DNA of 64,000 bases from Armatimonadota bacterium (GTDB lineage: Bacteria; Armatimonadota; Fimbriimonadia; Fimbriimonadales; GBS-DC), in assembly GCA_037445735.1 (NCBI GenBank), contig JBBIJY010000014.1, positions 1 through 64,000 on the forward strand. Direction: 5' to 3'. Positions 1-64,000 of this stretch are shown here, one piece after another. Within the stretch, counting starts at the first letter, position 1. The number at the start of each line of letters is the position of its first letter. The notes under the pieces are model-generated. The model had not been told where the DNA came from. It saw only the letters and a list, made by a program, of their open reading frames with translations, and searched no databases. The translations under genes and the position numbers were made by a program.

Positions 1-2
1 GG

Positions 3-167
3 TATTTGCTGGAGGGTTGGAGCGAGCGGGAGATAGCCGAGCGGTTGGGCTGTTCACAACAGGCGGTGAGTAAGCGGTTGCGGAGGGTAATGGCGTATGT
101 ACGAAGGCAGTTAGGTGTGGAGGTAAGGCGTGAGCGGAGAGGCGATTCAGGTGAAGAAACAAGGTGA
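3..167 (+). CDS. Sigma-70 family (ECF-like) sigma factor, C-terminal region 4 (5' partial)
   Basis: Frame 3 from the window edge reads YLLEGWSEREIAERLGCSQQAVSKRLRRVMAYVRRQLG...*, a typical sigma region 4 HTH. TGA at 165-167. Confidence 0.75.
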   Translation, partial: YLLEGWSEREIAERLGCSQQAVSKRLRRVMAYVRRQLGVEVRRERRGDSGEETR

Positions 168-290
168 AAAAGGGTGAAGGGGGTTGTATTTTTTGGCAGA
201 GGTGGCTACATGATAATATAGATGGCGGGGATGGGAGCTGTGAGCCACCCGCCTTCGGACAGACAACAACGATGGAGGAGGAATGCGGCG

Positions 291-608
291 ATGAAAACTC
301 TGAGAGTTGGCACACACAAAAGCCTTGTAGTTGTTGCGGCCAGTTTGATAACACTGGCGATAAGCAGCGCACAGATGAGTGCACAGATGGTCGATCAACC
401 ATCACGAGTCCCTGAAAACTGCTTTGTAGAGGTGGCTATCGCTTCTGCAGGACAGCCCATCTCTCTCCTTTTTGAACCTGCCTTACAAGCCGCAGCAGGA
501 GAGCAGCTGGTTTACGATACCTTGATGGGCAGCTTTGTTACGACCAGCCCTTCGTTGATAACATGGGTTCCAACCTGTTACAGTCACGATATGCGGTCAG
601 GTGGCTAA
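291..608 (+). CDS. Secreted hypothetical protein, probable N-terminal part of a frameshifted gene
   Basis: GGAGGAGG RBS before ATG 291. Signal-peptide-like start MKTLRVGTHKSLVVVAASLITLAISSA. Confidence 0.55.
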   Translation: MKTLRVGTHKSLVVVAASLITLAISSAQMSAQMVDQPSRVPENCFVEVAIASAGQPISLLFEPALQAAAGEQLVYDTLMGSFVTTSPSLITWVPTCYSHDMRSGG

Positions 609-930
609 AGAGCTAAAAGCGCGACTGGGACTTACCAGTGGTTGCAAAACTTTTGGTGGAATAACCGTATGTGTCGCGGCAGGTGGTTGTGTAACAATAA
701 CGGTTAATGCAGGAGTTACGATTCGCTGTGAATTTAGACGATGCTTCAAAGTGCAGCGTTGCATCCGAATGTGCTGCCGAAATGGGGTTGTTGTGTGCTG
801 TGAGCAACACAGGTATACTCAAGTCTGTACCTATGTTGTTTGGCACTTTCCACCCCCTATTGGGTCTGTCAAGGGACCTGAGGAATGCGATGACCCTTCA
901 GGTCCATTTGTAGAACCTTGCGGGAGTTAG
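601..930 (+). CDS. Cys-rich hypothetical protein (13 Cys), probable C-terminal part of the preceding gene
   Basis: ORF track. The frame stays open upstream to 562 (HGFQPVTVTICGQ-VAKELK) and there is no clear RBS for GTG 601. Confidence 0.55.
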   Translation: MAKELKARLGLTSGCKTFGGITVCVAAGGCVTITVNAGVTIRCEFRRCFKVQRCIRMCCRNGVVVCCEQHRYTQVCTYVVWHFPPPIGSVKGPEECDDPSGPFVEPCGS

Positions 931-988
931 TGGGATGAACAGGTCGTTCAGGTATAATCCTGCGTGATCTCTTTAGGTAAGCAGCGAG

Positions 989-1636
989 GTGAACGGTATG
1001 CGAGCTATTGCAGGAGTATTGATTGTGTTAGCATGGGTAGGGCTGTTTGCAGTTCAGCCCTCGCAGCCTGACAGTAAAAATCAGGCTGTGCCCACATCGC
1101 TCCAGGTTCTGTTGAAGCCGGGGCAGGTTTACACTCTCCGCTTCGATAAGTCTCTGCCCGTAAGCCCGAAGGAGCAGAAGGAGCCACCTTACAGGGAATG
1201 GGGCTCGGGCTATGTGAGGCTGCTTGATGTCCAGCCCCGTTCCATCCGATTTCGCACGCTGACCTTGCAGGAAGCGCTGAAAGAGGTGGAGCGCATGAAC
1301 GCGGAGAACCGAAAGTGGGGTGGGGAACTCATAGACCCCGATTTTATCCGAGCCGAGTACAAAGGCGGATCGCCCTTCGTGCTCCACTACTTCTCCTGGG
1401 CGCCCCCTCAGAATGGCAAGCCTGTCAATGAGACTCTCGTAGAGATAAGTTTTAGTATAGAGGCACCATCACGGAAAGCGATTGCCCGGAAGGTGCGCAT
1501 AAAAGCCGAGGGGTTGGAAATTAAACCGCTGGTGAACCGCACTGGGGTGCGCTTCTTCCTGACGCCTGCGGGGAAGGAGAAGGTTCTTTTAGTTATGCCC
1601 ACAGAACAACATGGCGAGCGCCAATCCGACCTTTAG
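989..1636 (+). CDS. Secreted or membrane-anchored hypothetical protein
   Basis: Hydrophobic N-terminus (MRAIAGVLIVLAWVGLFAVQ). GGTATAAT at about 951-958 and GAGGTG RBS upstream. Start may be ATG 998. Confidence 0.65.
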   Translation: MNGMRAIAGVLIVLAWVGLFAVQPSQPDSKNQAVPTSLQVLLKPGQVYTLRFDKSLPVSPKEQKEPPYREWGSGYVRLLDVQPRSIRFRTLTLQEALKEVERMNAENRKWGGELIDPDFIRAEYKGGSPFVLHYFSWAPPQNGKPVNETLVEISFSIEAPSRKAIARKVRIKAEGLEIKPLVNRTGVRFFLTPAGKEKVLLVMPTEQHGERQSDL

Positions 1637-1740
1637 CTGGCACTATATAGCTATCACTGCAAGCAGAATGGACACAGAGGTGGAGTGCCGGTTGCCCCCT
1701 GTTGCCTGCGTCGTCCATCAAAGGTGGACAGAGGGCGACG

Positions 1741-2844
1741 ATGGGATGGTGGAGACAGTTATGGGAGAAGGCGCGCCTGCCGTTTGCCCGACGGCAAGCG
1801 GTTCGCTGGCAGCAGGAACAGGCGCCTGTGGAGATCGATACGCTCGGCGAGCGAGACGCGACCAGCTTCGACGATGACCTGCTCACCCGACACGGCTTCG
1901 AAATCTACGACCAGATGCTGACCGACGCGCATGTGCGTGCCTGCTTCAATCTCAAGCGGCTGGGCATACTGAGCGTCGGCTGGCGGCTGGAACCTGCCGA
2001 CGGTTCGCCCGAAGCCGTGCAGGTGCGCGATTTTGTGCTGTATAATCTGCAGACGATGGCGGGCGGAGTGTTCAGCCTGCTGTGGCGCACGCTGGACGCG
2101 CTCGCCAGAGGGTTCGCCGTGCTGGAAAAGCTCTATGAGTGGCGCACGACGCCTCCCTATGCAGAGCGATGGGTGCTGAAAGGCTTCAAAGCCAAGAATC
2201 CCGCGCTGTTCGCTTTTGAGGTGGACGCCTTTCGGAATGTGCGCGCGCTGATTCTGAACGCGCCGAACGGCGAGCGCATCGCCCTGCCCCGCGAAAAGTT
2301 CATTCTGTACGCCTACAACGCCCGCTACGAGTCGCCCGCTGGCGAATCGGATTTGCGCGCGGCGTACACACACTGGCGGAGCAAACAGCGCATCCTGCAG
2401 ATGTGGGACCTGTTCCTGGCGAAGTACGCCTCGCCGACGCTGATTGGCGTCTATCGGCGCGGGCTGCCGCCCAGCCAGCAGGACGAGCTGCTGCGCGCCC
2501 TCGATCGGGTTCAGCAGGAGACGGCGATGGTCGTGCCCGACGATGTGGAGGTGCGCGCACTGGAGCTGAAGCAGTCGGGCGCCGACAGCTTCGCCGAAGC
2601 CATCACCTACCATAATGCCGAGATCGCCAAGAGCCTGCTGGGCGAGACGCTCACCACCGACGAGGGTCAGCGGGTGGGCAGCCTCGCGCTGGGACAGGTT
2701 CACCTGAAAGTGCTGCAGACCCAGCTCAGAGCGCTCCGCGCCGACCTTGCCGAGCGCGTGATGCAGGATCAGGTCATTCGCCCGCTGATCCAGCTCAACT
2801 TCGGCAGCGCGCCCGAACCGCGCTTCGTCTGGGAAGACGAATAG
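1741..2844 (+). CDS. Phage Mu gp29-like portal protein (DUF935 family)
   Basis: Motifs YDQMLTDAHVRAC..KR, LDALARGFAVLEKLY, GESDLRAAY..W..K, W..FLAKYASP, IAKSLLGETLT, GSLALGQVH, IRPLIQLNFG...PRF match DUF935 portals. ATG 1741 preferred as start. Confidence 0.8.
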   Translation: MGWWRQLWEKARLPFARRQAVRWQQEQAPVEIDTLGERDATSFDDDLLTRHGFEIYDQMLTDAHVRACFNLKRLGILSVGWRLEPADGSPEAVQVRDFVLYNLQTMAGGVFSLLWRTLDALARGFAVLEKLYEWRTTPPYAERWVLKGFKAKNPALFAFEVDAFRNVRALILNAPNGERIALPREKFILYAYNARYESPAGESDLRAAYTHWRSKQRILQMWDLFLAKYASPTLIGVYRRGLPPSQQDELLRALDRVQQETAMVVPDDVEVRALELKQSGADSFAEAITYHNAEIAKSLLGETLTTDEGQRVGSLALGQVHLKVLQTQLRALRADLAERVMQDQVIRPLIQLNFGSAPEPRFVWEDE

Positions 2845-2887
2845 CGACAGGAACCTATTGCCCCTGCATGGAAACTGCAGGGTGGCG

Positions 2888-4456
2888 ATGTATCTGCTGG
2901 CGCTCGATCTGGGCACATCGGTGTGCAAGGCGGCGATTCTGTCCGCCCGCTGTGAGATTGTTCAGCTGGAGCAGGCGCCGCTGGAGCTGCACCTGCTGCC
3001 GAACGGGGGCGCGGAGCAGAACCCGCACGAGTGGTGGCGCACGCTCACGCAACTGGTACAGCGGCTGGTCGATTCGGCAGGCGTGCCAGTGGAGCAGATT
3101 CGCGCCGTCAGCTGCGCCTGCCAGTGGTCCAGCACGGTTGTGATCGATGAAGCGGGCGAGCCGCTGGGCAACGCCATCCTCTGGATGGACACGCGCGGCG
3201 CGCCCTATGTGCAGGAGCTGATAGGTGGCTTCCCCGCGTTTGAAGGCTACAGCCTGCGCAAGCTGTTCACATGGGTGCGGCTGACGGGTGGTGCGCCCGC
3301 CCGCTCGGGCAAAGACCCCATCGCGCACATTCTCTATCTTCAGCGCGAGCAGCCCGACCGCTATTGCGCGGCGGCGAAGTTCCTGGAACCAGTGGACTAT
3401 CTCAACTTTCGGCTGAGCGGCGTTCTGTGTACCTCGCCCGAAGCCATCACGCTGCACTGGCTGACCGACAATCGCGATTTGCGGCGCGTGGAGTATCACC
3501 CGACGCTGTTGCGCTGGGCAGGGATTGACCGCGCGAAACTGCCCGATATTCGGCGGGGTGGGCGCATCCTCGGTGCGCTCCGCCCGCAGGTGGCGCAGGA
3601 GTGGGGGCTTGGTCCTGACACGCAGGTGATTGCGGGCGTGCCCGACATCCACGCGGCGGCGGTCGGCTCCGGCGGTATCGCCGATTATGACCCTCACCTC
3701 TACATCGGCACCTCCGCATGGCTCAGCTGCCATGTACCGTTCAAGAAGACCGATTTGCTGCACAATATGGCGTCGCTGCCCGCCGCGCTGCCCGGTCGCT
3801 ACTTCGTCGCGAACGAGCAGGAGACCGCGGGGATGTGCCTCACCTTCTTGCGCGACCATCTCTTCTTTGCGTCGGACGGTCTGACGGGTGCGGCGCCGCA
3901 GGACGCCTATGCGCGTTTTGACGAGCTGGCGGCGCAGGTGCCGGCGGGCAGTGCGGGGTTGCTGTTCACCCCGTGGCTGTATGGCGAGCGCACGCCAGTT
4001 GAAGACCATGCCATTCGGGGCGGGTTCCATCATCTGTCGCTCCGGCATCAACGGGCGCACATGGTGCGGGCGGTGCTGGAGGGTGTCGCGCTGAACCTGC
4101 GCTGGCTGCTGCCCTATGTGGAGCGGTTCGCGGGTCGGCGGTTCGCGCAGATTCGGGCGATTGGTGGCGGTGCGCGATCCGCGCTCTGGTGCCAGATTCT
4201 GGCGGATGTGCTGAACCGCCCGATTGCGCAGATGGAGTTGCCGGTGGCGGCGCCGTTGCGGGGTGTGGGGCTTCTGTGTGCGCTGGAGCTGGGCTGGCTC
4301 GCGCCTGATGAAGCTGCGCGATGCCTGCCCGTTCAGCAGCGGTTCCAGCCCGATGCGGCGCGTGCCCGCCTGTATGACGCGCTCTTCCGCGAGTTTCGCG
4401 CGCTCTATCGCGCGAACCGCCCCATCCACGCCCGCCTGACCGCCCTCCTGCGGTGA
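2888..4456 (+). CDS. FGGY-family carbohydrate kinase (xylulokinase-like)
   Basis: LALDLGTSVCKA, AILWMDTR, YIGTSAW, PWLYGERTP, RAVLEGVA and GGGARSALWCQILADV motifs. Confidence 0.9.
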   Translation: MYLLALDLGTSVCKAAILSARCEIVQLEQAPLELHLLPNGGAEQNPHEWWRTLTQLVQRLVDSAGVPVEQIRAVSCACQWSSTVVIDEAGEPLGNAILWMDTRGAPYVQELIGGFPAFEGYSLRKLFTWVRLTGGAPARSGKDPIAHILYLQREQPDRYCAAAKFLEPVDYLNFRLSGVLCTSPEAITLHWLTDNRDLRRVEYHPTLLRWAGIDRAKLPDIRRGGRILGALRPQVAQEWGLGPDTQVIAGVPDIHAAAVGSGGIADYDPHLYIGTSAWLSCHVPFKKTDLLHNMASLPAALPGRYFVANEQETAGMCLTFLRDHLFFASDGLTGAAPQDAYARFDELAAQVPAGSAGLLFTPWLYGERTPVEDHAIRGGFHHLSLRHQRAHMVRAVLEGVALNLRWLLPYVERFAGRRFAQIRAIGGGARSALWCQILADVLNRPIAQMELPVAAPLRGVGLLCALELGWLAPDEAARCLPVQQRFQPDAARARLYDALFREFRALYRANRPIHARLTALLR

Positions 4457-4508
4457 GGAACTTCCTCCTCTTCTTCGGCGTAGCCTGGTAGTCCTCGCTC
4501 TGAGGGAA

Positions 4509-4592
4509 CCCCCTCACCCGTACCCTCTCCCCCTGAAGGGGGAGAGGGGGTTGGCGTCTTTTCACTTCCCGGAGGAGAGGGGGTTGGGTGAG
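4509..4592. repeat. REP-like palindromic repeat between convergent genes
   Basis: ccctcacccgtaccctctccccctgaagggggagagggg hairpin. The same family recurs at about 6275, 26720, 30015, 44485 and 62252. Confidence 0.85.
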
Positions 4593-4597
4593 CCTGC

Positions 4598-6013
4598 TCA
4601 CACATCGTAGTACAGCGCGAACTCGTAGGGGTGCGGGCGCAGAAGGATCTGGTCCACCTCGCGTTTGCGCTTGTACTCCAGATAGGTCTCCAGCAGGTCG
4701 GGGGTGAACACGCCGCCTTTGAGCAGGAACTCGTGATCGCTCTCCAGCGCGTCGAGCGCTTCGGAGAGGCTGGCGGGCGTGGTCTTGATGCCGACGCGCT
4801 CCTCCGGTGGCAGCTCGTAGAGGTCTTTGTCGATGGGGTCGGGCGGCAGGATGCGGTTCTGGATGCCGTCCAGCCCCGCCATCAGCATCGCCGCGAACGC
4901 CAGATAGGGGTTGCAGGAGGGGTCAGGCGCACGGAACTCGATGCGACGCGCCTTCGGGCTGGGTGAATAGGTCGGGATGCGGATGCACGCGCTGCGGTTG
5001 CGCTGGCTGTAGACCAGATTGATGGGCGCCTCGTAGCCCGGCACCAGCCGCCGATAGGAGTTGGTGCTGGGCGCGGCGAACGCCAGCACCGCCGGCGCAT
5101 GATACAGGATGCCGCCGATATAGTAGAGCGCGGTCTCCGACAGCATCGCGTAGCCCCGCTCATCATAGAACAGGTTCTCGCCCGCCTTCCACAGGCTCTG
5201 GTGCGTGTGCATGCCGGAGCCGTTATCCTGAAACACGGGCTTGGGCATGAAGGTCACGGTGTAGCCGTTGCGCGCGGCGACATTTTTGACCACATATTTG
5301 TAGAGCATCACCTTGTCCGCCATGCGGGTGAGCGTGTCGTAGCGGATGTCGATCTCGGCTTGACCTGCGGCACCGACCTCGTGATGCTGCACTTCGACCT
5401 CCACGCCGCACTCGATCAGGGTGAGCATCATCTCGGTGCGCAGGTCCTGCAGGGTGTCGGCGGGCGGCACGGGGAAGTAGCCCCCTTTGAGGCGCATCTT
5501 GTGCCCCAGGTTCGGCTTCTCCTCGCGACCCGTGTTCCACTCGGCTTCGTCCGAATCGAGGTAGTAGTAGCCGTAGTTGGGACCCTGCCCGTAGCGCACA
5601 TCGTTGAAGATGTAGAACTCCACTTCGGGACCGAAGTAGGCGGTGTCGGCGATGCCCGACGCGCGCAGGTACGCCTCCGCCTTGTACGCCACATAGCGCG
5701 GGTCGCGCGTGTACCGCTCGCGCGTGATGGGATCGACCACATCGCAGATGAAGCTCACGGTGGGCACCTCGGTGAACGGATCCATAAACACCGTTTCGGG
5801 ATCGGGCATCAGCAGCATGTCGGAGAGGTTGATAGTCTGAAAGCCGCGGATGGAGGAGCCATCGAAACCGATGCCCTCCTCGAACAGTTCCTCGGTGAGC
5901 GCCTCGATGGGCATCGAGAAGTGATGCCACATGCCGAACAGGTCGGTGAACTTGACATCGACGACACGCGCGTCATGCTCTCGCGCGAACTGAATCGCTT
6001 CCCTTGGACTCAT
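4598..6013 (-). CDS. glnA: Glutamine synthetase type I
   Basis: [44 protein letters not shown] and [17 protein letters not shown] motifs. AGGAGG RBS. Confidence 0.98.
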
Positions 6014-6096
6014 AGTGACCTCCTGTTTTTGTTAGTGCTGGCACGCGATAGGCGTGCGAACAGGCACTCTGCCGTCGTGCAGAGCGACCATCGAGG

Positions 6097-6166
6097 CGGC
6101 ACCGTTGCCGACATAGGGGCGACGGAACAGGGCTAACAGCGGTCTGCATGCGCCGTTGCCATGCAG
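6097..6166 (-). promoter_or_regulatory. Two ANTAR-type RNA hairpins in the glnA 5' leader (candidate)
   Basis: Minus-strand RNA has CUGCAUGGC-AACGGC-GCAUGCAG (6144-6166) and CGGC-AACGGU-GCCG (6097-6110). Both are hexaloops with A1 and G4, closed by C-G. Confidence 0.5.
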
Positions 6167-6194
6167 TGAGGAGCCACTGCTCGCGTCCAATCCT

Positions 6195-6226
6195 ATTATA
6201 CCCACCCCGCTGACAAAAAAGTCAAG
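6195..6226 (-). promoter_or_regulatory. glnA promoter (TTGACT-N19-TATAAT) overlapping a TGAC-N6-GTCA palindrome
   Basis: Minus strand reads CTTGACTTTTTTGTCAGC GGGGTGGG TATAAT. Confidence 0.65.
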
Positions 6227-6233
6227 TCGCCGA

Positions 6234-6402
6234 GAGGGTGTTCGAGAATTCGGGGCGTAATATCGACCTGAGTGAAGCCCCCTCACCCGTACCCTCTCCC
6301 CCGCGTGCGGGGGAGAGGGGCTTGGTTTCTCCCTCTCCCCGCTGGGGAGAGGGTCGGGGTGAGGGGCATCCTTGCCTCTGGTTGGATTTTTCGAACAGCC
6401 TC
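6234..6402. mobile_element. MITE-like element: IS-type terminal inverted repeats enclosing REP palindromes
   Basis: Left end gagggtgttcgagaattc and right end gatttttcgaacagcctc match the ends of the IS remnant at 30083-30770. The interior is a double REP hairpin. Confidence 0.7.
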
Positions 6403-6475
6403 AGTCGCTGAGAGACTGTTCAGGAATTCGCTACCTGAACAAGACAGCCTCAGAGGTGGGTTATAATACTCTCTG

Positions 6476-8185
6476 GTGGAGCCGATTATTGAGCGGTATG
6501 CGCCGCGCTTTGTGGTGTTGAGCGGTGTGTCGGTGCTGATCGTGCTGATGGCGTGGCTGGGCATCGGGCTGCGGCTGGTGGAGCGACGCCAGCATCCCAA
6601 CCCGCTCAGCCAGACCACCGAAGGCTATTTGCGCGCGTGCCAGTACCAGCTGGTGGCGTGGCGGTCGTGGAGCGCGGCGACTCTCAGGGAGGCGGCACAG
6701 CTCAATCGCCCTGTCGCCGTCGATATGGGCGCGTTCTGGTCCGGGCAGTGCGCCCGACTGGGGCAGGAGCTGTATCAGGATTCGGGCATTGCCGATATTC
6801 TGAAGCGCGAGTTTGTGCCTGTGAAGCTCGATTCGGACGCCTCGCCCAAACGCGCCCGCACGCTGCGTATGGTCGCCGAGGTTCTCAATCTCCCCTATCG
6901 GCAGCCGTTGCTGGTGCTTTTCACGCCCGACGGCAAGCCGTTCGCGGCGGCGACTCCAGAGACCCGCGCCGAGCTGACACGCCTGCTGGAGCAGGTGAGC
7001 CTCGCCTATCGGAACGCGCCGAACGAGGTGCAGGCAACTGCGCAACGGCTGGAGCAGGCGTTGCTCGCCCGCTATGTGCGCGCGGCGACGCCCGCGCCGC
7101 TCACTCTCCAGACCGCGCATGCGCTGAACGCCCAGCTGCTTGATACCCTGCTGAAAAACGAGCCAGCCGACTGGAGCCAGCCGCAACCTTACTGGCTGAA
7201 TCAGACCGAGTGGCTGTTGAGCCTGGCGGAGGGGGGCGACCCGCATGCGCGCGCGATGCTGCTCAAGCGCCTGCGCTCGCTCCAGCAAAGCCCGCTCTGG
7301 GACGGGCAGCGGGGTGGCTTTCACACGCTGCTGGAGGGGCTGAACGCGGAGGGTCAGCCGCTGGGCGGCAAGCGCCTGACGGAGAACGCACGCCTGTTGA
7401 GCCTGTACGCGCGTGCCAGCCGATTCGCGCCCGATTTGCGCCTGACGGCAGATCGGTTGCTCGATTTTCTGCGCCATCAGCTCTATCAGGAGCGTCCGCC
7501 GGGCTTCCGCGCCAGTGTGGCGCCGTCCCGGCGCGCTTCACCGGTTGGTCAATCGCTGCCCGTCCCCGAAGTCGACACCACACTCTATGCGGACGGCAAC
7601 GCGCTGACGGTTCTCGCCCTGCTGGACTATTCGAGCGTCGCGCCGCCCGATTCGGAGCCGTCGGGCTGGGCACAAGCGACTGCCCCGCGCGTGCTGGAGA
7701 CTCTGCGCGGGTTGCGCACGGTTCAGGGCGACCTCTATCACTCCTCGCGCCGTCAGGTCTCCGACTGGTTGCCCGATCTGGCGCTGGTGGCGCGGGCGGC
7801 GAGCCGATTGTATCAGGCACAGCGTTCCGAGCGTGCCCTGCAGTTTGCCCGCCAGCTGCTCACGCTCATCGAAACCCGCTATCATGACCCGACAGGTGGC
7901 TACTATGATATTTCGGAGGGCAAGCGCTGGGCGAGCTGGACGCTGATACCGACGCGCGTCTCGGAAGATGGTGAGCTGCCCGCCGATAACGTGCTGGTCG
8001 CGCTGGCGCAGGTTGAGTTTGCGCGTGCGCTTCAGCAGCGCGGGCTGCCCGGTGACGATGCTGATGCCCGCCTCTATCTTCAGCGTGCCCGTCAAACGGT
8101 GCAGGTGATGCTGGGCGATCGCGCCAGCATCCCCGAACGCTTCACGGGCTGCGCCATCGCCATCAGCGCGCTTCAGGTATTCTAA
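6476..8185 (+). CDS. YyaL/DUF255-like thioredoxin-domain protein with N-terminal membrane anchor
   Basis: VAWRSWSAATLREAAQLNRPVAVD, ILKREFVPVKLD, LFTPDGKPF, LWDGQRGGFH, K.L.ENA.LL..YA and DPTGGYYD motifs. Confidence 0.75.
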   Translation: MEPIIERYAPRFVVLSGVSVLIVLMAWLGIGLRLVERRQHPNPLSQTTEGYLRACQYQLVAWRSWSAATLREAAQLNRPVAVDMGAFWSGQCARLGQELYQDSGIADILKREFVPVKLDSDASPKRARTLRMVAEVLNLPYRQPLLVLFTPDGKPFAAATPETRAELTRLLEQVSLAYRNAPNEVQATAQRLEQALLARYVRAATPAPLTLQTAHALNAQLLDTLLKNEPADWSQPQPYWLNQTEWLLSLAEGGDPHARAMLLKRLRSLQQSPLWDGQRGGFHTLLEGLNAEGQPLGGKRLTENARLLSLYARASRFAPDLRLTADRLLDFLRHQLYQERPPGFRASVAPSRRASPVGQSLPVPEVDTTLYADGNALTVLALLDYSSVAPPDSEPSGWAQATAPRVLETLRGLRTVQGDLYHSSRRQVSDWLPDLALVARAASRLYQAQRSERALQFARQLLTLIETRYHDPTGGYYDISEGKRWASWTLIPTRVSEDGELPADNVLVALAQVEFARALQQRGLPGDDADARLYLQRARQTVQVMLGDRASIPERFTGCAIAISALQVF

Positions 8186-8212
8186 GGGTCATCTGAGTTT
8201 TGAGGAGAAGCG

Positions 8213-9037
8213 ATGGAGATTGTGATACTTGGCACGGCAGCAGCGGAGGGGATACCTGCGCTCGGCTGCGACTGCAGGGTGTGCCACACGGCACGCGAGC
8301 GCGGCGGCAAAAACATCCGCTCACGCTCCGGCGCACTCATCGACCATACGCTCAAAATCGACTTCGGTCCCGACACGCTCTATCACATTCATCGTGAACG
8401 GCTGAACCCGACCGACTGGCGATGGCTGGTCTTCACTCACTCGCACCATGACCACTGCGCAGGTGAGGAGCTGCAATATCTTTTGCCGGGCTTCGCGCCG
8501 CCCGAAACGGCTCGCAACCTGAACATCTTCGGCAACGCGGCGGTCAAAGCGAAGGTGGAAGGCGTCGTCAGTTATACGGGGCTGCGCCTCGAGTGCAACC
8601 TCATTCGTGCCTTCGAAACCTGTGCGCTGGGTGAATATACGCTCACTCCTATTCGCGCCACGCACTTCACGGAGGTGCCTGACGAGGAGGTGCTGAATCT
8701 GGTTATCGAGCGCAACGGGCGGCGTCTGCTCTACGCCTGCGATACGGGCTGGTACCCGCCTGAAACATGGGATTTCCTGACGGGCGTCGCGCTCGATCTG
8801 GCGATTCTGGAGTGCAGTTTCGGCTTCCTGCCCAGCGACTATAGCGGGCATCTCGATATTGAGAAGTGCGTCCAGATGGTGAACGAGTTGCGCAAGCAGG
8901 GCACGCTCCGAGCCGATTCGCGCGTGGTGCTGACCCACTTCTCCCATAACGGTGGCGCGCTGCACGAGGAGCTGGAGGCGCGCGCCACGCCATACGGCAT
9001 CGAGATCGGCTGGGATGGCATGCGTATCGACCTGTAG
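8213..9037 (+). CDS. Metallo-beta-lactamase fold hydrolase, PhnP-like
   Basis: LGTAAAEGIPALGCDCRVC, THSHHDH, YACDTG and LTHFSHN motifs. Confidence 0.85.
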   Translation: MEIVILGTAAAEGIPALGCDCRVCHTARERGGKNIRSRSGALIDHTLKIDFGPDTLYHIHRERLNPTDWRWLVFTHSHHDHCAGEELQYLLPGFAPPETARNLNIFGNAAVKAKVEGVVSYTGLRLECNLIRAFETCALGEYTLTPIRATHFTEVPDEEVLNLVIERNGRRLLYACDTGWYPPETWDFLTGVALDLAILECSFGFLPSDYSGHLDIEKCVQMVNELRKQGTLRADSRVVLTHFSHNGGALHEELEARATPYGIEIGWDGMRIDL

Positions 9038-9096
9038 CGTGGCGGTACATGTGCGCGGCTCTACCGTCTAATGAAGATGGAGGCGATAATCGATCG

Positions 9097-10005
9097 ATGA
9101 TGAAGCCAATCTGTACCGAATGGGAAGAGCGATTGAGTTTGTATGTGGACGGTCTGCTGAACCCGTTTGACGAGAACGCGGTGGAGGCACATCTATCGCG
9201 TTGTGAGGCGTGTCGTCAGGCGGTGGCGTTGTGGCGTGAAGTGGGTCAGACGGTTCGTCGCCTGCCGCGCGTGCTGCCGCCGCCCGATTTGCGGGCGCGC
9301 ATCCTTGTCAGTACCACGCGCAAGCCCGGTCTTCTCCAGCGTCTGCGGCTGGGCTGGTGGTCGCTCGCGCCTGCGGTCGCGGCAGGGCTGATGCTGGCGT
9401 GGTGGACACTGCCCCGCACGCCCGTGCAGCCGGTGCCCGCCTCACATTCGTCGTGGGAAGTGCCCTCAGGGGGTCCTGCAGAGGCGATGAATGAGTCTCC
9501 CTCGGAGCCGCCCGCGCACATGGAGGTCGCGCGTCGCCCCGCTGATAGGGACACACCCATCGTGATTGTGGTGCAGCCGGCGTCGGCGCCGCGCTGGCAG
9601 GCAGCCCAACCGCGCTGGGTCGCTGCCCCGCGCGCGCCTGCCCCGCAATCGAACTCACCCGCTAACGGCGAACCTATCGCGCTCGCGACCCCGCGGGACA
9701 CCACGCCCGTTAACAGCAACGCGCCCGCGCTCGTCACCGCGATTGCTGATCTGCCAGTGGAGACGCCTGCGCCCAGCGAGCCTGACACAGCGGGTTCCCA
9801 GGAACCCACCACGCCCGGCTCAGAGAAGACCCCGCACACTGCTCAGCCGGCTGTCGGCGCCACACCGGGCGCCCTCAGCCAGTGGTCGGAACAGTTCAAT
9901 CGCCAGCTGCAGCGCGAAAACCGCCTTCTGCGTCAGCAGGCTCTATCGCGCCGACAGCGCGACTCGCGCTTCTTTGTGCCCATTCTTTCGTGGAATATTA
10001 AGTAG
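9097..10005 (+). CDS. Zinc-finger (zf-HC2) anti-sigma factor
   Basis: C...EERLSLYVDGLL....VEAHLSRCEAC (HxxxCxxC), then a TM helix and a Pro-rich extracytoplasmic tail. Confidence 0.8.
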   Translation: MMKPICTEWEERLSLYVDGLLNPFDENAVEAHLSRCEACRQAVALWREVGQTVRRLPRVLPPPDLRARILVSTTRKPGLLQRLRLGWWSLAPAVAAGLMLAWWTLPRTPVQPVPASHSSWEVPSGGPAEAMNESPSEPPAHMEVARRPADRDTPIVIVVQPASAPRWQAAQPRWVAAPRAPAPQSNSPANGEPIALATPRDTTPVNSNAPALVTAIADLPVETPAPSEPDTAGSQEPTTPGSEKTPHTAQPAVGATPGALSQWSEQFNRQLQRENRLLRQQALSRRQRDSRFFVPILSWNIK

Positions 10006-10088
10006 TCGCTTTTTACAGGTTGCACCCGCCCCCAGAGGCGGATGAAGGTCGCAACATCACCCTGCGTTATCAAAGGAAGTGATGCCGA

Positions 10089-13000
10089 TTGGCTAAACGG
10101 TGGTGGTTCGGCGCTGTTCTGATTGGAACGGTGCCGCTGGTGTGGGCGCAAGCACCGCTCCCGCTCAGCGGTGCGGGTGGTGCAGCTCGCGCTGTGTTCG
10201 CGCCGAAGCCCTCCAACCCTGGCCAAGCCGCTGCCGATCTACTGCCTGGCAACGGCACGCGCGGTGGGTATCTGCTGCGCTATGCGCCCGTTGTGCCCGA
10301 TTCCGAGAGCGTCTATGTGGACGGCAAACGCCTCACACGCGATGTGGACTACTGGATCGATTACAGCAGCGGCAATCTGGCGTTTGCGCAGCCTGTGCGA
10401 CGCCTCTCCTCCATTCAGGTGTACTATCGCTATGAACCGAACGGTCGGCGCGAAGGCTCGATTGGCGCTCTGCCCATCTTCACGCTCTCGCTGGGCGCGC
10501 AGGGCAGCCTGAGCGTGTTGCTTGCGCCCGATCGCGCTGAAACGGCTCCCGATGGCGCGTCCTATCGGCTCAGCGCGTACGGCTTGCAGAACGCCCTGCG
10601 TCTCGGTCCCACCACCACGCTCAGTGGCTACTTTTTCATCGGCGCCCGCCAGCAACTGCACAACCGCGACCTGCAAGCCGGCACGGGAATCACGCCCACC
10701 CCCGCATCCAACCAGACGCCCACCGAACGCAGTCAGCTCATCTTTCAAACGCTCCAGATGCAGGCGGGCAGCCTGCGCCTGCAGGCGAGCTATCAGGATG
10801 TCGGCAAGACCTTCAGCGCCCAGCAGATGCTCGGCGCGCCGTCGGGACTCGACGCGAACCTGCTGCAACTCTGGGAGAAACAGCGCGGACTGAAACGCCT
10901 CGACTACACGCTCGGACTGTCCCTTTTCAGGGGCAACACCGTCGAGTTCAGCCGTCTCAACATTCAGGATGATAATGGCAGCGTCGAGCGCCAGTCCCTC
11001 AAATTCCAGAGCCAGCGGCTGAACCTGAGCTGGCAACGCACCGAGCCAGAGCGGAACTTCCAGCGATACAAGGACCTTGTGGATTCGGAGGCGCCGAACT
11101 GGCAGCGCGAGCGCGGCATCCAGCGCGAGATGCTGGAAGGCAGCCTGACGCTCGCACCCAACCGCACGCTCAATCTGTCCCGATTGACCCTCACCGAAGG
11201 CACAGGACGCATCGAACGCGCTCGCTACGGACTTGATCTGCTCTGGCTCAAGCTGGATCGGCTGGAGCAGCGCATCAGCCCGGAGTTCCAGCGGTTCGGC
11301 GATCTCGGTGATGGCGAGAAGGGCGATTGGGCGCGCGAAGTGGGGCTGCGACGCGCGATGACCGCCGTCCAGCTGACACCGAAAGGGCTGAACGCGACGG
11401 CGAGCGACCTGCGCATCGAATCGCCCACAGGCGCACTGGAGTGGCAGCGCATCGCGGTGAAAACCGATGCCCTCACCGTCGAGCAGAGCCATCGCGCGGT
11501 TGACCCGCAGTTCGGTCGTCTGCAGAGCCTCGCCCCGCAGGAGCTTCAGGCGATGGCGCAGGAGACGCGCCAGTTCCACGACCCCGCAAACAGCCAGCCG
11601 CTCAAACCTGAAGAGGTTCAGCAGTCGCTGCAGGAGGCAGGGCTGGAGCGCACCTTCCAGAAAGCCGAACTGCAGCCCCACAAAGACCTGCAGCTGCAGG
11701 TGAAGCACTTCGAGATTGCCGATCGGGGTGGTGAGGGCAATGTGGAAGGCGTGCAGTATCAGCTCAAGACGCCCTCGTTGCAGGTGCGCCTTGCAGAGCG
11801 CACGATTGCACCCCAGTTCACTCGCCTGCGCGATCTGGCGCCGATTGAGCAGATGCTGTTCCGTAATGAGCAGGGCATTCGCCGCTCCGACTGGGACGCC
11901 GCGCTCATCACCCCACGGCTGGGGCTTGCCACCGCTCACACCCAGATCCGTGCCATCGGCGCAGGACTGCAACGCCAGAGCTATCGCCTCATTCATCCGC
12001 AGCTGGAGCTGAGCTACAATCGTCGTCAGGTGGATGCCGACTTCGCCCGCGCCCACGACTTAGCCGACCCGGAACGCGACCTGTTCGCCCAGCTGCGCGG
12101 CTTCGAGCAGTATGACTGGAACCTGCGCCTGAAACCCGCACGCACCCTGCAGATTGAGACCCTGCTGTTCAACGCCGAGAACCCCGCTGAGCGCATCGGC
12201 AATCGTCGCCAGCGGTGGCGCGTCATGTGGCAGCCCTCACGCAACCTCACGCTCGGACGCCAGCAGGAGAAGTATCGCTCCCAGCAACAGGTGAGCGACC
12301 TCTATCACGACGAGTATGAGCGCAGCGACCTGCAGTACACGCTCCGATTCGGCACGCTGAACGCCTATCAGGAGCGGCGGCAGATTGGCGGCACGCTCGC
12401 GAACCCGCTCTATCAATACACCGACTACTATCGGTTCCAGAGCCGCGAGCTGAAGCGTTTAAACTTCGGGGTTGAGGAGCGCCGCACACGCGCGGTGGGC
12501 GCCGTCAGCGAGCGGTTCCAGCTCTATCAGGCAGACTACACGCTTAACTCGCGCCTGAAACTCACCTTCGCGCACGCGCAAGCCGAGCGCGAGGGCGCAC
12601 CCGACGAGAGTGGACAGCAGCTCGGACTGGAGTACCAGCTGCGTCCGGGCACCACGCTCACCTTCGCCGAATCGCGCACCGCGAAAGAGGGCGCCAACGG
12701 CACGCGAACCCTCTCCGCAGGGCTGACCCAGGCGGCATGGGGCGTGCTGACCGTCGGCGGCACCTACCAGGAATGGCGTATCGACCGCACGCAGACCAAA
12801 GCCCAGAGCCAGGTCATCATCCAGAGCGCACGCCCCTTCAACTGGCTGTTCCTCAAGGGGCTGCAGTTCGACTTCCGCTACGGCGCGTTAGCCGACCGCG
12901 GACTGTGGCAGCAGGAGAATAAGCACTTCACCATGCAGGCGACTGCGTTCGGGCACACGCTCAAGGGCGGCTATGTCGGTCTCTATGTGCCCGCGCAGGG

Positions 13001-13580
13001 ACGCGCCATCGACCGCTACTACCAGATCGAATCACCTGCGCAGGGCGCCCTGCGCTACAACCTGCTCTATAAAGTGCGCACCTATCAGGATGGGCGCCTG
13101 TTTCTTATCCGCCAGTATCATCTGGAATATAAGCTCCATCAGAAACTGAGCCTTGTTCACGATTTTCAGACCCATCCTGAACAGGGCAACCCGAATGTGG
13201 TGCTGGGGTCGATTCTGCAGCCGACGGGCTTTTCGGCGTGGGCGCTGGAGTGGACGCTCAAGCCGCGCGTTTCGCTCAAGGGCGACTATCGCATCGAATG
13301 GAACGAGCAGCAGGGTCGGCGCATCCGCCGCGGCGGGCTGACCCTCACAGGCAATCAGACCGACGGCGTGAGCTACGCCGTCGGCTACCGAATCGATTCG
13401 GAGCTGTTCAACAACCGCAAGACCACCGCCCACACCTTCTACCTCTCCACCGAGCACAAGATCGACGCCGACCGCTACCTGATGCTGGGGATTCAGTGGA
13501 CGCACTACGAGCATCGCGCCGACCGCACTGTTCGGCGCGACCAGCCGCGCCTCGTGCTGGAACTCAAGCAGGTGTTTTGA
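10089..13580 (+). CDS. Large secreted protein, probable outer-membrane beta-barrel with internal repeats
   Basis: Signal peptide, amphipathic strand patterns, terminal Phe (LVLELKQVF), and a recurring F.R..DL...E......E.G..R motif. Confidence 0.75.
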   Translation: MAKRWWFGAVLIGTVPLVWAQAPLPLSGAGGAARAVFAPKPSNPGQAAADLLPGNGTRGGYLLRYAPVVPDSESVYVDGKRLTRDVDYWIDYSSGNLAFAQPVRRLSSIQVYYRYEPNGRREGSIGALPIFTLSLGAQGSLSVLLAPDRAETAPDGASYRLSAYGLQNALRLGPTTTLSGYFFIGARQQLHNRDLQAGTGITPTPASNQTPTERSQLIFQTLQMQAGSLRLQASYQDVGKTFSAQQMLGAPSGLDANLLQLWEKQRGLKRLDYTLGLSLFRGNTVEFSRLNIQDDNGSVERQSLKFQSQRLNLSWQRTEPERNFQRYKDLVDSEAPNWQRERGIQREMLEGSLTLAPNRTLNLSRLTLTEGTGRIERARYGLDLLWLKLDRLEQRISPEFQRFGDLGDGEKGDWAREVGLRRAMTAVQLTPKGLNATASDLRIESPTGALEWQRIAVKTDALTVEQSHRAVDPQFGRLQSLAPQELQAMAQETRQFHDPANSQPLKPEEVQQSLQEAGLERTFQKAELQPHKDLQLQVKHFEIADRGGEGNVEGVQYQLKTPSLQVRLAERTIAPQFTRLRDLAPIEQMLFRNEQGIRRSDWDAALITPRLGLATAHTQIRAIGAGLQRQSYRLIHPQLELSYNRRQVDADFARAHDLADPERDLFAQLRGFEQYDWNLRLKPARTLQIETLLFNAENPAERIGNRRQRWRVMWQPSRNLTLGRQQEKYRSQQQVSDLYHDEYERSDLQYTLRFGTLNAYQERRQIGGTLANPLYQYTDYYRFQSRELKRLNFGVEERRTRAVGAVSERFQLYQADYTLNSRLKLTFAHAQAEREGAPDESGQQLGLEYQLRPGTTLTFAESRTAKEGANGTRTLSAGLTQAAWGVLTVGGTYQEWRIDRTQTKAQSQVIIQSARPFNWLFLKGLQFDFRYGALADRGLWQQENKHFTMQATAFGHTLKGGYVGLYVPAQGRAIDRYYQIESPAQGALRYNLLYKVRTYQDGRLFLIRQYHLEYKLHQKLSLVHDFQTHPEQGNPNVVLGSILQPTGFSAWALEWTLKPRVSLKGDYRIEWNEQQGRRIRRGGLTLTGNQTDGVSYAVGYRIDSELFNNRKTTAHTFYLSTEHKIDADRYLMLGIQWTHYEHRADRTVRRDQPRLVLELKQVF

Positions 13581-13603
13581 GAGAAGGGGTACTCTTTAGA
13601 GGG

Positions 13604-14704
13604 ATGGCGAAGGTCGCACTCTTTCTGTCCCATCTCCAGGGTGGGGGCGCGGAGCGCGTGCTGGTCACGCTCGCCAACCAGTTTGCCGCTTGCGGGCACG
13701 CGGTGGACTTCATTCTGGCGCAGCGTCAGGGGGTCTACCTGAAGGAGCTGTCGCCGCAGGTGAACCTGGTTGATCTGGGCGCACGGCGCATGGCGCTCGC
13801 CCTGATGCCCCTGACGCGCTACCTCCGTCAACAGCATCCCGCTGGCATCCTGTCGAGCCTGCCCTATCCGAACATGGTGAGCATCCTCGCGGCGCGACTG
13901 GCACGGTTCGAAGGCAGCGTGGTTGTGCGCGAGGCGAATACGCCCTCCTATCGCACGCGCGAAGCCAGCCTGCTCAAAGACCGCCTGCTGGAACCGCTGA
14001 TTGTGCGGTACGGCTACCGCTACGCCGATTGGGTGGTGGCGGTCTCGCGGGGCGTGCTGCACGACTTACAGCATCGCGCCCGCCTGCCAGCCGGGCGACT
14101 GGCGCTGATTTACAACCCCGCCTATACGCGGCGCGTGCTGGAGTTGCGCGAGCAACCCGTCGAGCATCCCTGGTTCGCGCCCGATCAGCCCCCCGTGGTG
14201 TTGAGCGTCGGGCGACTGGACCCCCAGAAAGATTTTGAGACGCTATTGAAGGCATTTGCGCAGGTGCGCTCCCAGCGAGCGGTGCGCCTGATGGTGCTCG
14301 GTGAGGGTCCCCTGCGCCCGCAGCTGGAATCGCTTGCCCAACAGCTGGGCATCGCCGATTCGGTGAGCCTGCCGGGCTTCGTGGAGAACCCGTTCGCCTA
14401 TATGCGGCGGGCGGCGCTATTCGTGCTATCGTCCCGCTTCGAGGGCTTCCCGAATGTGCTGGTGCAGGCGCTGGCGTGTGGCTGCCCCGTGGTCAGCACC
14501 GATTGCCTTAGCGGACCTGCCGAGATTCTGGATGGTGGTCGCTACGGGCATCTGGTGCCCGTGGGCGATGCGGACGCGCTGGCGCGGGCGATGCTGCGCG
14601 TGCTGGACGGCGACGCTCCCCGCGCTCCCGAAGAGTGGCTCATGCAGTTTGACGAAGAGCGCGTCGCCCAGCAGTACCTGAAACTGCTATTGAACCAACC
14701 ATGA
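13604..14704 (+). CDS. Glycosyltransferase family 4
   Basis: GGAERV, SVGRLDPQKDF and FVLSSRFEGFPNVLVQALACGCPVVSTD motifs. ATG at 13604. Confidence 0.92.
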   Translation: MAKVALFLSHLQGGGAERVLVTLANQFAACGHAVDFILAQRQGVYLKELSPQVNLVDLGARRMALALMPLTRYLRQQHPAGILSSLPYPNMVSILAARLARFEGSVVVREANTPSYRTREASLLKDRLLEPLIVRYGYRYADWVVAVSRGVLHDLQHRARLPAGRLALIYNPAYTRRVLELREQPVEHPWFAPDQPPVVLSVGRLDPQKDFETLLKAFAQVRSQRAVRLMVLGEGPLRPQLESLAQQLGIADSVSLPGFVENPFAYMRRAALFVLSSRFEGFPNVLVQALACGCPVVSTDCLSGPAEILDGGRYGHLVPVGDADALARAMLRVLDGDAPRAPEEWLMQFDEERVAQQYLKLLLNQP

Positions 14705-14767
14705 ATGGAGGAGGGCAACATCACGGCTGAGCCGACCGAAGTGCCGCACAGCAGGTATAATCGTGCC

Positions 14768-15862
14768 ATGCTGAAAGCGCCTGTGCGAACGGAGACCGTC
14801 CGCTTCGAGTCAATCGCCGAGAAGGTGCTGAACGGCGAGCGATTGAGCTTCGAAGAGGGCGTCGCGCTGTTTCATCATCCGAGCCTGCCCGAACTCAGCG
14901 CCCTCGCCCACCATGTGCGCATGCGCAAAAATCCCCATCCCTATGTGACCTATGTGATCGGGCGCATCATCAACTACACGAATGTGTGCTGGGTGCGCTG
15001 CAAGTTCTGCTCCTTCTATCGCCCGCCCAGACACAGCGAGGGCTACCTGCTGACCGACGAACAGATTCTGCAAAAAATCGACGAGCTGGTTCAGCAGGGC
15101 GGCGTGGAGGTACTGATACAGGGCGGGCTGAACCCCAAACTGAAGATCGACTATTTTGAGCGGCTGTTTCGGCTCATCAAACAGCACTATCCGCAGGTGA
15201 TTATTCACGGGCTATCGCCCGCCGAAATCCTCTATATCGCCCATATCTCGCGCCTGAGCGTGCGCGACTGCCTGATCCGCCTCAAGGAAGCGGGAATGAA
15301 CTCGGTGCCAGGCGCGGGCGGCGAGATTCTGGTCGACCGCGTGCGTCAGGCGATTGCTCCCTACAAAGACAGCACGCAGGAATGGCTCGATTTCATGCGC
15401 GAGGTGCATCAGCTGGGCATGCGCAGCTCCGCCAGCATGATGTTCGGACATGTGGAGACGCTGGCAGAGCGCGTGGAGCATCTGGTTCGCCTGCGCGAGC
15501 TGCAGGACGAAACGGGTGGCTTCACCGCCTTCATCTGCTGGAACTTCCAGCCTGAAGGCACCGAGCTGAGCCACATCCCCAAAGCAACCGCTTATGATTA
15601 TCTGCGCACCGTCGCCGTCGCCCGCCTGATGCTGGACAACTTCGACCACCTGCAAGCCAGCATCCTCACGCAGGGCCCCAAAATCGCCCAGATTGCCCTG
15701 CGCTACGGCGTCGACGATATGGGTTCCACCATGATCGAGGAGAATGTGGTCTCCGCGCAGGGCACCAAGTTCATCCTGAACGCGCAGGAGATCGAACGGC
15801 TGATTATCGACGCGGGCTTTATTCCCAAAAAGCGCAACACGCGCTACGAGATTCTGGATTGA
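14768..15862 (+). CDS. mqnC: Cyclic dehypoxanthinyl futalosine synthase (radical SAM)
   Basis: NYTNVCWVRCKFCSFYR, QGGLNP, PGAGGEIL, MMFGHVE, LQDETGGFTAFI.W and DDMGSTMIEENVV motifs. Confidence 0.88.
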   Translation: MLKAPVRTETVRFESIAEKVLNGERLSFEEGVALFHHPSLPELSALAHHVRMRKNPHPYVTYVIGRIINYTNVCWVRCKFCSFYRPPRHSEGYLLTDEQILQKIDELVQQGGVEVLIQGGLNPKLKIDYFERLFRLIKQHYPQVIIHGLSPAEILYIAHISRLSVRDCLIRLKEAGMNSVPGAGGEILVDRVRQAIAPYKDSTQEWLDFMREVHQLGMRSSASMMFGHVETLAERVEHLVRLRELQDETGGFTAFICWNFQPEGTELSHIPKATAYDYLRTVAVARLMLDNFDHLQASILTQGPKIAQIALRYGVDDMGSTMIEENVVSAQGTKFILNAQEIERLIIDAGFIPKKRNTRYEILD

Positions 15863-15875
15863 GAGGTGAAACGCG

Positions 15876-17123
15876 ATGCGAGCGCAGTGGGCACTGATCG
15901 GGCTTCTGGGCTTTGTGATTGGCTGGGCGAACCAGCAGCCGTTGCTCAATCACCAGCGGATGACGGAGCTGTTCATCCAGCTGGTGCAGATTGACAGTGG
16001 TTCCGAGAACGAGGCGGAGATTTGCGCCTTTGTGGCGGAGCGCCTGCGCCAGCTGGGCGCCGAGAGCGTGACGATTGACGAGGCGAGCAAGCAGATAGGT
16101 GGTACGGGCGGCAATGTGTTCGCGCGATTCAAAGGCACGCTGAACGCGCCCCCGCTGCTGCTGAACGCCCATCTGGATACCGTGTCGCCCACGAAAGGCA
16201 TCAAAATCGTGCGCACCGCCACCGACATCAAAACCGACGGCAGCACCATTCTGGGCGCGGATGATAAGGCGGGTGTCGCAATTATTCTGGAAGTGCTGCA
16301 GACGCTTAAAGAGCGCAACCTGCCCCATCCGCCGCTGGAGGTGGTCTTCACCATTCGCGAGGAGAAGGGCTTGTTAGGCGCCAAAGCCTTCGACACGAGC
16401 CTGCTCAACGCGAAATATGGGCTGGTGGTGGACGGGCGTGAAGTGCCCACCGACCTGTTTATTCAATCGCCCACGCACTGGCAGTTCGAAGTGATTTTTC
16501 ATGGCAGGGCAGCGCACGCGGGCGCGGAACCCGAAAAGGGGCGCAACGCCATTCAGATGGCTGCCAGAGCGATTGCCCAGATGCAGTGGGGACGGCTCGA
16601 TGCCGAGACCACCGCGAATGTGGGCGTGATCGAGGGCGGTCAGGCGATGAATATTGTGCCCGATAAGGCGCGGCTGGTGGGCGAGTTCCGTAGTTTCGAC
16701 CCGAAGCGCGTCGAAGCGCTGGCGAACCGCTGGCGCGAAATCTGCGAGCGTGTCGCCAGCGAGCATGAGGGGCGTGTGGAGGTCAAACTCACCAGGACCT
16801 TCGACGCCGTACGGATTGACCCCAACTCACCCGTGGTCAAAGCCGCCGTCGCCGCGCTGAAGGAGCTGGGCATTCAGGCGAACCTCACGCGCACAGGCGG
16901 CGGCTCCGACGCCAATGTGTTCGCGGGCAGGGGCATCCAGTGCATCCTGTTCCCCACTGGCGGCGAAGCGATTCACACCCCGCAGGAGCGACTGATTCTC
17001 GCCCACTTTTACACCTGCGGTGAAGCGGTGCTGCGCACGGTGCTGAACTGGGCGAAGAGCCACGCCACCACCCTCCCCGCCAAAAAGGCGGTCGCCCAGC
17101 CCGCCACAGGCGTGTCAGATTGA
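15876..17123 (+). CDS. M20 family peptidase (peptidase T-like) with signal peptide
   Basis: AHLDTV, LGADDKAG, REEKGLLGA, AAHAG, GGGSDAN and IHTPQE motifs. Confidence 0.88.
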   Translation: MRAQWALIGLLGFVIGWANQQPLLNHQRMTELFIQLVQIDSGSENEAEICAFVAERLRQLGAESVTIDEASKQIGGTGGNVFARFKGTLNAPPLLLNAHLDTVSPTKGIKIVRTATDIKTDGSTILGADDKAGVAIILEVLQTLKERNLPHPPLEVVFTIREEKGLLGAKAFDTSLLNAKYGLVVDGREVPTDLFIQSPTHWQFEVIFHGRAAHAGAEPEKGRNAIQMAARAIAQMQWGRLDAETTANVGVIEGGQAMNIVPDKARLVGEFRSFDPKRVEALANRWREICERVASEHEGRVEVKLTRTFDAVRIDPNSPVVKAAVAALKELGIQANLTRTGGGSDANVFAGRGIQCILFPTGGEAIHTPQERLILAHFYTCGEAVLRTVLNWAKSHATTLPAKKAVAQPATGVSD

Positions 17124-17154
17124 GGGCATAGTTAGGACATGGCTCCGGGCGATT

Positions 17155-18240
17155 TCATTGCACAAAGACCACGCGCAGTTCGTTCAGGAACCCATGCTGG
17201 CGGTTTGCTTCCAGCAAACGCTCGGCGTCTTCGTTCGTAATCACAGGGTCGGTTAGCGCAGCACCTGCAACCCCTGTTGCTCGAATCACCAGTGGATTAT
17301 TGCCGATGCGTTCCACAATCTCTGGCGATCCGAGAAGGTCTGGCTGACGGCTGTCCACATACACAACGATGCCATGCTGGATTACGAAGTCGGGATCCAC
17401 CTGCACCGTGCCCCACACTTCGCTGCCATCGGCACGCCGTATTTTGGGCGCCATACTGCGCCGCAGGTTTAGCCCGCGACAATCCACCACCAGTCCCGTG
17501 TAAGGCTTGCCGCTGATATTGTAGCGTAGCGACACCACTTCAAATGCAGCCATTCGCACGGCTTTAACCAGTTGCCCGACATTGTTCGGGTCTACGGTGA
17601 ACAATGCGAACACAATCTGGGCTGACGGATTGGCCTGGGGTGTCATGGGGTTGGCGGGCACAGTCAACGCTGTGTTCCTGTACAGGCGAGGGGTGGCAAA
17701 GACACAGCCACTGAGAACCTCGTTCACAAAGTCGCCCCCAACCTGCTGAAAGGACAGCGTTTGCTTTCCTCTCAGCGAAATGGCAACCCACTCTGGCTTG
17801 TCCCCATAGCGGACCGTCTTCTGCCAGACCTGCTCGCCGTCGACCTCGATAGATACGGTTGCAGTCCTGCAGTCCGTCCACGCATCGGGGATGCCTACCC
17901 AGACTTCGAGGCGATCCCAACCGCGCACATCAAAAACCACAAAGTTGCTCTTATGGTATAACCGACCAAAGCCGTCGAATGCCTGACCCCGAATGCTGAT
18001 GGTGTCGGAATCGTAGAGCCAGCCACCTGCAAGAACCCTGACCTCCTCGCGTCGCAGTATCGCCATGCCAGATTCAAGGGTGGATGGTTGGGTCTGCAAG
18101 CCGTTCACGCTTGCCAGATACGATGAACCTGTTGCCATCCAAGGCAGAGCCGTCACAATCACTGATCCAGAAGCAGCTATCGCTACTCCGGAATGGCTGA
18201 GAACCGCCATCACAATCGCCAGTGTTCCTTTGTAACGCAT
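17155..18240 (-). CDS. Secreted protein with an NPCBM/NEW2-like domain and an uncharacterised C-terminal domain
   Basis: GAGGAGG RBS before ATG 18240, signal peptide, TISIRGQAFDGFG...VGIPD...IEVDGEQVW...ISLRGKQTL..VFATPRL, and C-terminal YTGLVVDCRGL. Confidence 0.65.
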   Translation of the reverse strand: MRYKGTLAIVMAVLSHSGVAIAASGSVIVTALPWMATGSSYLASVNGLQTQPSTLESGMAILRREEVRVLAGGWLYDSDTISIRGQAFDGFGRLYHKSNFVVFDVRGWDRLEVWVGIPDAWTDCRTATVSIEVDGEQVWQKTVRYGDKPEWVAISLRGKQTLSFQQVGGDFVNEVLSGCVFATPRLYRNTALTVPANPMTPQANPSAQIVFALFTVDPNNVGQLVKAVRMAAFEVVSLRYNISGKPYTGLVVDCRGLNLRRSMAPKIRRADGSEVWGTVQVDPDFVIQHGIVVYVDSRQPDLLGSPEIVERIGNNPLVIRATGVAGAALTDPVITNEDAERLLEANRQHGFLNELRVVFVQ

Positions 18241-18432
18241 TGCGTTCACCTCCTCTAACTGCAACCTGTACGGCACAGTTTCTGCCTTCATGATAGTCCA
18301 GAGTAATCCCTCCTGTGAAGGGTTTTTCTTCTGACGGGGAATGTACGACTGTAAAGATTTCTGGACAGGCTTGCGCTTATAGGGCGACAAAACGCTCACT
18401 CCCCATAGGAGAGAGGAAAACCGCTTCCTGTC

Positions 18433-18461
18433 GGGTATAATCACGGTAGACAATTCTCTAC
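18433..18461 (+). promoter_or_regulatory. recA promoter -10 (GGGTATAAT) followed by a GTAGA-N6-TCTAC inverted repeat
   Basis: Direct reading: gggtataat cacg gtagacaattctctac t ATG. Confidence 0.5.
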
Positions 18462-18462
18462 T

Positions 18463-19509
18463 ATGGAGGCAGGAATGACCGATAAGCAGAAGGCGTTAGA
18501 GGCAGTCATTGCGCAGGTGGAGCGGCAGTTTGGCAAGGGCAGCGTGATGCGACTGGGCGAAGCCGCACGCCTGCAGGTGGAGGCGATCCCCACGGGCAGC
18601 GCCACCCTCGATATGGCGCTGGGCGTGGGCGGTATCCCGCGCGGACGCATCACCGAAATCTACGGCACCGAATCGTCGGGCAAAACCACACTCGCCCTGC
18701 ACATTATCGCCGAAGCGCAAAAGCGGGGTGGGAACGCGCTGTTCGTGGACGCCGAACACGCGCTGGACCCCGACTACGCCCGTGCCATCGGCGTCGATGT
18801 GGATCGGCTCTATATTTCGCAGCCGTCCACTGGCGACGAAGCGCTGGAGATTATGGACACGCTGATTCGAAGTGGCGCGTTCGATGTGGCGGTTCTCGAC
18901 TCGGTCGCCGCACTGATGCCCCGTCAGGAGCTGGAGGGCGATATTGGCGATGTCACGGTGGGCGCGCAGGCGCGGCTGATGTCGCAGGCGCTGCGCAAGC
19001 TGGGCGGCTCCGCTGCCAAGACCAACACCGCCGTCGTGTTCGTGAACCAGATTCGCGAAAAGGTCGGTGTGATGTACGGCAACCCCGAAACGACGCCGGG
19101 CGGGCGCGCACTCAAGTTCTGGGCGTCGGTGCGACTGGAGGTGCGCCGCGTGGACAACATCAAGCAGGGCAACGAGGTGATTGGCGTGCGCACGCGCGTG
19201 AAGGTGGTCAAGAACAAGGTCGCGCCGCCGTTCCGTCAGGCAGAGTTCGACATCATCTTCGGCAAGGGTATCTCGCGCGTGGGCGACCTGCTCGATCTCG
19301 CGCTCAATCTCGGCATCGTCCAGAAGTCGGGCACATGGTTCAACTTCGGCGAGACCCGGCTGGGTCAGGGGCGCGAGAACGCGCGTGCCTTTCTGGAAGA
19401 GAACCCCGATGTGCTGAACGCGATTGAGCAGCAGGTGCGCACGGCGATGGGTCAGCCAGCGCCCGGCGTCGCGCTCGTCACCGCCGAAGAGGTGGAGGTG
19501 GTCGAATAG
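18463..19509 (+). CDS. recA: Recombinase A
   Basis: [66 protein letters not shown] and KNKVAPPF motifs. Start may be ATG 18475. Confidence 0.99.
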
Positions 19510-19665
19510 GGGTTCGATAACCCTTGAACTGGCTCTGGTGCTGGCTCTGACAGGGGGTGCCCCGGCTCTTGATGAGCAACCGCTTCCCACCAGATGCTCT
19601 GGCGATTGTAGCCGAAACTTTTTCGGTGCGATTTCGTCAGGTAAACTACAGAGGGGCGATTCGTT

Positions 19666-20772
19666 ATGTCGGAGCGGCGACCGTCGGTACAGCGGGAGTA
19701 CCAGCAGCAGATTCTGCTGCGCTGGATCACCACCGTCACTTACCGCATGATCTCGGTGGGCGCGATCCTGTTCGTGATTGGGCTTGCTTACCTGTTTTAC
19801 GCGCTCTTTGCGCTGGGGAATCAGAGCGGCTATAGCGCCAGCGATGTCGCCCGCATTCAGGGCAACCTGACGCTGTTCGGGCGGCTGGCGCTGATCGGCG
19901 CTGGCATGGTCGTGATTGGGCTTGCCTGGAACTATCTGGAGGAGGAGGTCGTCGGCTTCATTCTGGTGCTGCTCGCGCTCTTCTTCTACTGGGGGCTGCC
20001 CTTCCTGCTGGGGCAGATTGGCACCCTGCCGACACCCAACTCGTTGCAGGGGTTCGCGCTGAACCAGCTTCGCAACCTGATGTGGGTGCTGTTCCCGCCT
20101 GGCATTATTCTGGTGGTGTTTGTGGGGATTGCGCAGGGCATTCGTCGCCTGCGCTATGGCGCCGCGCTGGATCAGACGCTCAAGCTCGGTTCGGGCGTGA
20201 GCAGGCAGGAGGTCCAGCAACGCTTTCTGGGCAAATGCTGGCAGTTGCCGTTCTGCCGGGACTATGTGCGCCAGCGCTGCCCGATTTACCATGCGCGGCG
20301 CACCTGCTGGCGCGAGGGCGTCGGCTGTATGTGCGAGGAGAAGACCATCGTGATGGCGCTCCAGAATGTGCGCCTGAGCGATGACCCCGCCAAAAACGCC
20401 CGATATATCCCGCATAACAAGACGCTGACAAAAGCGGAGCTGCGCGCCCGCTGCGCCGAGTGCGTCATCTATAACGAGCATCAGCGCCAGAAGTATCAGC
20501 TGTTCGCGCCGCTCACGGTCGGCACGATTATCGGCATCGCCTACTTCTTCCGGGCGCCGCTGCAGGAGAAGGTGTTCAACCTGCTGTCGCTGCTGGATCA
20601 GCTGCTGGCGCGTTTCACGCTGATGCCCTCAGAGGCGCAGAAAGGCGTGCTGGAGGCGGCTGCCCGCGCGAATGAGACCGCCGCACTGATTCTCTACATC
20701 TCCCTGACCATCGTGGTGCTGAGCTACGCGCTGCGAATTGTGGAGACGGTGATTTTCAAATGGAAGCTCTGA
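19666..20772 (+). CDS. Multi-pass membrane protein with a Cys-rich soluble domain
   Basis: About six hydrophobic segments and a central CWQLPFC..RCPIY..TCWREGVGCMCEE...CAECVIY cluster. Confidence 0.75.
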   Translation: MSERRPSVQREYQQQILLRWITTVTYRMISVGAILFVIGLAYLFYALFALGNQSGYSASDVARIQGNLTLFGRLALIGAGMVVIGLAWNYLEEEVVGFILVLLALFFYWGLPFLLGQIGTLPTPNSLQGFALNQLRNLMWVLFPPGIILVVFVGIAQGIRRLRYGAALDQTLKLGSGVSRQEVQQRFLGKCWQLPFCRDYVRQRCPIYHARRTCWREGVGCMCEEKTIVMALQNVRLSDDPAKNARYIPHNKTLTKAELRARCAECVIYNEHQRQKYQLFAPLTVGTIIGIAYFFRAPLQEKVFNLLSLLDQLLARFTLMPSEAQKGVLEAAARANETAALILYISLTIVVLSYALRIVETVIFKWKL

Positions 20773-21233
20773 CGGAGTGGCTGGAGCAGCTGGAGCGCCT
20801 GGCACAGCTGATGAGCCAGCGGGGCCTATCGAGGCTGGAGGTGCGCGTGGACGGGGCGCAGGTGCGCCTGAGCCGTGCCCAATCGACGACCGTGTCCTAT
20901 CATGAGGAGCCGATGCCACCCCTCTTCCTGGCAGGCTATACGGAACCGACACCCGCCGAACCTGACGAGCCGTCCAGCAGCTGGCAACCGCCAGTGCCCA
21001 TCGAGGTTCGCTCGCCAATGGTCGGCTACTGCACGCTGATGTCGATAGAGCCGGGTGCGCGCGTGGAGCGGGGTCAGCCCCTCGCCACGGTGGAGGTGCT
21101 GGGCATCCCGAACGAAGTGCCCGCGCCCGTCACCGGCACTCTGCTGAGCTGGCAAATCGAAAATGGTGCCCCCGTCGAATACGGGCAGCCGATAGCGCTC
21201 ATCCAGCCCCTGACCGAAGAGAACCCTGAATAA
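20760..21233 (+). CDS. AccB/BCCP-like protein lacking the biotinylation lysine
   Basis: AccB layout (N-terminal L..LM...GLSRLEV, linker, VRSPMVG, PVEYGQP), but EVLGI replaces EAMKM. Confidence 0.75.
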   Translation: MEALTEWLEQLERLAQLMSQRGLSRLEVRVDGAQVRLSRAQSTTVSYHEEPMPPLFLAGYTEPTPAEPDEPSSSWQPPVPIEVRSPMVGYCTLMSIEPGARVERGQPLATVEVLGIPNEVPAPVTGTLLSWQIENGAPVEYGQPIALIQPLTEENPE

Positions 21234-21290
21234 ACAACCGCTGGCAGCATGAGCTACCAGCGGTTGGACTGTAGGGAAGTGCGCCAGCTC

Positions 21291-22133
<843 letters not shown>

Positions 22134-22391
22134 ACCTCCTCCGATTGTGTTGTGATGCCCCCGAATCGAACAGGCAGCCCCCCATGGGGAGGCTACCTTC
22201 TCGGGAGCTTGACTCTATTATACCCAACCCGGAGAGCATTCTGCAGCAGCTCCAGCCTGGAGCCGCGACCCTGGCAATCAGCCCGCATGGGAGTTCATCA
22301 GCAACGTGGGTCGCATCGCAGGTCCCGCGCGCCATGTTCGGCAGAGGAAGGTATACTGTTATTATCAGCGGTTCAGGAGGTTGCGAACGCG

Positions 22392-22976
22392 ATGGACACA
22401 ACGGGATTGATATTCGGGCTGGTGTGCATCGGTGGCGGCGCGCTGCTCCTGCTGATTCTTTTCATGGCGATGTACAACTCGCTGATTGCTAAAAAGAATC
22501 AGGTGGACTACGCCTACAGCGGCATCGATGTTCAGCTCAAAAAGCGTCACGATTTGATTCCCAATCTGGTCGCGACGGTGCGCCAGTATATGGAGCATGA
22601 GCGCGAGCTGCTGGAGCGCATCACGGCGCTGCGGGCGCGGGCGGTTTCACCCGATTTGCCCGAAGGCGAGCGCATGCAGGTCGAAGCCGCGCTGTCGGGC
22701 GCCCTGCGCAGCCTGATGGTCGCCGTCGAGAACTATCCGAACCTGAAAGCGAACGAGAACTTCCTGCATCTGCAGGCGTCGCTGAACGAGATAGAGGAGC
22801 AGCTCGCCGCTGCCCGCCGTGCCTATAACGCCGCCGTCACCGACTACAATAACGCCATCGAGATGTTCCCGACGAACTTCGTGGCGTCGATAATGGGGCT
22901 GTCGCGACGAGCCGTGTTCGAAGCGGAAGCTGCCGAGCGCGCGACACCCGATGTCGCCCAGCTGTTCCAGCAATGA
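22392..22976 (+). CDS. lemA: LemA family protein
   Basis: YNSLI..KNQVD.A.SGIDVQLKKRHDLIPNLV, ENYPNLKANENF and RRAYNAAVTDYN motifs. AGGAGG RBS before ATG 22392. Confidence 0.92.
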   Translation: MDTTGLIFGLVCIGGGALLLLILFMAMYNSLIAKKNQVDYAYSGIDVQLKKRHDLIPNLVATVRQYMEHERELLERITALRARAVSPDLPEGERMQVEAALSGALRSLMVAVENYPNLKANENFLHLQASLNEIEEQLAAARRAYNAAVTDYNNAIEMFPTNFVASIMGLSRRAVFEAEAAERATPDVAQLFQQ

Positions 22977-23974
22977 GCGCACCCGCAGGCGATTGGGATC
23001 AGCACTATCGCGAGCTGGAGCCGATACTGCGCGCGCTGGAGGAGGAGCGCCAGCAGCGCACGGCACGCTTCGGGCAGATCACGCTCTGGAGCGTTCTCAT
23101 CGGCGGGCTGCTGAGCCTGGCGCTGGCGGCGTTCGCCAGCCCGGAGCTGGGCATCTTCGCCTTTGCCCCGCTCGGTGTCGCCCTCGTTGTGATCCTCGCC
23201 AGCTACGCCGCCATCACAAGCGACTGGTCGAAACTGTTCAAGTGGCGCGTGATTAGCCAGCTGGTGAAGTTCATCAGCCCCGACCTCGAATACCTGCCAG
23301 AACAATTCATCAGCGAAGCCGAGTTCAATCAAAGCATGCTGTTCCAGCGGGAGCCAGACCGCTATCGGGGCGAAGACCTGATCCAGGGCAAAGTCGGTCA
23401 GACCGCCATCCGCCTGTCGGAGGTGCATGCCGAATATAAGGTGGAACATTACGACTCAAAGGGCAACCGCTACACGACCTGGCACACGCTGTTTCGCGGG
23501 CTGTTCATTATCGCCGATTTCAACAAGCACTTCAACGGCATCACGCTGGTGCTGCCCGATACTGAAGAGGGGCTGCTGGGCTGGCTGGGTCAAACGCTCC
23601 AGAGCTGGAGCGCCAGGCTCGGCATGCAACCGGGCGAGCTGGTCAAACTGGAAGACCCGGAGTTCGAGCGGGCGTTCAAGGTCTATTCCACCGACCAGAT
23701 AGAGGCGCGTTATATCCTGACGCCGAGCCTGATGGCGCGCATCCTGCGCTTTCGGGAGTTGACCCGCAGCGAGATACGGCTCGCCTTCATCGCCTCGCAG
23801 CTGTATCTTGCGATCCCGACCACCCATGATTACTTTGAGGCGCCGTCGGTGTTCGCGCCGACAGGCATTTTGCTCAAGCCGGAAACGATTGGCAGGTACC
23901 TGCACGAGCTGCAGTTCGCGCTGGCAGTGGTGGACGAGCTGAACCTGAACACGCGCATCTGGACGAAGCGATAG
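22973..23974 (+). CDS. DUF3137-like membrane protein
   Basis: Two N-terminal TMs, GEDLIQG, FRGLF..ADFNKHF.G.T and LEDPEFERAFKVYSTDQIEARYILTPSLM motifs. ATGA overlap with lemA. Confidence 0.8.
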   Translation: MSAPAGDWDQHYRELEPILRALEEERQQRTARFGQITLWSVLIGGLLSLALAAFASPELGIFAFAPLGVALVVILASYAAITSDWSKLFKWRVISQLVKFISPDLEYLPEQFISEAEFNQSMLFQREPDRYRGEDLIQGKVGQTAIRLSEVHAEYKVEHYDSKGNRYTTWHTLFRGLFIIADFNKHFNGITLVLPDTEEGLLGWLGQTLQSWSARLGMQPGELVKLEDPEFERAFKVYSTDQIEARYILTPSLMARILRFRELTRSEIRLAFIASQLYLAIPTTHDYFEAPSVFAPTGILLKPETIGRYLHELQFALAVVDELNLNTRIWTKR

Positions 23975-23980
23975 GCGGGT

Positions 23981-24499
23981 TCAGCCCAGTCGCTCCAGCA
24001 GGGCGCGACTGCGCCCATCCAGCGCGTTCAGGTCACGAATCTCGTAGCGGCTGCCATCCACCGCCACAATCAGGTAGCGCACGGGCGATAGCTCGTGGAT
24101 ATTATCGCGCCAGTTGCGCACATAGAACAGGCGTCGCCCGCGGTCGGTCTCCACATCCCAGCGCAGTTGCCCGTACTCTTCGTTGAGCGCATAGACCTTC
24201 TGGATGATGGGAATAAAGTAGCGGCGTTCCAGCTCCTCCTGCAGGATGGCGAGCGATTCGGGCGCCATCCCCTCCAGCGAGCGGAACATGCCAATCTCTC
24301 TGCCCTCGCGTGTGAGGATGCTGATGTAGTGGTCAGGGTCGGAGAAGGGGAAGGCGCGGGCGAACTGCACATCTTCATGCACCTCGCCGTCGGGCAGGCG
24401 CACGCGCACCTGCCGACCGTTCGGCACGCGCTCAATCAGCACGCTGGATGGCTCCAGCCACCGAATCTCCAGCTGGCTCATCTCTTGAGGATACCCCAT
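23981..24499 (-). CDS. DUF1854-like protein
   Basis: RAFPFSDPDHYISI, LERRYFIPII, WDVETDRG and DGSRYEI.D...LD..S motifs. Confidence 0.8.
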   Translation of the reverse strand: MGYPQEMSQLEIRWLEPSSVLIERVPNGRQVRVRLPDGEVHEDVQFARAFPFSDPDHYISILTREGREIGMFRSLEGMAPESLAILQEELERRYFIPIIQKVYALNEEYGQLRWDVETDRGRRLFYVRNWRDNIHELSPVRYLIVAVDGSRYEIRDLNALDGRSRALLERLG

Positions 24500-24518
24500 C
24501 GTTTGCCACCGGGATTTC

Positions 24519-26372
24519 TCAGTTGCCCGTTTCAAAGAAGGTGCGGAGCCATTCAGCGGCGATCGGTACGGCAACCTCGCTGCCATGCCCCGCTTCTTCC
24601 GCCATCACGCAGACCACCACGCGCGGGTTCTCAGCCGGCGCGAAGGCGATAAACCATGAATGCGTTTTGCCGCCCTTGCGAAACTCGGCGGAACCCGTTT
24701 TGCCTGCCACATGGATGCCCGCGATTCTCGCCCGCCGCGCCGTGCCCCGCTCCACCACGCGCACCATGCTCTCAATAATCGCGTCCCAGTTCTGGGGCGA
24801 TGCCGGAATGCGATGGATCACTTCGGGCTTCGCGGTGTAGAGCACGGAGCCGTCGGGCGCGATAATCTGGCGCACCAGATGCGGGCGATAGATGACGCCG
24901 CGATTGGCAAGCCCCATCGTGGCGACCGCCATCTGCAGGGGTGTGGTGAGCAGATAGCCCTGCCCGATTCCGTAGTTGAGCGTCTCGCCGCCGAACCATG
25001 GCTGATGGAGTGTGGCGCGTTTCCAGTTGGGATCGGGCACCAGCCCACCGCGCTCGTGCGGCAGGTCGATGCCTGTCGGCTCGCCCAGCCCGAACAGCCG
25101 TGACCAGTGTGCCAGCCGCTCTGGGCCCAGCTTCTGCGCCGTGATGTAATAAAAAGTGTCGCACGATTGCGCGATGGAGTTATAGAAATCCACGAAGCCG
25201 TGTCGTCGCCAGCAGCGGAAGAATCGGCGCCCCAGCGGATAGCCGCCCGGGCAGACGACATGGGAGCGTGTGGTCAGCACGCCTGTCTCCAGCCCTGCCA
25301 GCGCGACAAAGGGCTTGAAAGTGGAGCCAGGCGCATACGCCGCCTGCACCACGCGATTATGGAGCGGGGCGCGCGGGTCGTTGAGCAGCGCCCGCCAGAT
25401 GTTCGAGGGGATACGCGGCACAAACAGGTTGGGGTCAAACGCGGGCTGGCTCACACATGCCAGCAGCTCGCCCGTGCGCGGGTCCAGAGCCACCAGCGCG
25501 CCCACATGACCCTGAAGCAGCTCATGGGCTCGCTGCTGAAGTGTCGCGTCAATACTCAACACCAGTCGTGCGCCGGGCACAGGCTCCAGCTGCTGCAGGG
25601 TGCGCACGCGCCGTCCCAGCGGCGTTACCTCCACCTGCTCGCCGCCCGGCAGACCGTGCAGGTAGCGTTCATACTGGCGTTCCAGCCCGCTTTTGCCCAC
25701 GAAGTCAGTGCCGTCATAGATGGCTCGGCGTGCGATGGGCGCTGTTTCATCCGTGTCTGCAAACCCATTGCCAGCCGTCGCCTGCTGCTGGTAGCGAATG
25801 AGTTCCTCTTCGGAAATCTGTCCCACATAGCCAATCAGGTGGGCAAACACCTTGCCGTGGGGATACCAGCGCATCGCCTGCAGGGTGACCTCCACTTCTG
25901 GCAGGTTGTACTGGCTCTCCAGCAGGTCAACAGCCTGCTCGTAGTCGACGCCCTTGCGTACAATCAGGGGCACATAGGGGTTGATGCGTGGGTTCATAAC
26001 CAGCGCGCGCAGCTCGTCAGGCGCCATATTCAGGCGGCTGGCGACAAGCGGGATGCGCTGCGGGTTCTTGCGCAACAGGTCGGGCAGCACGCTGACCACG
26101 ATCTGGGCGCGGTTGGTGGCGAGCGTGCGTCCCAGACGGTCGACAATCAGCCCGCGCGGGGGCGCGATTCGTATCAGGCGCGTGCGCACCAGCTCCGCCC
26201 GCGTCGCCAGCTCCTCCCCATGCAGCACCTGCAGATACCAGAGTCGCGCCGTTAGCACCATCACCACCAGCCCGATGAGCATCAGCAGTGCGTACTCCCG
26301 CGGCTGGATGGGGCGCCGGTCTTCGGAACGGATGCCCAGATAGCGTTTCGGTCGCGCCTGCATGGTTCTCAT
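24519..26372 (-). CDS. mrdA: Penicillin-binding protein 2
   Basis: RLWYLQV, PPRGLIVDR, GKSGLERQYE, PGSTFK (SxxK), SCD and KTGSAE motifs. Confidence 0.93.
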   Translation of the reverse strand: MRTMQARPKRYLGIRSEDRRPIQPREYALLMLIGLVVMVLTARLWYLQVLHGEELATRAELVRTRLIRIAPPRGLIVDRLGRTLATNRAQIVVSVLPDLLRKNPQRIPLVASRLNMAPDELRALVMNPRINPYVPLIVRKGVDYEQAVDLLESQYNLPEVEVTLQAMRWYPHGKVFAHLIGYVGQISEEELIRYQQQATAGNGFADTDETAPIARRAIYDGTDFVGKSGLERQYERYLHGLPGGEQVEVTPLGRRVRTLQQLEPVPGARLVLSIDATLQQRAHELLQGHVGALVALDPRTGELLACVSQPAFDPNLFVPRIPSNIWRALLNDPRAPLHNRVVQAAYAPGSTFKPFVALAGLETGVLTTRSHVVCPGGYPLGRRFFRCWRRHGFVDFYNSIAQSCDTFYYITAQKLGPERLAHWSRLFGLGEPTGIDLPHERGGLVPDPNWKRATLHQPWFGGETLNYGIGQGYLLTTPLQMAVATMGLANRGVIYRPHLVRQIIAPDGSVLYTAKPEVIHRIPASPQNWDAIIESMVRVVERGTARRARIAGIHVAGKTGSAEFRKGGKTHSWFIAFAPAENPRVVVCVMAEEAGHGSEVAVPIAAEWLRTFFETGN

Positions 26373-26415
26373 CCCTTTCTATCGGGTTCCCCACCTGTAC
26401 TGCGTGCCTGGATGG

Positions 26416-28710
26416 CTATCGCAGCCCGTGTTTGCGGCAGTGGCGTTTGGGTTCGGTGCCCCTGATAAAGGTGCGTCGCACCACCTCCGGGCAATAGTCG
26501 GTGGCGAGCAGTCCCGTGTCGGCACAGATCAGCACCGACACCGTTTCAGGCGGTTTGGGCGGTCGTGGTGGCGGTGAGGGTGGGGGTGGTGGGGTGGCGC
26601 GGGGTGCGCCCGTGGGTATCGGCTGCGCGGTCTGGTCAGCAGGGGCGGGTTCAGGCTGGCTTGCAGGCGGCGGCGCAGCTGGCTGGGCAAGTGTCGCCCC
26701 TGTCTCCTGTTCATCTGCACCCCTCACCCCAACCCTCTCCCCAGAGGGGAGAGGAGGTTCAACTGTATCTCTCTCCCCAGCGGGGAGAGTCTCCCCCGCA
26801 GGGAGAGAGGGCGCGGGTGAGGGGGATGGCTCTTTGGGCAACTGGGCATCGATTTTCAGCACCTGCTCCATCAAATCTGCCCAGATACGGGTGCAGACGG
26901 TGCCGCCGAAGATGCGTTGCATCGGCTTGTATTCCCAGCGGTGCGTGCGCTCATCATAGTGGGCGCTGGCGACCCAGACCACCGCCAGATAGCGGTCGGT
27001 GTAGCCGATGAACCATGCGTCGCGGTAGTCGCTGGTGGTGCCCGTTTTGCCGCGCGCGTTCGGGATACGGCTGGCGGCGCGCCCTGTGCCACGCACAACC
27101 GCCTCGCGCAGAATCTCATCAATCCAGCGCGCACTCCGCTCCGACAGCACACCCTCGAACACCTCCGCTTTCTGATCCAGCAGCACCACGCCGTCGCGAT
27201 CGACCACGCGCCGAATGAGGATCGGCTTGATGCGGTTGCCGTGGGTGGCGAACACGGTGAAGGCTTCCGCCATCTCGATGGGTTTGACAGCCGACGCGCC
27301 CAGCGCGATGGGCAGCACTGGCTCCAGCGGCGATTCGAAGCCGAACCGCTCGCGGGCGAACCGCACAATTGTGTCGGCGCCGACCATCATCCCCGCGCGA
27401 ACTGCAGGGAGGTTCACCGAGAACGCCAGCGCGCGCGTGACGGTAATGACGCCGCGGTAGCGCCCATCGGCGTTCTGGGGTCGCCAGGGTCGCCCGGGCA
27501 CGCCCGACGGCAGGCTGATGGGCGCGTCCAGAATGCGGCTGGTGGGCGTCAGTTTGCCCAGCTCGAACGCGGTGGCGTACACAATCGGCTTGAATGCCGA
27601 ACCGGGCTGGCGCCGCCCCTGCGTGATGGCGTTATATTGCGACTGGCTGAAGTTGCGCCCACCGACCAGTGCACGGATGCCGCCTGTGCGAAGATCGATC
27701 AGCACAATCGCGCCCTGATTGACCCCGCGCGATTCGAATTCGCGGATACCCCGCTCCAGTGCCTGCTCGGCAGCTGCCTGCATCTGGGAATGGAGCGTGG
27801 TGTACACCTTCAGGTTGCCCTGCAGCAGCAGCTCGCGTCCATAGAGGTCTTCCAGCTGGCGCAGCGCGTCCATCACCGCGTAGGGCGCACGGAACTGCAT
27901 GCGCGGGCGACGCTTCGTCAGGCGCAGCGGCTCCTTTTTGGCGGCGTCGCGCTGGGCAGGCGTGATGTAGCCCTCCTGCGCCATCAGATCCAGCACCAGA
28001 TTGCGCTGGCGAATCGCCTCGTCGGGATTACCAAACGGCTCATACGCTGACGGGCGTTGCGGCAGAGCCGCTAACAGGGCGCACTCTGCCAGCGTGAGCT
28101 GATCCAGCGGCTTGTTAAAATAGACCCGCGCTGCTGCCCTGACCCCATACGCACCGTTGCCGTAATAGACCTGATTGAGGTACAGCTCCAGGATACGCTC
28201 TTTGCTCAGGCGACGCTCCAGCTCCTGCGCCAGAATAATCTCCTGCAGCTTGCGGCTGACCGTGCGCCGCTGGGTGAGGAAGGCGTTGCGGGCTAACTGC
28301 TGAGTCAGCGTGCTACCACCCTGCTGAATCTCGCCCTGCGTGAGGTTGACCCATGCGGCGCGGGCGACCCCACGCCAGTCGACCCCGTGATGGCGCCAGA
28401 ACCGCCGATCCTCTTTGGCGATCGTGGCATTGATAAGATGTTTTGGGATCTCACTGAGCGCGGCGGGTTCGCGATACTCTTCGGCAATACGCGCCAGCAA
28501 CACGCCATCGGCAGAGTAGATATAGCTCGCCTCGCGCGGCTTGTAGTTTTCGAGCACCTCGACGGAGGGCATCATCTGCGCCACCTGATAGTACAGCACG
28601 CCGACAAAGGTCATGGCACCCAGCATCAGGCTCAAAAAGAGCAGCGCCAGATACGCCAGGAAACGCTTCCAGCGGCGACGCCTGCGACGCGCTCTCATCA
28701 CGCTACTCAC
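26416..28710 (-). CDS. Class A PBP (PBP1A family, transglycosylase-transpeptidase)
   Basis: EDRRF..H.GVD, GGSTLTQQL, RKLQE, YLNQVYYG, RQPGSAFKP, SVN and KTGT motifs. Confidence 0.93.
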   Translation of the reverse strand: MSSVMRARRRRRRWKRFLAYLALLFLSLMLGAMTFVGVLYYQVAQMMPSVEVLENYKPREASYIYSADGVLLARIAEEYREPAALSEIPKHLINATIAKEDRRFWRHHGVDWRGVARAAWVNLTQGEIQQGGSTLTQQLARNAFLTQRRTVSRKLQEIILAQELERRLSKERILELYLNQVYYGNGAYGVRAAARVYFNKPLDQLTLAECALLAALPQRPSAYEPFGNPDEAIRQRNLVLDLMAQEGYITPAQRDAAKKEPLRLTKRRPRMQFRAPYAVMDALRQLEDLYGRELLLQGNLKVYTTLHSQMQAAAEQALERGIREFESRGVNQGAIVLIDLRTGGIRALVGGRNFSQSQYNAITQGRRQPGSAFKPIVYATAFELGKLTPTSRILDAPISLPSGVPGRPWRPQNADGRYRGVITVTRALAFSVNLPAVRAGMMVGADTIVRFARERFGFESPLEPVLPIALGASAVKPIEMAEAFTVFATHGNRIKPILIRRVVDRDGVVLLDQKAEVFEGVLSERSARWIDEILREAVVRGTGRAASRIPNARGKTGTTSDYRDAWFIGYTDRYLAVVWVASAHYDERTHRWEYKPMQRIFGGTVCTRIWADLMEQVLKIDAQLPKEPSPSPAPSLPAGETLPAGERDTVEPPLPSGERVGVRGADEQETGATLAQPAAPPPASQPEPAPADQTAQPIPTGAPRATPPPPPSPPPRPPKPPETVSVLICADTGLLATDYCPEVVRRTFIRGTEPKRHCRKHGLR
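26720..26825. repeat. REP-family palindromes inside the PBP1A coding sequence
   Basis: ccctcaccccaaccctctccccagaggggagagg...gggagagagggcgcgggtgagggg, translated as PSPSPAPSLPAGE...PPLPSGERVGVRG. Confidence 0.8.
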
Positions 28711-29902
28711 CTCTGCGAACCTCCCTCAAGCGCACAATCGCGTCGATGAGCCGGTGTGCCGCGACGCGCTTGGGCAACAGCGGCAACGGCTCGATGCGCC
28801 CGTCCGCGTAGAGCAAAGTGAGCCGATTGGTGTCCACCTCGAAACCGCTCTCTGGCTCCAGCACATCGTTGACGGCGATCAGGTCAAGCCCCTTCTGAAG
28901 CAGCTTCTGATGGGCGTGTTCAAGCGCCTTATCGGTCTCGGCGGCGAAGCCTATTAGCAGCCGATGCCCTTTGCGCGGGGCGACCGTGCCCAGAATGTCG
29001 GGGTTCGGTACAAGGCGCAGATGCCAGACGCGGTTGTCCCGCCTGCGCTTACGCGGATAGACCCGTTCCGGACGATAGTCAGCGACCGCCGCGACGCTGA
29101 TGAATAGATCGCAGCGCTCAAACTGTTCCAGCACCGCCTGCAACATCTGCTCGGCGGTCTGCACGCGGATCAGCTTCACGCCAGCGGGCGGCTGGAGCGC
29201 GGTCGGACCTGAGATCAGCACCACATCGGCGCCGCGCTCGGCAGCCGCTTGCGCCACCGCGTAGCCCATCTTGCCGCTGGAGCGGTTGCCAATAAAGCGC
29301 ACGGGATCAATCGGCTCATAAGTTGGACCGGCGGTCACCAGCACGCGAACGCCGTTGAGTTCACCGGTGCGGTGCAGGCGTTGTTCAACCGCCTCGATGA
29401 TGGTCGGCGTGTCGGCGATTTTGCCCCAGCCTTCGTCGCCACACGCCATAATGCCGTAGGTGGGATCGATGAACTCCACACCGCGCGCCTGCAGGGTCTG
29501 CACATGGAGCTGGGTGGCGGGATGCGTCCACATAGCGGGGTTCATCGCGGGCGCAATCAGGATCGGTGCGCGGGTCGCCAGCGCGATGGTGGTCAGCATA
29601 TCGTCCGCCAGCCCCAGCGCGAGGCGGGCAATCGTGTGCGCGGTGGCAGGCGCGATCAGCATCAGATTGGCATCCTGCGCCAGACGGATATGCGCGATCT
29701 GACCGGGCCAGGGTTCATCGAAGGTGTCGACTGTAACAGGGTTGCCGGTGAGCGCGGCGAAGGTGGCAGGAGCAATCAGGCGGGTGGCATGGGGGGTCAT
29801 CACCGCATGCACGGTATGTCCGCGATGCATCAGCTCCCGCGCCACATCGCACGCCCGATATGCCGCCACACTGCCACAGACACCCAGCAGAATCTGCGCC
29901 AC
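28703..29902 (-). CDS. coaBC: Phosphopantothenoylcysteine decarboxylase/ligase
   Basis: GSVAAYRA, APATA, APAMN..M, ACGDEGWGK, VTAGPT.E.IDPVRFIGNRSSGKMG and GFAAET motifs. Confidence 0.96.
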   Translation of the reverse strand: MAQILLGVCGSVAAYRACDVARELMHRGHTVHAVMTPHATRLIAPATFAALTGNPVTVDTFDEPWPGQIAHIRLAQDANLMLIAPATAHTIARLALGLADDMLTTIALATRAPILIAPAMNPAMWTHPATQLHVQTLQARGVEFIDPTYGIMACGDEGWGKIADTPTIIEAVEQRLHRTGELNGVRVLVTAGPTYEPIDPVRFIGNRSSGKMGYAVAQAAAERGADVVLISGPTALQPPAGVKLIRVQTAEQMLQAVLEQFERCDLFISVAAVADYRPERVYPRKRRRDNRVWHLRLVPNPDILGTVAPRKGHRLLIGFAAETDKALEHAHQKLLQKGLDLIAVNDVLEPESGFEVDTNRLTLLYADGRIEPLPLLPKRVAAHRLIDAIVRLREVRRGE

Positions 29903-29960
29903 ACAGAGATTGTACCCTCTATCGTCAAACCGAAGGCTTCCGGGATTGGTTTGCGCCCCA

Positions 29961-30080
29961 ACCCCTGAGGCTGTTCGAAAAAAAAATCGCTGGCATCATA
30001 TCTGCCTGTGTGAAGCCCCCTCACCCGTACCCTCTCCCCCGCCTGCGGGGGAGAGGGGTTTAGCTGCTCCCTCTCCCAAC
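29961..30080. mobile_element. Truncated copy of the REP-carrying MITE
   Basis: acccctgaggctgttcgaaaaa end, a spacer similar to 6252-6271, then gtgaagccccctcacccgtaccctctcccccgc identical to about 6272. Confidence 0.65.
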
Positions 30081-30082
30081 CC

Positions 30083-30770
30083 CTGAGGCTGTTCGAAAAA
30101 TCGCTGATGTCTGCCACACCCAAAGCCATACCCAAAAACCACCCCCGCCCACATTCACCAACTTCACCCTGTTCCACAACACCCACATCCCCACACCCAA
30201 CGACGCGCCTGCACCCCCGAACGACACTCCACATAACTCCCATACGCCCCCTTGAGATTCCCAAACACCGGCTCAATCCGATATCGCGCTCGCAACGCCC
30301 ACCCATACCGCCCCAAACGCCCTAACGCCCGCACCCGCGCACCCGCACGCCCCTGCTGACGCCCACTCGGCTCGCCCCGCACCACAGGCGCCCATCCCAC
30401 CCGCCCTACCTGCTCCAGCAACCGCGCCCGATACCCGTACAACTTATCCCCTACCAACAACGCCCCCACCCCCACCACACCCGCCCCCTATGCCCGTAGC
30501 CACGCCCCCAACCAACGCCCCTCATCCGCATACGCGCCTCCCAGCGACGCCCCCACGACCCACACCACGCCCCCTTGCCCGTACCCCAAGCGGGGGGCGT
30601 CCGCGTCAGGGTGGCATGGGATGTTCTTGGGTGAACTGCTGGGCGAGGCGGAGCATGTGTTGGACGCTGAGGGTGGCAAGGGTTGCCAGCAGGGTGCGTG
30701 TGTTGGATTGGGTTTTGGCGTGCATAGGGGAGAGGATACCCTACTCAGAGGATTTTTCGAACACCCTCAG
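30083..30770 (-). mobile_element. Degenerate IS element (IS4/IS5-type DDE transposase remnant) with terminal inverted repeats
   Basis: IRs ctgaggctgttcgaaaaatc and gatttttcgaacaccctcag. The minus-strand fragment 30164-30478 has GDKLYG and R.RIEPVFGNLK, a DDE C-terminal signature. Strong C-skewed composition. Confidence 0.8.
30164..30725 (-). pseudogene. Transposase pseudogene (stop codons/frameshifts, probable internal deletion)
   Basis: Only fragments are open. An N-terminal RGRPP motif follows a TGA near 30608, and the whole is far shorter than a DDE transposase. Confidence 0.7.
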
Positions 30771-30970
30771 GGGGTATTCTAAATGCGCCAACAGATCGAT
30801 ACCACCCCCCACTCCTCCACAGCCTCTACCCCTCCTTGCAAAAAGGGGGCGCACCTCCTGTAGAATCGCTCTACCAAACCGCACTCCAGGAGGCACACCC
30901 AGAAGGGATGTTTTGTGCTCCCAGGCTTTGTTCATCGGCAGGTTCTGTTTTAATCGCTGGAGCGATGATT

Positions 30971-31630
30971 CTAATCCCCGCAACGAATAGTAAGATGGAG
31001 CAGGGGTTCATCGGGGAATACTCTGTGAGCTGGAGCACGCGATTCCAGAAACAGGTCGCAATAGGCGGTTTTGAGCGTGTTGAAGTCGCGCTCGGTGATT
31101 TGCAGTGGGATGCCCGAAGTGAAGGTGGGGTACATCATATCGGCAGGGTTGTCGCTGTGCCCGCCGATGCCCAGCGCGTGCCCGAACTCGTGCGCCGCCA
31201 CGCTCCGTATATCCACCGCGCTGTTGCCCTTAACGCCAATCGAAACCTCCGCCCGCACCAGCAAGCCGTTGGAACGATAGGTGTATCGGGTCAAGCCGTC
31301 GCGCGTGCCGGGATTAAAGCGTACCACCACCTGCGCATTTTCAGTGCTCTCCACCACCACATAGCGGATTCTCAGCCCGCTATACTCCACCCACTGGTCG
31401 AACCCCTCCTGTGCGATCGCCTGACGGACAGGCGTGTAGCTCTCATCTTTGACGAAGGCGACGCTGATGGGAAAGCCGTTCCAGTGCAGTAACCGCTCCA
31501 GTTTCGGCACATAGTTCGGCGTGAAAGTCTCGGCGGTGCAGACCGCCTGTTGACCTGTCTGCACCCCACCACACGCGCCAAGACCAAGTGCCAGCGCGAC
31601 CAGCAGCCCATAAAGCCATCGCTTCTGCAT
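30971..31630 (-). CDS. Matrixin-like zinc metalloprotease lipoprotein
   Basis: Lipobox [16 protein letters not shown] zinc motif, and Met-turn DMMYP. Confidence 0.88.
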
Positions 31631-31696
31631 CGGCATCTCACCTCTCATTTTGGGCATCAGGACAGGTATAATGTACCCTACAGGGAGGCGAAAGCG

Positions 31697-31911
31697 ATGA
31701 AATCGGGCATCCATCCGAAGTATGTGATGGCGACGGTTCACTGCGCGTGTGGCAACACCTTCCAGACGCTATCGACGAAAGAGGAGATACGGCTGGAGGT
31801 GTGTGCGGCGTGCCATCCCGTGTTTACGGGCGAGGGCACGCGCCGCGTGGTGGACACCGAAGGGCGCGTGGAGCGCTTCATGCGCAAATATCAAAACTAC
31901 GGGAAGCAGGG

Positions 31912-31915
<4 letters not shown>
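31697..31915 (+). CDS. rpmE: 50S ribosomal protein L31 (zinc-binding type)
   Basis: MKSGIHPKY...CACGNTF...[12 protein letters not shown]...DTEGRVERF. Confidence 0.97.
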
Positions 31916-32898
<983 letters not shown>

Positions 32899-33821
32899 GG
32901 CGCTGTTCCGCGTCGGGTTCCGAGAAGATGTGGTCGGCGTCGGGGATAGGACGGAACTCGAACGGGCGCGCCTGCCCGAAGGCGCTCTCATAGGCGCGAC
33001 CCTCCTGGGGGCTGACGGCGGTATCCGCCGTGCCGTGCAGCACCAGCACCGCGCCCCTGTATGTCCGCACCGCCTCCAGCGGCTTCAGTTCGGGCAACTC
33101 CTTATAGAACGCGACGCCCACACGATTGCCCCCGATATTGACGGTCTTATCGGGCACGCCCGCTGGCGGCATCCAGCGCATCGGGTTCGACACGGGCGCC
33201 CACAGCACAACGGCTTTAATGTCGCCCGCGCGGGGCAGGCAGAGCGCCGCCACGCACCCACCCAGTGAGAAGCCCAGCAGCCCGATTCGGGCGGTGTCCA
33301 CGCGCCGCTGCGCCCGCAGGAACGCCAGCGCGTTCAGCGCGTCCTCCACCTCGCCCCGAATCGTCATCTGCTCGAACTCGCCCTCGCTATCGCCCGAACC
33401 GAGAAAATCGAAGCGCAAGGCGATGAAACCCGCTGTCGTGAGGCGCCGCGCCGTCTGCACAAACAGCCGATGGGTCTCCGCTTTGTTCCCTGTGAAGCCG
33501 TGTAGCATCAACACCGCAGGCGCGCGTCGGCGTCCATCGGGCAGATGGAGCACGCTTGCCATCCGCTGACCCCGACTGGCTATCCACAGCAACCGCTCGT
33601 CCATCCCATGCAGGATACCTTCCCGCACCCTCTCAATCAACCCGTTTCCTTCCGGGGTAAGAGCGTTCGTTCAGCCCGCTCCCCGCGCTTCAGGTCGTGC
33701 AGCGGGCACCTCCTCACGAGGACACTCGCGTGTGTCCACTCATGTGGTAGCCGCACCCCCGCCCTTAGACCGCCTGTTTTACCTGCAGGAGAAGCTGTAC
33801 CCTCCGCGAATCGGACCTTTG

Positions 33822-36800
33822 ATGAATTCACAGCGTGCAGGCAGCAACCTTCGGCAGCATGCGCGGTTCACATGGCAATGGGGTATGGGTTTGTTGATAG
33901 GGGCTATCGCTCAGGTTCAGCCGCCTCCGCCCGCCGACTGGCAGCCCGGCGAGGGGCAGACCTTCACCCGACACGAGGTGTTCATCGAGACCCGCTCCAG
34001 CGAGCTGCCCAATCAGCCGCCGATGCTGACCCGTTTTGACCGAATCGTGCTGGGCGTGAAGGGCACGGGCAACGATATGAGCTGGTGGCGCAACACGCGC
34101 CTGAAGCTTCAGCCGAACCGCGCCTATGCCGTCGAGTTCTGGCTGAAGGGCAGCGGCAACGGCGTCTGCGCCATCACAGGCACCAGCACGGTCAATCGCG
34201 ACATGACGCCGCCTGCCGACTGGGAGCGACGCCAGTTCATCTTCCGCACGCCCGCCGACACGCGCGACACCTTCCTGCGCTTCGGGCAGTGGCACTGGAA
34301 CGGCGAGGTTCTGTTCGACCGCATCGTGCTGATGCCTGTGGAGATTGTGCATGCGGCGCTGGGCGAGGGCGAAACGGTGCGCGACGGGCGCTATCGCTTC
34401 GTCTCCCGCTATGACCAGCGGCTGTCCAACGCGCAGGCGCCCCTGCAACGCTTCACCGCCTTCTTCAACACCAACCGCTGGGTGTTCAGCCCGAATCAGG
34501 AGGTGGTCTACCGCCATCAGGCAGCCCGATACACCATGCGGAGCGCGACGCTCTGGCTGAATGTGCCGTTTGAGCAGGGCGGTCGGCTGAGCGTTCAGGC
34601 GGGGCGCGAGGACGGCAACTGGCGCATCGTGGGCACGATCAGCGGGCGTGGCGAGCATCGAATCGAGCTGCCCGCCGAACTGTTTCCGACGCCCCTGCTG
34701 TTTGTTCGCCTGCTAACGCAGGAGGGCGGCACAATCCAGGTAGACCGCTATGTGCTGGAGGCGGAGCTGGAGGGCGCGGGACGCGCCACGCTCACGGGCA
34801 AAAGCCTCGTGCTGTTCCCCACGGTTCAGAACCGCCTGCTGACCGTCACTGACCTCCGGCTGGAACGCGATGGCAGCGGGCAGTGGTGGCTGACGGGTAC
34901 TGCCACCAGCGCAGGGACGCAACCCCTGCGTGTGGAGCCGTATGTCGGCACGGAACGCGCCGCCATGCTCACGCTCCCACCGAACAAGCCCATGCCCATT
35001 CGCTTCCGGCTGCCGCCAGCGCGGCTGGAAACGATCCAGCTGGAGCTGGGCTTGCGGCGCGAGCGTGGTAGACCGCTCTGGCAGGTGAAGCTTGAGCTGG
35101 AGCCGAGCATTCTGGGCGCGGCGCACTACGGCTATCGGCTGGCGGGCACGCCTGCCGAGCTGGGCGTCTGGTGGTGCGAGTGGGGCTGGAAGGTGGGACG
35201 CGAGCGTCCCCTGCCCGATGCGACCGCCCGCGCCGTGCGCCTGAGCGCCGCACGCGGCGAGTATGAACCCGTGCAGATCGTTCTGCGCCCCCGCAGGGAT
35301 ACAACCCTCCAGCGCGTGGAGATCGGCGATCTCACGCGCGGCAAGAATCGGCTCCCTGCGAAGCAGCTCACCCTGCGCGAGGTTGCCTATGTGCGCGTGG
35401 AGCATCCGACCGACGGGCTGGGCGAGCCAGGCGACTATCCGGACCCGCTGCCACCGCTCAAAACACCCCTGCGCCTGACGGCGGAGCGCAATCAGCCGCT
35501 CTGGTTCACCGTCTATGTGCCCTACGGCACGCCTGCAGGCGACTACAGGGGCACGCTCCGCCTCATCACCGACAGGGGCACAGCAACCATCCCTCTGCAG
35601 CTGACCGTTTATGACTTTGACCTGCCGCGCACGCCTACCCTGCGCAGCGGGTTCGGCATCGATGCCCGACGCATCGAGCAGTATCACAAGCCGCGCACTG
35701 AAGCCGAGAAGCGCGAGCTGTGGGATCGCTATATGCGCTGTTTTCGGGAGCATCGGCTCGTGCCCTACAGCTTCTATGCCTATGACCCGTACGAGGTGCG
35801 CTTCGAGGGCGAGGGCGACGGGCGGCGCGTGGTGCTGGACTTCACGCGCTTCGACCGCGCCGCCCGGCGCTACCTGGACGAGTTCGGCTTCAACGCCTTC
35901 GTGCTGCCCATTCACGGCTTGCCTGGCGGACGCCACCCGAACTATTCGCCGGGCGAGTTCGGTGGCTTTCGGGAGGGCACGCCCGACTATGAGCGACTCT
36001 GGAGCGACTACCTGCGCCAGCTGGAGGCACACCTGCGCGAGCGCGGCTGGCTCAAAAAAGCCTATCTCTACTGGTTCGACGAACCCGAAACCGCCGACTA
36101 TGCTTTCGTGCGGCGCGTGAACGAGAAGATCAAGCGTGTCGCGCCCGGTCTCACGCGCATGCTGACGGAACAGCCCGAAGAGGCACTGATGGGCGCGGTC
36201 GATCTGTGGTGCCCGCTGACCGCCTTCGTGCATCCCGAATCGATTCGGGAGCGGCGTCGGGCGGGCGAGGAGATCTGGTGGTATGTCTGCACGGGTCCAC
36301 GCGCGCCCTACGCCACGCTCTTTATCGACCATCCGGGCACCGAGATGCGCGTCTGGCTCTGGCAGACATGGCAATATGGCGTGCAGGGGGTTCTCATCTG
36401 GCAGACCACATGGTGGCATAACGAGTTCGCCTATCCCGACAGGTTACAGGACCCGTGGCAGGACCCGATGAGCTATGTGTGGGACGCGAGCCTGAAGCCG
36501 GGCACGCGCCTGTTCTGGGGCAACGGTGACGGGCGACTGCTCTATCCGCCGCGCCGCGACCCCAACCGCGCGAGCGAACCCGCGATTGAAGACCCCATCC
36601 CCTCCATCCGCTGGGAGTGCCTGCGCGACGGCGCGGAGGATTATGAATATTTTGCTCTGCTGGAGCGGCTCTGCGACGCGCTGGAGCGCCGGGGCGCACC
36701 CGCGGAGCTGGTTCAGGAGGCGCGGTCGCTCTTACAGGTTCCGCCCGATGTGTCGCGCAGCCTGACCGAGTTCACCTGCGACCCGCGCCCGCTTCTTCGC

Positions 36801-36854
36801 CACCGCGACCGCCTCGCCCGAATGATTGAACGGTTGCAGGCGATTGTGAGCTAA
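33822..36854 (+). CDS. Large secreted glycoside hydrolase-like protein (DUF4091/GH123-like) with N-terminal CBM-like domains
   Basis: AARGEYEPVQIV, YPDPLPP, NQPLWFTVYVP, YWFDEP, WWYVC, GNGDGRLLYPP and SIRWECLRDGAEDYEY motifs. Start uncertain (33732-33885). Confidence 0.78.
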   Translation: MNSQRAGSNLRQHARFTWQWGMGLLIGAIAQVQPPPPADWQPGEGQTFTRHEVFIETRSSELPNQPPMLTRFDRIVLGVKGTGNDMSWWRNTRLKLQPNRAYAVEFWLKGSGNGVCAITGTSTVNRDMTPPADWERRQFIFRTPADTRDTFLRFGQWHWNGEVLFDRIVLMPVEIVHAALGEGETVRDGRYRFVSRYDQRLSNAQAPLQRFTAFFNTNRWVFSPNQEVVYRHQAARYTMRSATLWLNVPFEQGGRLSVQAGREDGNWRIVGTISGRGEHRIELPAELFPTPLLFVRLLTQEGGTIQVDRYVLEAELEGAGRATLTGKSLVLFPTVQNRLLTVTDLRLERDGSGQWWLTGTATSAGTQPLRVEPYVGTERAAMLTLPPNKPMPIRFRLPPARLETIQLELGLRRERGRPLWQVKLELEPSILGAAHYGYRLAGTPAELGVWWCEWGWKVGRERPLPDATARAVRLSAARGEYEPVQIVLRPRRDTTLQRVEIGDLTRGKNRLPAKQLTLREVAYVRVEHPTDGLGEPGDYPDPLPPLKTPLRLTAERNQPLWFTVYVPYGTPAGDYRGTLRLITDRGTATIPLQLTVYDFDLPRTPTLRSGFGIDARRIEQYHKPRTEAEKRELWDRYMRCFREHRLVPYSFYAYDPYEVRFEGEGDGRRVVLDFTRFDRAARRYLDEFGFNAFVLPIHGLPGGRHPNYSPGEFGGFREGTPDYERLWSDYLRQLEAHLRERGWLKKAYLYWFDEPETADYAFVRRVNEKIKRVAPGLTRMLTEQPEEALMGAVDLWCPLTAFVHPESIRERRRAGEEIWWYVCTGPRAPYATLFIDHPGTEMRVWLWQTWQYGVQGVLIWQTTWWHNEFAYPDRLQDPWQDPMSYVWDASLKPGTRLFWGNGDGRLLYPPRRDPNRASEPAIEDPIPSIRWECLRDGAEDYEYFALLERLCDALERRGAPAELVQEARSLLQVPPDVSRSLTEFTCDPRPLLRHRDRLARMIERLQAIVS

Positions 36855-36863
36855 GCGTTTTAC

Positions 36864-38330
36864 TCACTCACCCAGTCGTTTCAGGTTGGCGCGAGCCTCT
36901 TCGAAGCGGGCGTCGAGGGCGAGCGCCTGGCGATACATCGTTCTGGCTTTCGCGATGTCGCCTTTGCGTTCATAGGCGGCGCCGAGGTTATTGAGCGCGA
37001 CGGGCGATTTCGGGTTCAGGCTCACTGCCTTCTCCAGCGCCCGGATTGCCTCGTTCACACGATTGGTGCGCAACAGCACCAGTCCCAGGTTGTTCCAGGC
37101 GACATCGGAGCGGTCGTTGATTTGAATCGCGGCGCGATACTGGGCTTCGGCGCCTTTGAGGTCGCCCGATTCCATCAGCAGGTCGCCCAGCGCGAGTCGG
37201 GCTTCGAACTGCTGGGGGTTCGCCGCCAGCACCTGCCGATAGAGGCGCATCGCCTCCTCTTTCTGACCCTTGAGCCGTCGGGCAGTTGCCAGATTGAGGC
37301 GGGCATCGTTCAGCTTCGGGTTGCGCTCTAAAGCGGTCTCCAGCGTGGCGATGGCGTCGTCGAGCCGTCGCTGGCGCAGGTAGACGAAGCCGAGCTGCGC
37401 CAGCGCGTCGGTGTCGTCGGGGCGCAGGTTCAGCGTGTTCTGCAGGGCGCTCGCCGCGGCGCTCAGGTCGCCCCGCTGAAGGTACAGCACGCCCAGATTA
37501 TAGTGCAGATCGGGCTGGCTGGGATTGAGCGATATCGCCTTCTGCAGGGTCTGGATTGCCTTCGGCACCTGGTTGGTGCGCGTGTAGCACTCGGCGAGTT
37601 TGAGCCAGCCCGCCGAATCGCTGGGCAGTTTCGGCATCACACGCTCCAGCTCCGTCGCCGCCTCCTTGAAGCGCCGGAGTTCCGCCAGTGCCAGCGCGTA
37701 GTTATAACGGAAAGTGTGATTGCCCGGCTCCAGCTCAACTGCCTTGCGGTACATCTCCAGCGCACGGCTGGGCAACCGCTGCATCTGATACACATAGCCC
37801 AGATTGTTATAGGCGTTCGCATCGCGCGGCTGGAGCTTAATCGCCTGCTGATAATGCTGAATCGCCAGCTGGTACTGCTTCGTTTTGGTGTACAGGTTGG
37901 CAATATTGTAGTGCGCATCGGCGGAGTTCGGCTTGAGTTCCAGCGTCTTTTTATAGGCGTTAATGGCTTTCTCGATTTGACCTGTGTGCAGGTAGGCATT
38001 CCCGAGGTTGTTCCAGGCTTCCGCGCTGTTAGGAGTCAGTTGCACCGCCTTCTCCAGCACGGGCACCGCTTCGGCAGGCTTGCCCGCTTTCAAATAGAGG
38101 TAACCGAGCCAGTTGGCGACCGTCTTGTTCTGCGGCGCCCGCTGATAGAGCGCTTCAAACGCCTCAATCGCCTCCTGAATCTTGCCCTGATTGGCTAACT
38201 TGATCGCTTCGCCGACGCTGATCTGGTTCTCACGGGTGGCAGACTCCTGCGCGGAACCTGCGAGCGAGAGCGTGAAGCCACCCATAAGCAATAGAACTGC
38301 AACACTCCAACCCCAGACACTGGCTCGCAT
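36864..38330 (-). CDS. Secreted TPR-repeat protein
   Basis: Signal peptide after AGGAGG RBS, followed by many TPR units (AWNNLGNAY, AHYNIA, AYNNLGYVY). Confidence 0.92.
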   Translation of the reverse strand: MRASVWGWSVAVLLLMGGFTLSLAGSAQESATRENQISVGEAIKLANQGKIQEAIEAFEALYQRAPQNKTVANWLGYLYLKAGKPAEAVPVLEKAVQLTPNSAEAWNNLGNAYLHTGQIEKAINAYKKTLELKPNSADAHYNIANLYTKTKQYQLAIQHYQQAIKLQPRDANAYNNLGYVYQMQRLPSRALEMYRKAVELEPGNHTFRYNYALALAELRRFKEAATELERVMPKLPSDSAGWLKLAECYTRTNQVPKAIQTLQKAISLNPSQPDLHYNLGVLYLQRGDLSAAASALQNTLNLRPDDTDALAQLGFVYLRQRRLDDAIATLETALERNPKLNDARLNLATARRLKGQKEEAMRLYRQVLAANPQQFEARLALGDLLMESGDLKGAEAQYRAAIQINDRSDVAWNNLGLVLLRTNRVNEAIRALEKAVSLNPKSPVALNNLGAAYERKGDIAKARTMYRQALALDARFEEARANLKRLGE

Positions 38331-38391
38331 CTGAAAATCCTCCTGATCCTGTGGTGTTTGGACGGATTGAATTATACCCCTGTTCCGAGCG

Positions 38392-39327
38392 TCAGGGATA
38401 GACGACGATTTCCTCGCTGGTGTGGCTTCGGGCGCGGGCGAGGTAGCCTGTGCCGTCGGGCGTGCGCTCCCTGTGCGCCACGATGGACGACACACCTTCG
38501 GCGGACACATCGAACAGTTGCCCCACACCCATCGGGTTGACGCCTATCAGTTGAGGATGTCGCTGTGCGGCGGCGAGCAACCCATTCTCCCACGATTCGC
38601 GCTGTTCTCGGGTCCATGGCAGCGGGTTAAAGGAGGGTTGAGTAATGATGGGCACGCCCCGCTTGACCAGTGCGTCCACCAGCTCGTGGAAGAAGGCGTC
38701 GTAGCAGATCAGCACGCCGACTTTGCCAGCGGGGGTCTCAAACGGTTCGAGCTGGTCGCGTGGCGCAGGGCACAGGTTCAGACCCGCCTCCTGCTCCAGC
38801 GGCACAAGGTTCACCTTGCGCTGGATGAGAATCCGTTCGCCCGATGGGTTATACACATAGCAGGTGTTGAACACGCAGTCGCCGCTGGCGATGGGCGCAC
38901 TGCCCGCCACCAGGTAGCAGTGATAGGCGCGCGCCGCTTCCGAAAAGGTTTCGTGATAGACCCGCTCCACAAAGGGGCTGAGATGCGCCAGCAGTTTACG
39001 CACGGCGGTCGCGAAGGCGTTCGGCTGCCGTCCCAGCTCGCGGTCGCTGTAAGGGCTGATGCGGTACTTTTCCATCAGGCGGGCGCCCGCCTCCACCATC
39101 GTCTTGCTGGTACGCACCCGCTCAAAATCCTGAGTAAACAGCAGTCCCAGCCCCACATCTTCGGGGAAGACCACCAGCAACAGCTTCTGCGGCACGCGCT
39201 GGCGAGCCGCGCTGGTCAGCTCCAGCACGCGCTTGCGAAATGCCTCCCGACTGCTGTAATCGTCCAGCTTATACGCCATCTGAATCGCGGCAAACCCTGT
39301 ATCGTTCATCCATCGCCTCACTAACAT
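38392..39327 (-). CDS. Carbon-nitrogen hydrolase (nitrilase family)
   Basis: E-K-C triad motifs VVFPED, QRKVNL and LICYDAF. Confidence 0.85.
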   Translation of the reverse strand: MLVRRWMNDTGFAAIQMAYKLDDYSSREAFRKRVLELTSAARQRVPQKLLLVVFPEDVGLGLLFTQDFERVRTSKTMVEAGARLMEKYRISPYSDRELGRQPNAFATAVRKLLAHLSPFVERVYHETFSEAARAYHCYLVAGSAPIASGDCVFNTCYVYNPSGERILIQRKVNLVPLEQEAGLNLCPAPRDQLEPFETPAGKVGVLICYDAFFHELVDALVKRGVPIITQPSFNPLPWTREQRESWENGLLAAAQRHPQLIGVNPMGVGQLFDVSAEGVSSIVAHRERTPDGTGYLARARSHTSEEIVVYP

Positions 39328-39328
39328 G

Positions 39329-40576
39329 TTATTCTACCTCTGTTGCAGTTGTTTTGCGTTCGCTGGGCGTGCGTTGCAGGAAACAGAGGATAAAGCGCGT
39401 GCCCTTGCCTGGCTCCGTTTCCACATGGATGTGCCCGCCCATCTGCTGGACGATGCCGTGCACGGCAGCCAGCCCCAGCCCTGTGCCCTGCCCGAACGGC
39501 TTGGTGGTGAAAAACGGCTCAAAGATATGGGGCAGCACTTCAGGCGGAATGCCGCTGCCAGTGTCCACCACTTCCAGAATCACCCGTGCCTGACCGCTGC
39601 CGTTGCTGGTGCTGTCGCTTTCGCAGTAGCAGCGCTGACGGCGGTAGAGGCGGATGGTCAGCACGCCGCCTCTGGGCATCGCATCCCGCGCGTTGGTCAC
39701 CAGATTGAGCAGCACCTGCGTCATCTGGTCAGGGTCGGCATAGAGCGTGCCCACTTTCGGTTCGATATCGAACATCAAGCGGATATTATCGGGCAGCAGT
39801 CGCTGGAGCATATCGCTGATTTCGGTCAGCCAGCGGGCGATATCGAGGGGCACCGGCTGCGCGATCTGGCGGCGGGCATAAGCCAGCAGCTGGCGCACCA
39901 GCCCGGCAGCGCGCTCGCTCGCTTTCATCACCCCTTCCAGATAGCGGCGCACGCGCTCGTCGCTCGTGTGCTCCAGCGCCAGCTCCGCATAGCCCATAAT
40001 CGCCGTGAGCAGATTATTGAAATCGTGCGCCACACCGCCCGCCAGCCGCCCGATGCTCTCCAGCCGCTGAACCGCTGCCAGCTCCTCCTGAAGGCGTCGC
40101 AGCTCGGTGATGTCCGTCTGCACGCCCCACGCCCGCACGAGATACCCGTTTTCGACCACGCCCACCGCGCTATTCAGAAACCGTCGCTCCCTGCCGTCCC
40201 GATCCCGCTCCACGGTCTCCACATTCTCCAGGCGATAACCGTTCTGCACGAACTGGCGTAGCATCGCCTCATTCAGCGGATGCCCTGCCACCAGGCGGTC
40301 GCTCAGGCGCGTGCCGATAATCGGGGCTGGATCATCATAGCCATACATGCGGGCATAGGCGGGATTACATTCTGCCAGATAGCCGTAGCGCCAGATCCAC
40401 TCTATCTGTTCCTCCACTGGCAGGTCAATCGGGATGGGGCGTTCGGTTTCATAGCACCAGATGCCCTCATTTGCCAGCAGCAGGAAGGTGCGGTATCGCG
40501 CCACCTGCTGCTCCAGCTCCGCAATGCGGGCAAGCAGTTGTTGCCGCTCCACTTGCTGCTTCCGCTGAGAGCGCAT
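39329..40576 (-). CDS. PAS-domain sensor histidine kinase
   Basis: GRLAGGVAHDFNNLL, QVLLNLVTNARDAM, DTGSGI and FEPFFTTK..GQGTGLGL motifs. Confidence 0.92.
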   Translation of the reverse strand: MRSQRKQQVERQQLLARIAELEQQVARYRTFLLLANEGIWCYETERPIPIDLPVEEQIEWIWRYGYLAECNPAYARMYGYDDPAPIIGTRLSDRLVAGHPLNEAMLRQFVQNGYRLENVETVERDRDGRERRFLNSAVGVVENGYLVRAWGVQTDITELRRLQEELAAVQRLESIGRLAGGVAHDFNNLLTAIMGYAELALEHTSDERVRRYLEGVMKASERAAGLVRQLLAYARRQIAQPVPLDIARWLTEISDMLQRLLPDNIRLMFDIEPKVGTLYADPDQMTQVLLNLVTNARDAMPRGGVLTIRLYRRQRCYCESDSTSNGSGQARVILEVVDTGSGIPPEVLPHIFEPFFTTKPFGQGTGLGLAAVHGIVQQMGGHIHVETEPGKGTRFILCFLQRTPSERKTTATEVE

Positions 40577-40634
40577 GGCTGTGCCTGAAGAGTTAGATTC
40601 GCGTTTTCGCCTGAAGTTCCTGCCCTGACGCGGA

Positions 40635-42578
40635 CTATCGCCAGCCATACACGAACGCAGCAATCAGCAGCAGGCACGCACCCAGCATCATCACGAGCGC
40701 ATACATGCGCACGGAACCACTCTGCAACCGCCGCACCATGCCGCCCATCGCGCGTGTCAGCCCCCCGGCTAAATTGACCAGCCCATCAATCAGCCCCTCG
40801 ACAAGGGTGCTGATAACCCATGCCCATGCGCCACCGAACTGGACGCCCAGCCAGCGCATCGCGCCGTCATAGCCCCACTGCCGATACAGCACGCCCCACA
40901 GCCCCTGCAACTGCGCCTCCTTTGCGGGCATGCCCGACCGATAGCGCGCGATGCCCAGCGCCAGCCCCAGGAATGCCGCCAGCAGCGCAGATGCCAGCAC
41001 CAGCGTCTTGCCGCTCTCACCCGCATCCTGCGCGAAGGCACTGGTCGGCTCCGCCGACGGCTTCAAAAACTCATGAATCGCATGCTCGCCTGGCAGCAGC
41101 CAGCCGAACAGCAACGAACCTGCCGCCAGCACAATCAGCACGCCCAGCACCACCCGGTATCGCTCCCGCTCCGGCGGATGGTGCTGAATCTTAGCGGTCG
41201 GTGGCGCAAAAAAGACCAGCCACACCAGCCGCGTCATGTAGAGCGCGGTCAGAAACGCCGTACCGATGCCGATCCAGAACAGCGCAGGCGCGCCGCCCCG
41301 ATACGCGCTCAACAGAATCGCCTCTTTCGACCAGTAGCCCGAAAAGGGCGGAAAGCCGCTGATTGCCAGCAAGCCGACCACCATCGTTGCAGCCGTCAGG
41401 GGCAGGTAGCGGCGCAGACCGCCCATCTCCCGAATATCGCCCCGATGATGGAGCGCGATCAGCACCGACCCTGCGCCCAGAAAGAGCAGCGCCTTGAAAA
41501 ACGCATGCGTCGCCACATGGAACATCCCGACCCAGAACGCGCCCATCCCACACGCCAGAAACATATAGCCCAGCTGGCTGACGGTGGAGAACGCCAGCAC
41601 GCGCTTGATGTCGGTCTGACCCAGCGCGACGCTGGCAGCAAAAATCGCCGTGAACGCGCCCACCAATGCGACCATTAGCATCGCAGCGGGCGCAAGCACA
41701 AACAGCGGATGCACCCGCGTGAGCAGATAGACGCCCGCCGTGACCATCGTCGCCGCGTGAATCAGCGCGGAGACGGGCGTCGGACCCGCCATCGCGTCAG
41801 GGAGCCAGAAATAGAGCGGCAACTGCGCCGATTTGCCCGTCGCCGCCAGAAACAGCAGCAGCGCCACCGTCGTCGCCAGCCCCGTGCCCACGCCCAGCAC
41901 CGCCTCCGCCCGCGCGTTCACCTGCTCAAACGACAGCGTGCCAAACTGCACCGCAATCATAAACATCGCCAGCAGAAAGCCCAGATCACCAATACGGTTC
42001 ACAATAAACGCCTTGTTCGCCGAATCGGTGTTGTATTTCCAGTCCGCGTTCCGATAAAAGTAGCCAATCAGCAGGTAGCTGCACAGCCCCACGCCCTCCC
42101 AGCCGATGAACATCACCAGAAAGTTGCCCGCCAGCACCAGCACCAGCATAAAGAAGATGAACAGGTTGAAATAGGTGAAAAAGCGCGGATAATCTTCGTC
42201 CTCTGCCATGTAGCCCGTCGCGTAAAGGTGGATCAGCCCGCCGATGCCGGACACAATCAGGCACATCAGCACCGAAAGCGGGTCAATAACGAACTCGAAC
42301 GGAACCCTGAGCTGTCCGACGGTGAGCCAGTCGGCAAGGGTGTGGATGGCTTTGCGCGATTCTTCGGGCAGCTTCAGGAGCGCCTGCAGAAGTTGCAGGC
42401 TGAACCCGAAGGCGGCGAACACCACGCCCGTGCCGACTGCGCCCACCAGCCATTTGCCGGCGCGGGCGCCCAGCCAGCGGATGAGCGCCCCGCCGAACAG
42501 TGCGTGGAACAGAAAGCCTGCAAATGGCAGACCCAGAATCAGCAGAACCTTCTCCGTCGGTAGTAGATGGGTCTCCAT
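40635..42578 (-). CDS. nuoL: NADH-quinone oxidoreductase subunit L
   Basis: GWEGVGLCSYLLIG, KAFIVNRIGD, GKSAQLPL..WLPDAMAGPTPVSALIHAATMV and HAFFKALLFL motifs. Confidence 0.93.
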   Translation of the reverse strand: METHLLPTEKVLLILGLPFAGFLFHALFGGALIRWLGARAGKWLVGAVGTGVVFAAFGFSLQLLQALLKLPEESRKAIHTLADWLTVGQLRVPFEFVIDPLSVLMCLIVSGIGGLIHLYATGYMAEDEDYPRFFTYFNLFIFFMLVLVLAGNFLVMFIGWEGVGLCSYLLIGYFYRNADWKYNTDSANKAFIVNRIGDLGFLLAMFMIAVQFGTLSFEQVNARAEAVLGVGTGLATTVALLLFLAATGKSAQLPLYFWLPDAMAGPTPVSALIHAATMVTAGVYLLTRVHPLFVLAPAAMLMVALVGAFTAIFAASVALGQTDIKRVLAFSTVSQLGYMFLACGMGAFWVGMFHVATHAFFKALLFLGAGSVLIALHHRGDIREMGGLRRYLPLTAATMVVGLLAISGFPPFSGYWSKEAILLSAYRGGAPALFWIGIGTAFLTALYMTRLVWLVFFAPPTAKIQHHPPERERYRVVLGVLIVLAAGSLLFGWLLPGEHAIHEFLKPSAEPTSAFAQDAGESGKTLVLASALLAAFLGLALGIARYRSGMPAKEAQLQGLWGVLYRQWGYDGAMRWLGVQFGGAWAWVISTLVEGLIDGLVNLAGGLTRAMGGMVRRLQSGSVRMYALVMMLGACLLLIAAFVYGWR

Positions 42579-42598
42579 CGCTCACGCCTCAGCTCGAC

Positions 42599-43699
42599 TC
42601 ACGGCTTCTGTTGCGCCCGGCGGAACCTGGCGAGTCGTTCCTCGATCTCGCGCTTGAGTTCATCGGGTATACCGCTCTGCTCCTTCAGCAGGGCGACCGC
42701 CTTCTCCTGATAGCGAATCGCCTCCTCCACTTTGCCCTGCTTGAACAGCGCGTAGGCGAGCGTGTCCAGAATGAACGGGTCCTTCTCGTTCGTCAGTTGC
42801 ACGGCGCGTCGGGCGATTTCGACGGCGAGCGCGTAGTCGGGCGACTTGAGCGGTCGCTCGGTGTTGTCCTCCACGATGCTCCACGCCAGCATGTTGAGCG
42901 CGCCGGGATTGTTTTTGAACTCGCTGTTTGCCAGCTGACGCGCCAGCGCATAGGCTTTCGGCTCATCCACATAGAGCAGAATCTCGTAGCGTGTCAGCAT
43001 GAATGTTGTTTTGTAGGCGGGGTAGCGCTTTTCAGCTTGCTGGAGCGTCTTCAGCGCGTCGGCGTACTTCTTCTGCTGGCGCAGGGTTTGCACGCGCCGC
43101 ATGAGTTGACCCACCGCGGCTTCATCGCGCTCGCGTGCCTGGCGCTCCTTCGCAACCTGTTGCCAGTTGAACCTGCCTGCGAGCACCTGCTCCAGTACCT
43201 GCTCCAGCTCCGCCATCGGGTGCCCAATCCACACGATGCGCCCGCGCTGGTCGATGACAAATGCGGTGGGGATGCCGTTCTGACCGGCGGCGGTCATCCA
43301 CGCCTTTGCCACCGTGCCCTGAGGGTCATCCACCGCGACGGTGTAGTCCATCTTCTCGCCCATCTCGCGCACGAACTGCTCCACGCGCGGGATGTAATCA
43401 TCGCTGGTGCTGCCCCGTGGGTTCTCCCAGATGCTGACGCCCACAAAGGTTACCTTGCCCGCGAACTTTCTGGCGAGTTCCGTCAGGTGCGGGATCGACT
43501 GCCGACAGGGACCGCACCAGGTCGCCCAGAACTCGACCACATAGACCCTGCCAGGTTCGAATTGCTGTACCGGGTCGCCCTTGATCCAGCGGGCAACTTT
43601 GAGCGGGGGCGCCTTATCGCCCTCTTTGAGCGTTGCCTGCGCCCACAGCGCGGGCATCAGGCACAGCAGCAGACCGAGACTCCACCCGAGATGTCGCAT
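42599..43699 (-). CDS. TlpA-family redoxin with C-terminal TPR
   Basis: Signal peptide, [20 protein letters not shown] and [11 protein letters not shown] motifs. Confidence 0.88.
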
Positions 43700-43720
43700 C
43701 GGTTCACCTCCACGCTTTCA

Positions 43721-44617
43721 CTATACCCGACGATGCCGCTCCAGAAACGCCTGCAGGGCGGTGATGTCGCCCTGCTGAAGCCATTCGTGGATTTGTTGCA
43801 GGTGTGTTTGCAGGCGTTGCAGGAGGGGCGACAGCGCGTCGCGATTGAGCATCAGTAGTTCCGCCCAGAGCGCGGGGTCACTGCCAGCCACGCGCGTGGC
43901 GTCGCGCCAGCTGCTACCGCCCGACAGCTGAGAGGGATTCTCGTTTTGCAACGCCATCAGGCTGAACGCGATGCAATGGGGCAGGAAGCTGAGCAACGCG
44001 AACTCGCGATCGTGCTGTTGGGCGTCCATCCGCATGGGGTTTGCCCTCAGCTGGCGCACGAACGCTTCCACCTGCTGGAGGGCGTCGGCGTCGGTGCGCG
44101 GGATGGGCGTCAGCACCCATATGGCGTCTTTGAACAGGTCAGCTCGCGCGGCGTGCAACCCGCTCCGCTCCGTGCCTGCAATCGGATGCCCGCCCACAAA
44201 TCGTTCTGGATAAGGCAGGCTCGCCTGCGCCCACGCCAGCACGGGCGCTTTCACGCTCGCCACATCGGTCAGCACAGTGGCGGGTTTCAGATGGGGCGCC
44301 AGCGCCTGAAAGCAATCGGGCATCGCGCCAGGCGGGGTCGCCAGCACAATCAGGTCGGCATCGGCGCACGCCTGAAGCGCGTTGCAGGGACGGTCAATCA
44401 CGCCCTGCGCCTGCGCGGCGGCGAGCGTGTCGGGGTCGATATCGTAGCCGCTTACTTCTAACCCCTCATCGGAACCGTTGCCTTCCCTCTCACCCGTACC
44501 CTCTCCCCCAAAGGGGGAGAGGGCTTTCTGAACCCTCTCACCCCAGAGGGGGTTGGCTTTTGCAGCCAGTCCGATGGAGGCGCCGATGCTGCCCAGCCCG
44601 ATAATGCACAGGCGCAT
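43721..44617 (-). CDS. tyrA: Prephenate dehydrogenase with an in-frame REP-derived insertion
   Basis: IIGLGSIGASI, TDVASVK, GGHPIAGTE.SG, HD..FA..S.LPH and RD.TRVA motifs. Confidence 0.88.
   Translation of the reverse strand: MRLCIIGLGSIGASIGLAAKANPLWGERVQKALSPFGGEGTGEREGNGSDEGLEVSGYDIDPDTLAAAQAQGVIDRPCNALQACADADLIVLATPPGAMPDCFQALAPHLKPATVLTDVASVKAPVLAWAQASLPYPERFVGGHPIAGTERSGLHAARADLFKDAIWVLTPIPRTDADALQQVEAFVRQLRANPMRMDAQQHDREFALLSFLPHCIAFSLMALQNENPSQLSGGSSWRDATRVAGSDPALWAELLMLNRDALSPLLQRLQTHLQQIHEWLQQGDITALQAFLERHRRV
44485..44555. repeat. REP-family palindrome inside tyrA
   Basis: ccctctcacccgtaccctctcccccaaagggggagaggg closely matches the intergenic copy at about 4510. Confidence 0.85.
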
Positions 44618-44620
44618 TTT

Positions 44621-45577
44621 TCAGCGGATGTTCTGGTACACACCCATCTGGCGGAATCGCTGGTAGCGTTGCTCGCGCAGGGCATCGGGCGAGAGCGCGC
44701 TCAATTCGTCCAGCTGCTGGAGCACGGCGGTGCGAACGCTGAGCGCGGTGGTCTGCGGGTCGCGATGGGCGGCGCCGAGCGGTTCGGGAATAATCAGATC
44801 GATCAATCCCATCTGCAGGGCGTCTTCGGCGGTCAGGCGCAGCGCTTCGGCTGCCTGCGCCGCGCGGTTCGGGTCGCGCCACAGGATGGCTGCGCAGCCT
44901 TCGGGCGGAATCACCGAGTAGATGGCGTGTTCCAGCATCAGCACGCGATTGGTCGCCGCCAGCGCGATTGCGCCGCCGCTGCCCCCCTCGCCCAGAATGA
45001 CCGACACGGTGGGCACGGTGAGATCGAACAGCGTCAGCATCGAGCGGGCAATCGCCTCGCTGATGCCCCGCGCCTCCGATTCGACGCCCGGATCGGCAGC
45101 GGGCGTATCGACCAGCGTCAGCACGGGCAGGCGGAACTTCTCGGCGAGCTGGAACATCCGCATCGCCTTGCGGTAGCCTTCGGGCTTTGCCATGCCGAAG
45201 TTGCGCCGCTGGCGCTCCTTCAGGTCGCGCCCCTTCTGCTGACCCACCACAACCAGCCGATAGCGTCCCAGCCGCGCCAGCCCCGCCACAATCGCAGGGT
45301 CATCAAAGCCCAGACGGTCGCCATGCAGCTCCAGAAATTGCTCACACATCAATCGGATATAGTCCATCGCATACGGTCGTTTGGGATGGCGGGCCAGCAG
45401 CACCTTGTCCCACGGCTTCAGGTGCGCGAAAATCTGGCGCAGGAGCCGTTCACGCTGGCTTTCCAGCTCGGCAATCTCTTTCGAGCGGTCCAGCCCCTTC
45501 TCGGCTGCCAGCCGCCGCAGCTCCTCGATGGCGTTCTCCAGCTCGGTGATGGGCTTCTCAAAATCGAAGATGGTCAT
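44621..45577 (-). CDS. accA: Acetyl-CoA carboxylase carboxyltransferase alpha
   Basis: DFEKPI, ARHPKRP, ELHGDR, PEGYRKA, GEGGSGGA and YSVIPPEGCAAILW motifs. ATG at 45577. Confidence 0.95.
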   Translation of the reverse strand: MTIFDFEKPITELENAIEELRRLAAEKGLDRSKEIAELESQRERLLRQIFAHLKPWDKVLLARHPKRPYAMDYIRLMCEQFLELHGDRLGFDDPAIVAGLARLGRYRLVVVGQQKGRDLKERQRRNFGMAKPEGYRKAMRMFQLAEKFRLPVLTLVDTPAADPGVESEARGISEAIARSMLTLFDLTVPTVSVILGEGGSGGAIALAATNRVLMLEHAIYSVIPPEGCAAILWRDPNRAAQAAEALRLTAEDALQMGLIDLIIPEPLGAAHRDPQTTALSVRTAVLQQLDELSALSPDALREQRYQRFRQMGVYQNIR

Positions 45578-46392
45578 GGTCGCCCTCCCGCGTCGCTCTG
45601 GAGCATTTCCAGCAGGTAGATGAGCGTGGGGCGCACCTGACGGCGCGGCACGATGAGGTCGATCATGCCATGTTCGTGCTGGAACTCGGCGGTCTGGAAG
45701 TTCGCGGGCGTTTTGCCGACGCTGGCTTGCGCGGCGACCCGCTGACCGGCGAAGCCGACCAGTGCGCCCGGCTCGGCGAGAATCACATCGGCAAGCGAGG
45801 CGAAGCTGGCTAACACGCCCGCCATCGTCGGATCGGTGAACACCGCCAGGTAGGGCAGTCCTGCACGATGGTGGCGGGCGACGGCAGCGGTGGTTTTCGC
45901 CATCTGCATCAATGAAATCAGCCCTTCCTGCATGCGCGCCCCGCCCGATGCGCAGAACATCAGCACGGGGCACCGCTCATCAACCGCGCGTTCGAAGCAG
46001 CGCACCACCTTCTCGCCCACCACTGACCCCATGCTGCCACCCATGAAGGCGAAATCCATCACGCCCAGCACGACGGGCAGGCCGCCAATCTGCGCTGTGC
46101 CCGTGACGATAGCCTCCTGCTCGCCCGTCGCCTGCCGCCCTTTTGCTAACTTGTCGGGATAGTCGGGAAAGGCGAGCGGGTCGTTGGAAATGAGTTCGGC
46201 ATCCATCTCCACGAAGCTGTCGGGGTCCACCGTGATGGCGATTCGCTCGCGGGCGCGCAGGCGGTGATGATGCCCGCAGTGGCTGCAGACCCGCAGCGCG
46301 CGCTCAAAGTCGTTTTTAAAAAGAATCTTTTTGCATCTGGCGCACTGCACCCACTGCTCCGCGTTGATCTGCACAGCCGCTCGCCGTTGCAT
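45574..46392 (-). CDS. accD: Acetyl-CoA carboxylase carboxyltransferase beta
   Basis: W..C..C...VC..C zinc finger, GGSMGSVVGEK, SGGARMQEG..SLMQM and FQTAEF motifs. Confidence 0.96.
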   Translation of the reverse strand: MQRRAAVQINAEQWVQCARCKKILFKNDFERALRVCSHCGHHHRLRARERIAITVDPDSFVEMDAELISNDPLAFPDYPDKLAKGRQATGEQEAIVTGTAQIGGLPVVLGVMDFAFMGGSMGSVVGEKVVRCFERAVDERCPVLMFCASGGARMQEGLISLMQMAKTTAAVARHHRAGLPYLAVFTDPTMAGVLASFASLADVILAEPGALVGFAGQRVAAQASVGKTPANFQTAEFQHEHGMIDLIVPRRQVRPTLIYLLEMLQSDAGGRP

Positions 46393-46402
46393 GGCGGTGA
46401 TT

Positions 46403-46834
46403 TTACCTGACAGGTCGCTTGGGCGGGATGGGCTGTCCGTGCGGGCAGGTCTCAGGCTCGTTCATCAGGCGGGCGATGCGGTCTTCGAACTCTTCGGAGA
46501 TGTGATGCTCCAGTCGTTCGGCTTCAGCATGAGCCGCTTCGGGGCTGAAGCCGAGATGCTCGCACAGGTAGCGCTCCAGCAGGCGGTGATGGCGCACGAT
46601 CTCTTCGGCGTAGGCGCGTCCCTGCTCGGTCAGGCGCACGCCCCGATACGGCTGATGGCGCACCAGCCCCTGCTGTGCCAGCGATTTGCACATCTGCGAT
46701 ACTGCCGCAGGCGTGCAAGCCAGATGCTGTGCCAGCGCGGTCGTGCTGACAGGTTCCCCACCCTCGGACAGGCGCAGGATCGCCTTCAGATAGTCCTCCA
46801 CCGAGACATTCCCACCAATTTTGCGATTCACCAA
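46403..46834 (-). CDS. DtxR/MntR-family metal-dependent regulator
   Basis: EDYLKAI, YRGVRLT, RHHRLLERYL, EAERLEHHIS and PETCPHGQPIP motifs. Confidence 0.92.
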   Translation of the reverse strand: MVNRKIGGNVSVEDYLKAILRLSEGGEPVSTTALAQHLACTPAAVSQMCKSLAQQGLVRHQPYRGVRLTEQGRAYAEEIVRHHRLLERYLCEHLGFSPEAAHAEAERLEHHISEEFEDRIARLMNEPETCPHGQPIPPKRPVR

Positions 46835-46884
46835 CAGGAATTATACCCGACCTGTAGTATAACCCCATTTGTGGGAGGCGAACG

Positions 46885-47694
46885 ATGCGCCAGAGAGCCT
46901 TTACCTTGATTGAGTTGCTGGTTGTGATAGCAATCATCGCCATTTTAGCGGCGATGCTGTTCCCGGTGTTCGCGCAATCGCGCGAATCGGCGCGTCAGGT
47001 GGTCTGCATGAGCAACCTGAAGCAGATTGGCAGCGCGATGCGGCTCTATCTCACCGATTACGACGAGATGTGGTTCCCCGCCTTCACCAGCGAGCGATTG
47101 CCTGGCTATCCGAACCCTTACAAGCCGTGGCTGGGGTTCGACACCACCAACGCGGCACCGATCGGCTGTTTCTATGGCGACACCACCCAGCCCGCGCGCC
47201 GACCGCCCCGAACAGGCATTATTGACCCCTATCTGAAAGATGAGGGGGTCAAACGCTGTCCCAGCATGCCCTCGATGTGGCAGACCGCGTATGTCATCAA
47301 CTGGTTCCACTCAAACTATAACTCGCCCTACTATGCGCGCAACCCCAACGCGCGGGGCAACGAATACAGCCCCGCGGTCAAGCAATTTAACTCGTTCAAC
47401 TGCACCTGTCTGCCCGCGCCCGACGCGGAGGTGGAGGAGCCGTCTCGCACGCTGATGATGTGGGAGCATGGCTATCGCACGCCGCTGTGCAACTGGCTTC
47501 AGCAGGCGGACTGGCCGCTGCGCGGGCTGGAGTGGCAGCAGGGTCCGCCGCGCATTCCCGCCTATATGGACCACTTCCATTTCCTGCATCGTGCGGGCGC
47601 CAGCACGCTCTGGGCGGATGGACACGCGCGACGGATGCTCTATGACCAGCTGCGCCGCCCGATGTTCTCCGCTAAAAAGAGCATCTATCAATAA
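46885..47694 (+). CDS. Prepilin-type N-terminal cleavage protein with H-X9-DG motif (DUF1559-like)
   Basis: [32 protein letters not shown] and [13 protein letters not shown] motifs. Confidence 0.92.
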
Positions 47695-47696
47695 GC

Positions 47697-47732
47697 AAAA
47701 GCCCCCGCCTCGCTGCTAAGGGAGACGGGGGC
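47697..47732 (-). terminator. Intrinsic terminator-like hairpin between convergent genes
   Basis: aaaa-gcccccg...cgggggc; the A-run gives a U-tract on the minus strand. Confidence 0.55.
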
Positions 47733-47754
47733 ACAAGCGCGGCTCGCAACCCGC

Positions 47755-48417
47755 TTATGATTTACGCCGACGCAGGCGCAGGAAGCCTGCCAGACCCGCG
47801 CCTAACGCCAGCAGGCTCGCCGGCTCCGGCACCGCGTAGCGGAACAGAATCATGTCATATGGCTGTTGCAGGCGTGAGCCGGGAATATTTTGCCAGATTG
47901 GGGTTAGAGCAGGCATGCCGCCATAATTGGTGGGCAAGCCGAATCCGGCGAGGGCGGTGCCTGCAACCGCTGGCGACCACGCATTGCTGCTGTTGGCAGC
48001 AGCAATCCAGCTGCTCACGGTCGACTGGTTCGGCATATAGTAGTCGTTTGGCGGCGGATAGTTGCCAATCCACACCGCTTCCCAGCCGCTGCCAGGAGTG
48101 ATGGGCACATAGGGACCGCTTCCTATCTTCACATAGCCGCCCAGTCCCCAAACGGCTGCCCCGATGTCCCGGGCGACTACATACAGGTAGTCGGTCGTGC
48201 CGGCGCTGAAGGTGTAGTTGGCGGCGGTACCCCAGCCCAGAACTCCGCCGATGTAGGTCAGCGACGCACCTGAAGCATCACCCACATACAGGTCGTACTG
48301 GTCGTCAGCCGACATCCATACATTCAGACCCACGGCGTGCAGAGCCGAGAGGCTCAGCGTTAGCGCAATCAACAATCCCGCAACTTTGAGCCGCACACCT
48401 GTGTTGGTTCGGTTCAT
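47755..48417 (-). CDS. PEP-CTERM sorting domain protein
   Basis: Signal peptide, ADDQYDLYVG domain, and C-terminal VPEPASLLALGAGLAGFLRLRRRKS. Confidence 0.93.
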   Translation of the reverse strand: MNRTNTGVRLKVAGLLIALTLSLSALHAVGLNVWMSADDQYDLYVGDASGASLTYIGGVLGWGTAANYTFSAGTTDYLYVVARDIGAAVWGLGGYVKIGSGPYVPITPGSGWEAVWIGNYPPPNDYYMPNQSTVSSWIAAANSSNAWSPAVAGTALAGFGLPTNYGGMPALTPIWQNIPGSRLQQPYDMILFRYAVPEPASLLALGAGLAGFLRLRRRKS

Positions 48418-48517
48418 CTCATAGACCTCCTCTTTGTTATACCACATGGCTGACAAAAAAATGGCTGACAAAAAAGTCAAGGCCCCCGTTCGGTTCATCT
48501 CATAGACCTCCTCTTTG
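48407..48517. repeat. Exact 30-bp direct repeat (RBS plus start codons) flanking a 51-bp promoter-like segment
   Basis: gttcggttcatctcatagacctcctctttg at 48407-48436 and 48488-48517. Confidence 0.9.
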
Positions 48518-48661
48518 GTGATAGGACCCACCCCATGTGCTTGCAGGTGCGTCCGATATACAGCCTGTAAAGCAACTTTCATGCCAGAGCCGACAGGCAC
48601 GAGCGCCTACTCTTTAAATGACTCGAAAAACCCCCAGAAGCGGACATCGAAGAGGTCGAAA

Positions 48662-49987
48662 TCAGGCGTGTCGCCTGCGCTGAATAACGCCCAAAATTAG
48701 GGCGAGCGCGCACAGCCAGGGCAGATAGTCGCCCAGCAGGGTATAGAGCGTGCCGCTGGGCGCGATACGCACCGTCGCCGTCAGCACAGTCGGCTCCATC
48801 TCTGGCGATTCCGCGACCACACGACCTACCCGATTGACAATCAACGAAACAGCCCTGCTTTCTGACCGCACAATCGGCACTCGATGCTCTGCGGCACGAA
48901 TGGTATGGATGGCGCCATGCAGATGATGAAACGCCAGATTGCCAGCAGTCGGATCATAAGTGGGCACGCCAATCAGCACCACACGCTTCTGGCACAGCTG
49001 GCGCACCGTGTCGGTAAACATCGTATCGTAGCAGATGGCGGCGCCCACAGGTCCGAATGGCGTCAGCAAAGGCTCCGCTTGCGTGCCCGGAATAGAGTTC
49101 TCACCAATGTAAGGGTGCATCTTGTGATAGGGTTGAGTCATTCTACCACCGGGGAAAGCGACCGCGGCGCAGTTGTAGTCGCCACTCCCAAACGCAACCA
49201 TCACCGGGATACCCATCTGTTGCGTCAGCGGCACTGCCTCCCATTCAGCAATCGATAGCTCTGGTATCACGGCGAACTGCGCTCCCGATTGACGAACCTG
49301 CTGAATCAGCACGGGATCGGTGGGTTCACCCTGCACAGCAGCGACGCGCAGGGCTGTCCCGCGCGATTCGCTCCACCATGCTGCGATCGCGCCCAGCAGG
49401 TGAATCGCTGCCACTATCAGCAGCATGGCTGTGAGGGCGGGCGTCCACCGCCGCATCGCGAGTGCGTAGCCCAGCGCGCCCCAGCCACCCCAGAGCAAAA
49501 GCGACAACCCCCAGGCGCCCGTCACCATCGCCAGCTGCAGAAAGGGCACATCGCGCCAGACCGCCAGCGCCACATGGAACGGGATAAACACGCTGCCAAC
49601 CAGATATTCCAGCAGTGTGCCCGCCGCGCCTATGAGCAGGACGGCTCGCAGCCGCGATAGATCACCCACATCACGCGCAATCAGCCCCACCACGCCCACC
49701 GCCAGACCATAAATCAGGAAGGGTAGAGCCTCCACCAGCCGTTGAAACTCCAGCACGAACCCCATCACTGTCAGCCCTGCAAGCCAGCCGTGCAGCAGCC
49801 CCATCAAGAGCACCATCAGACGCGGCATTACCCAGAGGGCAGCAAAGAAAGGGGCGAGCGCAACGAAGGCAAGGGGCAGGTCATGAGGTGGCAGAGACAC
49901 CCCCATCAAGAATCCACTCAGCACCACTTCCAGCGTCGCTGTTAGCCAATCGACCGCTTGCTTGCGCGTTACAATCGTCGCCATCAT
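48662..49987 (-). CDS. Apolipoprotein N-acyltransferase-like protein (TM domain plus CN-hydrolase)
   Basis: N-terminal TMs, VAAVQG, IPEL, YHKMH, ICYD, IRAAEH and TLYTLLGD motifs. Confidence 0.8.
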   Translation of the reverse strand: MMATIVTRKQAVDWLTATLEVVLSGFLMGVSLPPHDLPLAFVALAPFFAALWVMPRLMVLLMGLLHGWLAGLTVMGFVLEFQRLVEALPFLIYGLAVGVVGLIARDVGDLSRLRAVLLIGAAGTLLEYLVGSVFIPFHVALAVWRDVPFLQLAMVTGAWGLSLLLWGGWGALGYALAMRRWTPALTAMLLIVAAIHLLGAIAAWWSESRGTALRVAAVQGEPTDPVLIQQVRQSGAQFAVIPELSIAEWEAVPLTQQMGIPVMVAFGSGDYNCAAVAFPGGRMTQPYHKMHPYIGENSIPGTQAEPLLTPFGPVGAAICYDTMFTDTVRQLCQKRVVLIGVPTYDPTAGNLAFHHLHGAIHTIRAAEHRVPIVRSESRAVSLIVNRVGRVVAESPEMEPTVLTATVRIAPSGTLYTLLGDYLPWLCALALILGVIQRRRHA

Positions 49988-50017
49988 GGAAAGTATACGC
50001 TCCTTTCTCCCAATCGC

Positions 50018-50272
50018 CTGCAACAACCGCTGCGGCTGGCAGCTTATTTGCGACAGGCAGGTGTAGAGGTGCTCCATACCACCGAGATGCCTCTGGGCAA
50101 CCGCACGCCTGACGAAGCCATCAAACAGGTATCGGTCCTACAGGAGTATGTGGTGGTGACCAAAGATAGCGATTTCGTGGACAATCTGCTACTGCATGGC
50201 AATGTTTACAAGTTGCTTTTAGTCAGCAGGCGATTCTTGAGGCTTTATCGGGGGCGCAGTTTGTGGAACTGA
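50018..50272 (+). pseudogene. DUF5615/PIN-like toxin fragment
   Basis: LAAYLRQAG.EVLHT..P.GNRTPD..I.......VVVTKDSDF. The expected N-terminal MKFL.D segment and an antitoxin are not seen. Confidence 0.55.
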
Positions 50273-50362
50273 CGCGCACGGGTTTGATGATTCACTGGTA
50301 GGATGGCTCTTTGGGGGCCGGGTACACTGCGCGGCGATGATGTACGCACCGCTAATCAAACC

Positions 50363-51952
50363 TCAGTGACCCTTCCGCAGGATTCTGCCAGCGCGGTTGC
50401 CAGTGAACTGCCCGTCGCGCAGCACCCAGCGCCCGTTGAGGATGAGATGCACCACGCCTTCGGACAGCTGATGCGGCTCGCGGAAGGTGGCACGGTCGGC
50501 GATGCGGGCATCATCGAACACCACTATGTCGGCATATGCGCCTGGATGCAGGGTGCCGCGATCCGTGAGTCCCAGTCGGGCAGCGGGCAAACCTGTCATT
50601 TTGAAGATGGCTTCTTGCAGGGTCAGCAGTCGCTCTTCGCGCACATAGCGTCGGATCACGCGCGGGAAAGTGCCATAACTGCGCGGGTGAGGGCGTTCCG
50701 CGCTCATCTTCTGCGGGTCATAGCCGACACCATCGGAGCCAATCATCGTGAGCGGGTAGCGCAGCACCGTGCGCAGGTCATCCTCACTCAGATTGAAGCA
50801 GGCGACGCCCACATAGAGACCATGCTCCAGCAGCAGGTCAATCACGAACTCTTCGGGCGATTGATTGGCAGCGGCGGCGGCTTCCGCAACGGTCAGCCCC
50901 TGCAGGGATCGATTGCCTGCCACTGAGCCAATCATGATGCTGTTCCAGTCGTCGTGCCGCTCGCGCATCTCCTGCACGATGCGTTCGCGGGTTGCGGGGT
51001 CGCGCAGGCGCTCGTACACTGCCTGTGGCTCGCCGTTCAGTACCCAGCTTGGCAGGCAGGCGACGCCCATCGAAGTCTGGTACGCCGTGTAGGGGTAGAC
51101 ATCGAGCATCACATCCAGCCCCTGCTTGACCGAATCGGAGACCCTCTGCAGCGTTTGCTTGACCTTGCCCCAGTTGGCGCGTCCTTCGGCTTTGTGGTGC
51201 GATAGCTGCAGGGGCAGTTCGGCGCGTTCGGCAATCTCGATGGCTTCCGCCACGCTCTCAATCAGGTGGTCGCCCTCGCTGCGCAGGTGGGTGGCGTAGA
51301 ACCCGCCGTACTGCGCCGCGACCGTCGCCAGCTCAATCAGCTCCTGCGTGTCGGCGTAGCAGCCGGGCACATACTCCAGCCCGGTGGAGAGTCCCCACGC
51401 GCCCGCCTCCATGCAGGTCGCCACCTCACGCTTCATCGCTTCGAGTTCGGCAGGCGTGGGACGACGCTGGTCGAAGCCCATCACTTTCTTGCGCAGTGTG
51501 CCATGCGCACACAGGAAAATCACATTGGTGCCGACGCCGCGCTCTTCCAGCTGGCGCAGATGCTCGTCGAAACTGTTCCAGTTGACCTCCGCACCGTAGG
51601 GCTTGAGCCAGCGCTGCTCCTGCTGGAAGATGGGGGTGGTGTCGGTTTGAGCGACACCCAGCCCGCAGTTGCCGACCACCTGCGTGCCCACCCCCTGATA
51701 CAGCACGCTCAGCTGTTCAGGATGGTGCGGCAGGGAGAAGTCGGAATGCGTGTGGATGTCGATGAAGGCGGGCGCCACGCATAGACCCGCCACATCCACC
51801 ACCATGCCCGCCTCCCAGTCGTCCAGCGCGCCCATCGCGACGATTCGGTCGTCCCGAATGGCAATATCTCCCCGCTGAGCGGGCGCGCCTGTGCCGTCAT
51901 AGAGCGTGCCACCGCGCAGCAGGAGGTCGCAACGCCGATGAACCAGTTGCAT
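50363..51952 (-). CDS. N-acyl-D-amino-acid deacylase
   Basis: FIDIHTHSD, GNCG, GLSTGLEYVPG, THLRSE, SHHK, DVYPY, GSDG and HPRSYGTFPR motifs. Confidence 0.92.
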   Translation of the reverse strand: MQLVHRRCDLLLRGGTLYDGTGAPAQRGDIAIRDDRIVAMGALDDWEAGMVVDVAGLCVAPAFIDIHTHSDFSLPHHPEQLSVLYQGVGTQVVGNCGLGVAQTDTTPIFQQEQRWLKPYGAEVNWNSFDEHLRQLEERGVGTNVIFLCAHGTLRKKVMGFDQRRPTPAELEAMKREVATCMEAGAWGLSTGLEYVPGCYADTQELIELATVAAQYGGFYATHLRSEGDHLIESVAEAIEIAERAELPLQLSHHKAEGRANWGKVKQTLQRVSDSVKQGLDVMLDVYPYTAYQTSMGVACLPSWVLNGEPQAVYERLRDPATRERIVQEMRERHDDWNSIMIGSVAGNRSLQGLTVAEAAAAANQSPEEFVIDLLLEHGLYVGVACFNLSEDDLRTVLRYPLTMIGSDGVGYDPQKMSAERPHPRSYGTFPRVIRRYVREERLLTLQEAIFKMTGLPAARLGLTDRGTLHPGAYADIVVFDDARIADRATFREPHQLSEGVVHLILNGRWVLRDGQFTGNRAGRILRKGH

Positions 51953-51985
51953 AGAGAGCAGGATACCCCACCTGTGAAGCGGGAA

Positions 51986-52402
51986 TCAACCCTGCACACA
52001 GCGCAGGTGAACCCAGCCGCGGTTGGCATCGCGGGTGATGGGTTCGCCGACGGCAATCGTCTGGCGGCAGATGCGGCAGAAGCCCTCATAGCGGGCGGGG
52101 ATACTGTGCTGAACGGGAGCGTTCATGCAGTCCACATGCACCCAGCGCCCACTTCGAGCGTGGCGCGTGATCAGCGCACCCTGTTGAATCGGTTGCAGGC
52201 AGGCGGGGCAGGTGCCCTCATAGCGAGCAAAGAGCAGCGGTGCACCCGCTTCCAGCAACTGCTCGTGTTGCTCCGTCAACAGGGCGAGCAGCTCACTGGC
52301 AAGGAGATCGATCTCTATAACCGACTCGTTCGATACGCGCGGAGGCGACTGATCTGGTTTGCCCTGCTCGACCCAGCGGCGATTTTCCGGGATTGGCTTC
52401 AT
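51986..52402 (-). CDS. Protein with two tandem CxxC...HxxC zinc-finger repeats
   Basis: ARYEGTCPACLQPIQQGALITR...GRWVHVDC and ARYEGFCRICRQTIAVGEPITR...RGWVHLRC. Its ATG overlaps the upstream stop codon (ATGA). Confidence 0.8.
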   Translation of the reverse strand: MKPIPENRRWVEQGKPDQSPPRVSNESVIEIDLLASELLALLTEQHEQLLEAGAPLLFARYEGTCPACLQPIQQGALITRHARSGRWVHVDCMNAPVQHSIPARYEGFCRICRQTIAVGEPITRDANRGWVHLRCVQG

Positions 52403-53886
52403 GCGGGACTCTCCTCCGTGTCGGGGGATGGCGCTTCGCTTCGGGGTCGTGGTGCGGGCGGCGCCTTCTGGCGGGGCGGCTTCAGGTAGCCACTGATGCC
52501 GTCCAGCCCGGTTGCCAGCAGGCTACCCGCCTCGCAGGAGCAGAGGAAGCAGCTCGGATTGCGTTCGGCTTCGGCGGGGAACGCCTGCTGCGCCACCAGG
52601 TCGTAATAGACATACGGCTGCGCGGGCAGGCAGCCCGTGGTCAGCTTCACGAACTCCCACACCAGCAGGTTCGCCACGACGCCGTTCAGGAACACCACCT
52701 GCGGGTTGGGTATCCGCTCGCCCTGAATGTAGCCGTGCTGGATCGACATGGCACGCTGTTCGGGCGTGAGCTGCTCTTCCACGCTCTGGCGCACCAGATG
52801 CCCGACACAGCTGAGGCAGGCGGTCTCGCCCGGCAGGATGAGCTGCACCTGTCCGCCGCCCTGCGCGATGCGTCCCGCCTCCGCGCGTATGCCGACGCCC
52901 GCGTCCAGATAGGGGATCAGCGCGCACACCGCCACCAGGTTCAAATACTGGCGCACGGTCGCGCTGTCCACCGCGCCGATCAGCACATCGCTTTCGAGCA
53001 GGGTGGTCAGCAGTTCGGGCGAGCGCGCATCGGCGGGCAGGGGCATGATGGTGCGCCATTCGGGGCTGCGAGCACGATTGAACCAGAGTGCGAGCGCCTT
53101 CACCTTGCGCCAGCGCCGAATCGCGCGATACCAGGTGGCGCCCACGATACGGTTCAGATTGCTCAGCTCCAGTCGGTCGGGGTCGATCAGCGTCAGATGC
53201 CCGACGCCGAGCAGGGTGAGCGCCTGCGCAATCTGGGAGCCAAGCCCGCCCGCGCCCACAATCGCCACGCGCAGGTGGCTCAACAGCGCCTGACCCTCCA
53301 CACCGAGCGCGCGCACCTGACGGTCGTACAGCTCCCGCTGGGCTTTGTCCAGCTCCGGCGGTGCAAGGTCAGTCGCATAGCGCATCTCGCAGGGCAGCCC
53401 CACGATGCGGATATGCTCAATCGGCACCACCTGCTGATTCACATAGTCCCACATGTGCCCGTCGAAGCCCATGTCGGAGCCGAACACCAGCGTGCCATGC
53501 CGAAACGGGGGCGACAGCACCTCGGTGACGCGGAACTTCTGATAGTCGCTCTGGTGATCAATCGAGGAGAAGCGCGGTTGAGGCGTCCACGGATGGGAGT
53601 GGGCTTCCAGCAGCGACCAGCCCTCCGCTTCACAGCGCGTCAGCAGGGCATGCACGAACTCCGGGCGGGTGATGACGCGACTGGCGGAGCGCTCCTCGTA
53701 GGCGTCCGGCGGCACCTCCACCAGCTCGCGCACAAGGAACACCGCTCGCCCTGGCAGCTCCAGCGTGCGACACAGCATGAAGCACTTCGTCTCGACACAG
53801 CGGTCAGCGAGAAGCGCTTCGGTGAGGCGCGTCCAGAGCGTGCGCGTGATGCGTACCTCGCCACACAGAGCTTGCAACGGCTCCAC
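52399..53886 (-). CDS. JAB/MPN metallopeptidase fused to a ThiF/E1-like adenylyltransferase
   Basis: N-terminal E...HSHP-x7-SxxD (JAMM). C-terminal YDRQ, VGAGGLGS, DPDRLELSNLNR, GAVDS, CLSC and CFLC. Confidence 0.9.
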   Translation of the reverse strand: MEPLQALCGEVRITRTLWTRLTEALLADRCVETKCFMLCRTLELPGRAVFLVRELVEVPPDAYEERSASRVITRPEFVHALLTRCEAEGWSLLEAHSHPWTPQPRFSSIDHQSDYQKFRVTEVLSPPFRHGTLVFGSDMGFDGHMWDYVNQQVVPIEHIRIVGLPCEMRYATDLAPPELDKAQRELYDRQVRALGVEGQALLSHLRVAIVGAGGLGSQIAQALTLLGVGHLTLIDPDRLELSNLNRIVGATWYRAIRRWRKVKALALWFNRARSPEWRTIMPLPADARSPELLTTLLESDVLIGAVDSATVRQYLNLVAVCALIPYLDAGVGIRAEAGRIAQGGGQVQLILPGETACLSCVGHLVRQSVEEQLTPEQRAMSIQHGYIQGERIPNPQVVFLNGVVANLLVWEFVKLTTGCLPAQPYVYYDLVAQQAFPAEAERNPSCFLCSCEAGSLLATGLDGISGYLKPPRQKAPPAPRPRSEAPSPDTEESPA

Positions 53887-53889
53887 TCC

Positions 53890-54339
53890 CTATCCGCGTC
53901 GCCAGCGTTCAAACGCCTTCTTAATGAGTTCGCAAACGCTCAGCAGGGAATGCCCTGCCAGCGGGTTCGCTGCAGGGTGCCACTCGTGGATATGCAGGCA
54001 GCAGGCGGTCCAGCCCTTCAGTGCCGGCGGCGCCTCACGGAACTGACCCCGATTGGGGTCATAGGAGGTGTCGCCGTAGAACACATGGGGCGGACGCTGC
54101 CCGTTCGCTAAGCGCAGGTTGTAATCCACATAGAACCAGTCGGGTGGGGTCTGGGGGTAGTGACGCGGCAGCAGGATCAGCACATCAGTGGTGGTGTAGT
54201 TGTAGCCACGGGGGAGCGGGAAGTCGTGAATGATGACCCACTCCCCGTCCTCGTCGTCATAGGAGGCTTGCTTCGTCTGCGAGTAGTGCGTCGCAGCGAG
54301 CGCCGCCTCGTAGGCGATCCGCTGCAGGCGTGTGTTCAT
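53890..54339 (-). CDS. Prokaryotic E2/UBC-like conjugating enzyme (family E-like)
   Basis: WVIIHDFPLPRGYN, LILLPRHYPQTPPDWFYV, LRLANG and WTACCLH...W.P resemble prokaryotic E2 family E and the E2 YP..PP...CL pattern. Confidence 0.8.
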   Translation of the reverse strand: MNTRLQRIAYEAALAATHYSQTKQASYDDEDGEWVIIHDFPLPRGYNYTTTDVLILLPRHYPQTPPDWFYVDYNLRLANGQRPPHVFYGDTSYDPNRGQFREAPPALKGWTACCLHIHEWHPAANPLAGHSLLSVCELIKKAFERWRRG

Positions 54340-54369
54340 GGTGTCATCCCCGTGACAGCGATCCAGGGC

Positions 54370-54570
54370 TTAGCCGATACCGTCCTCCCAGCGCGGCAGC
54401 TCGGTGACGGCGGGTGCGCGGCGCACCACTTCCTGCGGCGTGGTCGGCTGAGATGGAGTGATCGGCGTGTTCAGCGTGGTCGGGTCGTTCGTGGTCGCAG
54501 GCGTCAGCGTAATCTCATAGTCGATGCCGTTCAGGCGAACCTTTTCCTTAACCGCGTTACCTGTTGGCAT
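54370..54570 (-). CDS. 66-aa Gly-terminated peptide, candidate modifier or substrate of the E1/E2/JAB operon
   Basis: GAGGTG RBS before ATG 54570, GGGGTATAAT upstream, host-like codons, ends PRWEDGIG*. Confidence 0.7.
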   Translation of the reverse strand: MPTGNAVKEKVRLNGIDYEITLTPATTNDPTTLNTPITPSQPTTPQEVVRRAPAVTELPRWEDGIG

Positions 54571-54588
54571 ATGGAACACCTCACCCCT

Positions 54589-54611
54589 ATTATACCCCAA
54601 ACCTCTGTCAA
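54589..54611 (-). promoter_or_regulatory. Promoter of the ubiquitin-like operon (GGGGTATAAT -10)
   Basis: Perfect TATAAT at 54589-54594. TTGACA lies only 11 nt upstream, so it is doubtful as a -35. Confidence 0.6.
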
Positions 54612-54716
54612 GAGTTCCCTGCAAAGGGGAGAAAAAATCCCGTTTCGCCTCCCAGAGGCATCGATAAAGCAGGAAAAGGGTGGCTGGCTGACGAATCATC
54701 CACACTGTGAGGTGAG

Positions 54717-56684
54717 ATGATGGAGACGATGCAGACCACAACGGCGATTGAGGCGTTGTTGCAGGAGCAGCGGGTCTTCCCGCCTTCGGACGAGTTTGTG
54801 CGACAGGCGAATATCAGCGATGCGGCTATTTATGAAGAGGCGGCGCGCGACTATGAGGCGTTCTGGGCGAAGTGCGCCGAGATTCTCGACTGGTATCAGA
54901 GATGGCACACGGTGCTGGAGTGGAACCCGCCCTATGCGAAGTGGTTTATCGGCGGCAAGCTGAACGCCTGCTACAACTGCGTGGATCGGCATGTGAAGAC
55001 ATGGCGGCGCAACAAAGCCGCGCTCATCTGGGAGGGCGAGCCAGGCGAGGAGCGCGTGCTGACCTACAACGACCTCTATCGCGAGGTGCAGAAGTTCGCC
55101 AATGTGCTGAAGGCGCTGGGCGTGCGCAAAGGCGACCGTGTCTGCATCTATATGCCGCTCATCCCCGAAGTGGTGATTGCGATGCTGGCGTGCGCGCGAA
55201 TCGGTGCGCCCCATTCGGTGGTGTTCGGCGGGTTCAGCGCGGAGAGCCTCTCGGATCGAATCAACGACGCGCAGGCGAAGGTGCTGATCACCGCCGATGG
55301 CGGCTGGCGCCGCGGCTCGATTGTGCCGCTCAAGCGCAACGCCGATGATGCCCTGCGCAACACGCCCTCCATCGAGAAAGTGGTTGTCTATCAACGCATT
55401 GGCGGCGACTACACCGTGCCGATGCAGCAGGGGCGCGACCTCTGGTGGCACGAGCTGATGGCGAACGCACCGCTCACCTGCGCGCCAGAACCGATGGACA
55501 GCGAAGACCTGCTCTATCTGCTCTACACCTCCGGCTCCACAGGCAAGCCGAAAGGCATCATGCACACCACCGGCGGCTACCTTGTGGGCGTTGCCCTCAC
55601 CACCCGATGGGTTTTCGACCTCAAGGATGAAGACATCTACTGGTGTACCGCCGATGTGGGCTGGGTCACAGGGCACAGCTATATCGTGTACGGTCCGCTG
55701 GCGAACGGGGCGACCTGCGTGATTTACGAGGGCGCACCCGACTATCCCGACCGCGACCGATTCTGGGCGATAGTGGAGAAATATCGGGTGAACATCCTGT
55801 ACACCGCGCCGACCGCCATCCGCGCCTTCATGAAGTGGGGCGAGGAGTACCCGCGCCGCCACGATCTGAGCAGCCTGCGCCTGCTGGGCACCGTCGGCGA
55901 ACCTATCAACCCCGAAGCGTGGATGTGGTACCACGAGCATATCGGCGGCGGACGCTGCCCGATTGTCGACACATGGTGGCAGACCGAGACGGGCATGATT
56001 ATGATCACGCCGCTACCCGGCATCGTGGCGACCAAGCCCGGCTCCGCCACCAAGCCGTTTCCAGGGGTGTTCCCGGACATCTTCGACGAGCAGGGCAACC
56101 CGGTGCCGCCGAACAGGGGTGGCTATCTGGTGCTGACACGCCCCTGGCCGGCGATGACGCGCGGGCTGTACGGTGACCCCGAACGCTTCCAGCAAATCTA
56201 CTGGAGCCGATACCCCGGCATCTATTTCACGGGCGACGGCGCCAAGCGCGATGAGGACGGCTACTTCTGGCTGCTGGGGCGCGTGGACGATGTGATCAAT
56301 GTGTCAGGGCATCGCCTCAGCACGATGGAAATCGAAAGCGCGCTGGTGGATCACCCGGCAGTCGCCGAAGCCGCCGTCATCGGTAAATCGCACGAGATCA
56401 AGGGTCAGGCGGTGGCTGCCTTCGTGATTATCAAAGAGGGCTACACCGCCGATGAGCGATTACGCGAGGAACTCAAGCAGCATGTGGTGGCGAAAATCGG
56501 CGCGCTTGCCCGACCCGATGATATTATCTTCACCGCCGACCTGCCCAAAACGCGCAGTGGCAAGATTATGCGTCGCCTGCTGCGCGATGTGGCGGAAGGG
56601 CGCGCACTGGGCGACACCACCACTCTCGCAGACCCCGCCGTCGTGCAGGCGCTCAAAGAGAAATACGAGGGTCAGGAAGAGTAG
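54717..56684 (+). CDS. acs: Acetyl-CoA synthetase
   Basis: [48 protein letters not shown] and [15 protein letters not shown] motifs. Confidence 0.97.
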
Positions 56685-56854
56685 CCCTTCCCTCACCGCT
56701 CCCCCGGCGTGCTGGCTGAAGCCATCCCGATGAAGCCCCTCTCCTGCACGCGGCAACTGCTTCCAGAGAGGCAAGCACGGAGGCAGTTGCCGCGTCGCGC
56801 TATCCACCGCTCAAAATCCCCCGCCATGTGGAATAACCTCTTCTGGCGATTACC

Positions 56855-58315
56855 ATGCTCGAACTGTGGAAGCACGGGCTGCTGTGGATCAGCACCGCGC
56901 TATATGGCTACCTGATCGTGCATCACACGATTCAGGCGCTTCTGTCGGAGCAGCGGGGGGCGAACCTGCGGCTGGTCATGCTGCTCGTGTGCTGCCTGGT
57001 GTTCGCCGTGATTGATAGCATGCTGCTCAGTGCGGAGCCGCGCCCCCATCCTGCTGTGCGCCTGCTCACCACGATTCAGTACATCGTGTCGGTTCTGTGT
57101 GCCGTGCTGTTCATCGCGCAGCTGAACGATTCGCTGGATTTGTGCCTTGCCCGCTGGCTGAAGGGCTTGTGGGTCCTCACAGCGTTGCTGATTATCACCA
57201 GCCTGATGGGGCTGACAATTAGCTCGAAAATCGAGACGCTGGCACTCCCGCTCCTGCATGGCTATTATCTGCATAGCAGCAGCACGCCGCTGGGCTACGC
57301 TTTCTCCGCGCTGACACTGACCGCCTTTCTGGCGACTTTTGTCGTGGCGTACCGCTCCTGGCGCCGCCAGAGCTGCGCCAATCGCCTGTTGCTGCTCATC
57401 CTGAGCCTGATTATCCCGCTGGTGTTAATTGACATGGCAACCTATTACAATCTCATCACGGGTGTACCGACATGGAATCTCTGCTATGCGATTATCTCGA
57501 TGGGCTTATCGGCTCACCTGAACGCGCAGCTGCATGAGCTGACCCACAATTTGAAGCAGGCGCATCTGGAGCTGCAGGCGGCTTATCGCCAGATGATTGA
57601 ACAGGAGCGGCTCAGCACGATAGGGCAGATTGTGCGCGGGATTGTGCATGACCTGAAAAACTTTTTCAACACGGTTCAGTCACTGGCGGATGTGGGCGTA
57701 ATGCGTTTGAAACGCGATCCGGCATTTGACCCCGCCGAATACTTTACCAGCATCGGCAACGCCACGCGTCAGGCGCACCAGTACCTGCTGGAGCTGCTGG
57801 AGATGACCCATGAGCAGGGCGAGCTGCAGATAGGGGAAGTATCGCCCGCCGAGATTGTGAACGAGGTTGCCCGCCTGTCGGGCGCCCGCTTCCTGGAGCC
57901 GCCCGTGCAGCTCATCAACAACATCCCGATCGGGCTGCGCATGGAGGCAGACCGCCGCTATCTGGCACAGCTGTTTTTGAATCTAACCCTGAATGCGCTG
58001 CAGGCGATGCGGGAGTGGCACGGCGAACGACGCATCGAGTTCGACTGGATCGAGCAGCCCGATTGCGTGGTGCTCACCATGCACGACACCGGACCCGGCT
58101 TGCCCGAAGAGGTAAGCGCTCATCTGTTTGAGCGTGAGGTCACCACCCGTCAGGGCGGCACAGGGCTGGGACTGATGCTGGCACGCCGCGCGCTGGAAAA
58201 GCACAACGCCACCGTAGAGGTGCATTCCGCGCCAGGCAAAGGCACACGGTTCATCTTCCGATTTCCCACACCACCCCGATTCATGCAGCAGCCCGAATAT
58301 GTCGCGGTGGCGTGA
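56855..58315 (+). CDS. Membrane sensor histidine kinase (about 7 TM)
   Basis: Hydrophobic N-terminal half, IVHDLKN, NLTLNALQA, DTGPG and GGTGLGL motifs. Confidence 0.88.
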   Translation: MLELWKHGLLWISTALYGYLIVHHTIQALLSEQRGANLRLVMLLVCCLVFAVIDSMLLSAEPRPHPAVRLLTTIQYIVSVLCAVLFIAQLNDSLDLCLARWLKGLWVLTALLIITSLMGLTISSKIETLALPLLHGYYLHSSSTPLGYAFSALTLTAFLATFVVAYRSWRRQSCANRLLLLILSLIIPLVLIDMATYYNLITGVPTWNLCYAIISMGLSAHLNAQLHELTHNLKQAHLELQAAYRQMIEQERLSTIGQIVRGIVHDLKNFFNTVQSLADVGVMRLKRDPAFDPAEYFTSIGNATRQAHQYLLELLEMTHEQGELQIGEVSPAEIVNEVARLSGARFLEPPVQLINNIPIGLRMEADRRYLAQLFLNLTLNALQAMREWHGERRIEFDWIEQPDCVVLTMHDTGPGLPEEVSAHLFEREVTTRQGGTGLGLMLARRALEKHNATVEVHSAPGKGTRFIFRFPTPPRFMQQPEYVAVA

Positions 58316-58375
58316 ACATTAAAGCAGGAATCGCGTGGTGGGCAGTCGAACCCTTTCCACAGGGAGGCGATAAGC

Positions 58376-59110
58376 GTGGAAGAGCCAGTTAAGCGCTCTG
58401 ACGCTGTGGAAAAAGAGTACACACAAGCTGTCATCTATGGTCTGCTGGGACTGGTGATGCTGCTGCTAACATGGCTGTTCTGGCGCTATGGGGGCATGTT
58501 CTACTCCTTCTCGTGGGGTTTCGGGCTGGTGTGGCTCGGCTCGTGGGTATATGCGGGCTGGTCGCTCTATAAAACGCGCAACATACCTGCCTATCCCGTG
58601 AGCTGCCCCTACTGCCAGAAGGAGAATGTGTTCGTGGCGCCGCCGCAAAGCGATTTCACCTGCGAACACTGTCGGCGGCTCGTGCCGGTGGAGAACGGGC
58701 ATGTGCTGGAGGTGGTGACGGTGCGTTGCCCCCACTGCCGCGCCACCGAGCAGGTCTCGCCCCGCGCCCGAACCGCCATCTGCGAGCATTGCCAGCGCGA
58801 GTTCAGCGTGGTCGCCCCCACACAGACGCAGGTCTCGATGCCCCTGCCGCAGGACGACCCCACACCCTACGAACTGGTGCTGCTCGGCGTGGAACGCCTG
58901 AAGGAAGAAGAAGCCATTGCCCATCTGGAGTCGTTCCTCACCCTCACCCGACCCGATGTGAAGAAACTGCTCCAGAGTGCGCCCGTGGTCATTCTGACCA
59001 ATCTGCCACGCCGAAAAGCCGAAATGCTGGTCAAAGACCTGCAGCAGTGGGGCATCAAAACGGAGATACGGGCGATCGAGGATCCGAGCCGCGTGCCCAC
59101 ACCATGGTGA
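58376..59110 (+). CDS. Membrane protein with four CxxC motifs and an L7/L12-CTD-like tail
   Basis: Two TMs, CPYC, CEHC, CPHC, CEHC, and tail YELVL...VKKLLQSAPVVIL.NL...KAE.L. Confidence 0.7.
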   Translation: MEEPVKRSDAVEKEYTQAVIYGLLGLVMLLLTWLFWRYGGMFYSFSWGFGLVWLGSWVYAGWSLYKTRNIPAYPVSCPYCQKENVFVAPPQSDFTCEHCRRLVPVENGHVLEVVTVRCPHCRATEQVSPRARTAICEHCQREFSVVAPTQTQVSMPLPQDDPTPYELVLLGVERLKEEEAIAHLESFLTLTRPDVKKLLQSAPVVILTNLPRRKAEMLVKDLQQWGIKTEIRAIEDPSRVPTPW

Positions 59111-59137
59111 GATAGCGGGCGGGTACAATCGAACCCG

Positions 59138-59884
59138 ATGAACCTGCCCGGAGCCTATTTTCAACGGCTGCGTCAGCAGCTACAGGAGCTGGAGCGCCGC
59201 TCGCTGAGCGCGATTGAGCAGGCAGCCGAGCGGTGCGCTCAGTGCCTGCTGCGCGGCGGTGCGATCCATGTGTACGACACGGGGCATCTTGTCTCGCGTG
59301 AACTTATCAATCGCGCGGGTGGGCTGGCAGCGTTCACCCCGTTCAGCTTCGACCTGCAGGTGCAGAACCCGCACCCCTATCGCGAGGCGCATGGGATCAG
59401 CGCTGGGTCCACGCCCGATACTGTTCGCGCGATTGTGCGTGCCGCACTGGATCGCAGTCGCATCGTGCCAGGCGATGTGCTGATTATCGGCAGCGTGTCG
59501 GGCAAGACGCCGATCCCTGTGGAGCTGGCGTTGCAGGCACGGCAGCGCGGCGTGTTCACTGTTGCGCTCACCGCCCTTGACTACTCGTCCCGCCTCGAAT
59601 CGGAACATGAGTCGGGCAAGCGGCTCTTTGAGGTGGCGGATCTGGTCATCGATAACGCTGCGCCCTATGGCGACGCGATGATGAGCCTTGAAGGGCTGGA
59701 GACGCCGTTCTGTCCTGCTTCGGGCATCGGCGGCGCCGCCGCGCTGTGGGCGCTGGTGGCGGGTATCGTTGAAATAATGGCAGCGGCAGGCAAGCCGCCC
59801 ACCATCTTCGCCAGCATCAATCGTCCCGACGGGCAGCAACGCTACCAGCAGAGCATCGAACAGTTCAGACAGCGAGGCTATTGA
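59138..59884 (+). CDS. SIS-domain sugar isomerase-like protein
   Basis: IHVYDTGH, RAGGL, GDVLIIGSVSG, RLFEVADLVIDN.APYGDA and P.IF.S.N motifs. Confidence 0.85.
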   Translation: MNLPGAYFQRLRQQLQELERRSLSAIEQAAERCAQCLLRGGAIHVYDTGHLVSRELINRAGGLAAFTPFSFDLQVQNPHPYREAHGISAGSTPDTVRAIVRAALDRSRIVPGDVLIIGSVSGKTPIPVELALQARQRGVFTVALTALDYSSRLESEHESGKRLFEVADLVIDNAAPYGDAMMSLEGLETPFCPASGIGGAAALWALVAGIVEIMAAAGKPPTIFASINRPDGQQRYQQSIEQFRQRGY

Positions 59885-59885
59885 G

Positions 59886-60302
59886 ATGAAAACGATACTG
59901 TTTGTGTGTGTGGGCAACTCATGTCGGAGCCAGATGGCGGAGGGGTTCGCTAACGCGCTCGGTCAGGGCAAGGTGGTCGCCTTCAGCGCAGGCACAATGC
60001 CCGCTGCACGGGTGCATCCGCTCGCCGTCGAAGCGATGCGCGAGATCGGCATCGATATCTCCCGCCAGTATCCCAAATCGGTGGAGGAGTTCGATATGGG
60101 CAGTTTCGACGCGGTGGTCAGCCTGTGCGATGCGTCCACCGACACGCTGTGCCCCGCGAACTTCGGGGGCGTGCGCGAGCAGTGGAACATCCCCGATCCC
60201 GTCGGGCTGCCGATGGAGGAGTTCCGCCGTATTCGCGACACGATTGGCGAGCGGGTCAAAGCGCTGGTTAACCGATTGCTGATGGAGGGCGATGGCTGCT
60301 GA
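59886..60302 (+). CDS. arsC: Arsenate reductase / LMW phosphatase family protein
   Basis: FVCVGNSCRSQMAEG, SAGT, SLC...CP, W.IPDP and FRRIRD motifs. Confidence 0.85.
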   Translation: MKTILFVCVGNSCRSQMAEGFANALGQGKVVAFSAGTMPAARVHPLAVEAMREIGIDISRQYPKSVEEFDMGSFDAVVSLCDASTDTLCPANFGGVREQWNIPDPVGLPMEEFRRIRDTIGERVKALVNRLLMEGDGC

Positions 60303-60960
60303 GCGACTGCGTGTGGTGATTGCGAGCCACAATCGCGCCAAGTCGCGCGAAATTGTTGCACTGCTGACCGAAGGGCTGCGCGATTTGCCAGTGGAGATTC
60401 CGCTGTTGTGCGACTATCCGAACGCGCCTGTGCCGGACGAGACCGAATCGACCTATGCGGGCAACGCCGCGCTGAAGGCATGCGCCTGCGCACGGTTCAC
60501 CGGCGAGGTCGCACTGGCGGACGACGCGGGGCTGGAGATCGACGCGCTCAATGGTCAACCTGGCTTGCACTCGCGCCGATTCGCGGGTGAGCAGACGCCC
60601 TTCACCGTCAAGATGGGGCTGATACTGGAGCGATTGCAGGCGGTGCCTGATGAGCGGCGCACGGCTCGCTTCCGCTGCGCCGTCGCGATTGCCACGCCCG
60701 AAGGCGACCTGTACCTTTTTGAAGACACGCTGGAGGGGCGTATCGCGCAGGCGCCACGCGGACAGTACGGCTTCGGCTATGACCCCATCTTCTACCTGCC
60801 TGCGTTCGGCTGCACGCTCGCCGAGCTGCACCCCGCCTTCAAGAACCGTATCAGCCATCGCGCGAAGGTGCTGCGGCAGGCAATCCCGAAACTGCGCACG
60901 ATTTTGCAGGCACGCCTGCAGGCACAGAGCGTCGAACTGGACGAGGCAGAAAGCGTCTAA
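60292..60960 (+). CDS. rdgB: Non-canonical purine NTP pyrophosphatase (HAM1 family)
   Basis: ASHNRAK..E, NA.LKA, ADDAGL, PG.HSRRF, GFGYDPIF and KNRISHR motifs. Confidence 0.92.
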   Translation: MAAERLRVVIASHNRAKSREIVALLTEGLRDLPVEIPLLCDYPNAPVPDETESTYAGNAALKACACARFTGEVALADDAGLEIDALNGQPGLHSRRFAGEQTPFTVKMGLILERLQAVPDERRTARFRCAVAIATPEGDLYLFEDTLEGRIAQAPRGQYGFGYDPIFYLPAFGCTLAELHPAFKNRISHRAKVLRQAIPKLRTILQARLQAQSVELDEAESV

Positions 60961-60977
60961 ACCTGTGGAGGCAAACG

Positions 60978-62195
60978 ATGAACATCCTCGAGAGCTTTCT
61001 ATCGGCGATAGAGAGCCTGCGGGCAAACAAAATGCGCACACTGCTGACCATGCTGGGCGTGATTATCGGCGTGGGCGCAGTGATCGCAATGATCGGGATA
61101 GCGCAGGGCGCCCGCGCCTACACGCTGGAGCAGGTGCAGAAGCTGGGCGCGAATGTGCTGACCGTGCGCGCGGGTCAGGCACGGCGCGGCGGCGCGTTCC
61201 TGGGATTCGGCAGCGTGCAGACGATGAAGCCATCAGACGCCGACGCCATCCTCAAAAGCTGCGGCGGGCTGGTCGCTCGCGTCTCACCCGAAACCTCCTC
61301 ATCATTCCAGGTGAAATATTTCAATCGCAATACGCGCACCAGCGTTACTGGCGCCTGGCCCGAATATGCCGAGATTCGCAATCTGGTGCTGGCGGAAGGG
61401 CGCTACTACAACGAGTCGGAAGAGCGCGCGATGGCACGAGTCGCCGTCATCGGGCACACCGTATGGGAAGAGCTGTTCCAGAACGGCGCATGCATCGGCA
61501 AGACCATCCGCATTAATGGTCAACCATTTCGGGTCATCGGGCGATTACAGTACAAGGGCGACACGGGCTTCCGCAGCTTCGATGACCGCATCTATGTGCC
61601 GCTGTCGACCGCGATGCGTCGCCTGATGGGCGTGGAGCATGTGGAGGGGCTTTCCGTCCAGGCAAGCTCAGGCGAGGTGATGGAAGCCACCCAGCAATGT
61701 GTGGAAGAGACGCTCATGCGCGTGCATCGCATTCCGCCCTGGGAAGAACCCGATTTCCGCGTGTTCAATCAGGGCGAGTTCGTGGAGACGGTCGAGCAGA
61801 CGGCGCGCACCTTCACCTTCCTGCTGGCGGGCGTCGCGCTGGTCTCGCTCATCGTGGGCGGTATCGGCATTATGAACATCATGCTGGTGTCGGTGACGGA
61901 GCGCACGCGCGAGATCGGGCTGCGCAAGGCGATTGGTGCCACCCGTCAGAACATCCTCGCGCAGTTCCTGATCGAGTCGGTGGTCATCAGCGTCGCGGGC
62001 GGGCTGATTGGCATCGCAGTGGGCTATGCGGCGGCAACCTACATCAGCCTGCAGGCGAACTGGAAGGTGCTGATTCCTGTGGAGGGCGTGCTGCTGGCAT
62101 TCGGTTTCGCTGCGCTGGTGGGCATCTTTTTCGGGCTGTATCCCGCGTGGCGGGCTGCCCAGCTGCAACCGATAGAGGCTCTGCGGTATGAATAA
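60978..62195 (+). CDS. MacB/FtsX-type ABC transporter permease
   Basis: LRANKMRTLLTMLGVIIGV, SLIVGGIGIMNIMLVSVTERTREIGLRKAIGA and PA.RAA.L.PIEALRYE motifs. Confidence 0.93.
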   Translation: MNILESFLSAIESLRANKMRTLLTMLGVIIGVGAVIAMIGIAQGARAYTLEQVQKLGANVLTVRAGQARRGGAFLGFGSVQTMKPSDADAILKSCGGLVARVSPETSSSFQVKYFNRNTRTSVTGAWPEYAEIRNLVLAEGRYYNESEERAMARVAVIGHTVWEELFQNGACIGKTIRINGQPFRVIGRLQYKGDTGFRSFDDRIYVPLSTAMRRLMGVEHVEGLSVQASSGEVMEATQQCVEETLMRVHRIPPWEEPDFRVFNQGEFVETVEQTARTFTFLLAGVALVSLIVGGIGIMNIMLVSVTERTREIGLRKAIGATRQNILAQFLIESVVISVAGGLIGIAVGYAAATYISLQANWKVLIPVEGVLLAFGFAALVGIFFGLYPAWRAAQLQPIEALRYE

Positions 62196-62251
62196 CTCCC
62201 TCACCTCAGAGGAGAGAGCAAGTTAGCCATCCCTCCAGGGGGCGAGGGTAT

Positions 62252-62410
62252 TATCTATATCCCTCTCCCCCTCTGGGGGAGAGGGTGCGGGTGAGGGGGC
62301 AGGGTATCTATATCCCTCTCCCCCTCTGGGGGAGAGGGTACGGGTGAGGGGGCAGGGTATCTATATCCCTCTCCCCCTCTGGGGGAGAGGGTACGGGTGA
62401 GGGGGCAGGG
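62252..62410. repeat. Three tandem 53-bp REP units
   Basis: tatctatatccctctccccctctgggggagagggt(g/a)cgggtgagggggcaggg at 62252, 62305 and 62358. Confidence 0.92.
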
Positions 62411-62445
62411 ACCGATGGACACATTCAGACGAGGTTCATACAACA

Positions 62446-62961
62446 ATGTCCGAAACAGGTCGGCAGGAGTTTCTCTATCGGGATGGGCCGATCGGGTTGC
62501 AGGTGCTGCCCGAACAGGGTGGCTGGCGCGTGGTGCTGCCCGACGGCACGGAGCATCGCGTGCTGGAGTGGCAGATTCGTGACGAGGGCGTCTTGCGCCT
62601 GCGCACGCCCGCGGGCGTATGGCAGCTGGGCTTCCAGCTCAGCGGCGACGAAATCACGCTGTGCTATCAGGGGCGCGTCTATCGGTTTCGAAGGGGCAGA
62701 GAAAAGCGAGCGTCGGGCAGCCACTCCAGCGCGGAAGGCATGCTCGCTGCCCCCATGCCGGGCTTAATTCGCAAAGTGCTGGTGCAGAGAGGCGACACGG
62801 TGCAGGCGGGTCAACCGCTGATTGTGCTGGAGGCGATGAAGACGGAGCAAACCCTGCGGTCGCCCTACGCCGGTGTGGTGCAGTCGCTCAACTGCCGCGA
62901 GGGCGAGATTGTGCAGGAGGGCGCCCTTCTGGTGGAAGTTCGCCCCATGCAGGCGGAGTGA
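62446..62961 (+). CDS. Biotin carboxyl carrier protein (acyl-CoA carboxylase type)
   Basis: APMPG, V..GD.V.AGQPL.VLEAMKTE motifs with the biotinylation Lys intact. Confidence 0.88.
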   Translation: MSETGRQEFLYRDGPIGLQVLPEQGGWRVVLPDGTEHRVLEWQIRDEGVLRLRTPAGVWQLGFQLSGDEITLCYQGRVYRFRRGREKRASGSHSSAEGMLAAPMPGLIRKVLVQRGDTVQAGQPLIVLEAMKTEQTLRSPYAGVVQSLNCREGEIVQEGALLVEVRPMQAE

Positions 62962-62964
62962 GGC

Positions 62965-64000
62965 TCAGAGGCTGCGCACCCGATTGCGCCAGGCGACCAG
63001 ATCGCTCACACTGCCGAAGGTGAGCCACGGGGTCAGCACGCGCCGCCATGCATCCAGCGCCTGATACACATACACCGCTACCGACGGCCACTCGTAGCTC
63101 AGTTCGTAGTTGTGATGATAGATGATCCCGCCCCCGCGCAGCCACTTATTCAGCCCGTCCCTGATGAGGCGTGCGCCCAGCATGCGTGTGAACATCAGAT
63201 CGACGCTTTCGCCCGATGTGCCGTAGCCTTCGGCGAGCGCGAGCGTGGCACGGTCCGCCGGTTGCGTGGCATAGTTCACATTATTGCTGTAAAGCGGGTC
63301 ATAGGCGTCCACCAGCTCGATGCCGTAGCGTCGCTCCAGCGGGTTGCGCAGGTAGGGCGTGTGCGCCATCAGCCGTGCGCCAGGCGCAACAACACAGGAG
63401 CTGACCCAAGCCCGCACCACGCGCACGGGCGTCTCCTCCCGCAAAAAGCGCAGATAGCGATCGGTGAACTGGTTATTGGCGAAGTTCAGATAGCGATGGC
63501 GATTGCACCAGCTGGTGGCGAAGCCCATCTGCCGCATCTCGTCCAGCGTGCCTTTCCAGTGGGCGCGGAACGCCGCCGGCGAACTCATCTCGCGAAACGA
63601 GCCGTAAGGGTTCGTCCACGCCCGCGCATTCCCGAACCCCAGCGTGCTTTCAATCTGCCAGTAATGGTCGTGCCAGCAGCAGGGGAAACAACCATCCTGC
63701 TCCTGCAATAGAATCTGGTGAATCTGCGCCAGCTGCGCATTGTAGTTGCGCGCGTTGCGATGCAGGTAAGGGTTCGTCGGACTCAGATTGCTGAGCGCGC
63801 TGGTGGTGCAACCGCACTGCACGACCAGCCCCGTGGTCTGACAGAAGGCACGAATCCACTGCACCGACTGCAGATAGATGTCGTAGCTCCAGCCGGGCGC
63901 GTTCGGTGCGCCCCAGGTGCAGATGTGGTCGATATCCATGCTCAGCGGGCGGCTCCAGGCGGGATCCGCCTCCTCGTTCACCATCATCCACGGGATCAAC
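62965..64000 (-). CDS. Hypothetical protein, C-terminal part (runs off the window)
   Basis: Open frame of at least 344 aa with host-like codons. DIDH, WHDH and YHH suggest a metal site, possibly polysaccharide-deacetylase-like. Confidence 0.65.
   Translation of the reverse strand, partial: LIPWMMVNEEADPAWSRPLSMDIDHICTWGAPNAPGWSYDIYLQSVQWIRAFCQTTGLVVQCGCTTSALSNLSPTNPYLHRNARNYNAQLAQIHQILLQEQDGCFPCCWHDHYWQIESTLGFGNARAWTNPYGSFREMSSPAAFRAHWKGTLDEMRQMGFATSWCNRHRYLNFANNQFTDRYLRFLREETPVRVVRAWVSSCVVAPGARLMAHTPYLRNPLERRYGIELVDAYDPLYSNNVNYATQPADRATLALAEGYGTSGESVDLMFTRMLGARLIRDGLNKWLRGGGIIYHHNYELSYEWPSVAVYVYQALDAWRRVLTPWLTFGSVSDLVAWRNRVRSL

Follow-up and report, generated by a model that had tools for sequence, protein, structure and literature searches.

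To our knowledge, ubiquitin-type protein conjugation is thought to require a modifier with the beta-grasp fold. Bub has been presented as the sole branch that operates without catalytic cysteines (Ye, Gong, Chambers & Corbett, 10.1101/2024.11.21.623953). An operon in the window, by which we mean the whole 64-kb stretch of DNA analysed here, bears on both of these beliefs, the need for a beta-grasp and the cysteine-free chemistry of Bub. Its enzymes are clearly Bub-like, its modelled modifier is apparently cut down to a hairpin and an E1-binding tail, and the nucleophile column of its E2 toggles between Ser and Cys among close relatives. With such a compact four-protein set, nature offers a test of how far ubiquitin can be pared down in a tagging system. 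Is this a working tagging system with a drastically reduced modifier? Or is some other C-terminus conjugated, a sulfur carrier served, a phage resisted, or the operon simply a remnant?

The operon and its Bub-like enzymes

The first-pass annotation described four co-oriented genes on the minus strand, and the list of open reading frames bears out their coordinates and gaps. These are a peptide gene (54370-54570; 66 aa from its ATG), encoding the putative pre-modifier or "mini-Ubl"; the gene of a BubB-like E2 of the Prok-E2_E family (53890-54339; 149 aa); the gene of a BubCD-like JAB-E1 fusion (52399-53886; 495 aa, GTG start); and a fourth, zinc-finger gene (51986-52402; 138 aa). As read from the open reading frames, the successive genes are separated by 30 nt and 3 nt and the last two share a 4-nt ATGA overlap. 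The JAMM, E1 and double zinc-finger motifs that had been claimed can be read in the translations and in the orthologue alignment.

A single TATAAT promoter had also been proposed. The TATAAT itself is present (54589-54594, minus strand), 18 nt before the ATG of the peptide gene and with a Shine-Dalgarno-like run, GGGGTGAGGTG (54577-54587, minus strand), downstream of it. TTGACA lies only 11 nt upstream of TATAAT, a non-canonical spacing, and a σ70 promoter scan gave nothing on the strand of the operon. The hexamer is part of a promoter-like element, GGAAC-N19-TATAAT (54589-54618, minus strand), which has a single match in the window against a chance expectation of 0.09. Most of 21 regions preceding the peptide gene contain a readable copy of the element or a near variant, and seven exact copies are found genome-wide, compared with none of the reversed control.

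The JAB-E1 protein comprises a JAB/JAMM domain (about residues 1-170) and an E1 adenylation domain (about residues 172-470). The first contains the JAMM motif (E32, H96-S-H98-P, seven residues, S107-x-x-D110) and the second GAGGLG at 211-216, SNLNR, C357xxC360 and C446xxC449. Of the domain families that the annotation had expected, ThiF (8.4e-36) and Prok-E2_E were recovered with confidence and Prok-JAB was weak (0.054). Despite that weak score the JAB region aligns to solved BubCD from residue 12; Citrobacter BubCD (9ea4_A) is the best PDB match of the fusion, at 3.5e-24 over query residues 12-425 (phmmer). E32, H96, H98, S107, D110, GxGGxG, D307, the four Zn cysteines and Y386 are invariant in 15/15 orthologues. 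The window's siqhGYIqGe aligns to qlerGYItGv of BubCD, the motif holding its Y370, and eight of eight diverse JAB-E1 sequences keep the crossover-loop Tyr and have no Cys after the CxxC. By alignment, then, the E1 keeps the crossover-loop tyrosine of Bub (Y386) in a cysteine-free loop.

The E2 matches Pfam PF14462 (Prok-E2_E) at 6.9e-14, with 52.1 bits against a cut-off of 25, and in a sequence comparison with the PDB it comes closest to Citrobacter BubB (9eae_C, 2.1e-6); its homology places it in the BubB / Prok-E2_E family. The candidate active-site residues are C114, which occupies the position of Bub's Ser, H116, and D67, which aligns to BubB D299. Across 71 homologues the nucleophile column holds Cys in 37 and Ser in 29, with five unaligned; the Ser type includes the canonical Bub-type WSRH. 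The His two residues past the nucleophile is found in all 66 aligned homologues and the Asp67 position is kept in 69 of the 71.

These matches bear out the claim of an E1/E2/JAB operon of conjugation type. With Citrobacter BubCD and BubB as the best solved-structure matches of its two enzymes, the operon is, judged on sequence, a diverged relative of the Type I Bub (formerly "6E") systems and not an orphan design. The E1 domain also matches ThiF/MoeB models, and JAB trimming past a C-terminal Gly is known for the sulfur carriers of QbsE/QbsD and CysO/Mec+. Could the operon instead serve a sulfur carrier or the synthesis of a small molecule in the manner of ThiS/MoaD/QbsE, where the JAB trims, the E1 adenylates and a thiocarboxylate forms? 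We consider this very unlikely. A conserved E2 with invariant nucleophile, His and Asp is always adjacent, no rhodanese or cofactor-biosynthesis gene was found among the scanned neighbours in the window and at eight relatives' loci, a separate canonical ThiF/MoeB-type gene is present elsewhere in the genome, and the closest relatives of known structure are conjugation enzymes, those of Bub.

The fourth protein, a putative E3-like adaptor or target in the first-pass annotation, carries KPIPxNRRW at its N-terminus, then a variable linker, then two tandem C2HC fingers (ARYxGxCxxC...WVHxxC, twice; alignment A2) with the ligands C65xxC68...H89xxC92 and C109xxC112...H132xxC135. Its AF2 model has a pLDDT of 82-96 per 10-residue block over residues 51-138. 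No significant structural match was found with Foldseek or VIA-align: on comparison with RING domains the best Foldseek match, to RING-H2 entries at high rmsd, has an E of 0.016, and VIA-align gives Z values no higher than 3.5. Pfam gave zf-ANAPC11 (24.4 bits against a cut-off of 25) and DUF2175 below threshold, and no PF20137 (DUF6527) match. The internal repeat, together with single-finger forms in relatives L035 and L036, argues for two independent fingers. Outside the family, L061, L063 and L107 have a KPIPxNRRW-motif gene that encodes a transmembrane helix where the fingers would be.

The small peptide and its modelled fit to the E1

The peptide contains a beta-hairpin (residues 7-22), a Pro/Thr-rich linker, L58-P59-x-W61-x-D63-G64 and a tail, I65-G66. 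Family peptides of 61-70 aa, 47-95% identical to that of the window, share the N-terminal hairpin, a variable Pro/Thr linker and the invariant LPxWxDG, followed by 0-4 variable residues (1-4 in the 20/20 peptides of alignment A1). Three distant copies (P0043, L061 and L063) terminate exactly at the motif Gly. The peptide had been called Gly-ended, which turns out to be a coincidence of the window's own Gly66: I65-G66 is the variable tail, and the glycine invariant in 20/20 sequences is G64 (codon 54379-54381).

As claimed, the operon holds no canonical beta-grasp Ubl and no CD-NTase, according to Pfam, PADLOC and the AF2 model of the peptide. That model, built on only 20 sequences, contains the hairpin alone (mean pLDDT 69); being shallow, it leaves room for a peptide that may fold on binding. 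The peptide has no match in Pfam (including Multi_ubiq), NCBIfam, PADLOC or PHROGs, and PF14452 is absent from the genome. When it was compared by hhalign with the 70-aa Ubl of a neighbouring clade the probability was 0.13, so that descent from a beta-grasp has no statistical support. A profile search of 1.84 billion representatives returned 10 peptide matches, all of 54-85 aa and none fused to an E2. On these searches the tag protein is confined to the lineage of the window.

When E1 residues 172-470 were modelled in complex with residues 1-64 of the peptide, the score was 0.67, and the best of three controls scored 0.00; the score may partly echo a remembered tail-in-pocket geometry, since solved E1-Ubl complexes exist (BubCD-BubA, ThiF-ThiS). 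Three runs gave 0.67, 0.58 and 0.68 and share at least 90% of contacts, with a peptide pLDDT of at least 46. The pass mark of the complex tool is reached by 116 of 157 solved complexes and by 2 of 215 mismatched pairs. In the model, peptide residues 52-64 contact E1 residues 211, 213-216, 305-309, 329-332 and 342-346, a surface that takes in the nucleotide loop and the Asp307 region. This supports a placement of residues 52-64 in the E1 adenylation pocket.

The small protein might still be a regulator, pseudo-substrate or E1-binding factor, with the conjugated C-terminus supplied, Cap2-like, by the tail of JAB-E1 itself or by a protein encoded elsewhere. In genus g3 the C-terminus of JAB-E1 reads KPIPAPRG and then G, S or Q, recalling the RGG end of ubiquitin, the peptide model lacks a beta-grasp fold, and Type II CBASS provides a precedent for E1-type enzymes that act on non-Ubl C-termini, as described with Bub (10.1101/2024.11.21.623953). 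The RGG-like tail is, however, missing from the window's protein and genus, while the peptide fills the Ubl slot at 20/20 loci, its Gly is invariant at or near the end, and that Gly is modelled inside the adenylation pocket. We therefore regard a substitute substrate as unlikely.

From homology, residue conservation, gene order and genome distribution we infer a scheme in which the peptide itself is the modifier. The JAMM domain of JAB-E1, besides which no deconjugase was found in the operon, would trim the 66-aa pre-modifier after the invariant Gly64. The E1 domain would bind the modifier solely by its last ~13 residues and adenylate Gly64, a step supported by the modelled E1-tail interface. 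As in BubCD, the acyl group would move to the tyrosine of the cysteine-free crossover loop, here Tyr386, and then onto Cys114 of the E2, forming a thioester where Bub has a serine oxyester, with His116 and Asp67 retained alongside. In the last step it would pass from the E2 to an amine of the target. The fourth protein may dock on this machinery through its N-terminal KPIPxNRRW, its zinc fingers providing localisation or target choice, and a membrane anchor would stand in for the fingers in distant relatives. Such a system could show the minimal needs of an E1 substrate, the handover from a Tyr oxyester to a Cys, and short-motif adaptors that replace E3s.

A resident system or a defence module

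The four-gene block is conserved in the window's own family of Armatimonadota (order Fimbriimonadales). PF14462 is present in 21/24 other genomes of the family and in 0/16 genomes of the order's other families. At the relatives' loci the peptide and E2 genes are adjacent in 20/20, which confirms the small ORF as a genuine conserved gene in the modifier slot, directly upstream of the E2; JAB-E1 comes next in 14, and a zinc-finger gene is present in 17. Substitutions among relatives number 6098 at third codon positions, against 3724 at first and 2962 at second positions. This third-position excess, together with the constant adjacency, indicates more than chance ORFs. The host lineages look moderately thermophilic.

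Could these be the remains of a Bub-like operon, stripped of its Ubl and BubE and no longer functional? The modifier has shrunk drastically, the peptide gene of one relative (L038) is interrupted by an in-frame stop, and L060, from a genome outside the family, has a frameshifted E2 and no JAB-E1. Against such decay, the catalytic residues are all invariant across 15-27 orthologues, substitutions follow a coding pattern, several genomes have gained additional peptide-E2(-ZnF) modules, and the promoter architecture is conserved. This makes decay highly improbable.

A defence role is harder to set aside. The same chemistry may serve a fixed defence module directed at phages or mobile elements, a role that Bil and CBASS have and that has been proposed for Bub. 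The distant copies L061 and L063 adjoin Replic_Relax, a TrwB-like coupling protein and an integrase, conjugative-element neighbours that point to a mobile past of the lineage. Canonical Bub loci in the same phylum carry HTH + Peptidase_M78 (CapH/CapP-like) regulators, the zinc-finger domain matches the phage family phrog_1581 (9.3e-18), whose function is unassigned, and one family locus has an RE_BsaWI-like gene in its vicinity and one a DNA methylase gene. We rate this a substantial possibility, though well short of an even chance. Set against it is the presence of the operon in nearly the whole family, amid flanking genes of housekeeping type that differ among genera; in the window, the housekeeping neighbourhood first noted is borne out within about 14 kb of the operon. 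No CapW or CapH/CapP regulator lies beside it. PADLOC, to which the naming of the system had been referred, recognises the generic E1 domain through its E1-E2 models (best 8.3e-17) and nothing else in the operon below E 0.05. In the published account, none of the Bub operons tested gave phage protection (10.1101/2024.11.21.623953).

On balance we slightly favour a resident tagging system for stress or regulation over a classical mobile defence module. Near-universal in one family and outside defence islands, the operon raises the question of housekeeping regulation by bacterial tags. The full account is of a working system whose modifier has no beta-grasp: a mostly disordered ~64-aa tag of which the E1 reads the last ~13 residues, a relay from Tyr oxyester to Cys thioester, and interchangeable KPIPxNRRW adaptors, zinc-finger or membrane-anchored, resident throughout the family and not a mobile defence. 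We hold it tentatively, as not far short of an even chance in its entirety.

Comparison with known systems

A short, largely disordered tag of about 64 aa is also found in Pup/PafA. The Pup enzymes and chemistry are unrelated, with a glutamine-synthetase-like ligase and a side-chain carboxylate. Type II CBASS Cap2/Cap3 resembles the operon in applying E1/E2/JAB chemistry to a C-terminal tail and not to a beta-grasp body, but in CBASS the E2 and E1 are fused in Cap2 and it is a CD-NTase that becomes conjugated; the operon has neither, and its E2 and E1 are in separate genes. As described, the Caldiarchaeum-type E1/E2/RING/Rpn11 operon (PMC5654768) similarly clusters a small modifier, E1, E2, JAB and a small zinc-finger protein. 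It has a true ubiquitin and a RING, whereas here the RING score is sub-threshold and the fingers resemble a tandem duplication.

Closer in their enzymes are loci with a single-beta-grasp Ubl, Prok-E2_E and JAB-E1 in other Armatimonadota (L066, L067) and in Omnitrophota (L108). The same enzyme families are present and the E2 nucleophile is Cys in L066 and L067. Unlike the operon, these loci keep a full-length ThiS-like Ubl (about 68-81 aa; E2-fused in L066) whose last residues, at or close to the point where the E2 begins, are RFRWG, RVKGG or KFKRG. Their JAB-E1 is longer than that of the operon in L066 and L067 and split in two genes in L108, and no KPIPxNRRW-motif gene was seen at the three loci.

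Operon type "6e", as outlined by Iyer, Burroughs & Aravind (2006, PMC1779556), likewise joins an N-terminal JAB to an E1-like module and includes an E2/RWD-like protein, along with a further Zn-finger protein that was suggested there as a possible E3-like adaptor. The "6e" operons also encode Ub-like proteins with single or tandem beta-grasp domains; their E2-like domains are described as without cysteine, in contrast to Cys114, and the Zn protein signature is C-x3-C-x35-38-H-x2-C rather than a tandem C-x2-C-x(20)-H-x2-C (PMC1779556). That Zn protein is probably the one now called DUF6527/BubE.

Type I Bub (6E.1/DUF6527) operons are described as BubAB, BubCD and BubE, all of them possessing bubE, a DUF6527 serine protease, and an E2 with an "invariant" catalytic serine (S333-x-H335 + D299) and oxyester chemistry (10.1101/2024.11.21.623953). 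Common to Bub and the operon are a JAB-E1 fusion homologous over both domains, a Cys-free crossover loop with an invariant Tyr, an E2 of the Prok-E2_E family with its accompanying His and Asp, and, immediately before the E2, a modifier gene whose product has a conserved Gly at the predicted processing point. The differences are as marked. The operon E2 has Cys in place of Ser; the modifier is a separate protein of 61-70 aa with no predicted beta-grasp, and not a Ubl(1-3)-E2 fusion (BubAB); the DUF6527 protease gives way to a zinc-finger protein bearing an N-terminal motif, with no PF20137 (BubE) match in the operon or, up to E 0.1, in the genome (99.2% complete), while canonical Bub loci of the same phylum do carry PF20137; the surroundings lack CapW or CapH/CapP regulators; and the operon occurs in nearly all searched genomes of one family, in varied chromosomal contexts and no mobile island. 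Three features stated for all Bub operons, the serine E2, BubE and the beta-grasp Ubl, are thus lacking. The operon probably derives from the Bub/6E family, is specific to its lineage and fixed in the chromosome, and uses the proposed relay.

Operon layout and the conserved peptide

The operon comprises four minus-strand genes. The peptide gene (54370-54570) encodes 66 aa from an ATG and is followed by the E2 gene (53890-54339; 149 aa; Pfam Prok-E2_E, 6.9e-14), the JAB-E1 gene (52399-53886; 495 aa from a GTG; ThiF, 8.4e-36, with a weak Prok-JAB match) and the zinc-finger gene (51986-52402; 138 aa), for which Pfam returned sub-threshold zinc-finger matches only. In operon order the genes are separated by 30 nt and 3 nt and then overlap by 4 nt. 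The first-pass annotation had described this layout, and the ORF listing places the four genes exactly where it had put them, with the same spacings; all of the motifs it quoted for the proteins were found, and its expected Prok-E2_E and ThiF assignments were obtained. Neither NCBIfam nor PADLOC identified anything in the operon proteins beyond generic E1 matches. A longer, 123-aa TTG-started ORF (54370-54741, minus strand) was rejected as the peptide gene because it overruns the promoter and extends into the start of the divergent acs gene, and because only a stretch of 61-70 aa is common to the relatives.

The peptide has no Pfam match, and is directly upstream of the E2 gene in all 20 of the loci fetched for comparison from 17 family genomes (tblastn). 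Alignment of 20 peptide sequences, with that of locus L038 excluded for an in-frame stop, reveals a conserved N-terminus (VKEKVRxNxxEFEIxL), a Pro/Thr-rich linker of variable length and an invariant L-P-x-W-x-D-G, after which come 1-4 residues that are not conserved, for example IG, GLR, AF, AC, ATKR or APA. Codon differences are concentrated at third positions (6098, versus 3724 and 2962). We take the gene to be real. Is the final glycine of the window peptide the operative one? The peptide had been described as Gly-ended, which is correct for the window; since the residues that follow the invariant motif are unconserved, the conserved glycine is G64 and the terminal one accidental. When 1.84 billion cluster representatives were searched with a profile, only 10 matches were returned, all of 54-85 aa, one of which terminates exactly at ...LPRWEDG. 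In a sample of 401 genomes from the phylum the peptide turned up in the window's family alone, bar two weak, tentative hits.

The L038 stop is at IND*EFE, where sister locus L039 has Q. Locus L060, from a genome outside the family, has a frameshifted E2 and no JAB-E1. Are these instances of decay? This is possible for both the L038 peptide gene and the L060 E2, the alternative being assembly errors.

The AF2 model of the peptide, built on the 20-sequence alignment, contains a beta-hairpin at residues 7-22 (block pLDDT 86; mean pLDDT 69) and otherwise no regular structure except short C-terminal helical turns. No Multi_ubiq domain was found in the 99.2%-complete genome; together with the hairpin-only model, this bears out the earlier statement that a canonical ubiquitin-like protein (Ubl) is missing. 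Neighbouring clades carry ThiS-like Ubls of about 68-81 aa ending in ...RFRWG (L066, where the Ubl is fused to a Cys-type E2), ...RVKGG-C (L067) and ...KFKRG (L108). In hhalign comparisons the peptide profile has no detectable homology to the 70-aa beta-grasp Ubl of L067 (probability 0.13), and only the hairpin aligns with the peptide of L061, a locus from another Armatimonadota family (86.7%). Gene position and motif resemblance suggest that the modifier has likely lost a beta-grasp core and kept the first hairpin and the tail, a history to be read alongside the hhalign probability of 0.13.

Complex prediction was done with E1 residues 172-470 and peptide residues 1-64, a separate alignment being supplied for each. 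The pair scored 0.67 (runs of 0.67, 0.58 and 0.68), and the highest-scoring of three controls 0.00. Of 157 solved complexes 116 attain the pass mark of the method, as do 2 of 215 mismatched pairs. Contact agreement among the runs was at least 90%, with a partner pLDDT of at least 46. Confident contacts come only from peptide residues 52-64, and the E1 residues touched in the model are 211, 213-216 (the GxGGxG loop), 305-309 (around D307), 329-332 and 342-346. The model supports binding of the peptide tail to the E1 adenylation pocket, with the caveat that, since solved E1-Ubl complexes exist, the predictor may in part be reproducing a tail geometry known from them.

Candidate promoter element, neighbouring genes and distribution

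The TATAAT reported ahead of the operon is located 18 nt 5' of the peptide ATG, and a purine-rich ribosome-binding stretch follows it. A TTGACA occurs close by, at a distance of only 11 nt from the TATAAT, and a σ70 scan returned no site on the strand of the operon. The longer pattern GGAAC-N19-TATAAT (54589-54618, minus strand) occurs once in the window, versus 0.09 expected, and it or a near variant can be read 5' of the peptide gene in most of 21 upstream regions. This may be a promoter class of the lineage. Genome-wide there are 7 copies, that of the window included, versus 0 for a reversed control. Four of the other six are 1-7 nt before a start codon, a distance that suggests leaderless transcripts. 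One copy precedes a gene for a 54-aa Cys-rich protein resembling ribosomal protein L33.

The operon is flanked by divergent acetyl-CoA synthetase, CN-hydrolases, AccA, a NuoL-like subunit, histidine kinases and MacB. No mobile-element or defence genes were recognised among these neighbours by Pfam at 1e-5, in agreement with the initial placement of the operon outside a defence island. On the same strand an Amidohydro_3 gene (50363-51952) begins 33 nt beyond the zinc-finger gene. No terminator-like site separates the two, and they may be co-transcribed in the window and in L029, the same-genus locus that alone shares the window's flanks. The Amidohydro_3 link is not kept in other genera, and six other family loci that were scanned have different, mostly housekeeping, flanks.

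Of 24 other genomes searched in the family, 21 have a match to PF14462 (Prok-E2_E), as against none of 16 genomes from the order's four other families. The 20 fetched loci are from 17 of these positive genomes. The proposed gene-neighbourhood check on them gave peptide-E2 adjacency in every case, JAB-E1 next after E2 in 14 and a zinc-finger gene in 17 (tblastn). Several genomes have extra peptide-E2 modules without JAB-E1 (L023, L024, L027, L035, L036 and L040); L027, L035 and L036 include a zinc-finger gene, and none was recognisable by tblastn in L023, L024 and L040. JAB-E1 is elsewhere in the genome in all five checked hosts of such modules. The arrangement is a one-E1, several-E2 layout.

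By the names in their source records, the close homologues belong to Fimbriimonadales, Armatimonadota. A pattern-limited scan across 185,579 species genomes recovered 32 loci. Two of them are L107 and L108; the remaining 30 have identities of 68% or more, and the titles of their records read Armatimonadota, Fimbriimonadales or just "bacterium". A search of sequencing runs listed four DNA data sets, all from one study and one of them possibly the source, and no RNA data set. Outside the family, peptide, E2 and JAB-E1 occur together in L061 and L063, both from another Armatimonadota family, and in L107, with JAB-E1 identities of 46-53%. L061 and L063 have the peptide, a Ser-type E2, JAB-E1 and a small membrane-anchored fourth protein. 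Both copies adjoin Replic_Relax; next to L063 there are also a phage-type integrase and a TrwB-like coupling protein, a context that suggests an integrative conjugative element.

The zinc-finger protein

The sub-threshold Pfam matches of the 138-aa fourth protein are to zf-ANAPC11 (24.4 bits; cut-off 25) and DUF2175. In alignment its N-terminus is nearly constant, M(A)KPIPxNRRW, and is followed by a variable, often acidic, linker and then by ARYxGxCxxC...WVHxxC twice. L035 and L036 have the second finger only. The true start of the L032 zinc-finger gene encodes the N-terminal motif, and in L028 and L034 a stop codon lies between JAB-E1 and the zinc-finger protein, which are hence unfused.

The finger region (residues 51-138) is modelled with a pLDDT of 82-96 per 10-residue block. 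Foldseek found no PDB match to the model at E <= 0.001, and a wide VIA-align search gave Z of at most 3.5 to C1, RING and other small fingers, with no significant structural neighbour. The ESM Atlas yielded unnamed clusters only (0.90-0.91), and a word-based homologue search with the finger region found 3 close relatives only. The region matches phage protein family phrog_1581, of unknown function, at 9.3e-18; tblastn of the protein against phage records gave no match.

In L061, L063 and L107 the N-terminal motif is kept (EIPxNR or QIPINRRW) and a transmembrane helix replaces the fingers. Because of this swap, the short motif is the constant part of the fourth protein. The motif would dock onto the machinery and the C-terminal part would set location or target; the protein may be an adaptor, a substrate or a regulator.

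Short motifs are also present in the partner proteins of some relatives. In one genus (L025, L028, L030-L034 and L037) JAB-E1 ends in KPIP(A/T/P)PRG followed by G, S or Q, resembling both the KPIPxNRRW of the fourth protein and the RGG end of ubiquitin. The window JAB-E1 does not have this end. The E2 of L024, L028, L030 and L031 has an acidic C-terminal extension, absent from the window E2, that ends in (D/E)DPF plus one residue and could be another docking motif.

Comparison with Bub systems

As described in the Bub preprint from the Corbett laboratory, Type I Bub (earlier "6E.1") consists of three genes: BubAB, a Ubl-E2 fusion cut by the JAB domain after a conserved Gly; BubCD, a JAB-E1 with an invariant Tyr370 and no Cys in its crossover loop; and BubE, a DUF6527 serine protease. 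The Bub E2 has an "invariant" Ser333-x-His335 and Asp299, and oxyester chemistry (10.1101/2024.11.21.623953). This operon type was described earlier by Iyer et al. (2006), who suggested that its extra Zn-finger protein might be an E3-like adaptor (PMC1779556). A literature search for "Prok-E2_E" returned no papers, and among the papers that other searches listed, no title or abstract opening describes a Cys-type or mini-modifier Bub variant; such operons may figure in Table S1, the operon catalogue that accompanies the Bub preprints.

Among solved structures, the closest by sequence are in both cases Citrobacter Bub proteins: BubCD for JAB-E1 (3.5e-24, residues 12-425, spanning both domains) and BubB for E2 (2.1e-6). 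The E1 motif GYIqG aligns with GYItG of BubCD, and Y386 is invariant, with all JAMM and adenylation residues, in 15 JAB-E1 orthologues. All 8 diverse JAB-E1 sequences compared, two of them from canonical Bub loci of the same phylum, keep the Tyr and have no Cys in the loop. In E2, D67 aligns with D299 of BubB.

Unlike the Ser of Bub, however, the nucleophile column in the window E2 is Cys114, as in all family members (CCLHI). Of 71 homologues, 37 have Cys at this column and 29 have Ser, the other 5 being unaligned there; all 66 that align have a His two residues further on. The motif varies even among close relatives (GSLHI, CSLHL, GCLHI), variation that would be expected for an interchangeable catalytic residue. 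DUF6527 was found neither in the operon nor in the 99.2%-complete genome, and Multi_ubiq was likewise found in neither, whereas canonical Bub loci of the phylum have both domains. These loci, L062 and L065, encode a Multi_ubiq Ubl, Prok-E2_E (scored for L065), JAB-E1 and DUF6527, and carry divergent HTH and Peptidase_M78 genes that resemble the CapH/CapP regulators of the preprint.

The first-pass reading stands in outline: a conjugation-type system whose small modifier is non-canonical and which lies outside a defence island. Three amendments apply: the system is a Bub relative, its operative glycine is G64, and an E3-like role of the zinc-finger protein is hypothetical. Because the operon lacks three of the features given for Bub operons in the preprint, it is set outside Bub proper, and is a variant of the Bub kind and not a member.

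Follow-up and report, generated by a model that had tools for sequence, protein, structure and literature searches.

A 66-residue open reading frame heads a four-gene operon in the window, the 64,000-nucleotide stretch of DNA from an Armatimonadota bacterium that was analysed here. It is almost certainly a real protein-coding gene, and it is very probably tied in function to the E2-like and JAB-E1 proteins encoded behind it. On balance, we favour the reading that its product is a modifier without a fold of its own, standing in the position of BubA, which would be trimmed by the JAB domain, activated by the E1 domain, passed to the E2 and conjugated; of these steps, we infer adenylation and conjugation. 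A proline-rich protein with an invariant glycine occupies the usual place of the ubiquitin-like protein (Ubl) in an operon encoding an E1, an E2 and a peptidase, and it may therefore act as a tag of the ubiquitin kind without having the ubiquitin fold.

The small gene and its conservation

The genes of the operon are ordered small protein, Prok-E2_E-type E2, JAB-E1 fusion and double zinc-finger protein (Table 1). An earlier note on this DNA had described the small ORF as the first gene of the operon with its own ribosome-binding site, and this was confirmed: the translation of the minus-strand frame, from an ATG at positions 54568–54570 to a stop at 54370–54372, is exactly the 66-residue string given there, and the ATG is preceded, at a spacing of 6 nt, by GGTGAGGTG. 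The frame ends 30 nt before the E2 gene, whilst the JAB-E1 and zinc-finger genes overlap by 4 nt. A TATAAT hexamer (54589–54594) is present inside a conserved promoter-like stretch upstream of the small ORF; a consensus promoter scanner returned no sites on the minus strand. A longer frame of 123 aa from a TTG at 54741 is also present; its additional N-terminal part displayed no protein conservation, and related loci carry a promoter-like DNA motif there. The expectation that gene callers could mis-start the gene also held, two relatives (P0003 and P0004) bearing N-terminal extensions indicative of mis-started calls.

Table 1. Positions of the operon genes and of signals and segments of the small ORF within the window
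Feature	Position	Strand	Basis or remark
Small ORF, candidate modifier precursor (P0001)	54370..54570	-	66 aa + stop; conserved in 27/28 loci; dN/dS 0.18
Shine-Dalgarno-like GGTGAGGTG	54577..54585	-	ATG 6 nt downstream; GGAGG or GGGGGT in the same place elsewhere
Promoter-like conserved DNA: GGGAAC(T)... then TGGGGTATAAT	54589..54619	-	11 upstream regions aligned
Predicted beta-hairpin, residues 7-22 (KEKVRLNGIDYEITL)	54505..54552	-	AlphaFold2 and alignment
Putative C-terminal recognition tail, residues 50-64 (...APAVTELPRWEDG), ending in invariant Gly64	54379..54423	-	Alignment, family table and JAMM-site contacts in the model
Residues 65-66 'IG', unconserved, predicted to be removed by JAB	54373..54378	-	Tail variety in the family
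E2-like protein, Prok-E2_E / BubB-like, 149 aa; D67, C114-L-H116	53890..54339	-	PF14462 6.9e-14; Citrobacter BubB 4e-7
JAB(JAMM)-E1 fusion, BubCD-like, 495 aa	52399..53886	-	ThiF 8e-36; Citrobacter BubCD 4e-33, spanning both domains
Fourth gene, 138 aa: N-terminal (K/R)PIPxNRRW, helical linker, two C2HC zinc fingers	51986..52402	-	

Searches of Pfam, NCBIfam and PADLOC returned no match for the small ORF. The operon is flanked by housekeeping genes (amidohydrolase, acetyl-CoA synthetase, histidine kinase and others) and does not lie in a defence island, and no CapW/CapH/CapP-type regulator or kinase gene was present beside it. The small ORF and the E2 gene are each present once in the genome, which is 99.2 % complete and in which DUF6527 (PF20137) and Multi_ubiq were both absent at E<=1, as was any other Bub-type Ubl candidate. 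The same genome does carry, on another contig (C3), a UBact gene (PF20513, 2.3e-23) together with two Pup-ligase homologues and proteasome-subunit-like genes.

The earlier note had proposed collecting the small ORFs upstream of homologous E2 genes and aligning their C-termini. A scan with the E2 protein, restricted to one genome per species, yielded 28 loci, 25 of them from Armatimonadota/Fimbriimonadales MAGs. An intact ORF of 61–78 aa was found directly upstream of the E2 gene in 27 of these, each with an ATG and a Shine-Dalgarno-like sequence, and the C-termini aligned to an invariant Gly64. The 3' end of the small ORF in these 27 loci ranged from 4 nt inside the E2 gene to 87 nt before its start. 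The single exception (L023) differs from near-identical relatives by a CAG to TAG change at codon 14, which introduces a premature stop. Median dN/dS across the family was 0.18 (329 of 351 sequence pairs, with pS>0.15), indicative of purifying selection. A frame control on nine sequences of equal length gave 0.086 in frame 0 (35 pairs) versus 1.19 in frame +1 (12 pairs), with 0 usable pairs in the third frame. Values of pN were 0.16 in the hairpin and tail alike (pS 0.54 and 0.56) and 0.23 in the middle of the protein.

The family spans at least two phyla, and its indels are exclusively in-frame. A contig of Thermoflexus (Chloroflexota; L055) carries a small ORF (...DLPRWEDGGRA), E2 and JAB-E1 in that order, and a metagenome contig (L065) carries a small ORF ending exactly in ...PSWEDG, followed by E2, JAB-E1 and a fourth gene. 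In a sample of 401 genomes spread evenly over the phylum, strong matches were confined to the window's own family, where they were present in all three genomes including that of the window. Two weak matches in the same sample (E of about 3–4e-3) covered profile positions 32–62 only, lay inside long frames and were taken as chance. Viral contigs gave 218 pattern matches and 0 relatives, the sequencing runs listed were four DNA runs of a single study and no RNA run, a protein atlas search gave no usable match, and a word-index homology search with the single protein as query recovered one relative only, 95 % identical. A search for remoter loci with the E2 alignment returned the same clade plus three loci (L050–L052). 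The second match of the single-protein locus scan was a Sediminibacterium locus (L056), in which 19 residues matched.

A short protein with an invariant glycine

The hairpin-like start and low-complexity middle described in the earlier note were both recovered by prediction. Based on the 27-sequence alignment, AlphaFold2 gave a model with a mean pLDDT of 72 and a pTM of 0.26, in which residues 7–13 and 16–22 form strands and the remainder is coil; the model contained no helix and no further strands. The protein of the window contains nine prolines (14 %), and its pLDDT in the complex model described below was 48–50. Pfam Multi_ubiq matched none of the 27 family members and none of six distant members at E<=10, whereas it matched three of four plasmid proteins encoded in the same operon position (2e-12 to 6e-7). 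When the family was compared with ten Multi_ubiq proteins by hhalign, the result was 0.1 % in global and 1.7 % in local mode, the local alignment placing hairpin on hairpin; with just four Multi_ubiq relatives found to deepen the profile, this test of ten sequences is low-powered. No Pup or UBact Pfam match was obtained for the small protein. The prediction from this shallow 27-sequence alignment, together with the length and the proline content of 8–15 %, is thus of a protein with no recognizable beta-grasp. To our knowledge, the beta-grasp surface is what the E1 binds in all characterized Bub, Bil and eukaryotic E1 systems, a point that counts against a modifier without a fold.

Thirteen residues are invariant across the 27 aligned sequences: M1, E9, V11, N14, P24, N28, E47, P53, L58, P59, W61, D63 and G64. 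Within the hairpin, E19, I20 and L22 are additionally conserved in at least 90 % of sequences, and no column beyond G64 is conserved. The wider family table holds 39 members with 38 distinct sequences, all 38 of which carry the motif ...LPxW(E/Q/R)DG. Precursors are about 60–78 residues in length, with the tail consensus ...(R)VPx(V/I)xxLPxWEDG, and the mature length is 54–68 aa in all but three members. The motif is followed by zero residues in four distinct sequences, one in two, two in 20, three in eight, four in three and six in one, amounting to 22 different tails. Because the motif is present up to the glycine in every sequence, is followed by 0–6 unconserved residues and ends the protein outright in four members, the functional end is Gly64 and not Gly66. 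The earlier note had left both open; the case for Gly66 fell away, as the 'IG' tail is confined to the window and a 99 % identical relative (L001).

Searched with the family profile, 1.84 billion representative proteins yielded 16 matches at E<=1e-3. Three of these (P0008, P0010 and P0011) match over the first ~40 residues only and then diverge in the manner of frame-shifted calls. P0013 apart, all the others retain the tail, and three of them (P0012, P0015 and P0016) stop exactly at ...WEDG. None of the 16 was fused to an E2, and the only long one, P0013 (1117 aa), was rejected as a family member, being an Ig/cadherin-repeat protein with a short shared motif (hhalign 0.5 %). Short-motif likeness was also the judgement on weak Pfam matches to Beta-barrel_GLAA-B_II (18 of 27 members, best 0.0045) and DUF7157 (four of 27, best 0.13). 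The small-protein profile, run against PDB sequences, hit only TyrR (0.014) and a CoA-disulfide reductase (1.2); both were taken as chance.

Partner proteins and a modelled complex

By sequence, the enzymes of the operon are intact and have their nearest counterparts in the Bub ('6E') bacterial ubiquitination-like pathway. The Pfam annotation of the JAB-E1 protein consists of the ThiF match and a weak Prok-JAB match, and the best solved match of its profile was Citrobacter BubCD (4e-33, residues 7–408) as against 1.5e-20 for MoeB. The JAMM residues E32, H96, H98, S107 and D110, a GxGGxG motif and two CxxC pairs are invariant in all 17 aligned sequences. The same is true of Y386 in the crossover loop (GYIQGE), which has no conserved Cys, the only cysteines nearby being those of the CxxC zinc pairs. 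GYIQGE aligns on GYITG of BubCD, and counting along the alignment equates Y386 with Y370. The E2 profile likewise had Citrobacter BubB as its best solved match, with D67 falling on D299 of BubB. His116 is invariant, and the residue two positions before it is Cys in 19 of 20 aligned E2 sequences and in L055 and L065 (21 of 22 in total), with Ser in L028. E2 homologues elsewhere carry Ser-x-His in Proteobacteria and Deinococcus and Cys-x-His in haloarchaea.

The products of the fourth gene share an N-terminal PIPxNRRW across loci, in company with zinc fingers, a membrane helix or a WD40 propeller. The fourth protein of the window did not match PF20137 (DUF6527/BubE) at E<=1. Pfam zf-ANAPC11 scored 24.4 bits on it, below the 25-bit cut-off, and a Foldseek search with the zinc-finger model found nothing at E<=1e-3, the best matches (0.011 to 0.1) being RING, PARP and LIM fingers. 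Designation as a 'RING-like E3' was therefore not established. More speculatively, PIPxNRRW proteins probably bind the machinery, whether as adaptors or as substrates. JAB-E1 carries a KPIPxPRG tail.

Residues 1–64 of the small protein were modelled in complex with full-length JAB-E1 (17-row alignment), ATP and Mg. The complex scored 0.79 in all three runs, versus 0.00 for the best of three controls; 58 of 80 solved complexes attained this mark, as did 2 of 110 mismatched pairs, counts that apply here only roughly, the alignments and ligands being our own. At least 51 % of contacts were common to the runs, and the pLDDT of the partner was at least 48. Confident contacts joined tail residues 50–55 and 57–64 to JAB residues 32, 34, 69–76, 78–79, 82–83, 85–86, 94, 96, 107, 109–110 and 113 onward. 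The modelled tail lies along a JAB strand, and its residue 63 is in contact with H96 and K34, next to the catalytic site. Despite the presence of ATP and Mg, the tail was not placed in the adenylation site. Co-folding with JAB-E1, which the earlier note had proposed for both domains, thus bore out the JAB half of the idea and not the adenylation half. The model supports recognition and trimming of the tail by the JAB domain, and we consider it likely that the small protein is a JAB substrate at Gly64. The docking may in part reflect the model's memory of solved JAMM–ubiquitin-tail complexes. Since the tail docked at JAB rather than in the adenylation site, E1 activation is suggested by homology and gene order only.

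A pathway consistent with these data can be outlined. The precursor would have a single beta-hairpin at its N-terminus, followed by an extended, proline-rich middle and the conserved tail. The JAMM domain would bind this tail as a beta-strand, as modelled, and would be expected to cut after Gly64, removing 'IG'; where a gene already stops at the glycine, trimming would be unnecessary. By homology, the E1 domain would then adenylate Gly64 and relay it via Tyr386 as in BubCD. The modifier would pass to C114 of the E2, whose Cys-x-His lies at the position of the BubB Ser-x-His, with a presumed final transfer to lysines of target proteins.

Alternative readings and comparison with known systems

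Several other readings of the small ORF were weighed. An extremely reduced beta-grasp Ubl, collapsed from a BubA or Multi_ubiq ancestor and folding on binding or by chain pairing, would play the same modifier role, but as a homologue of the Ubls and not as a novel type of tag. The shared operon position with multiubiquitin genes is in keeping with it, as are the hairpin sequence V-x-(V/I)-N-(D/G)-x-x-(F/Y)-E-(I/V), which resembles F-x-V-(D/G)-x-x-x-(F/Y)-E-T of Multi_ubiq and overlaid it in the local hhalign, and the end formed by a glycine and short variable tail, which is common to Multi_ubiq proteins. We nevertheless regard it as unlikely. The hhalign values were very low in both modes; Multi_ubiq went undetected at E<=10 in every family and distant member whilst matching most plasmid counterparts; and the proline-rich mature chain, of 54–68 aa in all but three members, was modelled without a helix or more strands. 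The earlier note had proposed just such a collapsed Ubl that keeps its first hairpin; of this proposal, the lone hairpin stood in the AlphaFold2 model, whereas the kinship to beta-grasp proteins did not find a match. Similarly unlikely is a non-conjugated regulator or pseudo-substrate that sits in the JAB site, or bridges E2 and JAB-E1, with another protein as the real substrate of the cascade. The JAB domain is the sole confident modelled interface and E1 docking was not obtained, as such a role would have it. However, a plug would require neither an invariant glycine, set at a fixed distance from the end and trailed by unconserved residues, nor variants terminating at that glycine, the genome offers no other Bub-type Ubl candidate, and the hairpin is constrained as much as the tail.

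Some E1-like enzymes, such as MccB, work on the C-termini of peptides, and MccB is among the solved relatives of JAB-E1 (1.4e-10). A small, mostly unstructured protein could on this model be the precursor of a small natural product or of a modified peptide: the E1-like domain would adenylate its C-terminus so that an amide or another bond can form, and JAB would serve as maturation protease. This is improbable, given that a dedicated E2 with Cys/Ser-x-His always adjoins, that conservation extends over all 60 residues with no split into leader and core, and that the neighbouring genes are of housekeeping type with no transporter or immunity gene among them. The genome is GC-rich and contains many spurious ORFs, and a chance frame or 5' leader without a protein product was considered for that reason. 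The selection and frame-control results, the conservation over two or more phyla with every indel in frame, and the Shine-Dalgarno sequence and ATG in 27 of 28 loci reduce this reading to a negligible one. For the favoured reading of a fold-less modifier, the points counted on the other side were the missing DUF6527, the L023 stop, the divergence of P0008, P0010 and P0011 and the uncertain fold of the partner.

A broader version of the fold-less modifier reading can be offered tentatively. It envisages an E1–E2 cascade with a dedicated, largely unfolded modifier of ~60 residues (a hairpin and a proline-rich string ending in LPxWEDG), modular partners addressed by PIPxNRRW, and spare cassettes of modifier and E2 served in trans by one JAB-E1. 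If a modifier of this kind is at work, the ubiquitin fold would be dispensable for E1/E2-mediated protein tagging, and enzyme recognition through the tail would be separable from what the beta-grasp contributes. The operon would also provide a minimal thermophile system for structural work. As most members carry an Arg before the final WEDG, trypsin should leave a diagnostic WEDG remnant on modified lysines, with a calculated mass of about +487.17 Da. With this family, Bub-like pathways reach Armatimonadota and Chloroflexota, with Cys at the nucleophile position of the E2 and a fourth gene other than DUF6527.

Pup and UBact are attached by PafA-type ligases via a C-terminal Glu. The small protein resembles them in its ~60 aa, its largely disordered predicted state and a conserved C-terminal motif as the business end, but it ends in Gly beside an E1, an E2 and a JAB, and the genome has its own UBact cluster on contig C3. 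The Pup-like tag suggested in the earlier note therefore survives as an analogy of disorder only, the UBact, Pup-ligase and proteasome genes forming a separate cluster. Type II CBASS Cap2/Cap3, as presented in PMC11601596, offers another partial parallel, in that the C-terminus acted on by a bacterial E1/E2 machinery and a JAB peptidase belongs to a protein without a beta-grasp; there, a whole enzyme is conjugated, the known exception to beta-grasp modifiers. In CBASS, however, the conjugated protein is a large signalling enzyme and E2 and E1 are fused, whereas here we find a mini-protein, a separate E2 and a JAB-E1 fusion.

The nearest annotated homologues are plasmid operons of rhizobia, Deinococcus and Phenylobacterium, whose JAB-E1 proteins are 31–34 % identical to that of the window. 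They encode a separate multiubiquitin protein of 83–100 aa, an E2/UBC, a JAB-ThiF, mostly a phosphotransferase, and DUF6527. Their first three genes are in the same order as in the window and their Ubl is likewise a separate small gene, so that the small ORF stands in the slot of the plasmid multiubiquitin genes, where an operon for E2 and JAB-E1 has its Ubl (BubA). The plasmid Ubls end in ...PPATFG with 0–4 variable residues or stop at the Gly, a precursor design that the small family shares. They differ in that the first gene encodes a Multi_ubiq beta-grasp protein, the E2 carries Ser-x-His, and DUF6527 and mostly a phosphotransferase are present.

The overall architecture has precedent in row 6e of Iyer et al. 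2006 (PMC1779556), listed there as a polyUbl, an E2/RWD-like protein, a JAB-E1 fusion and a metal-binding protein, and renamed Bub by Ye et al. 2024 (PMC11601596). In the account of the latter, BubCD's JAB domain cuts the precursor BubAB behind a conserved Gly, the E1 is described as having no catalytic Cys and as using an invariant crossover-loop Tyr, the E2 has Ser-x-His and an Asp, and DUF6527 (BubE) is reported in all Bub operons. The Bub and Bil operon surveys, as summarized in 10.1101/2024.11.21.623966, give each dedicated modifier between one and three domains of the beta-grasp type. We found no description in the literature of a fold-less modifier in such operons or of the Armatimonadota/Thermoflexus clade, and the supplementary operon tables of the Bub preprints could list such loci. 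Type I Bub (6E.1; BubAB, BubCD and BubE) and the window family share a JAB-E1 fusion with an intact JAMM motif and a Cys-less crossover loop with an invariant Tyr, a Prok-E2_E/BubB-type E2 with Asp and x-His, and a metal-binding fourth protein. They also share a precursor with a conserved Gly after which JAB cuts, a cut that in the window family is a prediction. In contrast, BubA consists of beta-grasp domains, one to three in number, fused to the E2, whilst the window has a separate gene of ~60 aa with no detected beta-grasp; the BubB nucleophile is Ser, whilst the window family has Cys at that position in 21 of 22; and BubE/DUF6527 is replaced by PIPxNRRW proteins with C2HC fingers, a membrane helix or WD40. 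In sum, the machinery is Bub-like, with three differences: a mini-modifier apparently without a beta-grasp, a Cys-type E2 and a different fourth gene.

Cassettes without JAB-E1

Comparison of the related loci revealed that five assemblies carried, in addition to a full operon, a second 'orphan' cassette encoding the candidate modifier precursor (the small ORF) and its E2, located on a different contig or at a distance on the chromosome. We set these orphan cassettes (L016, L018, L020, L021 and L027) against L014, L024, L022, L008 and L019. Three (L018, L020 and L027) comprised the small ORF and E2 only, L016 and L021 also included a zinc-finger gene, and JAB-E1, the BubCD-like fusion, was absent from all five. 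These results suggest that a single JAB-E1 serves several modifier/E2 pairs.

Fourth-gene products and the E2 nucleophile position

Every fourth-gene product started with (K/R)PIPxNRRW; M1, P3, I4, P5, N7, R8 and R9 were invariant across 16 sequences. The C-terminal module differed between loci, with two C2HC zinc fingers in most. The fourth gene of L028 and the extra fourth-gene paralogues of L002 and L003 displayed a putative membrane-helix-like hydrophobic stretch, identified by eye, and no zinc fingers, whilst the fourth gene of L065 (a metagenome contig) combined a membrane helix with a WD40 propeller. Most loci also encoded a similar motif, KPIPxPRG, in the C-terminal tail of their JAB-E1, and the two may represent a common docking peptide. 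The JAB-E1 frame of L065 itself was found in two pieces, which could reflect a frameshift or assembly error.

In E2, the position lying two residues N-terminal to the invariant His was occupied by Cys in the window clade and haloarchaeal plasmids, and by Ser in L028 and the proteobacterial and Deinococcus plasmids. Because of this switch, Bub-type E2s may exist side by side in a thioester and an oxyester version.

Locations of features discussed in this section
Feature	Sequence	Position	Strand	Remarks
Fourth gene	window	51986-52402	(-)	N-terminal (K/R)PIPxNRRW and C-terminal module
E2 genes compared	window	53890-54339
	L028	4001-4417
	L057-L064			plasmid loci
Conserved DNA 5' of small ORF	window	54589-54619	(-)	kept in 10 other loci (alignment A5)
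244-aa protein	window	58376-59110	(+)
Second ThiF-like gene	L055	704-2311	(-)	535 aa
JAB-E1 frame	L065	1757-3190		1757-2962 and 2978-3190
Pup-ligase/UBact cluster	own genome, contig C3	about 96409-101112		loci L066 and L067

Upstream DNA and nearby genes

The conserved DNA upstream of the small ORF comprised GGGAACTTTT, followed after ~12-17 nt by TGGGGTATAAT (alignment A5), an arrangement that looks like a common promoter with an extended -10. Its GGAAC element may be similar to ECF-sigma -35 boxes. In L055, a Thermoflexus contig, a second and different ThiF-like gene was located immediately upstream of the small ORF in divergent orientation. Elsewhere in the window, the N-terminus of the 244-aa protein was membrane-like and the protein contained four CxxC pairs; no Pfam family was found for it at 1e-5.

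A Pup-ligase/UBact cluster in the same genome

Another contig of the same assembly carried two genes of the Pup-ligase family (1e-155 and 2e-127), two putative proteasome alpha and beta subunit ORFs recognized by eye, and a UBact gene (PF20513, 2.3e-23) encoding 62 aa and ending in RQRSGE. This cluster is a second small-tag system, unrelated to the first.
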